From Lingula anatina (Eukaryota; Animalia; Brachiopoda): DNA of 64,000 nucleotides. The notes beneath the pieces were generated by a model. That model was not told where the DNA came from and did not search any database. It saw only the letters and a list, made by a program, of their open reading frames with translations. The position numbers and the translations under genes were made by a program. Position 1 is the stretch's first letter; every line of letters begins with the position of its first letter. The DNA is taken from positions 7,688,001 through 7,752,000 of the forward strand of contig CM120643.1 of NCBI GenBank assembly GCA_051362555.1, written 5' to 3'. Positions 1 to 64,000 of the stretch are shown here, piece after piece.

Positions 1-396
1 AGTCCGAAAATTAACCCTAACCCTAAATCACGTGATCACGTTGCATGCGCACGCGCGCACGGCCATAACGGCCTTACGTCATATCAGCGTTGGTCACTTC
101 CACTCCGTTCAATCCTAGCGATAAGACGTGTTTTCTGGAGGCTCCAAAACGGCTCATATTTGCGGAGAAACCTGTTTTTTCGGCATTCTGTGCTTATATC
201 CAACGTGCAAACTACCTTTGAAAGTATTGGAGAGGATTTTTATTCTTAGAAAGGAGACATACAACGCCAAACGGAGATTTGAACGGCGACCGCCATCTTG
301 TAAAACCTTCGAGGATTTATTGGATTATTACAAAGGACAACCGGAATACAAAGGATATACAGAACTAGCGGAATATTTTAAAAAGAAGGATTAAAC

Positions 397-1233
397 ATGC
401 CAGCAATACCTCCTGTTCACTTTGGAGCACCTACTTTTCAATTTGGAGATCCTGCACCTCCACCTTACGGTCAGGTAAGAGCACAACGTAAAGCAAATTG
501 GTGTTTTACTAGCAGACAAACCAATACGGTTGCCTTCCCTGTCACTGATCACTATGGAGCAGGACCGTTCCACTATAATTCCCTTGCCTACAAGATTATT
601 GTTGGACCGGTGGAGCAACCAGACCAGTTCGAGAATGTTGCACATCGCCACGGTATCATTAGAATGTTAAATGGAGCTGTTATTACTGCACGGCAGGCCC
701 TTTCTATTCTTCATCGCCATGGATTAGCAGATCCCATGGAGGATGAAATTTATCTTCAGCCCTTAAAGGGTACTTTTGGAGGATATGTGGAATACTGCTT
801 CAAATCGGAACAACAGGCACGCAATAGGAGGAGCGTCGCCCAAGGAGGAGGAGATGCCGAGGACATCGAAACACAGGAGGATGTTACATCAATCCCTGCA
901 GTAGGATCGGAGAAAGACGTCATGATCAAGTCTGCCATAGATTCTATCAGGCAATCAGGTGAGGTCGTAGATTATACTAGCTTACGTAGTGAAATCATTC
1001 GTTCTCACGGGGTCCATCAATGGACCAAAGTTATCAAAATTGCAGAAGAATACTTGGCCCATATGGCCTCCTCAGATAGCAGGCGAGTTATTGATGTTCC
1101 TTATGACGATGACGCCAATGTAGAGCAATACTTGAAAGCTTTTGCGGCATTTGAAAATGCTATTGCTGATAATTTAAACACCAATGGTTTAGATACCTGT
1201 CATTCAGCACCGATATTTCTTTTGATAAAATAA
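397..1233 (+). CDS. HUH rolling-circle replication initiator (Rep/NS1-like) endonuclease domain, C-terminally truncated; probable endogenous viral element or HUH transposase
   Basis: Uninterrupted, intronless 278-codon ORF with a real ATG. It has correctly ordered RCR-like motifs I (KANWCFTS), II (VAHRHGII) and III (YVEYCFK). No Walker A is present. The last ~9 codons run into unrelated EnSpm sequence at ~1206. Confidence 0.7.
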   Translation: MPAIPPVHFGAPTFQFGDPAPPPYGQVRAQRKANWCFTSRQTNTVAFPVTDHYGAGPFHYNSLAYKIIVGPVEQPDQFENVAHRHGIIRMLNGAVITARQALSILHRHGLADPMEDEIYLQPLKGTFGGYVEYCFKSEQQARNRRSVAQGGGDAEDIETQEDVTSIPAVGSEKDVMIKSAIDSIRQSGEVVDYTSLRSEIIRSHGVHQWTKVIKIAEEYLAHMASSDSRRVIDVPYDDDANVEQYLKAFAAFENAIADNLNTNGLDTCHSAPIFLLIK

Positions 1234-1565
1234 AAAGATGAAGACCATCACATGGGACCTACCCCTTTATCTCAGCTAAACATTGAAATGGTGTCATGCT
1301 TTCCTCTTGATTATATGCACCTTGTTTGTCTGGGGGTAGTGAAAAGGCTGTTAAATCTGTGGATGAAGGGCCCATTATCCTGTAGAATTGTTAATAGGGT
1401 ATTGCAAGAAATATCAAGACGTTTAGTGGCCTTAAAAGACAGTATACCATCAGAGTTTGCAAGAAAACCTTGATCACTCTTTGAAATTGCATACTGGAAA
1501 GCAACTGAGTTTCGGCAGTTCCTTCTGTACACAGGTCCAATATCACTGTTTGAAATTGTGCCTGC
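1207..1565 (+). pseudogene. EnSpm/CACTA (CMC) transposase fragment
   Basis: Translates as TDISF..DEDHHMGPTPLSQLNIEMVSCFPLDYMHLVCLGVVKRLLNLW...IPSEFARKP*SLFEIAYWKATEFRQFLLYTGP. The DYMH/LGV and WKATEFRQFLLY blocks are typical of animal EnSpm transposases. In-frame stop at 1471-1473. Confidence 0.85.
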
Positions 1566-2429
1566 AACTGTGTATTAAAACTTTATATTATGAAGCTGGG
1601 ATACATTTAAAAAAGCAGCTGGCATTTGCCAAGATGCATGCTACAATACAATCAAGAGTCACTGGTAAGATGGGCCAGTTGAAGCATATCACAGAGCTTG
1701 TTACCAAGATTACACCAACACAGAACACCCTTACAAGGCTGAAAAAGAAAAGGTCAAGAACTGATGCTGACAATTTTACATATTGCATGTTGGTTTCTTC
1801 CTTGCTTTCCATTTTTAAAGCTCTATCCTTTCTTTTATTTGTTAGCTTTTGCCTTGAAAATGCCTCCACCAAAGCATTTGCATTCATCTGTGCTTTTTTG
1901 GGACTTATGTTACTCAGCATGAGCTATATTATTTGGCTCCATTGGAAGAAGGTACTGGAACAAAATTTTGTGTTGCACTTGCATATTTGGGCACTTTGAT
2001 AATAAACTCCAACTGTGATCCATCTAAAATTTTGTTAAAAATGATGAACCACAAGAAAACATTCCAAAAGAACACTGAAGAGGATTCAGCAGCTTTTAAA
2101 AGTCAACAAGATTTTAAGTAAAGAAAAACAACCTGCAAATGGGGGAAAAAATGGTTATTCTGGGAGTAATGACAAAATTGACAAAACAATACTTTACTTA
2201 CTGTTTTACTTGAAGTCCAAACCAGATTATTATCAATGGCAAAGGAAATTGAAAAAAAAATCAATCTGTTCTCAATATAGCATCTTTTTACCCTGTCAAA
2301 TTCAATTTTGAGTTTACAGACCCTTTTGCCTGGAATGTAATTAGTTTTCTATGTATTACTTATAATGAATTTTAGGAGTTAAAGAAGGAAATCACAGGTA
2401 ACTTCGATTGGTACTGTGAGAAAGGAATG

Positions 2430-3081
2430 GTGAGAAGTATGATTTTACCTGTAATTTTTTTGATGATATTTAAGAAACTCAAACAGAATTCTCAGAGTTT
2501 ACCAGAGAGTTATCCCAAAATATAAAACCTGGTCTTTTTGGTTAAATTTTGTTCACAGAGATTGCTTTTTATACATTTCTTTATATTTTTCTGTGAGAAC
2601 AGGTGATTGGAACCTAAGAAAATTTTGTTTGAAAAACCAAAGAGGCAAAAATGAAGGCGTGGCAGGAAATTACTATAAGGTTAGTGCCCAATTTTTTAAA
2701 TCAAAAGCACTAGAATAGATGACTTGACTATTGATATATTATAATTCCATCTTCCACTTAATTACTTCTTTTATAAACATAAGGAACTACATCATTATGC
2801 AAAGTATATTGAATAGAATTGGAAACATTAAATTTTTTAGTTATATTTACAGAAAAAAATGGTAATATCTTATTGATTTTCAGAGTCAACAGTATATGTC
2901 TTGGGAGATGTGAAAGTATAAAAGGATGAAGTGCTCAGATTTTTCCAGCTGCACCAAAAAGGAGGCAGAAAGGGAGATTAAAAAAGATTAATGATGGTAG
3001 GGTCTCTCATATAATGTTGACTCCCATCCAAGAAAAGGTTAGAATTTTATTTAAAAAAAGTTAAATGTATATATAGTCATC

Positions 3082-3114
<33 letters not shown>

Positions 3115-3183
3115 ATTACTATCAGTACTTTTGTTTCTGGTTGTGTCAATTATTGGTGAGACTGCCATTGCTGGCTTTCAAGG
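2430..3183 (+). repeat. Copy 1 of a ~0.75-kb direct duplication carrying spliced exon remnants (copy 2 at ~7430-8231)
   Basis: Collinear near-identical blocks, e.g. gaattctcagagtttaccagag, ataatgttgactcccatccaagaaaag|gt, (TA)n and gttgtgtcaattattggtgagactgccattgctggctttcaagg, occur at both places. Confidence 0.9.
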
Positions 3184-3732
3184 TTTCCCATTCCTGAGGA
3201 AGAGGCAGAGCATGAAATAGGAAAGGAGACACAGTCTAGTCTCTTTGTATGTTTAGATAATTATAAGTTTAACTTATGCTTACAGTAATGTACTGTTCTA
3301 TTTGTTTTCATTAAAAGTCTATAAGTAAGTAATGCAACATGATGTTATATTTTCCATCAAATTCATATCGAAATAATATAAAACTTGGTCACAAAGTGCT
3401 CACTTTATTCTCCAGTTTCCCATTCCGGAGGAAGAGGCAGAGCATGACAAAGAACAGGAAAGACGACAGTCTAGTCTCTTGGTAAGAATAGATATTTTTC
3501 ACTTTTTCCTTTTGCTTACAGTTACTGTACTACATGTTTTCATTGGTATCATCTCTTCAAAGTCTCTTAATTGCAACATGGAATGGTACTTTCCATTAAA
3601 TTGAATTTGAAATAATACTGAGCTGTTTTTGTTTAAAAAAAAGCATTCTCTTTAATTCTTCAGTTTCCCATTCCAGAGGAAGAGGCAGAGCATGAAAAAG
3701 ACATAGAACAGATAGCAGAGTCCAGTCTCTTG
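3184..3732 (+). pseudogene. Three tandemly duplicated acidic mini-exons (3184-3246, 3416-3481, 3664-3732) of an unidentified gene
   Basis: Each encodes FPIPEEEAEH...SSL(L/F) and ends at a GT donor. Copies 2 and 3 start after a polypyrimidine-CAG. Lengths are 63, 66 and 69 nt, all multiples of 3. Confidence 0.7.
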
Positions 3733-4105
3733 GTAAGAAAAAATGAATTAATGTTTCATTTTTGCTTGCAGTTATGTACTGTACTATTTGTTTTGGTTAA
3801 AATAATCTTTTAGAGTCTCTTGGTGTAGAATGCAACACGATGAAATATTTTCCATCAAGTAAAGTTTTCCATCACTTCATTACACATATACAATATTGGT
3901 AAAGCATCAGCAGCTGACATAATGCACTGATATATGACATCTATGTGTTTTTAGACAGGCATACAGGCATACATGAATACAAGTTGCCTTTTGTTATGGA
4001 GCTAGCCTTAGCTTGTTGCTAAACAGGCAGTCTTAACAAAATGATTCTTTATCACTTTTTATCATGATGTATAATGATGATTTTTTTTTCTTCTGATAAA
4101 AGTCA

Positions 4106-4507
4106 AGTGTGGACTAGAGAGGGATTCCAGGTTGGGACAAGGTAGACAAGCTGACAAACCACCTTCTCAATTTCACAGACTGAGACGTCTCTCACCCCTG
4201 ATGATGTTATGACGTGCATCATTTGTATGATGACCTGGATGATTATGATAAACAAAGGTCTCCTCGGCCATACCTAGAACAACAGTCTGCTCTTTCTGGC
4301 AGATTTAAAAAGGGAAAGACAAAATCTACTGTTTCTCGAGATGTGGAGAGAAAAATTACTTTTGGCCAACTACGGCAAAAGGAGACTGGGCACAGGCAAC
4401 TGAAGGGGTATTGGCACTGCCCGAACAGTGCTCTGACTTATGAAGAGTGGAAGAAAATTACTACAGAAAAAATGAAAGAAAAAAAGAAAAAAATTGAAAC
4501 CAAATAG
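4106..4507 (+). pseudogene. Degenerate C-terminal part of a DUF6729-type transposon-associated protein
   Basis: VD*RGIPGWDKVDKLTNHLL...(frameshifts)...LYDDLDDYDKQR...SGRFKKGK resembles the GIPGWDKVD / L..YDK / GRF pattern I recall from that family. AATAAA repeats follow the stop. Confidence 0.5.
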
Positions 4508-5819
4508 TGCTTGTAAAATAAATAAATAAATAAATAAAAATAGTTGAAAATTGTTTGTCTACTGCTGTCAAATTTAGGTTTAGGTTTTTTTTTCTTAAAG
4601 TTGTGTTGATTAGATGTCATGTAAATTGATACTTATATTGAATGGATTTTTGTAAGTTAGAAATAATAACAGTTATACTGCTGTCATGTTTAGGGTTTTT
4701 TTTTTTTAAGTTGTGTTAATAACCTTGCGCGCGTTATACGTCACAGGTCTTGCGTAACTACCCACGTGCTACGATTTTTCCCTTGGGGGGCAGCAAGCGG
4801 CCATTTTGTACACAAGCAAAGCATAGATGGGTGAAAACGATACGTTGTTTTTAACCAAAAACGATGTCCCCAGGGCGAAACTGCCAACACCAAAAGTAAA
4901 GGAGCATACCAACGTTGTTTTGAAACGATGTGGTTAGCCTGTCAGTGGCGAGTTGGGGAGAAAAGAGCAGCACTGATAACAAGGTACTGTATACACGTGA
5001 ACCGGCAAAGTTACTGATAATTTTATGTTGCAAAAGCATAATTAAATCAGTAAGTTATTTTCCAAAGGATATTATTTGAATCACAGATACATAAATCAAA
5101 CTAACAACAATAACAATTTTTGATGACATTGAAAATCAAAACCTGCGGTGCACAATAGGTTGAGGAGGACACTGCCACAGCAAGTAATGCATGAATTTTG
5201 TTACACAACACCATATGCTTGTGTCATTGTTAACTCTGTGGTATTATTACTCAATTTACTGCTCAAATTAATACCTGATACTATTTCTCAGGCTACCAAG
5301 TACAAATCAACTTATTTTGTGGCAATTGACCTCCATGTTCCATCTTGTGTGCAGGTTGTTTATTTTTGTTATCATTATTATTATTATTTTTTCAAACACA
5401 TTTTGATAAAGTGGCTATGCTTTAACAAGAGAAATTTATGCTGAAGTTTAAAAGATTAAATTATCAGTAGTATGCACAATTAAAGCTATTAATTTGATTA
5501 TGCATATTTGATTTTCAATTATCTTGATTATGATATGAGGTTTCTGCATTTTTCTCTTGCCCTCAAATCAATATCTAACAAGTAAATTGATAGTGCTTTA
5601 TTACAAATTTGCTTTATACTTTCAGATGTAAAAACTGTGTAGCAGTTGGTAAAGCTGTAGAGATTGATGTGAGCATAGATCAGGGGAAATGGTATTAGAG
5701 AAACTAGGAGGACAAGACATAGATAATGTACTAGTAGATCCATCATCACAGCAAGGATAGATGGTGTGATCTTGTCCCTGAAGCTATGCCACAAGTTTTC
5801 AAACTGGTTGAGTCCTTAC

Positions 5820-6010
5820 TAAGACAAGCTGCTGCGGTGTGAATCGTTGTACATTCAGGTTATACATGGCAGATTTATGACAAAAGAGACCTTCACAATA
5901 TACTTCAAAGAAGTTATTCTTGCATCTATGCCTCAAAAGTACACAGTTACAGTGACTAGAACATTGTCTGCAAATAGTGAGGCAGTGAAGGCTGCAAGGT
6001 GCCATTGTTT
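5820..6010 (+). pseudogene. N-terminal half of a SWIM zinc-finger region, transposon accessory gene remnant
   Basis: VILASMPQKYTVTVT...SEAVKAARCHC matches the ASM...Y.V.V...V..A.C.C lead-in to SWIM fingers. It is truncated after CxC. Confidence 0.4.
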
Positions 6011-7429
6011 TTCAGTATTAAGAATGACAGTATCTGTTTTTTATTTGTTTATTTTTATTTTTTATTTTTAATGGGAGGGAGACTCACTTTGTTCTTTCAA
6101 TCCCCATTCAGTTAAGGGTTGGTGGCAATATATAGTAAATCTGTCATGCCTGTATGTAGAATTTCTCTGGCTCAAATTTCTACATTTATTGGGTGCATTA
6201 TGAAGTTTCCTGACTGATTAATGAGGTTACTTGCAGAAATATCTTGCTTACACACATTTTGTGATATTTTTACTACTTTATACATATGATTATTCACATC
6301 TCATCAGTGGTGTGTGAAAAGTACTTGGTATTTGCATTTTAGAACTGTAGATCTGTGTACCAGCAGGGTTATATTTCATATATCTGCGAATGTTTCTAAA
6401 AATAAGCTTCATGTTTGATAATTAATTGGTTTGAAATAAATAAATAAATAACCCAAATAAAATCAATTCATTTTATATTTCACATAATTTGTTTTTATTA
6501 TTCTTCTAAGCATTTAATCATAACATCTCCCATCATTATACTGTTATTGTGTAATAACATTGAAAGTTTCCAAGTTTTTATTAACAGGTTGATGCTAACG
6601 TATTACAAATGAACATAACTTCATAAGCATTAAAGCATATTTCCTTACTCAAATGTATCAAACGTACCACTGGCATAATAGCGGTAAAGATACAGGTAAA
6701 GATGACAGCATTGATAACTGAGTTTACAGCGCTTTTAGTGCAGCTTGGCTAGTGTCAGATTGTTATCTGATAAAGTTTGCTACTAGTACCTGGGAAGAAA
6801 AGGTCTGGCACTTGGCAATCAAGTTGATAAAATCACAAAATGCCTGTAGAAAATAGAGCATACCTGTCCAACATCAATTTGTTCAGATTCTTGACTAAGG
6901 GGTGCGCTACTGGTGTCAAGGGCCAAGACTTGAACTTTGGGGTTTGGCATGTCACTGGACATTCCTCTCGATTTCTGCCCAAATCTAATAAAGCCTCAGT
7001 TGCTTAACTTTCGCCAAATTTCCAATATCTACAGGTTGTGTTGTTTAATGCTTGGGGTCTCTTCTTTGGTGGCGGTTAATTGGGGACACCTGTGCGGCCT
7101 GTCAACGCACCAAGATTCACTTTTGCCGTTGACACATTTTCAATCGCCGTAAATATCAAATTCATGAATAGAATGAGGAAAAATGACAGTTATGAAAAAA
7201 TGTTTGGAAGTACCTGTCACCTTCGCCACAGTAACCATATGGGCTGTGCTGCCCCCCCACCACAGGCGACACCTTGCGGAGCAAGCGTGCGTAATCCAGG
7301 GTGCAACTGAAAATAACCTTGTCGCGCGACCTTATTAAATGTCATGTAAATTGATACTGCTGTCATGTTTAGGGTTTCATGGAAGTGTGGAGATCTTGAT
7401 TTGTCTAATGAAGACATTATTGTTAAACT

Positions 7430-8231
7430 TGTTGGCATGATGGGAAAAATTGTGAGAAAGAAACTCAAAGGGAATTCTCAGAGTTTACCAGAGTTATTCG
7501 CAAAAAATAAAACCTGGTCTTTTTGGTTAAATTTTGTTCCCAGAGATTGCTTTTGATACATTTCTTCATATCTTTCTGTGAGAACAGGTGATTGGAATCT
7601 AAGAAATTTTTGTTTCAAAAACCAATGAGGCAAAAATGAAGGCGAGGCAGGAAATTACAAGAAGGTTTGTGCCTAATTTTTTTAAATCAAAAGCACTAGA
7701 ATAGGTGACTTGAATATTGATATATTTTAATCTTCTTATTCTATTCTCCACTTATAACTTCTTTTATAAACATGGGCCATTGCATCATTACGCATAGCAT
7801 ATTGAAAAGAATTGGAAACATTACATTTTTATTTAGTTATAACAGAAAAAAACAGTAATATATTATTGATTTTCAGAGTCAACAGTGTAGGTCTTAGGAG
7901 AAAAGATGTGAGAGACATAAGGAAGAAGTCACTGTGGTCAGATTTTTCCAGCTGCACTCCAAAGAAAGACACGAAAAGGACGGAGACTGAAAAGACTGAT
8001 GGTGGTGGGGTCTCCCAAATAATGTTGACTCCCATCCAAGAAAAGGTAAAATAATGTTAGCACTTTAAAAAAAATTTAATTTCATTTAAATGTATATAGG
8101 CAGAACATACCTTATCAGATGGCTTTGTGTTTGAATATATATATATATATATATATAAAATGATTATTATAGGTACTTTTGTTTCAGGTTGTGTCAATTA
8201 TTGGTGAGACTGCCATTGCTGGCTTTCAAGG
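7430..8231 (+). repeat. Copy 2 of the ~0.75-kb duplication
   Basis: Collinear with 2430-3183. Here the middle exon (7877-8045) is open (VNSVGLRRKDVRD...MLTPIQEK|gt). Confidence 0.9.
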
Positions 8232-8354
8232 AGAAATTGACACATTCCAACAAAAAATCAAAATGGAAAGTATACCAAAATTATAATTTATCTTCTATTT
8301 GTAGTATTTCATTGTATTCAACCATAATTATGAAAATATAATGGATAAAATATA

Positions 8355-8470
8355 ATGGATAAAATGCAGAATGGGAAATCTGTGGCTCATGCTGTGTGAG
8401 GTCATTTACTTGTAGACAGTGCCCTTAGTGTCACTGCAACATCTTTAGCCCTGAACATCCCTCTCCCAAA
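8355..8470 (+). pseudogene. Short DNA-transposase fragment, possibly Academ-type
   Basis: MDKMQNGKSVAHAV*GHLLVDSAL resembles the M..GKA.ARA.RGH.LVD.AL block of invertebrate transposases. The superfamily assignment is from memory and uncertain. Confidence 0.45.
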
Positions 8471-9839
8471 CCCTGAAGATTCTACTGTAGGCAGAACATT
8501 TTCTAGTGAGCATCCGTTCGCGTTCTGGACGACTTAGCTTAGAAGCTGTTGTCTCAAATGGCACACTGATTAATGTCAAAAGTGCTTTTACCACAGACTC
8601 CTGGTGACCATAACATTAGTTGCAAACGATTGGCCATGTTTCGTTTTGTGGGGTTTGATACCTTAACCTTCTTTCTGAGATAATGGGTTACTAAGATACT
8701 GGGATATATACATCATTCGCCTGAAAAATACCATGATCTTGTTATTGAGTCATAAGCTTGACCTCTGATGACCTTGTAGATATTTGAAAATGATTGACAA
8801 TGCCTAATTTAGTAGTTATTGCTTTCTTTAAATGTTTCTGTAATACTGAGTAACCGAATTAAGTAAAGACATAGTGCCTTTTATCGCTCCAAAAATGCCT
8901 TGACCTTGTAATTCGGTCATGAGCTTGACCCTAGGTGACCTTGGCAATGCCTTACTTAGTAGAAATTGATACATAAAACATATTTCTGTGACAATGTATT
9001 GCCAAGATATGGGCTTCTAGGTGACCCATTCCATTCCATGGTGGCCATTTTGGACTTCGGCCAAAAAAAAAAAAAAAGACTTTGCCATGGGGGGGGGGGG
9101 GGGGGGGTTTAATGGGGGAAATTTTTTGGGCTATATTGAGCCTTCAACAGACCAGAATCTGTTGTGAAACCTTTGTCACCAATTTTTTCCAACGTAAGTT
9201 TATTGACTGACCTAAACCTGTAGCAAACATTTTTATCACTAATATTTTAACATTTTTTTTTGTCAGCAAAATAAATGTTTTGTGTTTATTCCTGTTTTTC
9301 CCCCAGAAGTCCTGGATAAAATACAGGAACAACCAAAAAAGGCATCAAAGAAGACAAGTAAGAATTTGTTTTAAATATTACTTCAACAATCATCAGAGAA
9401 GCACACAAATTAGTGTACACATAGACAGATATGTGTTCTATAGGCAAAAGGTGTAAATGCTGATTTTTTCCTATTTCATAATGTTAATTACATTTTTCAG
9501 AGGACTCCAGAACAGACACGGTGCTAGATGTGGCAAATCAGAAACTTTCATGTTTAAAGAGACGGGTGGAGATTGTAGAGGATAAACTGAAATTGAAGAA
9601 AGAAGTTTTTGAATTCAGAAAGAGAAAATGGGAGACAAAGTTGCCCAAATCAATTTACAGTCAATTTAAACTAAATCCCAATAAATAGTTATTAACATGA
9701 ACATGGCTCCTAGTTGTTTCAGTCAATAACTTGAAAATGAAGGATTTCAAAATCAAATAAAATATCCTGTGACCATTTTACTCAGGCAATGAGACCATAA
9801 AACCAAATATTTGTGCTCAAGAAACAATGAAAATTACAG

Positions 9840-10315
9840 ACTTAATAACATCTGTCCAAAGCTGAGGCATTATGGAGTCATGAACATACAGATCAGAGAT
9901 ATGGGGTTATACTACTCTAACAGACAGGTCTCCATTGGGAAAAACTAAATCTCAGTTTTTGTAAACAACTTTATCGTCAAACCACGCAGTAAAATGACAG
10001 AACGAAACTATTCCTGCTCACACAAAGATTTAAGTACAATTTATAAAATTTTGGCTTAAAATGTTACGCTTAGATGATAACAACCTACTAAAACAAGCAT
10101 GCCTAGATGAATTACACTATCAACAAAAAACTTGTTGAATCTTAAAGATGTTAACCTCTCACGGAGTAGAGTTATCATGAGACTCCTATTTGGAACTCCA
10201 CTTTGACCTCAGAACAACTGATGAAAAGTTTTCTATCATTATGAAATTCCAAAAAGAAGAAACCCTAATTGCATTGGCTAAGTTTCTCTCCTTTGCTTTT
10301 ACTAGAAGGTATCTA
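9840..10315 (+). mobile_element. Highly decayed non-LTR retrotransposon (CR1/L2-like) ORF2 3' part
   Basis: Frameshifted peptides KLRHYGV, YRSEIWGY, EKLNLSFCKQL, KFWLKMLRLDDNNLLKQAC and LIALAKFLSFAFTRR occur in the order expected for the post-RT region. Confidence 0.6.
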
Positions 10316-10604
10316 GAAGACAGTGCTGCACCTATCGGCAATTGAGTAGTAACTTGAGTTAAACAATTGTCTTTAGTAAGTTAGAAGTCATAAACATTGT
10401 AATTGCTTAATAGTATACTCATTTAAAAAACATTAATATTGTCATTTTTATCCACCCAGGTGGATGCATACGTTGCAATGAATAAACTATGAAACTATTG
10501 AAAACATAAACGCCTTCTACAGATCCTATCAATGCTATATTACACCATACACAATTCATACTCTCAGACTGTACAACCTTTGAACCATGAAACCTCAAGC
10601 TAGT

Positions 10605-11010
10605 GAACCTTCTGACTATTGAACCTTTTGAACCACTGGATCTTGGCATCATCAAACAATCAGACCATTGAACCTTCTGACTATTGAACCTTTTGAACCA
10701 TTGGATCTTGGCATCATCAAACTATCAGACCAATGAACCTTCAGACTATTATAAAACCTTTTGAACCATTGGATCTTGGCATCATCAAACTATCAGACCA
10801 ATGAACCCTCTGACTATTGAACCTTTTGAACCATTGGATCTTGGCATCATCAAACTATCAGACCAATGAACCTTCTGACTAGTGAATCTTTTGAACCATT
10901 GGATCTTGGCATCATCAAACTATCAGACCAATGAACCTTCTGACTATTGAACCTTTTGAACCATTGGATCTTGGCAACATCAAACTATCAGACCAATGAA
11001 ACTTTTGACT
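10605..11010. repeat. Minisatellite, 65-bp unit, ~6 copies
   Basis: The unit gaaccttctgactattgaaccttttgaaccattggatcttggcatcatcaaactatcagaccaat starts at 10605, 10670, 10735, 10803, 10868, 10933 and 10998 (partial). Confidence 0.95.
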
Positions 11011-11499
11011 GCTGTCATGCACCTAACAAATCATTTAACGATGAACTTATAGTAATTTCATAAATTCACCAATGACAATATTTAGTAATCAAAACAAATA
11101 TCAGAATCAGAAACAAAGACAAAAATACACAAACATATCTACATTGCTACCTCAATTTGATATACTAGAGACATACTGTAGCATCATATCCAAACTGCTT
11201 AAGATAACGAAACAATATCATAAAATAGTCCAAACATGCTGAATGGATGCTACAGAAATTAAAATTAAAAAAAAAATACAGATTTAGGGTAAACAACAGA
11301 TGTGTCACAAAGTGCTGACAATGTCAATGACCCTGGACAGACACAGTGATCAGAATATAGACAGACTAGGTGTCTGTATATAATAAATATGTGATAAAAT
11401 TTGCAATTATACCTTAATTAACTTGCAATAACAGAGACCATCTACATGTATAACACATCATATCTGACCTAAAATATACATTCAAATTTATAAATTTTC

Positions 11500-11950
11500 A
11501 TTGATGCCTTGTTCTCTTCAGTGATGGCTTACTGCCTACCACAATCTCGCTGTATATGCTACCTCTACTAGTACTGTACCATAACAGTTTCCATGAATAT
11601 GGGGAAAATTATTATAACACATCACAACTGAGCTGAAATATCAATTCACTCTTAAACATTTCTAATGTGTCTATTCATCTTCAGTGATAGAGAATTGTCC
11701 AAAACAATCTCCTTGCTTTATATACCCTGCCTCTATAGTTTCCATGCATATGGGGGAAATTGATTCTTTGTGTTACCTGGAACCCACATTTGTTGTATAA
11801 TTGTACTGTTCCATATAACTGGCTCCACAGGATCTGCTGTGTTTGGAAGTCTTGTTCTGGGTGGTTCTGGCAGCACTCTCTCTCACTCAGTATAAAACTG
11901 ACCTCTTGGTCTGCCAGCAGCTCTTTACACAATTCCAGAAGTGTATTTGC
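11500..11950 (-). pseudogene. P-element/THAP9-like transposase C-terminal remnant
   Basis: NTLLELCKELLADQEVSFILSER..QNHPEQDF..Q resembles the LSERF.QDPLE..F..QR block. It is followed by HGNYRG, and a second FPHIHGNCYG...KRTRHQ* tail lies at ~11500-11610. Confidence 0.65.
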
Positions 11951-12380
11951 TAAAAATATAAATGAAATGAGTGTAACTGTTTGCAATATGTGTGAATCAT
12001 CTCTGTAATATCCTTAAAAATTCTTCATGCATTATCAGAAACAATTCAATGATAAGTAATTCAAATATAGGATGCTTTTGTTAAATGCACAAGATCATCT
12101 TTGTATCACCATGCTTGATATTTATATCTTGATACTACTCGTATGTTATGGTGATCAAATTAAAATATATTCATTTTATGTGTTTTGTGCATACAAGATG
12201 AATTGGATTCAAATTCTTAGCAAATGACAGTTGTGATTAAAAAAAGTACTTAACAACTATAAAACTTCAATTTACATTACAATTAAAGCAGTGAAACATT
12301 AATTTTATTCATAATAATAAGGCTTTCAACATTGAAATAATCATTTCATCCCCCTCCCCCCCCCAAAAAAAAATGTTATA

Positions 12381-15300
12381 ATTAGGATTCCCCGTAGGGG
12401 AATACTATTGTTTTTGGTAGTATTATACACTATAGCTAATAAGTCCCCGGTCACTTTAATAGCACACGCTGTCTACATCAGACGCGCTAATGCGCACGTC
12501 CCCGACAGTGTTAATGATAGGGGGATTACGATGGACAGCGCATGTTGCTCACAGCAGTAGGCACTGCCGCCGAAGTTAAACCGGTAATTAAGTCTTTAAC
12601 TTGACTAAACATGTTTTGCTTTGTAACTTGCGTCCTTCAGTCTTGCTGTTGCGGAAGCGCCGGCGGGACATATCTCCACCTTGCCGATATTTATCCCGAC
12701 TCTCGACTTTAAAAGTATTATTGGTTTTGATTTTATCAAAGTCTTATTATATCAGAAAACCTGCATATTTTCATACGTTAAGAGAATTATAGAAACTGTA
12801 GAAAAAGCTACTCGTACATCAGGGATAGAAAACAACACCTTGCAGCACTATTACCTATTATTCATCACCGGAAGTTACTGTTTCACTTTTTTCACCCAAA
12901 TTACAAAGTCTGATGACAACTGAAAGCCTTTAGCCATACCTCAGGGCAGTGGGAGATAGTCTGGATTTGATTAAATGTAATAAAAGTATATTTTGAAGAA
13001 TTTTCCTAGCCTTCGGCAATTTCCGCAAAGCTTCGGCATGCGCGGCAATACAGAGCTGTCGATATCTGACTGTGTGAACAATAGAAGTGGTGGAACAACG
13101 GTTAACGTCGTTGAGTCCTCTGTAACCTACCCGACGGGAGTTCGTGTCCCTGTCGGTACTTTTGAAGATTTTGAAATTGTCATTATTATAAATATCTATT
13201 AATATATAAAACAGTCGTGGCTAATTGTTTTTGCAACGGAAAGCACAGTAGGAAGGTTTGTTGTTATTGTTTAAGTTATTATTACTGGGGACATAAATTA
13301 GTATGCTAATCTCTTATCATGGTATAATGATTGATACGATGGGTATCAAATAGTTTTCCTTTGATATAAACAACAAAAGAGCGGCCTTCCAAATATCTTT
13401 GCTGAATGTTTATAACGTAGGTACTATTATGCGCAAAAATATTGATACATGACGCAAACGACATTTACTAATTTTGGTAATATCAATTTTAATTAAAATT
13501 AAATTTAATTGAAATTAAAATTAAAATTTGTCTAAACGTGCATATTACCATTCACCTTGTTTAAAGGGTTCGCAACACTTTACATTCTAATACATTTTGC
13601 CAATTTTCATGTTTGCTAGTTTATTTTGATTTGAGAGAAAGCGAGAGAAGACCCTCTACTAGGGCCGCAAATTAATTATGAGTATTTTTCTTCAGTGCAA
13701 GAGACTGTGTAATGAAAAATCAATCTGTAACTCTGGTATAGGGTGGCCTTGTGTGTGTAATAATATACAAGTAGGGGCAGGGGTACAGTTTTATAGTACA
13801 AATAGTCATTTATACATCTTATTGATCTCATCGTCGGGTCATGTTTACAATAGCGCTTTGGCGCTGTGCGTACCTTTTTGCATTTGAGTTAGACTCAGTC
13901 AGTAACAGCTGGTGATTTTGTCTTTTTTGCGTTTCATTGACAATATTTTGGCCACCTAAGTAGGGAAATGTGGCTCTTTGTTTTGAAATGACATTTCCAT
14001 TGTTCCTTTGAACATGCAAAAGTCAACACACTTACGTCAACATACTTACTTTGTAATACCAACCCAGGGGAAGAAACAAAAGCCTCATAAGGTGTCGTCA
14101 TTCACACTGTAAAAGGTGTTAATTTCATGCTTCTATTGTTTGCCCATGAATCATTATGACAAATTTGTAGGGTTGCCAGATCACTGGCGCTTCATTCAAT
14201 TCTCTATATCTGCCCTGCAGCCTGGGATGAGTGATACTTGACTGACCTTTGTTTACATCTGGAGATTTTCTTTTTAATTCGATCAGTGTGCAGATACAGA
14301 TACATAATAACATAAGATTAATACTAAAATTTAGCCCTGATACAAAAACCCCTATTTGAGCGCTTATTCCTGACTGCGTTAATTACGGGTGATTAGAAAG
14401 TAATCTATGTGGACGCAGGAGCGATGATCGCTACTCTTACCAACGGTAAATCACCGATTTACTTGACTCCGCTACTTCGAGCAAAATCACACACCACCAA
14501 AAGACAAATTAGACCACGTTCGTCCTCTTATTAAAACAAAGAATGTAAAAATGTGATGTCGGTCAAAGAAGAGGCCTAGACTACGTGCTTCATGGTTTAT
14601 TAGATAGGCCTATTCATTGGATTTTTTTTATTTCATTATTATAGCTTCACCTCGCGAGCCCCTTTTTTATATATTTAAAACACAGCACCCCACTGGTTTC
14701 GCGATCATGAAGAAAGGGAGTGTAGCAAAGAACCTCATAAATGGTCGTAATAATAGGTGGTTGCATTGTAGGCCTAACCTTGTTCATTTTAGTCGACAGA
14801 CTAAGCTAGAAGAAAGAAAAGATCATTATCGCCTCTCTTTACTTAGGAACAATAAGGATGGCTAGTGGCAGCATTTATAAGTTCTTTTATTTAGAAACTT
14901 TCCGATCCTTTGTCTGGGACTGCGTCCGAGAAACGGCGATAACGACAGAGACGTCCTCGATCATTTTGGACTCAGTGCAAATAAAAAAAAATCCGTTAAG
15001 AAGTAGCCTTTAAATGTCCTGGCAAATAATTTTGCGATGGCTCAGAGAGTTCTAGAATGAATGACAAGCAACGACATTAGGGTTAATAATAGACTAAAAA
15101 CTATCAGAGTGTAGGCCTGTCTTACTTCATTTCTAAGGCCATCTTGTGATACGAGTCATGCTACACTACAAAAGAGGGGGTAGCAGTGGATGATTTAATA
15201 CAGGGATACCATCGATAGTATATCAATAGAAATTTTTTTTAATTCATTAAATATAAACGGTCTTTTCTCTTACAATGGGTCTGGTATAGTTGTATTGGCC

Positions 15301-16700
15301 TATCAGTTGGAAACACGTGGTTTGTCTACAATTGCAAATGGCGGAGGAGCCGTGGTAGTAATTGTCGTAAAATTAGCTGGATAGAGAAAATTATTCATTA
15401 AATTTAGTTTTCGAGCGTCAGCTTAATCTGGTCAAATGCGAGACGAAAAAAATGATAGATAGAGCCTTATGACCCACTGTAGAATGATGCCAAATAATAC
15501 ATCAACGACGTAGTTTATCGGCAGATAAACGTGTTTCCATTCTCGGCTGACTGAGGAAAGGTTTGAGAGAGCATTTAAAGAAGAGGCGGTCGAACCAATA
15601 GTGAGTAGGAAGTGTGCTGCAATCAAGACGAACAATACCGATCATAAGTGGACAGCTAATAACCCCTAATTAACCCCGGGTTACGCGCTGCTGTGTTGAC
15701 TCCTTGCTGGGAAGGGGTAGCGGCCTCCTACTGCTGTGCGTAATCAAACATTGTCTTCTAACATGCGGCTACACGACGGTTGCATTGTATTAATAAAGTA
15801 ATACCTATTCATAAGGAAGGGGGCGGATGGTAATCTTACGAGAATTAAATCAGTTATCGATCATACGCGTACCAATAGTCGTGTTTTTTTTTAGCTATAC
15901 GGTAGTTATTATTATTATTCTTTCCGCGCGTTTTTTTTCGCGAAAAATCTGAAATAATTTACATAGGTAGCCTATGGTAAGAATATGCCATAGACCCAGT
16001 TTCAGTGAACTTGACCTACTTTTCAAGGTCACAGAGGCTTTTAAAGGCAAAATTTGTAAAATTTGAAATTGACATTAGGCCTTAAGTATAAGCCGTATGG
16101 CTATGGGCCTTATGGTCAGTTATACTGAGGTGAATCCACATATAATGACCTATTTTTATGCAAGTAGGTCAAGGTCAAGGTCGCTAATGGCCAAACGGGC
16201 TCAAAAAAGGTTTGTTTCCGAGATCTCAGAAACCGGAAGTCTCAGAGCCCCGATCATAGTGTCAAATAATGCCCTATATATTTATCTAAGGTTAGCCGTA
16301 CTTTGGTAGCGCCTGCTTAATTACTTTTTTTAATATAGATTTTTAAATATTTATGACATTGCAGAAATCTTGAGTTTGGCAGTTTCTCCATGAAACACTG
16401 GTTTTTGGTCATAGCATGCTATAGTAAACTACCCCAAACATATACCCAAAACCCCCAATTCAAATGTCAAATTTGACCTTGACCCTCATTTTCAAGGTCA
16501 TTTGGCTATTTCATGGAGAAATATTGAAGTGGGCTAAAATTGATGTTTTGTTGACCCCCCCCCCCCCAATTCGCACATGCTCTTACAGAATATGGGGTCA
16601 AATTTAACCCATGACCTTCACTTGACCTTGTAAGAGCCTTTCCACGCCTATTTTGCAGGGGAATCCTTCGCCACTGGCTTAAGCCAGTTGCAGTCTAGTT
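12381..16700 (+). mobile_element. Non-autonomous Helentron-associated element (HINE/DINE-like), split by a 3.5-kb insertion
   Basis: 5' hairpin ggattccccgtaggggaat at 12385; matching inverted subTIR ggggaatcc at 16658; 3' palindrome actggcttaagccagt at 16673-16688; terminal CTAGT at 16695-16699; internal tgacct/aggtca motifs. Confidence 0.7.
12428..15902. mobile_element. TA-flanked insertion with short imperfect TIRs (Tc1/pogo-like non-autonomous element)
   Basis: Left end cactatagctaa versus right end ttagctatacgg (reverse complement ccgtatagctaa). TA lies on both sides. Removing the insert rejoins the HINE 5' end to its (tta)n tract. Confidence 0.5.
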
Positions 16701-16779
16701 GGTATTTGTGTCTTTACAAGGAAAGAGGGGAAACACATTACCTATCTTTATTTGTATTTTTAAAAAAAAACAAAAACAA

Positions 16780-19150
16780 CCAGACATTTTGTCTGCTATC
16801 AGCATCAGTTACCTGTGACTCTTGCACAACTGGGTGAGATGAAGATATTCCTGTTGCTGCCTTTTTATGTCTGCTTCTTATAAAATACATGTCCCCCATG
16901 TCCAGCCAGGTAGAGTCAGTTCACCTAGAAGACACCATGCTGTATGGAGACTGGAGCTGGAAAAAGAGACATGACAATGTATAAGTGAAGGAACACTAAT
17001 TATCTTAACACAAAGAAAAGAAAAAAACCTGACAGTCCACCAGAGCCAGTTGGGTAAAATATTAAAACTATGGTACACTGCCAAGTGCCCACCTTATATG
17101 GTAGACATCATTGTTGTGGTGATTGAACTGTGATAAGTTAAAAATAACCTTGTCTTTTGAAAGCTACTGGACACAATTGTGACTGCTGAGACCAGCACAT
17201 TCTCAGATTGAACACAGTTAAATAAACAGAACTCTGCCATATCTGTTGGAATTTTTGTGAAATTTGCACACAAAATGCCTAATAATTGTAAAAATCTGGA
17301 ATAATTATATCAATTGGCTGTGATTAATTGAAAGACAATTTCTGAGGAGTAATTTGAGAGAAGTCACTAAGGAAATTACTAACAAAAAATTTAAATCATG
17401 ACAAAATTACTCAAACTTTAAGGGAACAAAATGTAATAATGCTTTTTTTTCTCAAAGGAGGAAGACTAAGAGACCAATTATATACTGTCAAGTGACTTGT
17501 AAAACACTATCAACCATTAGTTTAGTGAACCACCTGCAAGCAGTCCAGTTACTGTCATGGCAACGGGTCATCCCAGGGAAGTAATGACCATTGCTCCACT
17601 TTGGGTCCAATAAACTTCGTCCCAATCTACGGAGACGCTTCACAACAACAACATGTTCAACAACTGTCAAACCATATGTGTGAACTAGAAAAAAGATAAA
17701 CATTCTAAAACAAGTTAATCAACCACTTGACCACTGATGCTACAATGGTACTAAATATCCAGCACTTCAGCCAACAAAGTAACATGTCCTTTAGACACTA
17801 AATATAAAGAGTAAAATGCACATGTACAATATTTATTAATAAGTTGAAGTATTCATTTTTTAGATGCTTTATGCATAAATAATTAATGGATCAAATTAAA
17901 CAAATGCACTGGTAACAAATGAGAGATGTGGATAAAAAAATGCCCTTCACAACTATAAAGCTTCAATGCACATTACAATTTAAAGTTTTTAAAATAAAGA
18001 AGTGTGGTTATTATAAAACCCATGCTTTTCAAGTCAAGTTGAAAAACATTTAAATCCAAAACTTGTGAAAACTGGCCTTGTGTCTCTACAGAGGTAAGAA
18101 AGAACACTAATTATACCCACTGACTGTTACTTGAAAAACAAATCCAACTGTTCATTTTGTGTACTACCTGCAAGAAGTCCAGTTACCTGTTTTCCATGAC
18201 TGTCCTGTCTCTGGCTCTTCACAACCCATTCATCCTGAAACTTGATGTGTCTTCCACAACTGTGTGAGATGAAGGGATATTCTTGCAGCTGCCGTTTCCG
18301 GTCTATTTCATATTAACAATACATGTCCCCCCATGTTCAGCCAGGTAAAGTCAGTTCACCTAGAATACACCATGCTGTATGGAGACTGGAGATAGAAAAA
18401 GAGACAAGACATTATATGAATAAAGTGGCATAAATTTTCTTAATAAAAAGACAGAACTCTGACAATCCACAAGAGCCAGAAAATTAATTAACCTACAATA
18501 TACCAAATGTCCACCTAATATGGCAGACATCAAAGTTATGGTGACTGAAGAGAGAAGTTTAAAATGTCTTTTGGAGGCTGCTGGGCACAATTGTGACTGG
18601 TACAACTGTCACAATCTTAAACTGATCAAAGTTGAATAAACAGAACTCTGCCAAATCTTCTGGGATTTTTGAGAAATCTGCACACAAATTGCCTATAAAC
18701 AATGGCTGTAATAATCTGGGATAAGTATATCAGTTGAATGTGCCTTGTAGAAGTACATTTTGTTAGGAGTAACATGAGAGAAGTGAAAATTTTATTTAAA
18801 TTTAAAGGAAGCACAAAATATGATAACTGGTTTGTTGATCTACAGGGGAAGGATAGAAGACAAATTATCTATTGTAACAGGACTTGTAAAACAAAACCAA
18901 GCAATAATTTTGTGCACTACCTGCAAGGAGGTGTTTTTGGCATGGTGATGGGTGACGGTGGGTAATGACCACTGCTCCACCTTGGGTCCAATACATATCA
19001 TCCCAAACTGACCACATCAAGCAGGCCACTACAGAGAAACATGACACTGTACAACAGCTGTCAAACTGTGTGTGAACTAGAAAAAAAGAAAACCATTCAT
19101 TATAAACATTCAACCACTAATGATCAGAAGCTAAAAAATATCAGAATACA
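16780..19150 (-). repeat. Diverged ~1.4-kb tandem duplication with exon-like blocks
   Basis: 16810-17760 aligns with 18240-19150 (e.g. cagccaggta.agtcagttcacctagaa.acaccatgctgtatggagactggag; gctccac.ttgggtccaata). Minus-strand AG/GT boundaries are present, but no recognisable protein. Confidence 0.75.
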
Positions 19151-19249
19151 CAGATGGGGAAAGGTAGCAGACTTTCACTTTACTGTATCTGCCAGAAGAT
19201 ACTCTGTTATCAGACAAGGCCTTCCCAGGCCACGACCTAATCACCCAGT

Positions 19250-20240
19250 TTAATGCGAGCGTGCATTGCAATTTGGGTTATATTCAAATAGAAGGGCGCA
19301 ACATACCAATGCAACAAATGGAGTCGCGTGCACAAGACATAAAGATAGCTCAGGTTAGCGTGTCAAGAAATGTGGTAGTACCTCTTAATTCAGCACTTAG
19401 GATAACGAGCGAGATCGACGAAAAGTTGGAAAAATACATCGTTGAAAGTAGAGAAGAAGAGGGACTACTAATACCGAGAACTGTCTTGTCTGAAAATTGT
19501 CTGAAAACCAGTCGTGTGCCTCGTAAACCCATCTGATTTCAATTTCGGAAATTTGAGAAAACCCTGTTTCGCACTTCGGTTTACATTGAGTGGGAGGGGG
19601 GTCTACTAAAATTGATCAATCCAGCGCTCGTGTTGTCAGTACTATAGATGAGACAATGACTACCGATCTACTGGTGGGATTACCTGAAATTACGCATGTA
19701 AAATCAGCAGTCCCTAAAACCAGAAGGGATTCTACAAACACACTTGTGGTATTCAATTTACCAGTGGAAGATTCAATTTACCCTCCTATAACTGGTAAAA
19801 TCCCTAGAACAAGTGTGCACCCAAACATGACAAAACTTGTGGTATTAAATTCTACAAGGGTTTGTGGTGTTAATTCCCCTAATTCGGAGAATATCCCTAA
19901 AACAAGTACCCGATTTAAAAATGACACAAAAAGTAAACAACCTCTAAAGGTGGGTGGAAGCACTCAGGGCCCTTAAAGTTCCCCATCTGCCGGAAAGGGG
20001 TTAGTTGAAGAAAAAATTAACACCGAAATTTTCAAGTCACTTGTAAAGGGGTCACCTCAGGCGCGGAATTTTCAACAAATCGCTGGTGAAGTTCACGCCG
20101 GACTAGATTCTTCTGGACGCATCGCTAGCAAAACGTCAGAAATTCCTGATCATGTAAAAGTGGTTTATGAAACATCTAAGGGGAATTTAAACAAAATTCA
20201 GAAGGAAAAATTAAAGAATGTTCTATCTGAATTTCAGATA
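19250..20240 (+). mobile_element. Gypsy/Ty3 LTR retrotransposon pol fragment (protease-RT linker)
   Basis: CNLGYIQIEGRNIPM...AQVSVSRNVVVPLNS...LLIPRTVL and IPDHVKVVYETSKGNLNKIQKEKLKNVLSEFQ resemble the segments that precede RT in invertebrate Gypsy pol. RT itself is absent. Confidence 0.65.
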
Positions 20241-20274
20241 GAACCCTGGCTGCCTTTGGTCTTCCATACTCTGG

Positions 20275-21042
20275 CAAGTTAGAAGGTCTTAAGGGTTTGC
20301 TTCCTGTTTGCTCTGGGAAAGAGGTAGAGTTGGTGGGGACTGTAGCTATTTACTGCAATCCCCAAGACATATTCCACTAAGGGGTATCTTTCCTCTTTAT
20401 CTGGGGTCGAGTATGTAGCTATTGGTTTTCACCCTAGGCTGGCCGGCAAGCTTTCTCAGGGCAATCTGGACCAAGCAATTAAGACTTTCTCAGAGTTGGT
20501 TAAGATGCCGCTAGTAACAGCTTTTGGTGAGGTAGGTTTCGACCACACTGAAGCCATGTCTAAATGGCAGGATCAGGTTGAGTTGCTCCACAGACTTCTG
20601 CCTTTTCTAGAGGCCAGGCATGTCCTGGTTGTGCACTGTAGGGGAGTGAGGGGAGATTCTGGAGTTCTCCATAAGGTCACTTTTGTTTCACCTGAAACTG
20701 TGTGGCGTTCTGCAGTCCCAGAGGATTCATTTTCACTCCTATACAGGCACATAGTAGCTTAATGAAATTTGGGGAAAGCAGCAACCAAACACCCTTTTTG
20801 GTTTTACTCGTGTTGCTGCCACCTTTAATAAAAACCAACTAGCAGCACTTAGGGCAGTACCTGACTCTAAACATTTTTTGGAATCTGATGCTTCCTATTT
20901 TGCTTGAAAAAAAGGAACCCTTTCTACACCCTTTACAATCTATGAAACTGCAGAGGTTCTGGAGGGGCACAGAGGGGTGGAAGCAGCTCACATTTTAAAA
21001 ATCACAACTAAAAATGGTACTTCCTTATATAAAAGGGAGTAA
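20275..21042 (+). pseudogene. Intronless TatD-family DNase, disabled by frameshifts and stops
   Basis: Motifs in TatD order: VAIGFHPR, AFGEVGFDH, VLVVHCRG, IHFHSYTG, LFGFT, AVPDSKHFLESDASYF, TPFTIYETAE..., ITTKNGTSLY, stop at 21040-21042. Confidence 0.9.
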
Positions 21043-21341
21043 CCAGGGATCTGGAAATATATATATACATGATGAAACTTCTTTAACTTTGGGCAATTCT
21101 AAAAAACTATGAAAACTTCTTGGCACTGAATTTAAAAAGAAAAATTCATATTTCCCTGAAGCCCCTCTCCTCCTCCTGATCTGGGAGTTCATCGGAAATA
21201 TGAAAGTTACCATCAATATTTACAATATTCATTTATTTATTTGATTATCATTCATTATTTATTTGTATATATCATTTTATAGATACACTGATGCACCTGC
21301 AGCAGCACGTATATGTATCACTTGTCATGCATTATACACAT

Positions 21342-21351
21342 GTATATATAT

Positions 21352-21422
<71 letters not shown>
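21342..21422. repeat. (TA)n microsatellite
   Basis: About 80 bp of near-perfect TA dinucleotide. Confidence 0.98.
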
Positions 21423-21425
<3 letters not shown>

Positions 21426-22532
21426 GTGTATATGTATATATACATGTATATGTGTATTTCAATATCAGTAGCACTTATTGCATCATTGTGCATTCTATTG
21501 CAGGAAGCAATACAGCACCTTAGCACCAGTTTGTTACTAGGTACAGTGTACCAGCACAAGTATTTATTTCTATTTTAAATATTATTTATTTAGAATTTTG
21601 GTCTATCACCAAATCCTACATGAAGAAATGTCCCAAACTTTTAAAATTTCTTTTTTTTTTTTTTTTGGCTTTCCAGTATTTATATTTGTGGATAGACTAT
21701 CACTGTATCACTGTCAGTGATATGACTAACTGCTAAATCAACAGTTGTCAAAGTTAATCCTATATTTTTTTTCTCGACAGACTATCACATATGTTAGAAA
21801 TAAGGAACATTTTATTAAAGCTGCAATAAGCTCGTATCTGTTGTTTGATATTAAATATATTGTACACATTTCATGCAGTAAAGTTTGCATATGGTCTTCT
21901 TATGCAGCTTGAAGAGGGTATTTTGTACTATCAAAGAGAAAGAACACCAACTAATGTAGAAGTTGGTAAAAAAAAAAAAAAAAAAACGGTGTGGGGAGAG
22001 TGGAGAAAGGTAGTAGAAAATGAGGAGGAAATGACCACCATACAGCAGCTGCACAATTGAAACTGTTAAAAATCGACTTACAATAAATAAATGTTAGTTT
22101 TTTACTTATGTCTGACAGAAGATCGTGTCAAACCCTAAAATGCCCCAACTTCAAAATGCAAATTTCTTAAAATAACATAAGCGCATATATAACACAGTCT
22201 TTAACTCTTACTCCATTATGGTTTACACTTGTTGATAAATAGTGTTATAATATTGTATTATAATATGATCATTTTTCTATTAAACATATATATGCTTTAA
22301 TACAAAATTTCTATATTACAGAACACTGCCAGAAGAGACGAAGATGAACCACAGCCATTTACTAGTGGAATAAATGAAAATTAACCCATTAAGTCAGATT
22401 GAATAAAATTGATTGTCATACCGGTGTGGCGTGTAGGGCTCGGAGCGTGAACCATCCGTTCTGCACATGCGCACAAAGCGCAGGCAAATCTGAGAGTCTT
22501 CAGCGTGTACAGTCCGTCTCTATCGATTTATC

Positions 22533-23467
22533 CACGCTCGGCTGTCACCTTGATTGGATAGTAAACGATTGTCGTAAAATCGCTAAATGATATTAAAACC
22601 GGGTGCATAAACTTGAAAACCACCTACAACAACCTTGGACTGCCACATTAATCCAATACAATGCAAACATAAACTATAACAAGTGGTTAAAGCCTTTAAA
22701 CCGAATGTCGTAAAGTCCCCATATACCTCCGTAGAGACAATAAAATAGAATGAGCTTCTGAAACAAACCTGATCCAGTTCCAACAGAATAATCGAAATAA
22801 AATACTGCCGGGCATCGGAGCGGCCTAAAACTTGGCACGCTTACCGCTAATACTGCAGGCTACATCATTCCGTCGCTCGTTTGTAAATTCCGTGCATGGC
22901 ATACGCACAATCAAACCGTAAAAAACAAATTCTCGGGGTGTCGTTGGCCAGGTCCACTCTAACCTACCATTACGAAAAAGAAGCCATGCCATTGGACAAT
23001 GCGACCTCTGCGGTTACGTTATTTCCTGAATTGGATTGTTGCGTGGACCTAGCCAACGACACCCCGAGAATTTGTTTTTTACGGTTTGATTGTGCGTATG
23101 CCATGCACGGAATTTACAAACGAGCGACGGGATGATGTAGCCTGCAGTATTAGCGGTAAGCGTGCCAAGTTTTAGGCCGCTCCGATGCCCGGCAGTATTT
23201 TATTTCGATTATTCTGTTGGAACTGGATCAGGTTTGTTTCAGAAGCTCATTCTATTTTATTGTCTCTATGGAGGTATATGGGGACTTTACGACATTCGGT
23301 TTGAAGGCTTTAACCACTTGTTATAGTTTATTTTTGCATTGTATTGGATTAATGTGGTAGTCCAAGGTTGTTGTAGGTGGTTTTCAAGTTTATGCACCCG
23401 GTTTTAATATCATTTAGCGATTTTACGACAATCGTTTACTATCCAATCAAGGTGACAGCCGAGCGTG
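22533..23467. mobile_element. 935-bp foldback/MITE with 425-bp inverted arms and 8-bp TSD
   Basis: 22533-22957 is the near-perfect reverse complement of 23043-23467, with an 85-bp spacer. GATTTATC is duplicated at 22525-22532 and 23468-23475. Confidence 0.95.
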
Positions 23468-23539
23468 GATTTATCAATACATTATGCTCGATTTATATAA
23501 GATTTGATAAGTAGAAGTATTTAACAGATGATAAGAAAC

Positions 23540-26500
23540 ATGGAGTACGATGTTTGTTTACTTTTAAGAGCCATTTACTTCAGGAAAACACAGCATGTAG
23601 GAGGAAATCACTAAAAGTGGAGGGACTGAGGAAGGCTGATATCGGCGATTTTTTGGTCTACTTCAAAAGAACAAGTAGAAAAAAGGGGAAAAATCATCTA
23701 CCAGTTGGCAAGTAAGTCTAACGTACGTTTTACTTGTTGGTGTCAATTTGTAACCGTACACAGCAGGTAGAGTTACTACTACTAGTAAGTATAATGTACT
23801 ACTCAGAGTAGTGCCCACCAAAATCAAAAATGGGTCGAAATACTGTATGTCTACACTCTTCGGTGCAACAAATCACTTGAATTACCTGGACAGATGTTCA
23901 GTAAAGATACACACAGTTGCAGTAGAAATAAACATTTTCTGCACACTGATGCTGAGAATTGCCTTTAAATTTGGTGAATGGCAATTCTACATGTATATGT
24001 CTATTATTGATTTTAAGTTATTATTACTTAAGCAAGCCCTCTCTATCTGAAATGTTTGGAATTTCGTTGCTGAATATACAATGTTGCACACTACTAATGG
24101 ACATTTGATTGTTTAACTAATATGTTTTAATTTGATTCTTACTACAATGCACAGCCTAGGTTTTTTTTCATAGCCATGGTTAACTGTGGGAAGGAGTATA
24201 TTCAACATATGCTTATTTGTTCAATTGTCTTTAGTAATTCATCAGCTACTAGTAAGATCTATATTGTTTGACTTAAAAGGTGAGAAGAACTCTAATAACA
24301 AGCTGTAAATGCAGAGCCCTGGAATCATTATTTCAACACATGATAAAGATGAATTTTGCCCTTGTAGATAAAATTCACTTTTTGGGCTTGTAATAAAGAA
24401 CAAAATACATGTACATGTACCTAATATTTCATTGAAAACTGGCAAATCTCTGATGAAAATTATGTATTTTTACATCGTATGCATATATCAGTGGCGGATC
24501 CAGAAATATTTTCTGACAGTCTTCCAAATCATCTTTGTTGATCCATCCTCAATTTCTGACCGTCTTCCGACAGAGTAAAATTAGATACCCGTCCGTGTAA
24601 ATCTGAAAATCTGACCGTCTTCCGGAAGACCCAGAAGACGCCCTAAATCCGCCCCTGTATATATATATAAACAGACCTTCTTTAAGTTAATCATATAATC
24701 AGATATATTCCAAATTTAACTGTGTAGTAAGTACAAAATATACGTACGTGTATGGAGAGTTGTTGGTTTCCTTGTAAAGAAAGTCAAACAGAAATAGTCT
24801 CATAATAGGAAGAAGGGTTTGTCTCCAACTTTGTTATTAGGTAATTTCCTAATTACCTTTCAGCTTGCAGGCTTGTATCTATGGTCCTTACCAAGATAAT
24901 CATTAAGTTAAAAAATTAAATTGTTATTTAGCTCATTCTTTTTCTAAAGCACTGAAACAAGGATATTTAAGTAGGTCACCTGTTAGATTTTTTAACTTGA
25001 TTATATGGTCTTAACCATCTGTATGTCTGAAATCAAGTGAGTTTTTTTATCACAGGTGGACTGTTTTTAGTTTGAATATCTTGAAGAATTGATTTGATTA
25101 AAGGTACATATGTTTGTGTCACTTTGACTCCGTTAAAATGTCATTTTGGCTTAAGCTCAGAGCTAATCACCTGTCAGTTTTGGTCTGACATTATGAGAAC
25201 AATGAAATGACAACTCTCAGGTACAGCATAAGTTTATATCTTATCAGGAGATAACATCACCAGTTACAGTTGATTGTTCATAAACTGTCTTATTGCAGCA
25301 TTATTATCTGATAACTTTCACTTACTTTTTAACCAGCCTAATCAAGATGACTGACACTTTAACATGATGGCTTTAAAAAGGAAGAAAAAACTCCTCCTCA
25401 TATTGCCCAGCAGCTTTCAGAGAGGGAAAATGTCTTCAGGGTGCAGTATTTATTTTAATGTTCCTCAGACTGTGCATATTTGTGTAGCAACGTCTTTGTT
25501 ATTGTTGTAAATTGAAATATTTGGATGTAAATTTGTTATCATATAAGTAACTTTTTTCTCTTCAGGAGACCTTTATTATGTTGGCAAAGGTGACAAATCA
25601 AGCATTAGACAAAGAGTTATTTAGGATGTAGAGGATATGTCTGGTACAAGATGACACAGGATGTAAAAGAATATGTAAGTATGTCTGAGCAAAACAGGTG
25701 CACTTTGTTTTAAGCTCTTCTATATAAAGATCTTCAGGTACATTTCTTAATATGTATGTATTATCAGATACTTTTCTGATCAGAATAAGCCATATTAACT
25801 TATTGTACTTAATACACATGGAAATTCAAACATTAGCTTTTTGCTTTAAAGAGTTTTCTTATATTTTTACTCCCTGATGATGGTGACTGACAGTCACAGA
25901 AATATTGGAGGTAATACCAACATATTTTATAAGCTCTTGATAAAAAGAATATCAATAATTTCAATTTATACATACAGAGATAATGAAACTGTTCTCTCAT
26001 TTTCTTATTATGTTCACTCCAGAGACAGAGTGTTTGTAAACTATTCAGATAGTGCCCATGTAACATCAGTAACTAATTTGTAGTAGTTTAGGAGTTTTCA
26101 GTGTACTTGTAGTTATATTATTTTTGCAAAATAATAGGAAGGATCACAATTGATATATGTCAGAAAAATTTATCTTGCAGATTTAAGCGTGTGATGCATG
26201 CCAAAGACAAAGTAAGATAAAGACTCAGAGCCCAGAGCTTAAGCCCATATCAGTCAGTGAGCCTCTGGAATTAGTTGGAATGGATCTCATAGGTATAGTA
26301 TCTATTGCTTTGAAGTTAGCAGAAATTTGTTTTCTCTCTTAGAAAGGAATATACTATATTAGGGTTGGGGATTTCAAGGGATCACTCAAGTTTTCAGTCA
26401 GTGTTTATTCAATGCATTGATCTTCACCAGTGTGCTACATATAGAGTAAATTGATTAAATGTATCAATAATCAATACGTATGTCATGTAATGTCAAAGGT

Positions 26501-27290
26501 TTATTAGAGCATCTGCACAAATGTTGGTAACATTCAAACTTTAAATTGTTGCATCTGGTTACCTCCACAAATGAAGCTGTTCATAATGTTTCAAAGTGGT
26601 TTAATAGCATTTGTACTTGAACCTTAGTCATACAAGTACAGGTGCTTATTTTGTAATATACTTCTCTTATGTATAGACATGGCATCCCTCACAAAACAAA
26701 GACTGAAAATGTCTCTTCTTGTATAGCATACGAGATAAAATTAAACAAACCTTTCCTTTACATTTTATTGTAGATGACTAGTTTGATTTTTCTGTTACCT
26801 ATTTAGTCTGTACATTTGGTTGCTTGTCTTGTAGCATTTACCAAGTTATCAGAATATAAATTTTTTTTTAATGTATCCCTGGAAATAGTAGCTTTATTTA
26901 CTTAATTACTGGTTAAATTAACAGAAACTACAAGCTTTGAAAAACCTTATTCAGGTATAAAGGAAATTTTAACTGTCTTACACTTTTTTCACTCTTATTT
27001 ACAGAATGCAGAAGCTATCCTTGAAGGAGCTGGACTGAACAGTATCGACAACACACACTGCGAGTGGTTTAGGGAATATGTTAGACAGAAAATTAGAAAG
27101 AGTGGAAGAAAGTCAGAGGATGAAGCCTGCGACATAGCATTCTGCCAAAATAAAGGATACCATCGTTGGATACAGTGTAGCACTTGCCAAAGTTGGCTAC
27201 ATATCATTTGTGCTGAAGTCAAATGTTCTAAAAAAAACACTTCGTAAAACCCAGTTTACATGCCCAATGTGCATTTCTGTACAAGGTTAG
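23540..27290 (+). pseudogene. Spliced Ginger/GIN-type (Gypsy-like) integrase gene with C-terminal PHD finger, internally deleted
   Basis: Exon 25566-25674 (DLYYVGK..., WYKMTQDVKEY) splices in phase to 26181-26292 (I*ACDACQRQSKIKTQSPELKPISVSEPLELVGMDLI), giving the integrase Zn finger and the start of rve. Exon 27005-27290 has CDIAFC...WIQCSTCQSWLHIICA...FTCPMC (PHD). A putative first exon lies at 23540-23710. Confidence 0.8.
24489..24657. mobile_element. Short hAT-like MITE (second copy at 51017-51172)
   Basis: TIRs cagtggcggatccag / ctaaatccgcccctg. The internal sequence is shared with the 51-kb copy. Confidence 0.8.
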
Positions 27291-28199
27291 CTGAAAATTG
27301 CATCTAAATTACTGGTTTAAAGTTTTCTCAACCCATAAATGCAATTTACATATATTTATATGACAGCGCTGAAATCTGATATAGTTTTTAAAATAGTTTT
27401 CGATGCAAACTGAGACTGAAATAAAAACTTAAAATTTTTTTAGAACATTTGATTTAGTGCATGCTACTAAAGTGTATTGATTTAATGAAAAAAATGATAA
27501 TCATCCACTTGCAGGGATCCCAGGGACCTACTATTTTGTCACTTATTTTAAATGTACATGACTTATTACAGTATGGTGAGAATAAATAAAATAAAAGTCT
27601 TGTAACTAAGACAACTTGTTTTAGCATATTTATTCATTGTATGTAACTTTTCTTCTAGACCAGCATTTGTTGGTCTAAATAATTGCATTGATAACCAGTA
27701 TACATTTTGTAAAAGGCTCTATAAAGAAGAATAATAAATGCTGAAAGCAAAAGGATGTTACAGTAACAAAAAAAAAAATTCATTTGTGAAAGCTTTCTAA
27801 ATAGCTATATGGAATGTTTCCAATAACCATTAAATGAATAAGGTATCAATTCTCAGAAAATAATGATAAGGTAAAAGAAAAAACTGAATGGAAACATATG
27901 TATACATCGTAGGATTCGTAGCAGTTATAGCTAATAATCTGTATGACAGTGAAATTAATTCATCAAAAAAAGTACTTCATATGAGTATATGTGATATTGA
28001 CCTTGTAAAGAACGCACTGCAATAGTTACATTATACAAAATATACAAATAAGAGAATAAAAAAGTGTATAAGAAATATAAGAAAATCAATCGGATGTGCT
28101 GTCCAAAACACTTCGTTCTCACAAATTCTGTCAACACTTGATGTTGGTTAATATGAGGCATCTAAACAACCTTCTCCACAACTTAATTTTCAATTGTCT

Positions 28200-28530
28200 C
28201 ACTGCCTTTTGGCAAACCTTATATACCTCAGGACTGAAGTGATATATGCACAACTTCCAACTGTCAAGAAACCTACTTTACACTGACAGTACCAGCCACT
28301 GGTGGGTCTAGCTTTTGCTACTGGAGGTCTGAATCCATGGGCTGTACTGGTGGCTAGATGTGTGCCTTGACTGTATTTTGGCTCGGATCCGATTCAATCA
28401 GGTGCATCTTTGCATATGCTGATTTCAAACTGGACACCTAGCAGATGCTAGTGGTCTCTCACTATTTACCAAGCCAAAAGGTTTTCACTGATGTCCTTGA
28501 CATCAGAAGCCATTTATAGCATTTTGGCCT
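28200..28530 (-). pseudogene. SWIM-containing C-terminus of an ISL2EU/Harbinger-like transposase
   Basis: RIRAKIQSRHTSSHQYSPWIQ...(frameshift)SGWYCQCKVGFLTVGSCAYITSVLRYIRFAK matches the QSRH...WYCxCKxGxRxVGxCAH pattern. Confidence 0.75.
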
Positions 28531-29262
28531 AAAAAAATACAGTGCTATTACAAATAGTGCTGGTGTTGAAGTTTAAGTCACAAGTACATGTAACAAAACT
28601 AGGGTGTGTGTGATAGAGCCTTTTATTTTATTTTTTATGCTAAATAGATGTAAAAGGGGTATTTACACAAAAATTTTAGTTGTAGAATATGTACTTTAAT
28701 CCCCATTAGGAGTGGGGTGGGTCAAGCCCACCCTATGTGCAAAGGGTCTCTATAGCACGAGTCTCTATATAAGTAGGGGCCACCACAATGTATGCCTGCT
28801 GTTAACATAATATAAATTTGGTTATCTGAAAAACATTTTACCTTTACTAATCCATAGAAATGAGAATAGAAATAGATTATACTAACTGTATTTAGACTCC
28901 ACTTCTCATCCATATTTTGCATTAATTTTTGATATTTCAAAATAAAAAAAAAAGAAAAAAAAAATCAGATTCACAATTTATTTTTCATGTACAAAGGTGG
29001 GCACTTTTACCCTCTTATCAGCACCTCATCCTTTATGGAAAAAGAAAACAAAACTAATTTTATAAAATTAATTATGGAAAAAAATGGGGGGGGGGGGATA
29101 AATTACTTTTTCGTGATGTTGACTATTGATTATAAACAAAAAATCTTCCTTGATGCGAGTCTAAACATATTGATGCCAAAAATTGGAATCATCAACTCGC
29201 AGGAGCAGCCCACCTCCCAGTCACAGTAAAATTCCAAAGCAGGACATGCACATGTCCCTGTT

Positions 29263-31243
29263 CTGGGCTCACGCTAGACGCTCGCAAAGTTCGCTATAGC
29301 GAATTGCATTTCAGAAATGCGAAAACAAAATGTTACTCGTTCGCAAATTTTGCGAAACTGTTAATACAATAAAATGTTAATCACCTTTCAGTGCGTTTGC
29401 TTTGGTTTTGCATTAAAAAATAGCAGTCACCACGCTTACATCGTTGTTTACATCGTTGCCTACGTCCAAGTGAAAGTGAATATATAGATGCCTCCGTTTC
29501 GTGCAGATAGACTAATTGAAAACGAGGCAACAATTTAGAGACGGTGCTCTGAGTCGTGTGATGTACATTCTAGCCTTGTAGGTGTGAAAAGAAAATCAAA
29601 ACGATTAAGAAAATAATAAACAAATAAATGTATGTATAATAATCATTCCACACCCATATGACTAACGGGATTAGGCAACCAAATTTTCAGTGCGGGATAG
29701 CCCGCACTAGCAGTCAGCACATGGCGCTCAAAATATGATCCGAGGAGAACGATGTGGCAATGCTTTCAAAGATTTTTGAAAAGGTAAGGTGATTTTTTAT
29801 CTGATACGTAAACGAAATTGTATTACATACAAAATTTAAGCTTTGGAATGTAAAATAAAAAGTGAATGAATAAGTTTCAGTAGTTGGAGCTTATTTTGCT
29901 GTAAGTTAGTTACTTTCAACAGTGAAAGGTTTATAATGGTCCACGTATTCTGTCTTCTAATTAGTTCCTGTCTTCGGGTGACTAATTGTCGTATAATCTT
30001 CTATTAATGAGAATTTTGGTAAATTTATTTTTCTTTAACAGTTTGTTGTACCCAAAGAAAAAATAATATTTTTCTTCTAAAAATGCTTACACGACCACGT
30101 GACGATCGATGCCGTGCGCACTAAGCAATGTTTAGCGACATAAGTGCGTTCTTGATTTATTTTTGTGTGGGGAACATAATGATTAAATCGATGAAATATT
30201 ATCATGATTGGAAAGTTAATAAAGCCATGTGTACAGTTTTGTACAATTAATATTTACTTTGCAGTTTCAGTTGCCTTTACATTTGTGATCGTGATGAATT
30301 TGAAGATTGACCATTTTTCATTGTCATCAAGTAGTAAGTTTTTCAAGGCACAGAAAAGGATTGCTTCTTCTAATAAGCAGTCCAGAATAGAATCATTTTT
30401 CACCACAGCTACTAGAATACCTCCAACAGAGCAGCCTTCTCAATACTATGAACCAGTACATGTAGGTGGGCCACTTCTAGACTTACCTGATGACCTTGTG
30501 ACAATTACCAACATGGAGTCTAGTTGCACATTAGAACTTGAAATCATTTTTGTGTAATTTCAACATTAATGCTATAGATGAATTACAGTGCTATTATCCT
30601 CCAACTCGATGTGATTATTCGTATCATGTTAATACAACTAGATTAAAAGTTTGAATGCAGCTGTATTGGAATATTTTTGTTGTTATCCTTTTATTTATTA
30701 TTATATTTTACTTTTCAAACACTGGCATCTTCAAGATGTGACATTTAACTCCCATCACCCTGAAGCTCTGTACCTTTTCTGTATTTTTTTTTTTTCAGAT
30801 TACTTGCAATGTGTTGAAATGAAATAGTGCAAAATGTTGGTTTTAAATTGTTGTTTTTGTGTAATAATTATATAATGCATATGCTGATGTAACCTGTGAA
30901 TAAAGTGACATATAAACTCGGTCTTTCTTTGACTGTTATTAAGACCTGTTGGCTACAACAGTATAAACTTGATTCTTGGTTTCTACCTAATATTGCTAAG
31001 GCATGCATAAGCTTTTCTTAAAATATTATTTACATTAACTTACACATTTAGTCTGTTTTATAATTTAATTTTGCGTTTTAATGCTGTACAGTGTCTTCTT
31101 TCATGTATGTTAGCATAAAAACTGATGAGTGGTGGTATTTTTCGACTTTCAAATTTTGCTAATTGAAATTTGAAAATGCTAATAGAAATTTGTACCCTTT
31201 AGCAACTTTTGCTAATCAAAAATAATGACTAGAGTGAGCACAG
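29263..31243 (+). mobile_element. Non-autonomous hAT-like DNA transposon, 1981 bp, apparent 5-bp TSD
   Basis: TIRs ctgggctcacgctag / ctagagtgagcacag. CTGTT flanks both ends (29258-29262, 31244-31248). Subterminal gcgaa/gctaa repeats and an internal KQSRIESFF peptide are present. Confidence 0.7.
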
Positions 31244-33717
31244 CTGTTGATGTGCCTACTAACATTCAGATATTCAGTTTCAATTTCCTCAATCTAATGG
31301 TCTACAAGGGCAAACACACCCCATGATGAACGAGCAGGATATCATGATCCCAGACTCTGTCACATACAATATTAAGTACATTACTTTAATAAACATTATT
31401 TTAAGTATAATAAATATACACTGTTAAGAACAAACTGCAAATTCAAACATAATCTTTACAAATATCCATATCTTATAGTTGTTCATGTAAGATGTATAGC
31501 AAGTATTTATTGTTTACAATGTACTTCTACTGCAATTTCCTTCAGGTGGCTATATATCAACACACTAGCCTAGTAAAAATCAACACAATAAAACCCAATA
31601 AAACATGTAGTAGGCCAACAACTGAATAACGACGGCCTGTCCACGGTAGGTTCATCCATGCAATGCGTCGAAGTAATTTTCTATCAAAATTATCAATTAC
31701 AAACTCTGTATCAACACATGAATTTTACCTAGAAATACCCCCATTATAGTAAATATGTAATGAGGTAGGAAACGAACAGGCCAAATCAATGCACTAGCCA
31801 AGTATAACAGTGTAGGTGAATAACAACGGATCATTCACGGAACGGTTCATACACGCGACTGCTGCGTGTACAATCGGTCAGGACGGATGGTTCACGCAAA
31901 ACGGACCGTACACGTGACACCGGTACCAGATCGCTACAAAAAAGTACTCACCCTTCTGTCATCAAGAATGTCTTTGCATGCATTTAAAAGGATGCCAAAA
32001 CCGTGGAATGTCTTACTGCTTCAGATGAAACTTGAATGGTAGCTCATAAATATGTCTTGTCCTTGGTATAAAGCTATTTCATACAAACGTGTAAAAATGT
32101 TCCCGCTGCGCAGAACTAAGCCCGACTAAGTAGGTCAACGAAAACCCGCAGTGAATACTGGGTCACATCTCGGCACATCCGGTCACACGAAGCGCGCCGC
32201 AGTTTTACTCTGCGTCCAAGTTATTATATCTTTTGATTTTTTGTTTAGATATGATATTATTGATTATTGATTGAGAATAAATTATTACAAAAAGGTAATT
32301 ATAAATTCTTTTTTATTTTTATTTTATATGTTTTCTTTTTGCTTCAACCTTTGCTGGTTCTCAGCACTGCTACATGTAACACAACGTTCAATTTGAGCAA
32401 ATGGAGCATTTAATATCTCCTTATATAAAACCTTCGCATTTAGAGTAATTACCATTAAAAGTATAATAAACGTACTTGAAAGTATTCTAAAGTCAATTTT
32501 TGCCTGCACAGCAACTAGTAGGGCTACCTGTATTTTACTTTTATAGACTGCGCTAGAGACTAGTAGCCTAAGCTCATAGGCCTATTAGATGCGAGTTAAT
32601 TTATTTTTCAAAACGTCTAAATTTTTCACTCAGTTCCAAGAAGGCCTATATTTTCTCAATTCCTGGTAACGAAGCTTTTGCAAATTGTTTTTTAAGAGAA
32701 TGCAACTTTGTCGTGTTTCGTGTAAAACATATGACTGTGCCCTATTAACATATCGTCCAGCTAATCATGAGGGCCCGCTGGAAGGGGGAGGGGGGGAGTG
32801 ATTACAGTTCACGGCCACAGGAAATAAAATCATCAAATCACATAAATTAATAAAAACTTTATTAGTATCTCGTTGAAAATGCTAGTCTGGCGAGCTGAAA
32901 ATAACTATCATCGAGTATAATGACTTCGTTCCACTAAGGACGAAGGATAGAAACCCGCAATTCACGATTCACAGGAATGGGGTGCTTCACATCTCGGGGA
33001 ATGATAAGTGGGTGTTACGGGTAAGGAAAATACCCAACGGGGCTTTCAGTCATTGTCTCAACTAAAATGAAAATTTAATTGATGTCTAAAATATTTCAAA
33101 ACATTAAAGCAACTAAAATTAATGTTCTGGAACAAAAATACGCCATCTTTTAAAAGTAGCTGCAGGCTATTTATTGCGTTATTAAAGATAAAATTTCTAA
33201 ACATTTTCTGAGACTTTAGACATTATACTTGCTTCCAAACAAGTACCTTATTTTTCTACTTCATTGAAAATAAACTTAAAGGCAAATGTGAGATGGTGTT
33301 GCGAGCGTCAGTAACGAAGGTCTAAAAATGAGTCTGAATTTCGTGTTTGTTAAAAATATGATTAGCACAGGTGCTAAGCTAACTTATGCAGTGATTTTCG
33401 TGTGCATCGAAAGACTCACCAAAGGAAGAGCGAGAGAAACAAAATGTTATTATTATTATTAATCTACACAACGTACCTCCGACGGACCACCTCCGACCGT
33501 GTTGGGAGTTCGACCCCCTTGAGGACTCGGATGATAGCAGTCGTCAATACTGCTTTTACATAACGTAACAAACGCGATCGTCCTTTGCGCTCAAATCATA
33601 AACAGGAATATTTCTTTAAAAATTATTAAAGACATCTTTACATTTTATACATATCTGTGAATATCTAGTGAAAACTCCATCTGTGACTCTGGCTCTCTCT
33701 CACTCTCCGGCCATTCC

Positions 33718-33745
33718 TCTCTCTCTCTCTCTCTCTTCGGCTACC

Positions 33746-33783
<38 letters not shown>
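33718..33783. repeat. (CT)n and poly-C microsatellite
   Basis: Read directly from the sequence. Confidence 0.95.
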
Positions 33784-33786
<3 letters not shown>

Positions 33787-34723
33787 GTTGTCTCTGGCCG
33801 AATTCGCAATCAATTTATCCTCGGACCAGAATCAGATTACAAACCTCTTTTATGATAATTAATTGTTGAGACTGATAAATAAAACTGCATATTTTCATTC
33901 GACCGCATTTTCCGTATCTTTACGGAAAAAAAAAATATATATATATATATAGGCCTATTGATAACGCATCCATAAAGGTTAACTCTGAAAGTACCTTGTA
34001 AATGCATTGCAGGACTATGTGAAAACGGCATACACGGCATACACTACACACACACGCACGCACACGCACATACACACACACGCACCTGTAGGCTCATCGT
34101 CGAAGAGGGGGAGAGCCAAATTCAATCACTGAAGTTGTGCATCGGTTCACTAAGTAAATCATCATAAAATAAACGAATCAGAACAAAATTATAATAAAGC
34201 GCGGAATGTGCAGACCAGCATCATCTACAACTGTGGGTTTGGATACAAAACTGCTCTTCCCCGTTGCCAACGCTCTCAATTCAGTTCTATCTTTTAAAAT
34301 AAAATGTTTTATTGTATATAAAAAAACATGTATAAAACAACATACTTCGGTCAATAATCTAGCAGTGTGTAATACTGTGCATGAACCCAAATATGTTGTA
34401 GATGTAGCATTATCAAAATAGAAATACCATATCTTCTTGAACATGAAAAGTCACATTAGAATTCTCCCCCCCCCCCCCCCATCCCACCAATACGCCCCAT
34501 TTCTATTGATACCATACAAACTCAGCGTGTGAAGGAGTGTGAAAACTAAAGTAGATCAAATGTTCGCGGATAGGATATGCCATGTAAGGATTCATAGGGG
34601 AGATAGGTAATCTCCTTTTGCTCTTTTTTTTAACCTGTCAATTTTGAGATGAAATACAGTGAATCGGTGTCTCTCATTGCACTTAGTCAATATAAATTCA
34701 AATATGTGATAGATACAATACGA

Positions 34724-34813
34724 GTCGCCGAGCTGTACGTGAAATATTACGAGTGTATTGGCGAGCCGCAGGCGAGACAATACACGAGTAATTTTCACGT
34801 ACAGCTCGACGAC
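34724..34813. repeat. Imperfect 90-bp hairpin, probably the core of a small non-autonomous element
   Basis: gtcgccgagctgtacgtgaaa.attac..gtgtattg pairs with caatacac..gtaattttcacgtacagctcgacgac around gcgagccgcaggcgag. Confidence 0.8.
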
Positions 34814-36982
34814 GAGTGTTGTATCTGGCTTAAACCACGGCCTCTGATTGGCTACTACACTAGTAGTGCAACAGACCGTGGAACGCACTCGTACATGACG
34901 TGCTTGTATGTCGCATACAGCACGGCCGAGTCTTTTGTTCTACGCGCTAGCCGTGGTTTAAGTAAAAAGCATCTTTCCTTTATCACGTAATTCGTCAGAG
35001 GTAATAAATACAGCATTTCCCTAGAAAACCTTTACCCCCTCTTGTGAATGCAATGTGCCGTTTGCAGAGCTCGGCGTCTGCTACCTCGCTGGATGCTTCG
35101 CGGTTCCCGGGAAGTGAACAGTTAATGCGGTCTGAAAATTTTTAGGGAGAGTCAGATGAAAATTTAGAGGGACCGTGGCATCTATAAAATTCTACATGAT
35201 GAAGCTGGAAAAGTGGACTAGTTTTACTCTTTTCTTTCAAAGTTTGCAATATACTCTGACTTTCAGAAACCCCATGTAACAAAATATTTTGTTGGTATCT
35301 TGATACATCTCCCACTTGTGTCTCCCCCCTAAAACGGTCCACACTAAAAAATCAATAATCGTATGGCAATTTTATCCAGGCAATTGACCTACTTTTTTAC
35401 CCATGCAGCTATTGTCGAGTTTTATGGCTGTGGAGTGAAAACGTGATACACGTCTGTGATATAAAAATTATTTCTAATTACATAATTTACAAACAGTGCA
35501 TGTGGTTTAAAGGTGTCCAGATTTGTGAGCGAAAGATGACATTGCTTTTTGAAAATAATGTAAAATTGGAGATCGGCAAAAATCAAGAAAAATGCATTTT
35601 TTCTCTTATATGCAAATTAGGTTCCTTGAAGTAATATAAGACTGGCCGGAAGTGATGTTCAGAGATTTGTAACGATGATGATCTTGATGGCCTTGATGAT
35701 CTTAATGGTGGTTCAAAAAAATTATCAAAGTTTTCACTTGTCAACTGGTGAGAAAAAAAAAATTCTGCACTAACACAATCATTCCACGAGTGAAAAATAA
35801 TTAGTAAACGCGACTCAGAGATGTGCTGCAGACGTCACGGCTTTTGGGCGAAAATCACACGCGACATTTCGTCATAATTATTTGATATAGGTAAAAAAAA
35901 ACTGTGATTGAAAATGGATATCGGCAAAGCATTAAAATTTTGACAGCATTATTATTTATTTGTGTTCGACAAGGATGAATTCAATTAGAATACCCTCTCT
36001 CTCTTTTTAAGCGAATATAAAGGAGAAAGCCGAGCGAAAAAATAATGCGCATAACAGTCAAAAACAGTAAAAGAAAATCAGAGTTAAAAATCTTGTTGGT
36101 CACTACAGTTCCTCTTCATAGAGGATCACAGACAAAATTTTAAGGCAACTTGTAGCCTTTTCAATTGATGTTGTAAAGTAAATGACTTACACTTTCACTA
36201 ACTGCAGATAAAGATTATAACGGAATCAAACAAGTTAAAGGATAGAGAGTTATTGAGTGTTGCGCAGACAGACAACTCACAACGTAAATAACAACAACAA
36301 CAATCTACACGCAATATGGTAACGTGCATATCGGTAACGCAGTGGCGGATTTAGAGGTTTCTGAAAAAAATATCGCACCAATATTCCCCTCTTGAAATTA
36401 GAATTTTGTCTAACCTTTGTATATTTTTAATTGGAAAATCTACTTATTGATATTATTCCATTTTTTCACAAAAATTATTTGTTTTTCTAAAAATTAAAGT
36501 GAAAGGGAAAAGATAAGAAGGAGAAAAAGGGCAACAATTGAACATACATATTTTCCCTCAAAATATCCTTTATTACAGTGAAATAATGAAGAACATACAT
36601 ACTATTGGCATGCATGTACCAAAAACAAAAAGACTTTTACTAGTATCTAAAAATGAAAATCAATATATCTTCAAACATAAAGAACAATGCACCGCCTCCA
36701 AAAGAATTAACAAAATTTCAAGTATGGCATTACAGTATGGACAGACCTCTATTCAAACAAATAAAAAATACATCAATAGAACAATTTTGAATATCTAATT
36801 TCTTTGATCTGAAAACATGTGGTAAAGGAACGAATCTGACAAACTACACTGATATAATTTTATTCCCTTTTCTTATTCTTTATTTCACAATACACGCTAA
36901 CAGATTTACCATCATTTTAATATAAACAACTAACAAAATTGTAAGATGCAGAAAATGTCAAAAGAACATGTTTACATATGCA

Positions 36983-37249
36983 ACTAAAAAAGCACTAGGA
37001 GAGCGCAGACCTCTGCCAGCAAAGTCTCCACCCAATGCCCTTTCACCTCTAAATTTTCATTTTATAATGATTAAGTTTTTTTATTTTTGATTATTAATTG
37101 ATCCAGATCACCACCAAAAACTATTCATCTGTTCTTTGGCCCACTTCTGACAGTTTCTGAGAATTTATCAAAATTGGTCCATAGCTTTTTGAGTTATGTG
37201 GATGACAGACAAACAGGGGTGAAAACATAACCTCCTTGGCAGAGGTAAT
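36983..37249 (-). mobile_element. Short HINE-type element
   Basis: The minus strand begins attacctctgccaaggaggttatgttttcacccctgtttgtctgtc and ends tggcagaggtctgcgctctcctagtgct. The subTIR is acctctgcca/tggcagaggt. Confidence 0.75.
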
Positions 37250-37619
37250 TAGTTCAATAATGAGACGGTTAACATGCCAAAGAATTGAAAATAGCATAGG
37301 TGACAGCAATGTACAGACATGGCTGAAAATAAAAATCATATTTAAGTGAATGTTGCAATGGTGTGGGACAAATTTTCTTCCAGCCTTCTTAAAGCTTTTA
37401 TATTTGTATAACATTAATAAAATTTCCATCTGAAGACGTCTATACAAATGTCACATGACATACAGTTCAGAGCCAGAAGGAAAAAGCATTATTATGTCTT
37501 GTATATTGTAAAATTAAAATTTATCTTCTACCCTTTTCTGAACCAAAACAAAAGTTCTTGGAATGTTGAGTACACCAAGCAAGCCAACACAGCTGTATTT
37601 CTAGGATAATAGATTTTAA

Positions 37620-38829
37620 ACAAGGCAGCAAAGCTGTCAAATGTACAGACAAAAAGCAGGAAATAACAATGCAAAAAAATAGGCTACTGTCAATTCTGAT
37701 GTAAAAATACAATATGCTTAACTACAAATTCAACATCAAATTTTAATTATTCTCAACAGGTAATACCAATGTAAGTAAAATGTGTAACAAGCATAAGGCT
37801 TCAGGCCCATGGGAGTTAAAGTTCACACTTTGAAAATGCCAGAATGAGAAAAATGAAAATTTCACACAAAATTGTATAATTCAATAATAAATGACAACCC
37901 AATTGAGCTGGCTTTCTAATTTGAACTGCATGCCAATCTTAAAAATCATACTTGTAAGTTAAAAATAATAAGTAACACAGTTTTCTTTTCATAATTTTTG
38001 TAGTAGCAGTGCAAAAAGATTTCTGTCCATTTTGATGTAACATTACGTAATATATTACAGAATAATTAATACCAATTTTTGATTATTGACTATAAATAGC
38101 ATGGACATGTAGAAAATTTGATTACCATTCAGCTTCATGTCCATGGGAGCTCAGAGTCCCACAATTAATATGCCAACCCGAAAAAAATGGATATTTCACT
38201 AAAATGTATAACTTCCAAAAAAAGAAGCCAATTAGACTGCTTTTCCAACTCAGGCTGCATTTTAGTCCTGTGTTTCTTTTTTGAAAGTTTGACAATCATA
38301 AGTAACATGGTTTTCCCATAATGGTCATCATGGCAGCAGCACCAAAATTGTGTTTTCTTCTATTTAAATGCAATATTACATAATGCTTAACAGCATAATG
38401 ACCATCAACTTTTAATAATAAAATATATGTATAATGGATTTTCAGAAAATGTGACTAGCATGGGTCTTCAAGCCCGTGGAGGTTCTAAGTCACACCTTGA
38501 AAATGCCAATATGTGAAAAGTTAAATTTTCACAAAAAAAAAAAATGTTTAATTGCCAGAAAAAATTTACCAAAAAGATTGCATTGCTTACTGAAGCTGTA
38601 TTTTAGTCCTGTGTTTCTTTCTTGTAAGTTTGAGAACAGTAAGTGACATGGTTTTCCTTACATGGTCATCATGGAAGCAGTGCCCAAAATAGGGGTTTCT
38701 TCAAATTTTGATGCAATATTACATAATGTTTAACAGCATAATGACCATCAATTTTTAATAATAAAATATTAGTATCATAAGTATGATATCATAGTATCAG
38801 ACTTGGGCCAGATATGGTACTTTCATTTT

Positions 38830-38881
<52 letters not shown>

Positions 38882-39902
38882 TAGTATCATGGATATTCAG
38901 AAAATGTGACTAGCAAAGGTCTTCAGGCCCATGGAACTTCAAAGTCACACCTTGAAAATGCCAAAATGTAAACAAGACAGCACTGTTCTGAAATGGGTGT
39001 TTTCCCATTTTTAACAATTTTTTAACATAAAACAAAATTAACAGTTTACTGCCATTTTTATATGATCAACTAAGAAAATTGATGAGATGGGAAAAATATC
39101 AATAGAATAGTGTTAAATGTCCAATTTCCTCCATTCCGAGATTCTGAACATAGTGAATGATTCAATCTGACAAACTGAAATGATATGAGTTTATTTCCAT
39201 TTTTGAAACTTTATTACACAATACACGTTAACAAGTTTACCATCATTTTTACAAAATCAACTAACAATGTTGTAAAGATGTAGGATATGTCAAACAAACA
39301 CTTTTACGTATCTTATTAGTTAAATAATGAGACTGTTAACATGCCTAAGAATTGAATCTGAGGAAATTTGAAAAAACAGCATAACTTCTAAAATAATGGC
39401 CCGATTATGCTGATTTTTGAACTCAACCCGCGTTTTAGTAAGATTGACCACTACTGTGAGTTTAATGACAATTGGTCTATCTGTTTTTCTTATATTGTGT
39501 TTACAGTGTTTCATATATGCTGAAAAATGAAAAAACCGCATAAGTACTAAAATAGTGGCCCGATCATGCCGATTTTCGAACTTGACCTGCATTTTAGTAA
39601 AATTGAGTACTTCTGTAAGTTTCATGACAACAGGACTATTGGTTTTCCTTTAAATGTGTTTACAGTGTTGCATATATGCTGAAAAGTGAAAAAACAGCAT
39701 AACTTCTACAATAATGGCCCGATTATGCTGATTTTCGAACTTGACCTGCATTTCATGAATATTCATCAGCTCTGTAAATATAAAGCAAAAAAGTAAAACT
39801 GTGTTCCACTTATCGTGTTTACAAGGAAAGTGCACGGCAACGGCGACGACAGACGCAGGTGATGGCAATATGTACAGACACATCTGTGTCTGTACATAAA
39901 AA
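37620..39902 (-). mobile_element. HINE family A, complete copy (~2.3 kb)
   Basis: One end has the 12-bp-stem hairpin atgtacagacac-atct-gtgtctgtacat (39870-39897) plus a (gac/ggc)n tract. The other end has subTIR atgtacagac and hairpin cagc-aaa-gctg. Internal ~160-bp and ~330-bp repeats. Both ends abut A-runs (TT target). Confidence 0.8.
38779..38874 (+). mobile_element. Severely 5'-truncated poly(A) retroposed insertion with 16-bp TSD
   Basis: About 52 bp plus a long poly-A, flanked by aaaatattagtatcat at 38763-38778 and 38875-38890. It is absent from the paralogous site near 50360. Confidence 0.9.
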
Positions 39903-42509
39903 CAAACTGCAAAGTGCTATTTTGGATTTTCATCTGGATTCTTCATTTCAACTCTGCTATTACATTAATTAAGCTGTATCATTTGCCCTCACATTTTTAA
40001 GTACAACAAAAATATCATTATAACAGGTTAAATTAGTTCTTCAGATAATACTTGTCATGGAACTTTTTTGTTGGTTGTATTTGGATAAGCACTTCTTTTA
40101 ATTCAGTCCATTAAGCCAGTTAATATATGTGCTAACTACTATGTAATAATACAGTCTCATGGTTACGTCTTGCAATCTGTAAAGCCTACAGATTAATCAA
40201 GACTTTAAAAATCTGTTAACTGATTTCTTATTGTTAAATTAGCAACAAATAAACCAAATATTGGTATGAGAGTTCTTTGAGGAATATTTTATGTGCAGGC
40301 ATGTGGGCTTAAGTTTCTGCAAACAGAACATCAGCACAAACACTATATTCAAACAGGAGGACTGACTCTTTAATAGCGTAACATTTTATCTGGAATTATT
40401 TACTAAACAAGAATTCCAATTCTTCATCAGAGTTGGAAAGCTGCACCCATAAAAGAACAAATATATTATATGGGTTTAATATAACAATTCATAATAAAGT
40501 TCAATCATAACTACCAACATCTATTCTGCTTTGTGCGAGACATATTCCCTCTCGAATTTTGCTGCATCTGTGGAATGATCATCAAGAGTTTTTATACTCA
40601 AAAAATCTTTGGTCTCATAAATCTCTATTAGTGACTAAAACATCAGTGTTGTAATCGGTTTTCCGTTAGTGATAGACAGAGTTCCTTATGTGGTATATGG
40701 ACTGTGATCTCTGATGACTGGTTGTCTAATACTCCATTGGAGTGAGTGGGACTGGTGATGTCCTTTTTTATTTTCATGGATTTAGCAGGTTCTAATCCTG
40801 TTTTATTGTCATACACTGGGGTGGAGAAATTGGTTGGTTTGTTGTAGTCTTTGAAATTCTCCATTTTGTTGTACTTTGGTTCCATTGCATCCTACGAGAA
40901 AAAAGATGAACACTTTAGACCAATGAATAAAATGAAAATTTAAAGTTAATGAAGCATAAAATATTCACAGGCAATTGGTGAAAAAAGACAAAAGAACTAA
41001 ACAAAACAAGCAAAAAAAAAAAAATAATAATAATTAATTAATTAATTAAAAAAAAGATGAAGCTGTATACATGCTTTTCTGATATATATGCAAATGCTAC
41101 AAACTTCATAGTTCCGAATCTTCTGTCTTTTGTCTCAACCGAGTATCTAAATTAAACCCTCAAATCTTTTACTGATCACATTTCTATACAATATGTGACT
41201 ATATACCCCATTCTGTGCCACAGAGATGTCATATACACAAATTCTGGCATGCTGATTGCCAGGTCATTTCCTCCATGGAAAGCCATCGTTCCTGCAGGTG
41301 CCCCAGTCTGAACTCACCCCCAGACACTGGAATGCAGGGCCTTGCTTATACTGAAATCATAGCAACAATTATTTCAATATCCAGGGGAATCGTTTGATAT
41401 CATTTCCAAAAGATTAAGATCTGGACTTATAATAAATATCAAATGAATTAAAAAAAAATTGCTGTAAAGATTATACCTGATGTGCCTTTAAAAAAACTGT
41501 TTGATACTGAATACCTTATTTTCTAAGTTCTTTGCAAGAGAGAAAGAGAGAGAGAGAGAGAAAACTTACCTTCTTCGCAGAAATAGGCACACAACAACAA
41601 TGACTGACCACTAGTAGGATGACTACAAGTATAATGGAGACCACAAGGGCAGCTGTTTCTGAAATAACACATTTACTGGAAATGTTTCAGCTCACAAAGG
41701 GAAAAAATTCATCAAAGAGGTGACAGGAACTTATTTACAATGATAAAATTACCATACAGCAATATGACAAGAACAACCAAGACTGACATAAGATGAATAT
41801 ACTCAGATACAAAATGTTAAAAGAAACTTACCATGAGACACAGTCACACCTGAATCCAGCGCCCCCTGGTGTGATGAGGCATAAGTGAGAGCAGCCACCG
41901 TTATTGTCCCCAGAGGTTTGGACCTAGAATAAAATGTGGGATAGGTAAACATGTATAAACAATAACATCCACAAAGTTCTTGATCATATTGGTCGTATAT
42001 GAAGAGGCATGTTTCTCATAGCTTCCATGTGTTTTGCTATCCACAGATGTCCTGACATACCTACACTGAAATATTCTATTGCAATCACTCAATTTCTAAC
42101 ATTCTGTAAGGACAAAATACTAACATTTCTTTTAATTTCACTTATTTCAGTTTAATCCTTGAAAATGAAATGATTAAATCAAAATTAACAAAATTTTATC
42201 CAAAATTCAGCTTTTTAGAAGGGTATTATCTTTTATTAAATAATTCTTTGGTACAGTCTACCAGCTCTGTTCCATGTAGAACATTTATTAAATCTAAGAG
42301 ATAGGAATAAGAAGTATGATGATTTATGTCCACTTAACTGGGTAAATGTCAAAGAATGTCCATCAAACACATTAAGAATCAATGACAAATTTCAAGACAA
42401 AGTTTCCTAAAAAGCCATGTTTTAAAAACATTTCAATGTTGGTCTTACTCTTGGGGGGAAAATGACATCACTGGACAACTAGATCTCTCGACCTTGGTTT
42501 TAAAATATT

Positions 42510-43222
42510 AAAGACATGCTAGGGGGTACCTATCTTATCCAGCTGTCCAGTACCATCAGTATATATCTATTACCAGTACCAGTACCTTCCCATCCAATCA
42601 ACTGTATATAGTAAAGACATGCTAGGGGATACCTATCTTATCCAGCTGTCCAGTACCATCAGTATATGTCTATAACCAGTACCAGTACCTTCCCATCCAA
42701 TCAACTGTATATAGTAAAGACATGCTAGGGGGTACCTATCTTATCCAACTGTCCAGTACCATCAGTATATGTCTATTACCAGTACCAGTACCTTCCCATC
42801 CAATCAACTGTATATAGTAAAGACATGCTAGGGGGTACCTATCTTATCCAGCTGTCCAGCACCATCAGTAAATGTCTATTACCAGTACCAGTACCTTCCC
42901 ATCCAATCAACTGTATATAGTAAAGACATGCTAGGGGGCACCTATCTTATCCAGTTGTCCAGTACCATCAGTATATGTCTATTACCAGTACCAGTACCTT
43001 CCCATCCAATCAACTGTATATAGTAAAGACATGCTAGGGGGCACCTATCTTATCCAGTTGTCCAGTACCATCAGTATATGTCTATTACCAGTACCAGTAC
43101 CTTCCCATCCAATCAACTGTATATAGTAAAGACATGTTAGGGGATACCTATCTTATCCAGCTGTCCAGTAACATCAGTATATGTCTATTACCAGTACCAG
43201 TACCTTCCCATCCAATCAACTG
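42510..43222. repeat. Minisatellite, 103-bp unit, 7 copies, spanning an exon-intron junction
   Basis: aaagacatg(c/t)taggg recurs at 42510, 42613, 42716, 42819, 42922, 43025 and 43128. Confidence 0.95.
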
Positions 43223-45024
43223 CCATATTCTTACCATTTGGAATGTTACGGTGGATACTCACCTCCACATTGGAGCCAATAGTGTGCATATGGTATATCC
43301 TGAGGGTATAGTGACATTGATGAAGTAGACCATACTGTATCTTCCTTGACATCAAAGTCCCAGGCCTTGTCTTACTAGCTGGTAGTCTTGACCGTCCAGG
43401 GACAGCTTCCTGATGTAATAGCTGTTGGTAAAGACAATGGAAGGCTCAATATCTGAAAATAATATATTTTTTTAATTTAAGATTAATTTAAATAAAAAAG
43501 ATGAAAGCAGAACTGTATATCTTCATTTAAAATCAAGTAAATAGTGTATTTCAAACTAAGTTTATCACTGCAAAATTAATATAAAAATGGATATTTGAAA
43601 TTGATTCAAAACTATAAGGCTCACAATTGCATCTTTTTGAAAGATCCAAGACCAATTGATTTCCCTGATATAAATAGAAACTTAACTAGTATGTATGTAG
43701 TCAATATAACCCCTTGAGGGTGACATTAGAGCTGTAACCTTCAGTACTGGAAAAACAAACAGTAAAATTACAATAACAAAAACTACCATCAAGACAAAAA
43801 CCCTGCTACTTACTGTCTCTCCTTTTGCAGGTCCACCCATCAGCTGTCTCTAAGTAGCCATGGACACACTTACAGTGGAAAGAGTCCACAGTCTTCTCAC
43901 ACAACTGGCTGCACACCCAGGGAGTCTCTTCACACTCAATGATATCTGCAACAGAAATAAAAATATCTTACTGAATGGCATTTGAAAACAGCATCAAATG
44001 TAATTTCCACTTGATTTTATGTGATGGCCAATGAATTCTCACGCATATGTATGACTTTAGATGTGAAGAAAATTTTCTTCTGAACAGTATCTCTGTCAAT
44101 TTTTCAAAATTTTCAAATGAGAATAAATTAAGTTAATCAGAATTACCTAATAGTGTATTCTGAACTCACTAACACTCATGTATGCCCATAAATGTGCCCA
44201 CAAGCAAATACACAATTATAATATCAACTGGAAATCATCACTACATTCTAAGTACCTTTGTAATTCTTTCTGTCAGTTCCAAGTGTGTACCCTGTGTGAC
44301 ACAGTAAAAACTGGTGGCAGTGTTCACACAGTCGTGTTCACATTAGTTCGACACTACTTCAGCACATTCATCCACTCCTAAAATACAGAATTAAAAAAAT
44401 AAGCAAAACAAATACAGTGTCTTAATCCTAAACCAGTTTTTAGAGGCAGGCAAAAAGTAAAGAAAATCAAGACTTAGTAGAGAGCACAGAAACTTTATGT
44501 GTATCAAAAGGCCATTTCAGATTATCTTTCAATTTTTTATTTTCTTCCATTTACAAATTAAAGCCTCTAATTAAGGAATTAATGAATATGAGTTATGACA
44601 TTTTAAGAAGAGTTTCAGAAGTTTTACAGTAAGAGGAATTTTAAGTGGGAGAAAATGTTGTGAAATTGACCCAAAACATTCTCATTCACTTATTATAGTC
44701 ACATTTTACAGTGAATAAAAACACTCGTCCCTTCAGGCTCAAAAAACAATTTATGTGCTGAGCAATCATTGTGATCTTGTACAGTATACACTGTGATAAG
44801 AAATTTCTGTCTTATTTTTTACCATAAGATTTTCCAAAGAAATAGTTTCATCAATTTGAAGGCCAAACCAGAGAAATAATAGTGGAACTAGATGACAGCA
44901 ATATGGAAATACTTTACAAATCAGACAAATGCATGACCATCTTGAAAACTTTGTATTACATTAAAAATGCTAAAAGGAATAGGAAATAACTAGCCACAAT
45001 GTTGTTTATCTGACATATCAATTT

Positions 45025-48000
45025 TAATGACTTAAAATAGTTAAATGTTAATAATTTTGTAAAATATAGTCCATTATTTCTGAAATTTGTACAAATGATG
45101 CTTAACAACAATAAAAATCTGTGATAAGATGATCTGTTGACTGTATCTAATAAAATGTGATTTTTGGAACAACAAATTTGGGACAACTGAAATTTACATT
45201 GAGAAGACTGGAAAATCCCATGACTTAAAATAGTTAAATGTAAATAATTTTGTCAAATCTTGTCCAGTGTATCTGAAATATGTACAAATGATGCTTAACA
45301 ACAAAACAAATCTGTGATAAGCTGATCAAATGACTGTGTCTAATGAAAAGTATCTTCTTGCGACAATATCTTTGAAAAAACTGAAAATTACACTGAAAAC
45401 ACTGGCAAATTTCTATGGCTTAAAATAGTTAAATGTTAATAATTTTGCAATGTGATTATAAAATAAAAAAGCAAATGTGATGACTTGAGGTTCTTTGTGT
45501 AGGAGGTTGCAAATTACCTATAACTGTTATCTGGAAAACAATATATACCCATACAAGACTTCTCCTTACTATCAATGCCAGATGCAGATTACTCCTTACA
45601 ATGGGTTTCTGGAATGGGTTGTTGCTATCACAGTATTTGACAATATCCTAAATCTTGCCACATTCCATGTGTTGTACACATGGATAAGACATAGTGCTGC
45701 TCTTGGTGCTGTCTTTCAATGCCTGCCTTTTCATGGTAAGAGTACTCTGGAAAAAGAACAATATAACTGAAAAAACTGAAATTTCAAAACCCAGGACTTA
45801 AAATAGTTAAATTTTAATTTTTTTGTCAAATCTTGTCCAATATTTCTGAAATTTTTACAAATGATGCTTCACAGCATTAAAAATCTGTGATAAGCTGATC
45901 AGTTGACTGTGTTTAATGAAAAGTATTTTCTTCGGATAATATATTTGAGAAAACTGAAAATTACACTGGCAAATCCAATGACTTAAAATAGTTCAACATT
46001 AATAATTTTGTTAAATCTTGTTCAATATTTCTGAAATTTTGACAAATGGTGCTTAACAACAATAAAAATTGGTGATGAGCTGATCAGTTGACTGTGTCTA
46101 ATGAAAAGTATTTTCGTCTGACAATATATGGAGAAAACTGAAAATGACACTGAAAACAATGACAAATTCCATGACTTAAAATAGTTAAATATTAATAATT
46201 TTAACAAACCTTGTCCTATGTTTCTGAAATCTGTTCTATTGATGTTTAACAACAATAAAAATCTATGATAAGCTGATCAGCTGTTTGTGTCTTTTATTAA
46301 GTGTCGAGATTTGAGAAAGCTGAAAATTACACTGAAAACACTGACAAATTCCATGACTTAATAGAGTTAAACATTAATAATTTTGCCAAATCTTGTTCAA
46401 TATTTCTGAAATTTTGACAAATGATGCTTAACAACAATAAAAATTGGTGATGAGCTGATCAGTTGTCTGTGTCTTTCTTAAGTGTCATATTTATGGGAAA
46501 TTGATAAACAGAAGAGTGAAAATGAACCAAAACAAATATTTCAATATTGCAATGTATTATTTACTTTGTAGGCAAATAGAAAATGTGATGATTTGAGTTT
46601 GTTTGTGTAGGAGGTTGCAATAACCTATAACTGTTCTCTGGAAAACAATATATACCCATACAAGACTTCTCCTTACTATCAATGCCAGATGCAGATTACT
46701 CCTTACAATGGGTTTCTGGAATGGGTTGTTGCTATCACAGTATTTGACAACGTCCTAAATCTTGCCACATATCATGTATTGTACACATGGATAAGACATA
46801 GTGCTGCTTTTGGTGCCGATTTCACTGCCTGCTTTTTCATTGTAAAGGTACTCTGGAAAAAGAACAATATAACTGAAAAAACTGAAAATTACATTGAAAA
46901 GACTGGCAAATACAATGACTTAAAATAGTTAAATGATAATAATTTTGTCAAATTGTGTCTAATATTTGTGAAATTTGTACAAATGATGGTAAACAGCATT
47001 AAAAATCTGTGATAAGATGATCAGTTGTCTGTGTCTAATGAAAAGTGTCTTTTTAGGACAATATATTTGGGAAAACTGAAATTTACAATGAAAAGACAGG
47101 CAAATCTCAGGACTTAAAATAGTTAAACGTTAATAATTTTGTCAAATCTTGTCCAATGTTTCTGAAATTTGTGCAAAAGATGCTTAACAAAAATAAAAAT
47201 CTGTGATTAGATGATCTGTTGACTGCATCTAATGAAAAGTGTTTTTTGGGACAAGGTATTTGGGAAAACTGAAATTTACATTGAAAAGACTGGCAAATCT
47301 CAGGACTTAAAATAGTTAAACGTTAATAATTTTGTCAAATCTTGTCCAATGTTTCTCAAATTTGTGCAAAAGATGCTTAACAACAATAAAAATCTGTGAT
47401 AAGCTGATCAGTTGTCTGTGTCTAATGAAAAGTGTCTTTTTGGAACAATATATTTGGGAAAACTGAAATTTACAATGAAAAGACAGGCATATCCCAGGAC
47501 TTAAAATAGTTAAACGTTAATAATTTTGTCAAATCTTGTCCAATGTTTCTCAAATTTGTGCAAAAGATGCTTAACAACAATAAAAATCTGTGATAAGCTG
47601 ATCAGTTGTCTGTGTCTAATGAAAAGTGTCTTTTTGGAACAATATATTTGGGAAAACTGAAATTTACAATGAAAAGACAGGCATATCCCAGGACTTAAAA
47701 TAGTTAAATGTTAATAATTTGCAATGTGATTATAAAATAAAATAGTAAATGTGATGACTTGAGGTTGTTTGTGTAAGAGGTTGCAAATTACCTATAACTG
47801 TTATCTGGAAAACAAAATATACCCATACAAGACTTCTCCTTACTATCAATGCCAGATGCAGATTACTCCTTACAATGGGTTTCTGGAATGGGTTGTTGCT
47901 ATCACAGTATTTGACAACGTCCTAAATCTTGCCACATATCATGTATTGTACACATGGATAAGACATAGTGCTGCTCTTGGTGCCGATTTCACTGCCTGCT

Positions 48001-49213
48001 TTTTCATTGTAAAGGTACTCTGGAAAAAGAACAATATAACTGAAAAAACTGAAAATTACATTGAAAAGACTGGCAAATGCAATGACTTAAAATAGTTAAT
48101 TGATAATAATTTTGCCAAATCTTGTCCAATATTTCTGGAAATTGTACAAATGATGCTTAACAACATTAAAAATCTGTGATAAGATGATCAGTTGACTGTG
48201 TCTAATGAAAAGTGTCTTTTTGGGACAATATGTTTTGGGAAAACTGAAAATTACATTGAAAAGACTGGCAAATGCAATGACTTAAAATAGTTAAATAATA
48301 ATAATTTTGTCAAATCGTGTTCAATATTTGTGAAATTTGTACAAATGATGGTTAACAACATTAGAAATCTGTGATAAGATGATCAGTTGTCTGTGTCTAA
48401 TGAAAAGTGTCTTTTTGGAACAATATATTTGGGAAAACTGAAATTTACAATGAAAAGACAGGCATATCCCAGGACTTAAAATAGTTAAATGTTAATAATT
48501 TTGCAATGTGATTATAAAATAAAATAGTAAATGTGATGACTTGAGGTTGTTTGTGTAAGAGGTTGCAAATTACCTATAACTGTTATCTGGAAAACAATAT
48601 ATACCCATACAAGACTTCTCCTTACTATCAATGCCAGATGCAGATTACTCCTTACAATGGGTTTCTGGAATGGGTTGTTGTTATCACAATATTTGACAAT
48701 GTCCTAAATCTTGCCCCATATCATGTATTGTACATCTGGATAAGACAATGCTGCTTTTGGTGCTGTCTTTCACTTCCTGCTTTTTCATGGTAAGAGTACT
48801 CTGGAAAAAGAACAATATAACTGAAAAAACTAAAAATTTACATTGAAAAGACTGCCAAATTCAATGATTTAATGTAGTTTAATGTTGATAATTTTGTCAA
48901 ATCTTGTCCAATGTTTCTGAAATTTGTTCAGATGATGCTTAACAACAATAAAAATCTGTGATAAGCTGATCAGTTGTCTGTGTTTAATGAAAAGTGTCTT
49001 TTTGGGACAATATATTTGGGAGAACGAAAATTTACATTGAAAAGACCGGCAAATCCCAGAACTTAAAATAGTTAAACATTAATAATTTTGTCAACACTTG
49101 TCCAATGTTTCTGAAATTTGTACAAATGATGCTTAACAGTAATTAAAATCTGTGATAAGCTGATCAAATGACTGTGTTTAATAAAAAGTATCTTCTTCCG
49201 ACAATATCTTTGA
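45025..49213. repeat. ~193-bp satellite with interspersed ~300-bp exon-derived cassette (left part of array)
   Basis: gacttaaaatagttaaa recurs at 47111, 47304 and 47498, among others. Cassettes lie at ~45470, 46580, 47750 and 48530. Confidence 0.92.
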
Positions 49214-50858
49214 ACAAGGCAGCAAAGCTGTCAAATGTACAGACAAAAAGCAGACAATAACAATGCACAAAACAGGCCACTGTCAATTTTGATGCAAACG
49301 TACATTATGCTTAACTGCAAATTCAACATCAAATTTTGATTATGCTCAACAGGTTATACCAATGTAAGTGAAATGTGAAACAAGCGTAAGGCTTCGGGCC
49401 CATGGGAGTTTAAGTTCACACTTTGAATATGCCAGAATGAGAAAAATGAAAATTTCACATAAAACTGCTTAAATTCAATAATAAATGATAACCCATTTGA
49501 GCTGGCTTTCTTATTTGAACTGCATGCCAATCCTACAAATCATACTTGTAAGTTGAAAATACTAATAAGTAACACAGTTTTCTTTTCATAATGTTTGTAG
49601 TAGCAGTGCAAAAAGATTTTTGTCAATTTTGATGTAACATTACATAATAAATTACAGAATAATTATCACCAATTTTTGATTATTGGCTATAAAAAGCATG
49701 GACAAGTAGAAAATTTGATTACCATTTGGCTTCGTGTCCATGGGAGCTTCGAGTCCCACAATGAATATGCCAACATGAATATTTCACTAAAATGTATAAC
49801 TTCCAGAAAAAGAAGCCAATTAGACTGCTTTTCCAGCTCAGGCTGCATTTTAGTCCTTTGTTTCTTTTTTGAAAGTTTGACAATCATAAGTAACATGGTT
49901 TTCCCATAATGGTCATCATGGCAGCAGCACCCAAAATTGTGTTTTCTTCTATTTTAATGCAATATTACATAATGCTTAACAGCATAATGACCATCAGTTT
50001 TTAATAATAAAAGATCTGTATCATGGATTTTCAGAAAATGTGATTAGCATGGGTCTTCAAGCTCGTGGAGGTTCGTAAGTCACACCTTGAAAATGCCAAT
50101 ATGTGAAAAATTAAATTTTCACAAAAAAAAAAAAAAAAAAACAGTTTAACTGCCAGAAAAATTTACCAAACAAACTGCATTGCCCACTGAAGCTTTATTT
50201 AAGTCCCATGTTTCTTTCCTGTAAGTTTGAGAACAGTAAGTGACATGGTTTTCCTTAAATGATCATCATGGGAGCAGTGTCCAAAATAGGGGTGTCTTCA
50301 AATTTTGATGCAATATTACATAATGTTTAACAGGATAATTACCATCAATTTTTAATAATAAAATATGAGTATCATGGATATTCAGAAAATGTTCCTAGCA
50401 AAGGTCTTCAGGCCCAAGGAACTTCAAAGTCACACCTTGAAAATGCCAAAATGTAGACAAGACAGCACTGTCCTGAAATGTGTTTTTTTCCATTTTTAAC
50501 AATTTTTTAACATATAACAAAATTAACAATTTACTGCCATTTTTATATGATCAACTAAGAAAATTGATGAGATAGGAAAAATATCAATAGAACAGTGTTA
50601 AATGTCCAATTTCCTCCATTCTGAGATTCTGAACATAGTGAATGAATGAATCTGACAAACTGCAATGATATGAGTTTATTTCCATTTTTGAAACTCTATT
50701 ATACAATACATGATAACAAGTTTACCATCATTTTTACATAATCAACTAACAATGTTGTAAAGATGCAGGAAATGTCAAACAAACACTTTTACGAATCTTA
50801 TTAGTTAAATAATGAGACTGTTAACATGCCTAAGAATTGAATCTGAGGAAATGTGAAA

Positions 50859-53793
50859 CAAGGCAGCAAAGCTGTCAAATGTACAGACAAAAAACAGGAA
50901 AAAAAAGATGCAAAATAGGTCATTTTGTCAATTTTGATGCAATAATATATGCTTATAATAGCACAGTCAGTCAACACTGATTTTTAATCATGCACAACAG
51001 GTAACATGGTCAATAACAGGAGCAGATCCAAAGATATTTTCTGACAGTATTCCAAAGTATCTTTGTTGATCCATCCTCCATTTTGATGGTCTTCCAACAG
51101 AAACCCGTAAATATTAACTTTAAAATCTGACTGTCTTCCAGGAGACCCAGAAAATGGTCTCAATCCACCCCTTCAATAAGATTACAGTTTCAGGACCATG
51201 AGAGTTAAAATTCACATGATGAAAGTCCCAATATATGAAAAATGATGACAGTGCATAAAATAATATTACAGCGTGTTTAAAGACATAAATACCAATACAA
51301 CTGCTTATGTGGAAATACTGAAAATGTGCAGAGCCTCAGGTGGATGGGAGTTAAAAATCACATCTTAAAAATGCCAGTGTTGGAGAAAAAATTAAAAAGA
51401 AAACAACAAAAATATAATTCCAATGAAGCTGCTATTCACTGCTTCCTTATTATGGACACTATGTTATCTAGCAGAGAGCTTAACCTTTGGGAGTTTACAG
51501 GGAAATATCAACAAGTGTGCTTTATGAAATTTCATTTAATGGCCGCTTAATTAGGCAAATGAGTTTATAGCCTAGTGAATACCCAAGGGGAATTTACAGA
51601 CTGACCACACAAATTTGTCTATCAAAGGTCTTCAGGCCCATAAGTCACACCTTAAGAAAAGCAGAAAACAATAATGTACAAAATAAAACAGGAGACTGCC
51701 AATTCTGATGCAATAATACATTATGTTTAACTGCACAGTCAAAATCAAATTTTAATTATGCACAACGTACAGGTAACACTGATGAAATTAAAAGCAGGCT
51801 CCAGGCCCATCAGAGTTCAAGTTTACAATTAGAAAGTGCCAGAGTGAGAAAAATGAAAATTTCACAAAAAAGTCATAAATTTAATAAAAATAATAATCCA
51901 ATAGAGCTGGTTCTCTAATATGAGCTGTATGTCAATCCTAAGAATCATTTTTGTAAGAATAGTTAAAAAATAGAAAGTAACACTTTACTTTACATAATAT
52001 TAATGGTGGCAGAGCACAAAGTAGGTTTTTTGTCAATTTTGATGCAACATTACATAATGATTAACTAATTAAATACCACCAATTTTAAAATATCTACTAT
52101 TAAAAACAAGGACATTAAGAAAATTTGATTACCACTGGGCTTCATGCCCAAGGGAGCTCTAAGTCCCACATTGAAAATTGCAACATGTGAAAGATAAAAA
52201 TTTTCACAAAAAACCTGTATTACTTCCAAACAATTAACTAATGAGACAATTTTTCAACTGAAGCTGTATTTCAGTCCTATGTTTCTTTCCTGTAAGTGTG
52301 AGAAGAGCGAGTGACATGGTTTTCCTTTCACCGCCACTACAGAGGCAGTGCCCAGAATAGGGTTTTGTTCAATTTTGATGCAATATTACACAATGCTTAA
52401 CAGCATAATAACCATATTTTTTTTTATAATAAAATAAAAGTATCATAGATATTCAGAAAATGTGACTAGCCTATAGAGTTCAGAGTCATACTTTGAAAAT
52501 CCCAAAATGTAAACAAGAGAAAACTGTATTGAAAGAGTTTATTTCCATTTTCAACACCTTTTTTACACAAAGCAAAATAATCAATTTACTGTCATTTTTA
52601 TATGATCAATCAAAAATATGTTGTCAAAGCAAAAATATCAATAGAACAATTATAAATGTCCAACTTGCTCCATTCTGAAATTCTGAACATAGTGAATGGT
52701 TGAATCTGACAAACTGTAAAGATATTTTTTTTTCCATTTTTGACACTTTATTACACAATACACGATAACAGGTTTACTATCATTTTTACAAAATCAACTA
52801 ACAATGTTGTAAAGATGCAGGAAATGCCAAACAAACACTTTTACGTATCTTATTAGTTAAATAATGAGACTGTTAACATGCCTAAGAATTGAATGTGAGG
52901 AAATGTGAAAAAACAGCATAACTTCTAAAATAATGGACCGATTATGCTGATTTTCCAACTCAACCTTCCTTTTAGTAAGATTGGCCACTCATAAGAGTAT
53001 TATGACAATTGGCCTATCTGTTTTTCACTTATCGTGTTATCAGTGTTGCATATATGCTGAAAAAAGTGAAAAAATAGCCTAAATTCAGTAAAAATGACCC
53101 AATCATGCTGATTTTCAAACTTGACCTGCGTATTATAAATATTCATCAGTTCGGTAAGTTTCAAGCCAAAAGGTAAAATGGTTTTCCATTTATGGTGTTA
53201 TCGGTGCTGTATATATGCTGAAAAAAGAGAAAAAATAGCCTAAATTTACTAAAAATTACCCAATCACACTGATTTTCGAACTTGACCTGCGTATTATGAA
53301 TATTCATCAGTTCTGTAAGTTTCAAGCCAAAAGGTAAAACGGTTTTCCACTTATCGTGTTATCGGTGCTGCATATATGCTGAAAAAAGTGAAAAAAACAG
53401 CATAAATTCCCTATAAGTGACCCGATCATGCTGATTTTCGAACTTGACCTGCTTATTATAAATATTCATCAGTTCTGTAAGTTTCAAGCCAAAAGGTAAA
53501 ACGGTTTTCCACTTATCGTGTTATCGGTGCTGCATATATGCTGAAAAAAGTGAAAAAACAGCATAAATTCCCTATAAGTGACCCGATCATGCTGATTTTT
53601 GAACTTGACCTGCGTATTATGAATATTCATCAGTTCTGTAAGTTTCAAGCCAAAAGAAAAAACAGTTTTCCACTTATCGTGTTATCGGTAAAAGTGCACG
53701 GCGACGACGGCGACGACGGCAACGACGGCGACGGCGACGACAGACGCAGATGATGGCTATATGTACAGACACATCTGTGTCTGTACATAAAAA
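50859..53793 (-). mobile_element. Nested, more diverged HINE family A copy with ~161-bp internal tandem repeats (52910-53690)
   Basis: Has the same two termini. The flanks rejoin as gaaatgtgaa|acagcataac, as at the uninterrupted site 39363-39385. Confidence 0.85.
51017..51172. mobile_element. hAT-like MITE, diverged copy of 24489-24657
   Basis: caggagcagatcca...caatccacccct, with tcaataa repeated on both flanks. Confidence 0.7.
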
Positions 53794-54215
53794 CAGCATA
53801 ACTTATAAAATAATGGCCTGATTATGCTGATTTTCGAACTTGACCTGCGTTTTAGTAAGATTAATTACTCCTGGGGTTTTTTTATGACAACAGGTCTATC
53901 GGTTTTCCTTGAAATGTGTTAAGTGTTGCACATATGCTGAAAAGTGAAAAAAACAGCATAACTACTAAAATAGTGGCCCGATCATGCTGATTTTCGAACT
54001 TGATCTGCGTTTTAGTAAGATTGATTACTCCTGTGAGTTTCATGACAACAGGCCTATTGGTTTTCCTTGAAATGTGTTAACAGTGTTGTATATATATGCT
54101 AAAAAGTGAAAAAACAGCATAAATTCTACAATAATGGCCCGATCATGCTGATTTTCAAACTTGACCTGCGTTTTATGAATATTAGTCAGCTCTGTAAATA
54201 TTAAGCCAAAAAGTA

Positions 54216-56552
54216 CCCAGCGGGCAAATCAATATTGAATCAATGTTGAATCAACGTTGATGGTCAATGTTGAAACTATGTTGATATCACGTTGACTATG
54301 AAAGTTGACTCAACGTTGAACCATCAAGGTTGAATCAACCTTGAGGTCTCAATGTTGAATCAACGTTGACAGTCAACGTTGAAACTATGTTGATATGACG
54401 TTGACTATGAAAGTTGAATCAACGTTGAACCATCAAGGTTGAATCAACCTTGAGGTATCAATGTTGAATCAACGTTGACGGTCAACGTTGAAACTATGTT
54501 GATTTGACGTTGACTATGAAAGTTGACTCAACGTTGAACCATCAAGGTTGAATCAACCTTGAGGTATCAATGTTGAATCAACGTTGACAGTCAACATTGA
54601 AACTATGTTGATATGACGTTGACTATGAAAGTTGACTCAAAGTTGAACCATCAAGGTTGAATCAACCTTGAGGTCTAAATGTTGAATCAACGTTGACAGT
54701 CAACATTGAAACTATGTTGATATGACGTTGACTATGAAAGTTGACTCAACGTTGAACCATCAAGGTTGAATCAACCTTGAACCATCAAGGTTGAAACAAC
54801 CTTGAGGTATCAATGTTGAATCAACATTGATACCTCAATGTTGAAATAAAGTTGAATTTGAAAATTGAATTAACGTTGATATATCAATTAGGCTATCAGG
54901 ATATTTGATTGAAATTTGCCCGATGGCTGAAGGTGTTCTCCAAGATATCAAGCATTTCTTGAAATAAAAAGACTCAGATCTGAAAAGGGGGGGAAATTAG
55001 GAAAATTACCTACAAAAAAAGGTAATTTCGGAAGAAAGGGGGGGGTCCAGACCCCGGGACTGGCCCCTGTATCCACCTATGGGTCGTCAGATTATTTTTA
55101 AACTTTCCAGTTTGATGCTCAGTGTTACGGACCAAAACAGCCCGAACATAAAAAAAAAACAAAAACAACAACTTACTTAACTATGAATATAATATATTAC
55201 AAACAATGAACATAAACTACATAAACTAACTACATGTAATACTATCATGTTGCATAAACTTTAACATTTGTCAAATACAGTTAAATTCTAAGAGATTCGT
55301 AGACAGTTAAGTTTTGAAGACGCAATGTCACAGTTTTACGAGTCCTTTTCTGTTAAACGTTCCTCCTGATAGTGTGGGGTTTTGAAGACGCAATGTCACC
55401 GTTTTCCATGTCCTTATCTGTTGAACGATCCTCCTGATAGTGTGGTGTTTTGAAGACGCAATGTCACCGTTTTCCATGACCTTATCTGTTGAACGATCCT
55501 CCTGATAGTGTGGCCTCACAAAGTACTGTTAATAAAGTACAGTTTTTGTACTGTAAAAGTGTTACACACTGTCCACACTCACGTGTTGCATCAGTTCATG
55601 TTATCCGGAGTCTCGCACTTAATAACAGTCCCGCACTTCATTTACATTATACAAGTATGCAGGCACATACAGTAATTACTCATAAAAATTAAACAACAAA
55701 TTAGCTTTACTAAAATAATTATAACGTCACATCAGGTAGATAAGATAATTTTAAGAATACAAAAACAAAGGGTCACCAGTCTAATTTTTTTCTCACAGCT
55801 AACTTAAATTTCCAGAAAAACAGGCATTTTTGGCTTTTTCAAGCTTTTTCTTCAACCTTGAGTAAAATTTTGTCAATTTGCCATAAAGTAAGGCTGGTGA
55901 CCCTATGTTTTTTTTCTTTTTCTTAAAGATAAGCTGTGGAAAGTTTAAAAAAAAAAAAAAACTGACGACCGCTTTTTTCACAAAATTAATTTTAATGAAA
56001 AAGGGGTAAAACAAGCGTTTTATGAGGGGTAATTACCCCTACGCATACCTCTCTAGTGAGATAATCATTTAAAACTATTATCAAGGTTATGATTAAGGTT
56101 ATAAAGTTAAGGTTGGCCCAATGTTGAGATCCAGTTGATATGTCAACATTGACAAAGGGTTTACAAACACAGGTTGATTCAATGTTGAAATCCTGTTGAT
56201 CTATCAACATTGAAAACTGATTGACAAAGAAAGGTAAAATCAATGTTGAGACCCTGTTGATCTATCAACATTGACAATTGGTTGACAAGAAAAGGTTGAT
56301 TCAATGTTGAAATTCTGTTGATCTATCAACATTGAAAATTGATTGACAAAGAAAGGTTAAATCAATGTTGAGACCCTGTTGATAAATCAACAGGGTCTCA
56401 ATGTTGAGACCCTGTTGATTTATCAACATTGACAATTGGTTGACAAGAAAAGGTTGATTCAATGTTGAGATCTTGTTGATCTATCAATATTGATGGATCA
56501 ACATCATCTCAACCTATCCTCAATGTTGAATCAACGTTGAGTGCCCGCTGGG
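54216..56552. mobile_element. Non-autonomous EnSpm/CACTA-type element, 2337 bp, TA TSD
   Basis: TIR cccagcgggca / tgcccgctggg. TA is duplicated relative to the empty site aagTAaaactg at ~39791. 109-bp subterminal tandem repeats (54242, 54351, 54460, 54569, 54678) are rich in tcaacgttga palindromes, with related repeats at the right end. Confidence 0.88.
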
Positions 56553-56685
56553 TAAAACTGTCTTCCACTTATGGTGTTAACGCTGAAAGTGCACGGCGAC
56601 GGCGACGGCGACATGATCGGCGACGGCGACGACAGACGCAGGTGATGGCAATATGTACAGACACATCTCTGTCTGTACATAAAAA

Positions 56686-59600
56686 TCTGAAAATTACACT
56701 GAAAACAATGGCAATTTCCATGGCTTAAAATAGTTAAATGTTAATAATTTTGCAATGTGATTATAAAAATTAAATAACAAATTTGATGATTTGAGGTTGT
56801 TTGTATAAGAGGTTGCAAATTACCTATAACTGTTATCTGGAAAACAATATAGACCCTTACAAGACTTCTCCTAACTATCAATGCCAGATGCAGATTACTC
56901 CATACAATGGGTTTCTGGAATGGGTTGTTGCTATCACAGTATTTGACAATATCCTAAATCTTGCCACATTCCATGTGTTGTACACATGGATAAGATATAG
57001 TGCTGCTCTTGGTGCTGTCTTTCACTGCTTGCCTTTTCATTGTAAAGGTACTCTGGAAAAAGAACAATATAACTGAAAAAACTGAAAATTACATTGAAAA
57101 GACTGGCAAATGCAATGACTTAAAATAGTTAAATGATAATAATTTTGTCAAATCGTGTCCAATATTTGTGAAATTTGTACAAATGATGGTTAACAACATT
57201 AGAAATCTGTGATAAGATATCAGTGGTCTGTGTCTAATGAAAAGTGTCTTTTTAGGACAATATATTTGGGAAAACTGAAATTTACAATGAAAAGACAGGC
57301 AAATCTCAGGACTTAAAATAGTTAAACGTTAATAATTTTGTCAAATCTTGTCCAATTTTTCTGAAATTTGTGCAAAAGATGCTTAACAAAAATAAAAATC
57401 TGTGATTAGATGATCTGTTGACTGCATCTAATGAAAAGTGTTTTTTGGGACAAGGTATTTGGGAAAACTGAAATTTACATTGAAAAGACTGGATAATGTC
57501 AGGACATAAAATAGTTAAACGTTAATAATTTTTTCAAATCTTGTCCAATTTTTCTGAAATTTGTGCAAAAGATGCTTAACAACAATAAAAATCTGTGATA
57601 AGATGATCAGTTGTCTGTGTCTAATGAAAAGTGTCTTTTTAGGACAATATATTTGGGAAAACTGAAATTTACAATGAAAGGACAGGCATATCCCAGGACT
57701 TAAAATAGTTAAATGTTAATAATTTTGCAATGTGATTATAAAATAAAATGGTAAATGTGATGACTTGAGGTTGTTTGTGTAAGAGGTTGCAAATTACCTA
57801 TAACTGTTATCTGGAAAACAATATATACCCATACAAGACTTCTCCTTACTATCAATGCCAGATGCAGATTACTCCTTACAATGGGTTTCTGGAATGAGTT
57901 GTTATCACAGTATTTGACAACGTCCTAAATCTTGCCACATATCATGTATTGTACACATGGATAAGACATAGTGCTGCTCTTGGTGCTGTCTTTCACTGCC
58001 TGCTTCTTCATGGTAAGGGTACTCTGGAAAAAGAACAATATAACTGAAAAAACTGAAAATTACATTGAAAAGACTGGCAAATGCAATGACTTAAAATAGT
58101 TAAACGATAATAATTTTGTCAAATGTGTCCAATATTTGTGAAATTTGTACAAATGATGGTTAACAACATTAGAAATCTGTGATAAGATGATCAGTTGTCT
58201 GTGTTTAATGAAAAGTGTCTTTTTAGGACAATATATTTGGGAAAACTGAAATTTGAAATGAAAAGACAGGCAAATCTCAGGACTTAAAATAGTTAAACGT
58301 TAATAATTTTGTCAAATCTTGTCCAATGTTTCTGAAATTTGTGCAAAAGATGCTTAACAAAAATAAAAATCTGTGATTAGATGATCTGTTGACTGCATCT
58401 AATGAAAAGTGTTTTTTGGGACAAGGTATTTGGGAAAACTGAAATTTACATTGAAAAGACTGGCAAATCTCAGGACATAAAATAGTTAAACATTAATAAT
58501 TTTGTCAAAACTTGTCCAATGTTTCTGAAATTTGTACAAATGATGCTTAACAGTAATTAAAATCTGTGATAAGATGATCAGTTGACTGTAACTAATGAAA
58601 AGTGTTTTTTTGGGACAACGTATTTGGGAAAACTGAAATTTACATTGAAAAGACTGGCAAATTCCAGGACTTAAAATAGTTAAACATTAATAATTTTGTC
58701 AAATCTCGTCCAGTGTTTCTGAAATTTATACAAATGATGCTTAACAACAATAAAAATCTGTGATTAGATGATCTGTTGACTGTATCTAATGAAAAGTGTT
58801 TTTTAGGACAACATATTTGGGAAAACTGAAATTTACATTAAAAAGACAGGCAAATCCCAGGACTTAAAATAGTTAAACGTTAATAATTTTGTCAAATCTT
58901 GTCCAGTGTTTCTGAAATTTTTACAAATGATGCTTAACAACAATAAAAATCTGTGATAAGCTGATCAAGCATCTGTGTCTCTTTTAAGTGTCAAGTATAT
59001 TGGAAATTGATAATCAGAATAGTGAGAATTATCCAAAAGAAATATTTCAGTATTGCAATGTATTATTTACTTTTAAAGAAAACAGCAAATGTGATGATTT
59101 GAGTTTGTTTGTGTAAGAGGTTGCAAATCACCTATAACTGTTAACTGGAAAACAATATATACCCATACAAGACTTCTCCTTACTATCAATGCCAAATGCA
59201 GATTACTCCTTACAATGGGTTTCTGGAATGGGTTGTTGTTATCACAATATTTGACAATGTCCTTAATCTTGCCACATATCTTGTATTGTACACATGGATA
59301 AGACATAGTGCTGCTCTTGTTTCTGTCTTTCACTGCCAGCTTTTTCATGGTAAGGGTACTCTGAAAAAAGAACAATGTAACTGAAAAAACTAAAAGTCAC
59401 ATTGAAAAGACTGGCAAATCCCATGACTTTAAAGAGTTAAAAGTTTATAATTTTGTCAAATCTTGTCCAATATTTCTGAAATTTTTACAAATTATGCTTC
59501 ACAGCAATAAAAATCTGTGATAAGCTGATCTGTTGACTGTATCTAATGAAAAGTGTTTTTTGGGACAACGTATTTGGGAGTACTGAAAATTACACTGAAA

Positions 59601-60155
59601 ACGCTAGCAAATTCCATGGCTTATTATAGTTAAATGTTAATAATTTTGTCAAATATAGTCCAATATTTCTGAAATTTGTACAACTGATGCTTAACAACAA
59701 TAAAAATCTGTGATAAGCCGATCAAATGACTGTGTCTAATGAAAAGTATTTTCTTCAGATGATATATTTGAGAAAACTGGAAATTACACTGAAAACACTG
59801 GCAAATCCCATGGTTTATTATAGTTAAATGTTAATAATTTTGTCAAATCTAGTCCAATGTTTCTGAAGTTTGTACAACTGATGCTTAACAACAATGGAAA
59901 TCTGTGATAAGCTGATCAGTTGTCTGTGTCTTTTTTTAAGTGTCAAGTTTATTGGAAATTGATAATCAGAAAAGAGAGAATTAACCAATTTGAAAAGAAA
60001 CATTTCAATATGGCAATGTATTATTTACTCTCAAAGAAAACAGCAAGTGTAATGATTTGAGTTTGTTTGTGTAGGAGGTTGCAAATTACCTATAACTGTC
60101 ATCTGGAAAACAATATATACCCATACAAGACTTCTTCTTGCTATCAATGGCAAAT
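56686..60155. repeat. ~193-bp satellite plus cassette array (right part)
   Basis: Same unit as 45025-49213. Cassettes lie at ~56780, 57755 and 59085, with the partial source copy at ~60045. Confidence 0.92.
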
Positions 60156-60991
60156 GTGATCCATGACAACCAACCTGCTGAGAGTGAATGGCACCCTATG
60201 TGGACAAGTTGGGAATGCTGGAATTGATAACAGGTGACTACATACAACTTTTTCAATAGCAGTATATGAATCAGCTTTGCAACAGTTTTAGAAATGGACC
60301 AATATCTGTACTTTAAAGCTGGAACATAATTTTATATCATGTTTTCAAACAAAGAAGTTATTTTCTGGTCAAATGCACCCATTACTCGTCTCTAAATTCC
60401 CCCCGAGTTTACCAAATTGACAAGCAATCTTTACAGCTTCAGCAAGGTCGTAACCCACTACCTGACAACCCATTTCTTTGATATCCATCTTCATTCTAAG
60501 CAATACTTACTATACCCTTCCTCATTACTGTCATTGCTACAGTCATTGCTGTGGTAACAACTCCAAGTTAAGTTGATACAGCAACAATATTACCACATAC
60601 AAACATATATGGCTGACATGTGTGATCCACAGGAAGACAATAAAAAATACATCTTTAAAACAATCTACTTTATTTTCAAGTGTCTTAAAACTGTTCCTTC
60701 ACTTTCTTTGACAAAGCATTAAAATACCTGGGTAATTTACATTAAAATTCTTACATCACTAGCAGCACAAATCCACCTAAATATCAGAGATTTCATTGAA
60801 CAAGATGAAAAACTTGCTGAAAGGCTGTGATTAAGCAGCATTACAGATTCAAAAATTCACTGAAATAAAGTGAAATATGTAAAGATCCAGAAGGCAATGA
60901 GATCTACTTATGAAGCTTTATGAAACTCATGTTGTTATCTGACCATCTTGAAAATAAGTCTGCGGTCATTGCGTTTTATTATTTTTATTTT

Positions 60992-61900
60992 AGTATAGTC
61001 CTATGCCTCCTAGCACAGTGTAGTAGTCTGGAGTCTTTGTTTTCCATTGTGGCAGTATAGTCCTGTGCCTCCTAGAACAGTTTAGTAGTCTGGAGTCATT
61101 GTGTTCCATTGTGGCAGTATAGTCCTGTGCCTCCTAGAACAGTGTAGTAGTCTGGAGTCATTGTGTTCCATTGTGGCAGTATAGTCCTGTGCCTCCTAGA
61201 ACAGTTTAGTAGTCTGGAGTCATTGTGTTCCATTGTGGCAGTATAGTCCTGTGTCTACTAGAACAGTGTAGTAGTCTGGAGTCATTGTGTTCCATTGTGG
61301 CAGTATAGTCCTGTGCCTCCTAGTACAGTGTAGTAGTCTGGAGTCATTGTGTTCCATTGTGGCAGTATAGTCCTGTGCCTCCTAGTACAGTGTAGTAGTC
61401 TGGAGTCATTGTGTTCCATTGTGGCAGTATAGTCCTGTGCCTCCTAGTACAGTGTAGTAGTCTGGAGTCATTGTGTTCCATTGTGGCAGTATAGTCCTAT
61501 GCCTCCTAACACAGTGTAGTAGTCTGGAGTCATTGTGTTCCATTGTGGCAGTATAGTCCTGTGCCTCCTAGAACAGTTTAGTAGTCTGGAGTCTTTGTTT
61601 TCCATTGTGGCAGTATAGTCCTGTGCCTCCTAGAACAGTGTAGTAGTCTGGAGTCATTGTGTTCCATTGTGGCAGTATAGTCCTGTGCCTCCTAGAACAG
61701 TTTAGTAGTCTGGAGTCATTGTGTTCCATTGTGGCAGTATAGTCCTGTGTCTACTAGAACAGTGTAGTAGTCTGGAGTCATTGTGTTCCATTGTGGCAGT
61801 ATAGTCCTGTGCCTCCTAGTACAGTGTAGTAGTCTGGAGTCATTTTGTTCCATTGTGGCAGTATAGTCCTGTGCCTCCAAGTACAGTGTAGTGTGGAGTC
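60992..61900. repeat. Minisatellite, 62-bp unit, ~14.5 copies
   Basis: Unit agtatagtcctgtgcctcctagaacagtgtagtagtctggagtcattgtgttccattgtggc, head to tail with no spacers. Confidence 0.97.
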
Positions 61901-62879
61901 AGATGATGGACTGGAAAAGACTAAAAAAATCAACAATCAGGCTTTTCCTCAAGATCAAAAATATTAGAGTACATAATGAAAAATTTAGTAGGTTTATTAC
62001 ATCAAATAAACTGCAAAGAAATATATTAAAAAATAAACTTTCCAAATAAAGTATTGTTGTAAGTCAAGGCAGAAGCATACACTGTACCAGTACTGAAAAT
62101 AAAGAGGTGGGTTTACAGTGCTTTCTGAAACTCAGGATGGTAGTGCTAGTTCACGTAAGTGGACACTCCATGGGGGGTGTGTGTTACTCATAGTTCAGTT
62201 CATATATTACCATTTCGACAGATGACTCAAAAGAAACAAGAAAAAGGCCCACTTAAAAATTATATAAGAAGGAATAACGTCAGTTCTTCATTTTATTGCC
62301 TCACCTTCATAAGGCATTGGGTAATTGCAGATGAAAAGGGAATGGCAAAACTGAAGTAGATGACTGCGTGCAATCTTGCTAGATCTCCAAGGGCGCTTTT
62401 AATCTACAGCGTCAACATTCTGAAGCATTTTGTAAAATCTTCACCAGTACATTGCATCGTGATGTGAACAGTGAACAACTGACACAGTCGATAACATATG
62501 TGTCCGTCACTTTAGATGTCTCATCCTGAATTCACCGATTAAGTTTGTCAATAGAATCTAAAACAAAACCAACTAAGAAAAGTGTCCTGATGTATGGTGA
62601 AACTCAGTGTGCAGAACGTTTGATGAAAATTCCGACTTTTCAGCGTCACCCTTTGCCTAGTCTACGCCATATAAAAATTGTTTAGTATAGATGGCGCTAT
62701 GCAAGAGGTGAGACTTAGGATTTGTAAAGGACTGCGGCCAGTATCAGCAACAGGTTCACCGCCTGCTTTCTAAAAAACTCGTGCGAGGAACCGCAATAGA
62801 TATGACCAGGGTCCAGGCACTGTGATATAGACTTGCCCTTCAAGAAATCGACGGAAAATAGCTCTTTTTCAATTTTGAA

Positions 62880-64000
62880 TGGGCACTGTAGAAAACATAT
62901 AACAGCTAAAGCTCTCAAAATAAGCACATATGTGTGATATCATGTGAAGAATAAGTTCTGTAAATTTCAATCCAAGCAGTTGAGTACATTTTGAGACAGA
63001 ACGCTTTAAATGTGCAGCAAACCGTAACGCTAATCCCTTCAAGATCTCGACGAAAACCGAAAGTGCGTCATGACGTCACTCGCTTGTACTTGGAAAGCTG
63101 CTGGGTGATTTTCCGATGAGAAATATTTCGTGGCTTATACAAATGTTCGGAAAATGACCATGCAGATAAAAGAAAATTCACTAATCAAAATTGAAACTGC
63201 GTAATTACATAGAAAAGCATTGTGCATTCCTGACCTCGACTTCTCAGTGTAAACAAAGTGTACTGAACGCATCGCAAGCAAGCACGTGAATGCCGCGTTT
63301 GATACTTTGTATCAGACGCTTCATTTTACTTGACAACACAGTGTTTACGATGGGCTGACAGGAAAAACAGTGCAAAAACACGCATTTCCGGTTTTCGTCG
63401 ATTTCTTGAAGGGCGAGTCTATATATCAGTCTGTCCGCAGATTCCGAGCTGCGCGTGCACACTGTCTGAAGCGACGGCCATTTTCGCACTACTTTCAGCA
63501 AAATCGAGTGAAAATGGACGACTTTTGAGCTCTTCGTATTTTCATGTGTATTTTTGTCAACAGTTGGTGTGATTAAACGATATATATATAAAAAGAAGCG
63601 GGAATATCTAAGGATTCGGAATTTTAAGGTTAGTTGTCATAAAAAATAGATTCAGAACGGTAAAATGGAAGATTTATCCACGCGGGTGATTGCAAATGGT
63701 GTCCCGTTTCAGGTGTCCGAAATTTTCTATTTAAAGATTTCTATTAGAAGTTTAAATTGTACAAATTTTTAAAAACTAAATCATGAAAGCTTGTTAAACT
63801 GGCTTTCTGGCAGTATATATATATTGAAGATTCAGCTTTGTCCATTTTTTTTAGCGCGAGGTGAACTCGACGCCAAGCACTCGCATTTTTGAAGCGTGAA
63901 ACACTAGGGTGTTTCAATTTAAACAAAATTGCTACAATGTTGAAATCACCAGCGTTTTATATATATTCTAAAAGGTAAACAAGTGTGCTTTGTGTTGATA
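62880..64000. mobile_element. Possible non-autonomous DNA transposon (Kolobok-like), running off the window
   Basis: CpG-rich core with tgacgtca. Flanking aaatttcaatc...ttttgaga and aaggtaaacaagtgtgctttgtgttgata blocks resemble Kolobok subterminal sequence. No TIR pair or TSD could be confirmed. Confidence 0.3.

Follow-up and report, generated by a model that had tools for sequence, protein, structure and literature searches.

The window analysed here is a stretch of 64,000 nt from the Lingula anatina assembly. Its start is a 1.2-kb island (GC 44%, CpG observed/expected 0.88) lying within repeat-rich DNA of 35% GC. We assigned the following features to the island and to the host repeat that adjoins it:

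34 to 396, plus strand: CpG-rich upstream region (CpG observed/expected 1.41 over 1-400 versus 0.08 over 1210-2400)
125 to 394, plus strand: open frame without an ATG, ending 2 nt before the Rep ATG; not supported as a gene
397 to 1233, plus strand: truncated Rep ORF of 278 aa, virus-like in codons 1-271 and read from a host repeat over its final 7 codons and stop
481 to 813, plus strand: HUH (Y1) endonuclease domain, assigned from an AF2 model and structural matches
499 to 510, plus strand: RCR motif I, WCFT (W in 55/58 and T in 56/58 homologues)
643 to 654, plus strand: RCR motif II, HRHG, with the predicted metal-binding HxH (H83 in 58/58, H85 in 56/58 homologues)
784 to 804, plus strand: RCR motif III, YxxYxxK, with the predicted catalytic Tyr133 (Y130 in 55/58, Y133 in 56/58, K136 in 56/58)
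889 to 1089, plus strand: middle helical domain (weak winged-helix-like matches, Z 5.6-5.8; family profile 46 bits)
1201 to 1209, no strand assigned: 9-nt microhomology junction, common to the virus-like sequence and the host repeat
1201 to 1620, plus strand: degenerate host repeat of high copy number, containing a transposase-like frame that is broken; assigned from a rise in depth and from its frames, without a Pfam match

A first-pass annotation had singled out the ORF at 397-1233 as the sole long unbroken frame. Indeed, it runs through 278 aa without a stop or a frameshift and is the only stop-to-stop frame above 200 aa in the 64 kb, the second longest (187 aa) being located at 1436-1999. 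The chance expectation for an open run of this length is about 6e-6. The tetrapeptides WCFT (from 499, aa 35), HRHG (from 643, aa 83) and YCFK (from 793, aa 133) occur in this order, and their earlier reading as RCR motifs I-III is borne out by residues that are near-invariant in 58 relatives. Motif II is, as had been proposed, a true HxH, which 56 of these relatives keep; between the two histidines, the family has Q, Y, W or R. The distance between motifs I and II had also been considered long. At 45 aa it is long compared with CRESS Reps but ordinary for the family, whose median is 44. The linker that follows motif III comprises 44 residues in the window protein versus a median of 16 in its relatives. 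The N-terminal extension is proline-rich and is encoded by an imperfect 21-nt tandem repeat at 408-449.

Searches with the single ORF yielded little: Pfam returned no match, a word-indexed protein search returned 366 candidates of which none was significant, and PDB sequence searches gave no significant match. An exhaustive phmmer search against 1.84 billion representatives detected 11 matches with identities of 24-35%, the best at E 1.9e-12. A further 47 proteins came from two profile searches, which brought the set to 58 relatives; all 58 were kept for the motif counts. A profile built from these relatives without the window protein gave the window ORF scores of 76.5 and 46.1 bits, and hhalign aligned the ORF to the family alignment A4 over aa 29-271 (probability 99.9, E 5e-34). 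Full-length relatives measure 436-587 aa and continue into a helicase with Walker A and Walker B in 58/58, motif C in 56/58 and the arginine finger in 57/58. Walker B is DD in the family. CRESS Reps also present DD at this position, whereas parvoviral NS1 presents EE. Based on these motifs, on one match to DUF5906 and on Atlas, the helicase is called SF3-type. From its sequence, the window ORF is thus predicted to be the N-terminal half of a Rep that combines a Y1 HUH endonuclease with an SF3-type helicase.

None of the databases queried gave this family a name. Where the relatives carry a source name, it is "hypothetical protein" only. Among 34 members searched against Pfam, neither Viral_Rep nor Gemini_AL1 matched at threshold; DUF5906 matched one member (E 4e-6), RNA_helicase matched three weakly, and Parvo_NS1 matched one below threshold (E 0.02). 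Parvoviridae NS1 occupied rank 7 in Atlas. The relatives that were checked did not match the Pif1 or Helitron families. In PDB, the sequence search gave a weak match to the Vientovirus Rep (E 0.03), and a PHROGs search with 11 members gave a single weak match, to an unrelated entry. Scans of IMG/VR with the ORF and three alignments returned no confirmed family member, and tblastn found no match in plasmids and phages. A scan of metagenomes confirmed 4 of 53 pattern hits as family loci (L001-L004). GTDB genomes likewise gave no confirmed member: of 36 pattern hits, one 24-aa stretch (L005), which scored 2.3 bits with the family profile, was rejected as chance. In a tree of the common N-terminal half, the window protein sits on a long branch (33% identity to the nearest row) outside any firmly supported group. 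These results support the suggestion that the ORF belongs to an unclassified HUH lineage, here a Rep lineage without a family name in the databases queried. Its full-length homologues carry a C-terminal SF3-type helicase and are not a Helitron RepHel.

Structure prediction pointed in the same direction. A single-sequence fold of the window protein reached a pLDDT of 51 and was discarded; the alignment-guided AF2 model reached 83. The best structural match of this model was FBNYV M-Rep (Z 7.7, rmsd 2.9, 84 aligned), followed by pMV158 RepB and PCV2 Rep (Z 7.2 each). Rep nuclease domains filled at least the top five rows (Z 6.8-7.7, rmsd 2.7-3.7), and the named matches in a viral structure library were CRESS-type Reps with E-values of about 1e-4 to 1e-3. 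No parvovirus NS1 nuclease was found among the best 50 rows listed in either VIA structural search. Atlas gave matches of 0.92 for the window protein, with a recognition value under the reliable level, and of 0.97 for a full-length relative, with features that indicate Cressdnaviricota and plasmid Reps. The structural Z-scores all lie below 8 and are modest when taken singly, but they agree with the motifs and the Atlas matches. An RRM-like HUH nuclease fold of the window protein, for which the structure search had been proposed as a check, is therefore supported by the model. The helical domain at 889-1089 would sit where other Reps have their oligomerisation domain.

The virus-like part of the ORF ends abruptly. 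Homology to the relatives stops at aa 271, a median of 38 residues before Walker A and 259 residues before the relatives' end, and the family profile did not detect the helicase part elsewhere in the window. The first-pass annotation had placed the loss of the helicase half at a junction at 1206. The loss stands; the junction is an overlap of 9 nt at 1201-1209 rather than a point. A sister copy of the Rep sequence fits the window as far as 1209 and other copies of the host repeat match it from 1201 on, so these nine nucleotides belong to both sides. The chance of such a microhomology is roughly 6e-5. Contigs of samples S1 and S2 (runs X1 and X2) span the junction up to 1238 with 0 differences; the evidence consists of assembled contigs, and either sample may be the source of this assembly. 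Their depth over the ORF (58 and 72) is low, flat and near that of neighbouring low-copy contigs, and summed depth past 1207 rises in both to 300-700 and even to thousands. The flanking repeat, for which Pfam gave no match, is presumably CACTA/EnSpm-like. The locus is hence a Rep fragment joined to host DNA, as expected of an endogenous viral element.

The sister copy comes from sample S4 of another study (runs X4 and X5). It matches window positions 551-1209 at 92% identity, with 52 differences in 659 nt, and continues for 879-897 nt past 1209 with a different sequence. The first 30 letters of this continuation, judged by eye, keep an open frame and look like the columns that follow in the family alignment. 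On its 5' side the copy is itself broken: the 25 letters ahead of 551 have no fit to the window and, again by eye, lose the frame. Among the differences listed, 30 of 40 fall at third codon positions (p 8e-8). This excess suggests that the two copies diverged under selection outside the genome and would represent separate entries. The low-depth run X3 contains pieces of both variants. Runs X16-X18 contain next to none of the words of the locus, which does not prove its absence. Three RNA runs gave 0 reads on the locus, a result that does not bear on its expression. The unbroken frame of the window copy and its retained CpGs (0.63), compared to the CpG-depleted flank (0.08), suggest that its insertion was recent.

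Upstream of the Rep, the region at 34-396 is likely the element's own 5' non-coding region, with a left boundary that is not fixed. Contig matches begin at 34 in run X2 and at 38 in run X3. In the X2 contig, the 24 letters ahead of 34 are unmatched, which may mark the left boundary or a difference between alleles. The X1 contig extends 235 nt further upstream than the window. No surviving hairpin was found above shuffles in positions 1-120 (fold z -0.40 and -0.75), and short matches of the window's 5' region to the four free loci were not significant. A compact virus-like layout had been proposed from the open frame at 125-394. The frame does stop 2 nt before the Rep ATG, but it has no ATG of its own and no homologue in Pfam, in the stored proteins or in L001-L004, so it is not supported as a gene and we rejected it. 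Two TAACCC telomere-like units occupy positions 12-25, immediately before several short palindromes clustered at 26-72; the window has no other array of this type. A 27-nt repeat is found at 329-375.

The free relatives are short molecules. The longest contigs of the 58 clusters range from 1456 to 3557 nt (median 2138), and in just two clusters is there more than 1.2 kb outside the Rep ORF. One cluster, of 546-aa proteins, has members that recur on contigs of about 2.2-2.6 kb. As a point against a strict one-gene layout, a few contigs would have the length for a second gene: P0005 (3557 nt), P0026 (2820 nt) and P0087 (3798 nt). Each of the four metagenomic loci carries one long ORF, the Rep; other ATG frames reach at most 136 aa and mostly overlap it, and none of the four loci has a capsid gene. 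Perfect terminal palindromes are present in three of them (L001, 98 nt; L002, 84 nt; L003, 96 nt), and these three hairpin-ended loci have no terminal overlap. L001 additionally has a 5' hairpin, whose stem measures 30 bp and whose 12-nt loop is not palindromic. In L003, an imperfect second hairpin lies immediately inward of the end. Perfect palindromes at contig ends can also be fold-back artefacts; however, L001 and L002, whose Reps are 82% identical, have a palindrome centre in common (79% identity), which argues against random artefacts of this type. L004 differs in having a terminal direct repeat of 120 nt (95% identical) without a hairpin, an arrangement that is compatible with a circle too. 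In the loci read, no hairpin loop contains a nonamer resembling NANTATTAC. The linear single-stranded form of these relatives, drawn from assemblies, is accordingly a prediction. The four loci all come from one subfamily, other than the branch of the window protein, which is long, so their architecture is extrapolated to the window.

Several smaller elements were observed in these loci. One 12-mer is present in both end hairpins of L001 (15-58 and 2005-2060); we take it to fit the CTCF consensus, but it is not kept in L002 and is possibly due to chance. Three of the four loci (L001:205, L003:29, L004:216) have the conserved sequence TAAGGAGGCG at 100-130 nt before the Rep ATG, L002 being cut there; this sequence constitutes a candidate promoter element. 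Two imperfect copies of about 75 nt lie between the Rep stop and the right hairpin (L001:1715-1887, L002:1537-1698, L003:1596-1797) and are candidate origin or enhancer repeats. Finally, several ATG frames of 90-136 aa run antisense to the Rep on the minus strand of L001 and L002; these are probably shadow frames.

On balance, these results make it probable that the locus is a truncated Rep copy that stems from an unclassified multipartite virus, namely from its replication segment, the virus genome being predicted to be linear, hairpin-ended ssDNA. The absence of room for a capsid gene implies either such a segment or a helper-dependent or capsid-less replicon. Parvoviruses replicate by a rolling-hairpin mechanism at their terminal hairpins, and the free element probably does likewise: a terminal hairpin would prime synthesis by a host polymerase, the Rep would bind near the hairpin and nick through Tyr133 with the HxH metal site, and the SF3-type helicase would unwind the end, which would then be copied and refolded. 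The capsid gene would be located on another segment. We infer in this way the strandedness, linear topology, encapsidation, partner segments and catalytic activity of the free element. Microhomology-mediated repair at 1201-1209 likely attached the fragment in the window to a decaying transposon of the host. Having neither a helicase nor a right end, the window copy would not replicate on its own.

Alternatively, and this is the main rival reading, it is possible, if doubtful, that the free element is a satellite or a plasmid-like replicon without a capsid. It would replicate by rolling hairpin, rely on an unrelated helper virus for packaging or spread in no particle at all, and form a linear counterpart of an alphasatellite. 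The Rep-only layout of all four loci and the lack of room for a capsid gene in 56 of the 58 clusters fit this possibility, but one gene per segment is equally seen in multipartite viruses. It is also favoured by the failure to find a partner segment: a search of IMG/VR viral contigs with the Rep alignments and three hairpin patterns came back empty. However, IMG/VR was the only place searched for partners and holds no confirmed family member, so this was not a fair test. It is unlikely, although conceivable, that a new family of circular molecules, either CRESS-type viruses or Rep-only circles, was instead the source, with the palindromes as amplification or assembly artefacts or as a long origin stem-loop. 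The nuclease fold is indeed nearest to nanovirus, circovirus and pMV158 Reps, Walker B is DD, motif I is present, and L004 has its terminal direct repeats. Against a circle, the palindrome centre is common to two contigs whose Reps are 82% identical, the two ends of L001 are different hairpins that share a 12-mer, the stems measure 30-49 bp, and the loops lack the nonamer.

The evidence favours virus-like extrachromosomal DNA over a transposon, the two origins between which the first-pass annotation had left the choice. A eukaryotic rolling-circle transposon of Helitron or Replitron type equipped with an SF3 helicase is disfavoured and very improbable. The chromosomal site beside a transposon and the two related copies in the species would suit it, but none of the 58 relatives lies on a contig longer than 3.6 kb, contig depth stays low and flat across the ORF, in contrast to the flanking repeat, and the right end is a microhomology break within the gene rather than a terminus. 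The Y1 and SF3-type architecture is neither Y2 with SF1B nor helicase-less, in the terms of passages of PMC10288648. Finally, there is hardly any likelihood that the Rep fragment is not integrated at all and that the assembly fused a free viral molecule to a host repeat. The junction does rest on assembled contigs, and X1 or X2 may be the assembly's own source; yet short-read contigs of two samples cross it to 1238 with 0 differences and at a depth near that of low-copy neighbours. The preferred reading thus remains that of an endogenous copy of a multipartite virus segment.

We compared the family with known systems, citing the literature largely from passages of the papers. CRESS-DNA Reps (nanovirus M-Rep, circovirus Rep) and pCRESS or pMV158-like plasmid Reps have in common with it the Y1 HUH motifs I-III, the middle helical domain and, in the relatives, the SF3-type helicase, and they provide the best fold and Atlas matches. 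In contrast to CRESS Reps, many family members have a non-hydrophobic middle residue in the HxH, the proteins reach 436-587 aa and the motif I-II spacing is long. Unlike in CRESS viruses, three of the four loci are hairpin-ended rather than circular, and no capsid gene accompanies the Rep. Family molecules also differ from Parvoviridae, by their size of about 2-2.6 kb, their single ORF and their DD Walker B. A replication protein with HUH and SF3 domains is likewise found in Parvoviridae (PMC13426907), which the predicted linear hairpin-ended molecules also resemble, and this combination is described as a hallmark of Floreoviria (PMC13595969, PMC10288648).

Segmentation has precedents among small DNA viruses. 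The segmented densovirus of Acheta domesticus is a linear bipartite member of Parvoviridae (PMC10880892), and two linear bipartite animal ssDNA viruses are known from the literature passages, including PMC10880892. Bidnaviridae and Vesanto virus resemble the proposed source as segmented linear small DNA viruses of invertebrates, the Drosophila Vesanto virus having as many as 12 segments, which measure 3.3-5.8 kb and bear inverted terminal repeats (PMC8363768). In Mouviricetes, a protein-primed PolB stands in place of the HUH domain (PMC13595969); the family differs in having shorter molecules and an intact HUH domain that is joined to the helicase in one protein. Endogenous RepE1 cressvirus fragments of sea anemones (Buck et al., 10.1101/2024.03.25.586562 / PMC11071296) are similar in that a Rep fragment is joined to host repeats in a marine invertebrate. 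Six helicase peptide motifs of the family were absent from the 6 smaller supplement files of that study and, judged by these files, RepE1 is a different Rep family from that of the window.

Helitrons (Y2 with an SF1B helicase) and Replitrons (Y1 HUQ, without a helicase and high-copy; PMC10288648) likewise place an HUH enzyme in a eukaryotic chromosome. Both were rejected as identifications. For Helitrons, the relatives' 436-587 aa, SF3-type motifs and lack of a Pif1 or Helitron Pfam match do not fit; for Replitrons, the HxH in 56/58, the helicase motifs in 58/58 and the low flat depth do not.

An endogenous viral element is by itself an ordinary, known kind of object. The Rep family behind the locus looks undescribed and looks to combine an enzyme and molecule ends in an unusual pairing. 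We found no published description of this family in the literature covered (titles, starts of abstracts and passages, including PMC11296320), nor any group in which linear hairpin-ended molecules carry a CRESS-like Rep; this literature lay mostly outside subscription journals. According to current views (PMC10288648), parvoviruses arose from circular viruses that encode a Rep. Tentatively, and with rather less than even confidence, we propose that the family constitutes an undescribed, family-level lineage of animal ssDNA replicons in which a CRESS/plasmid-type Rep is carried by linear, hairpin-ended, one-gene molecules, the locus being its first host-anchored trace. Such a lineage would either be a surviving intermediate of the step from circles to hairpins that led to parvoviruses or have made this step independently, and would have entered the brachiopod germ line recently at least twice, with insertions that still vary among individuals. 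The family comprises at least 58 unnamed protein clusters of public assemblies, which searches of Pfam, PDB sequences and IMG/VR do not reveal, and the endogenous copies supply its first animal host, a brachiopod. The terminal hairpins constitute a direct handle for tracing partner segments and, hence, for distinguishing a virus from a satellite.

Outside the island, we observed three related repeat units at 3180-3730 of the window. They are spaced about 230 nt apart, and each consists of a short acidic coding-like stretch followed by GT. These units may be tandem mini-exons or a satellite.
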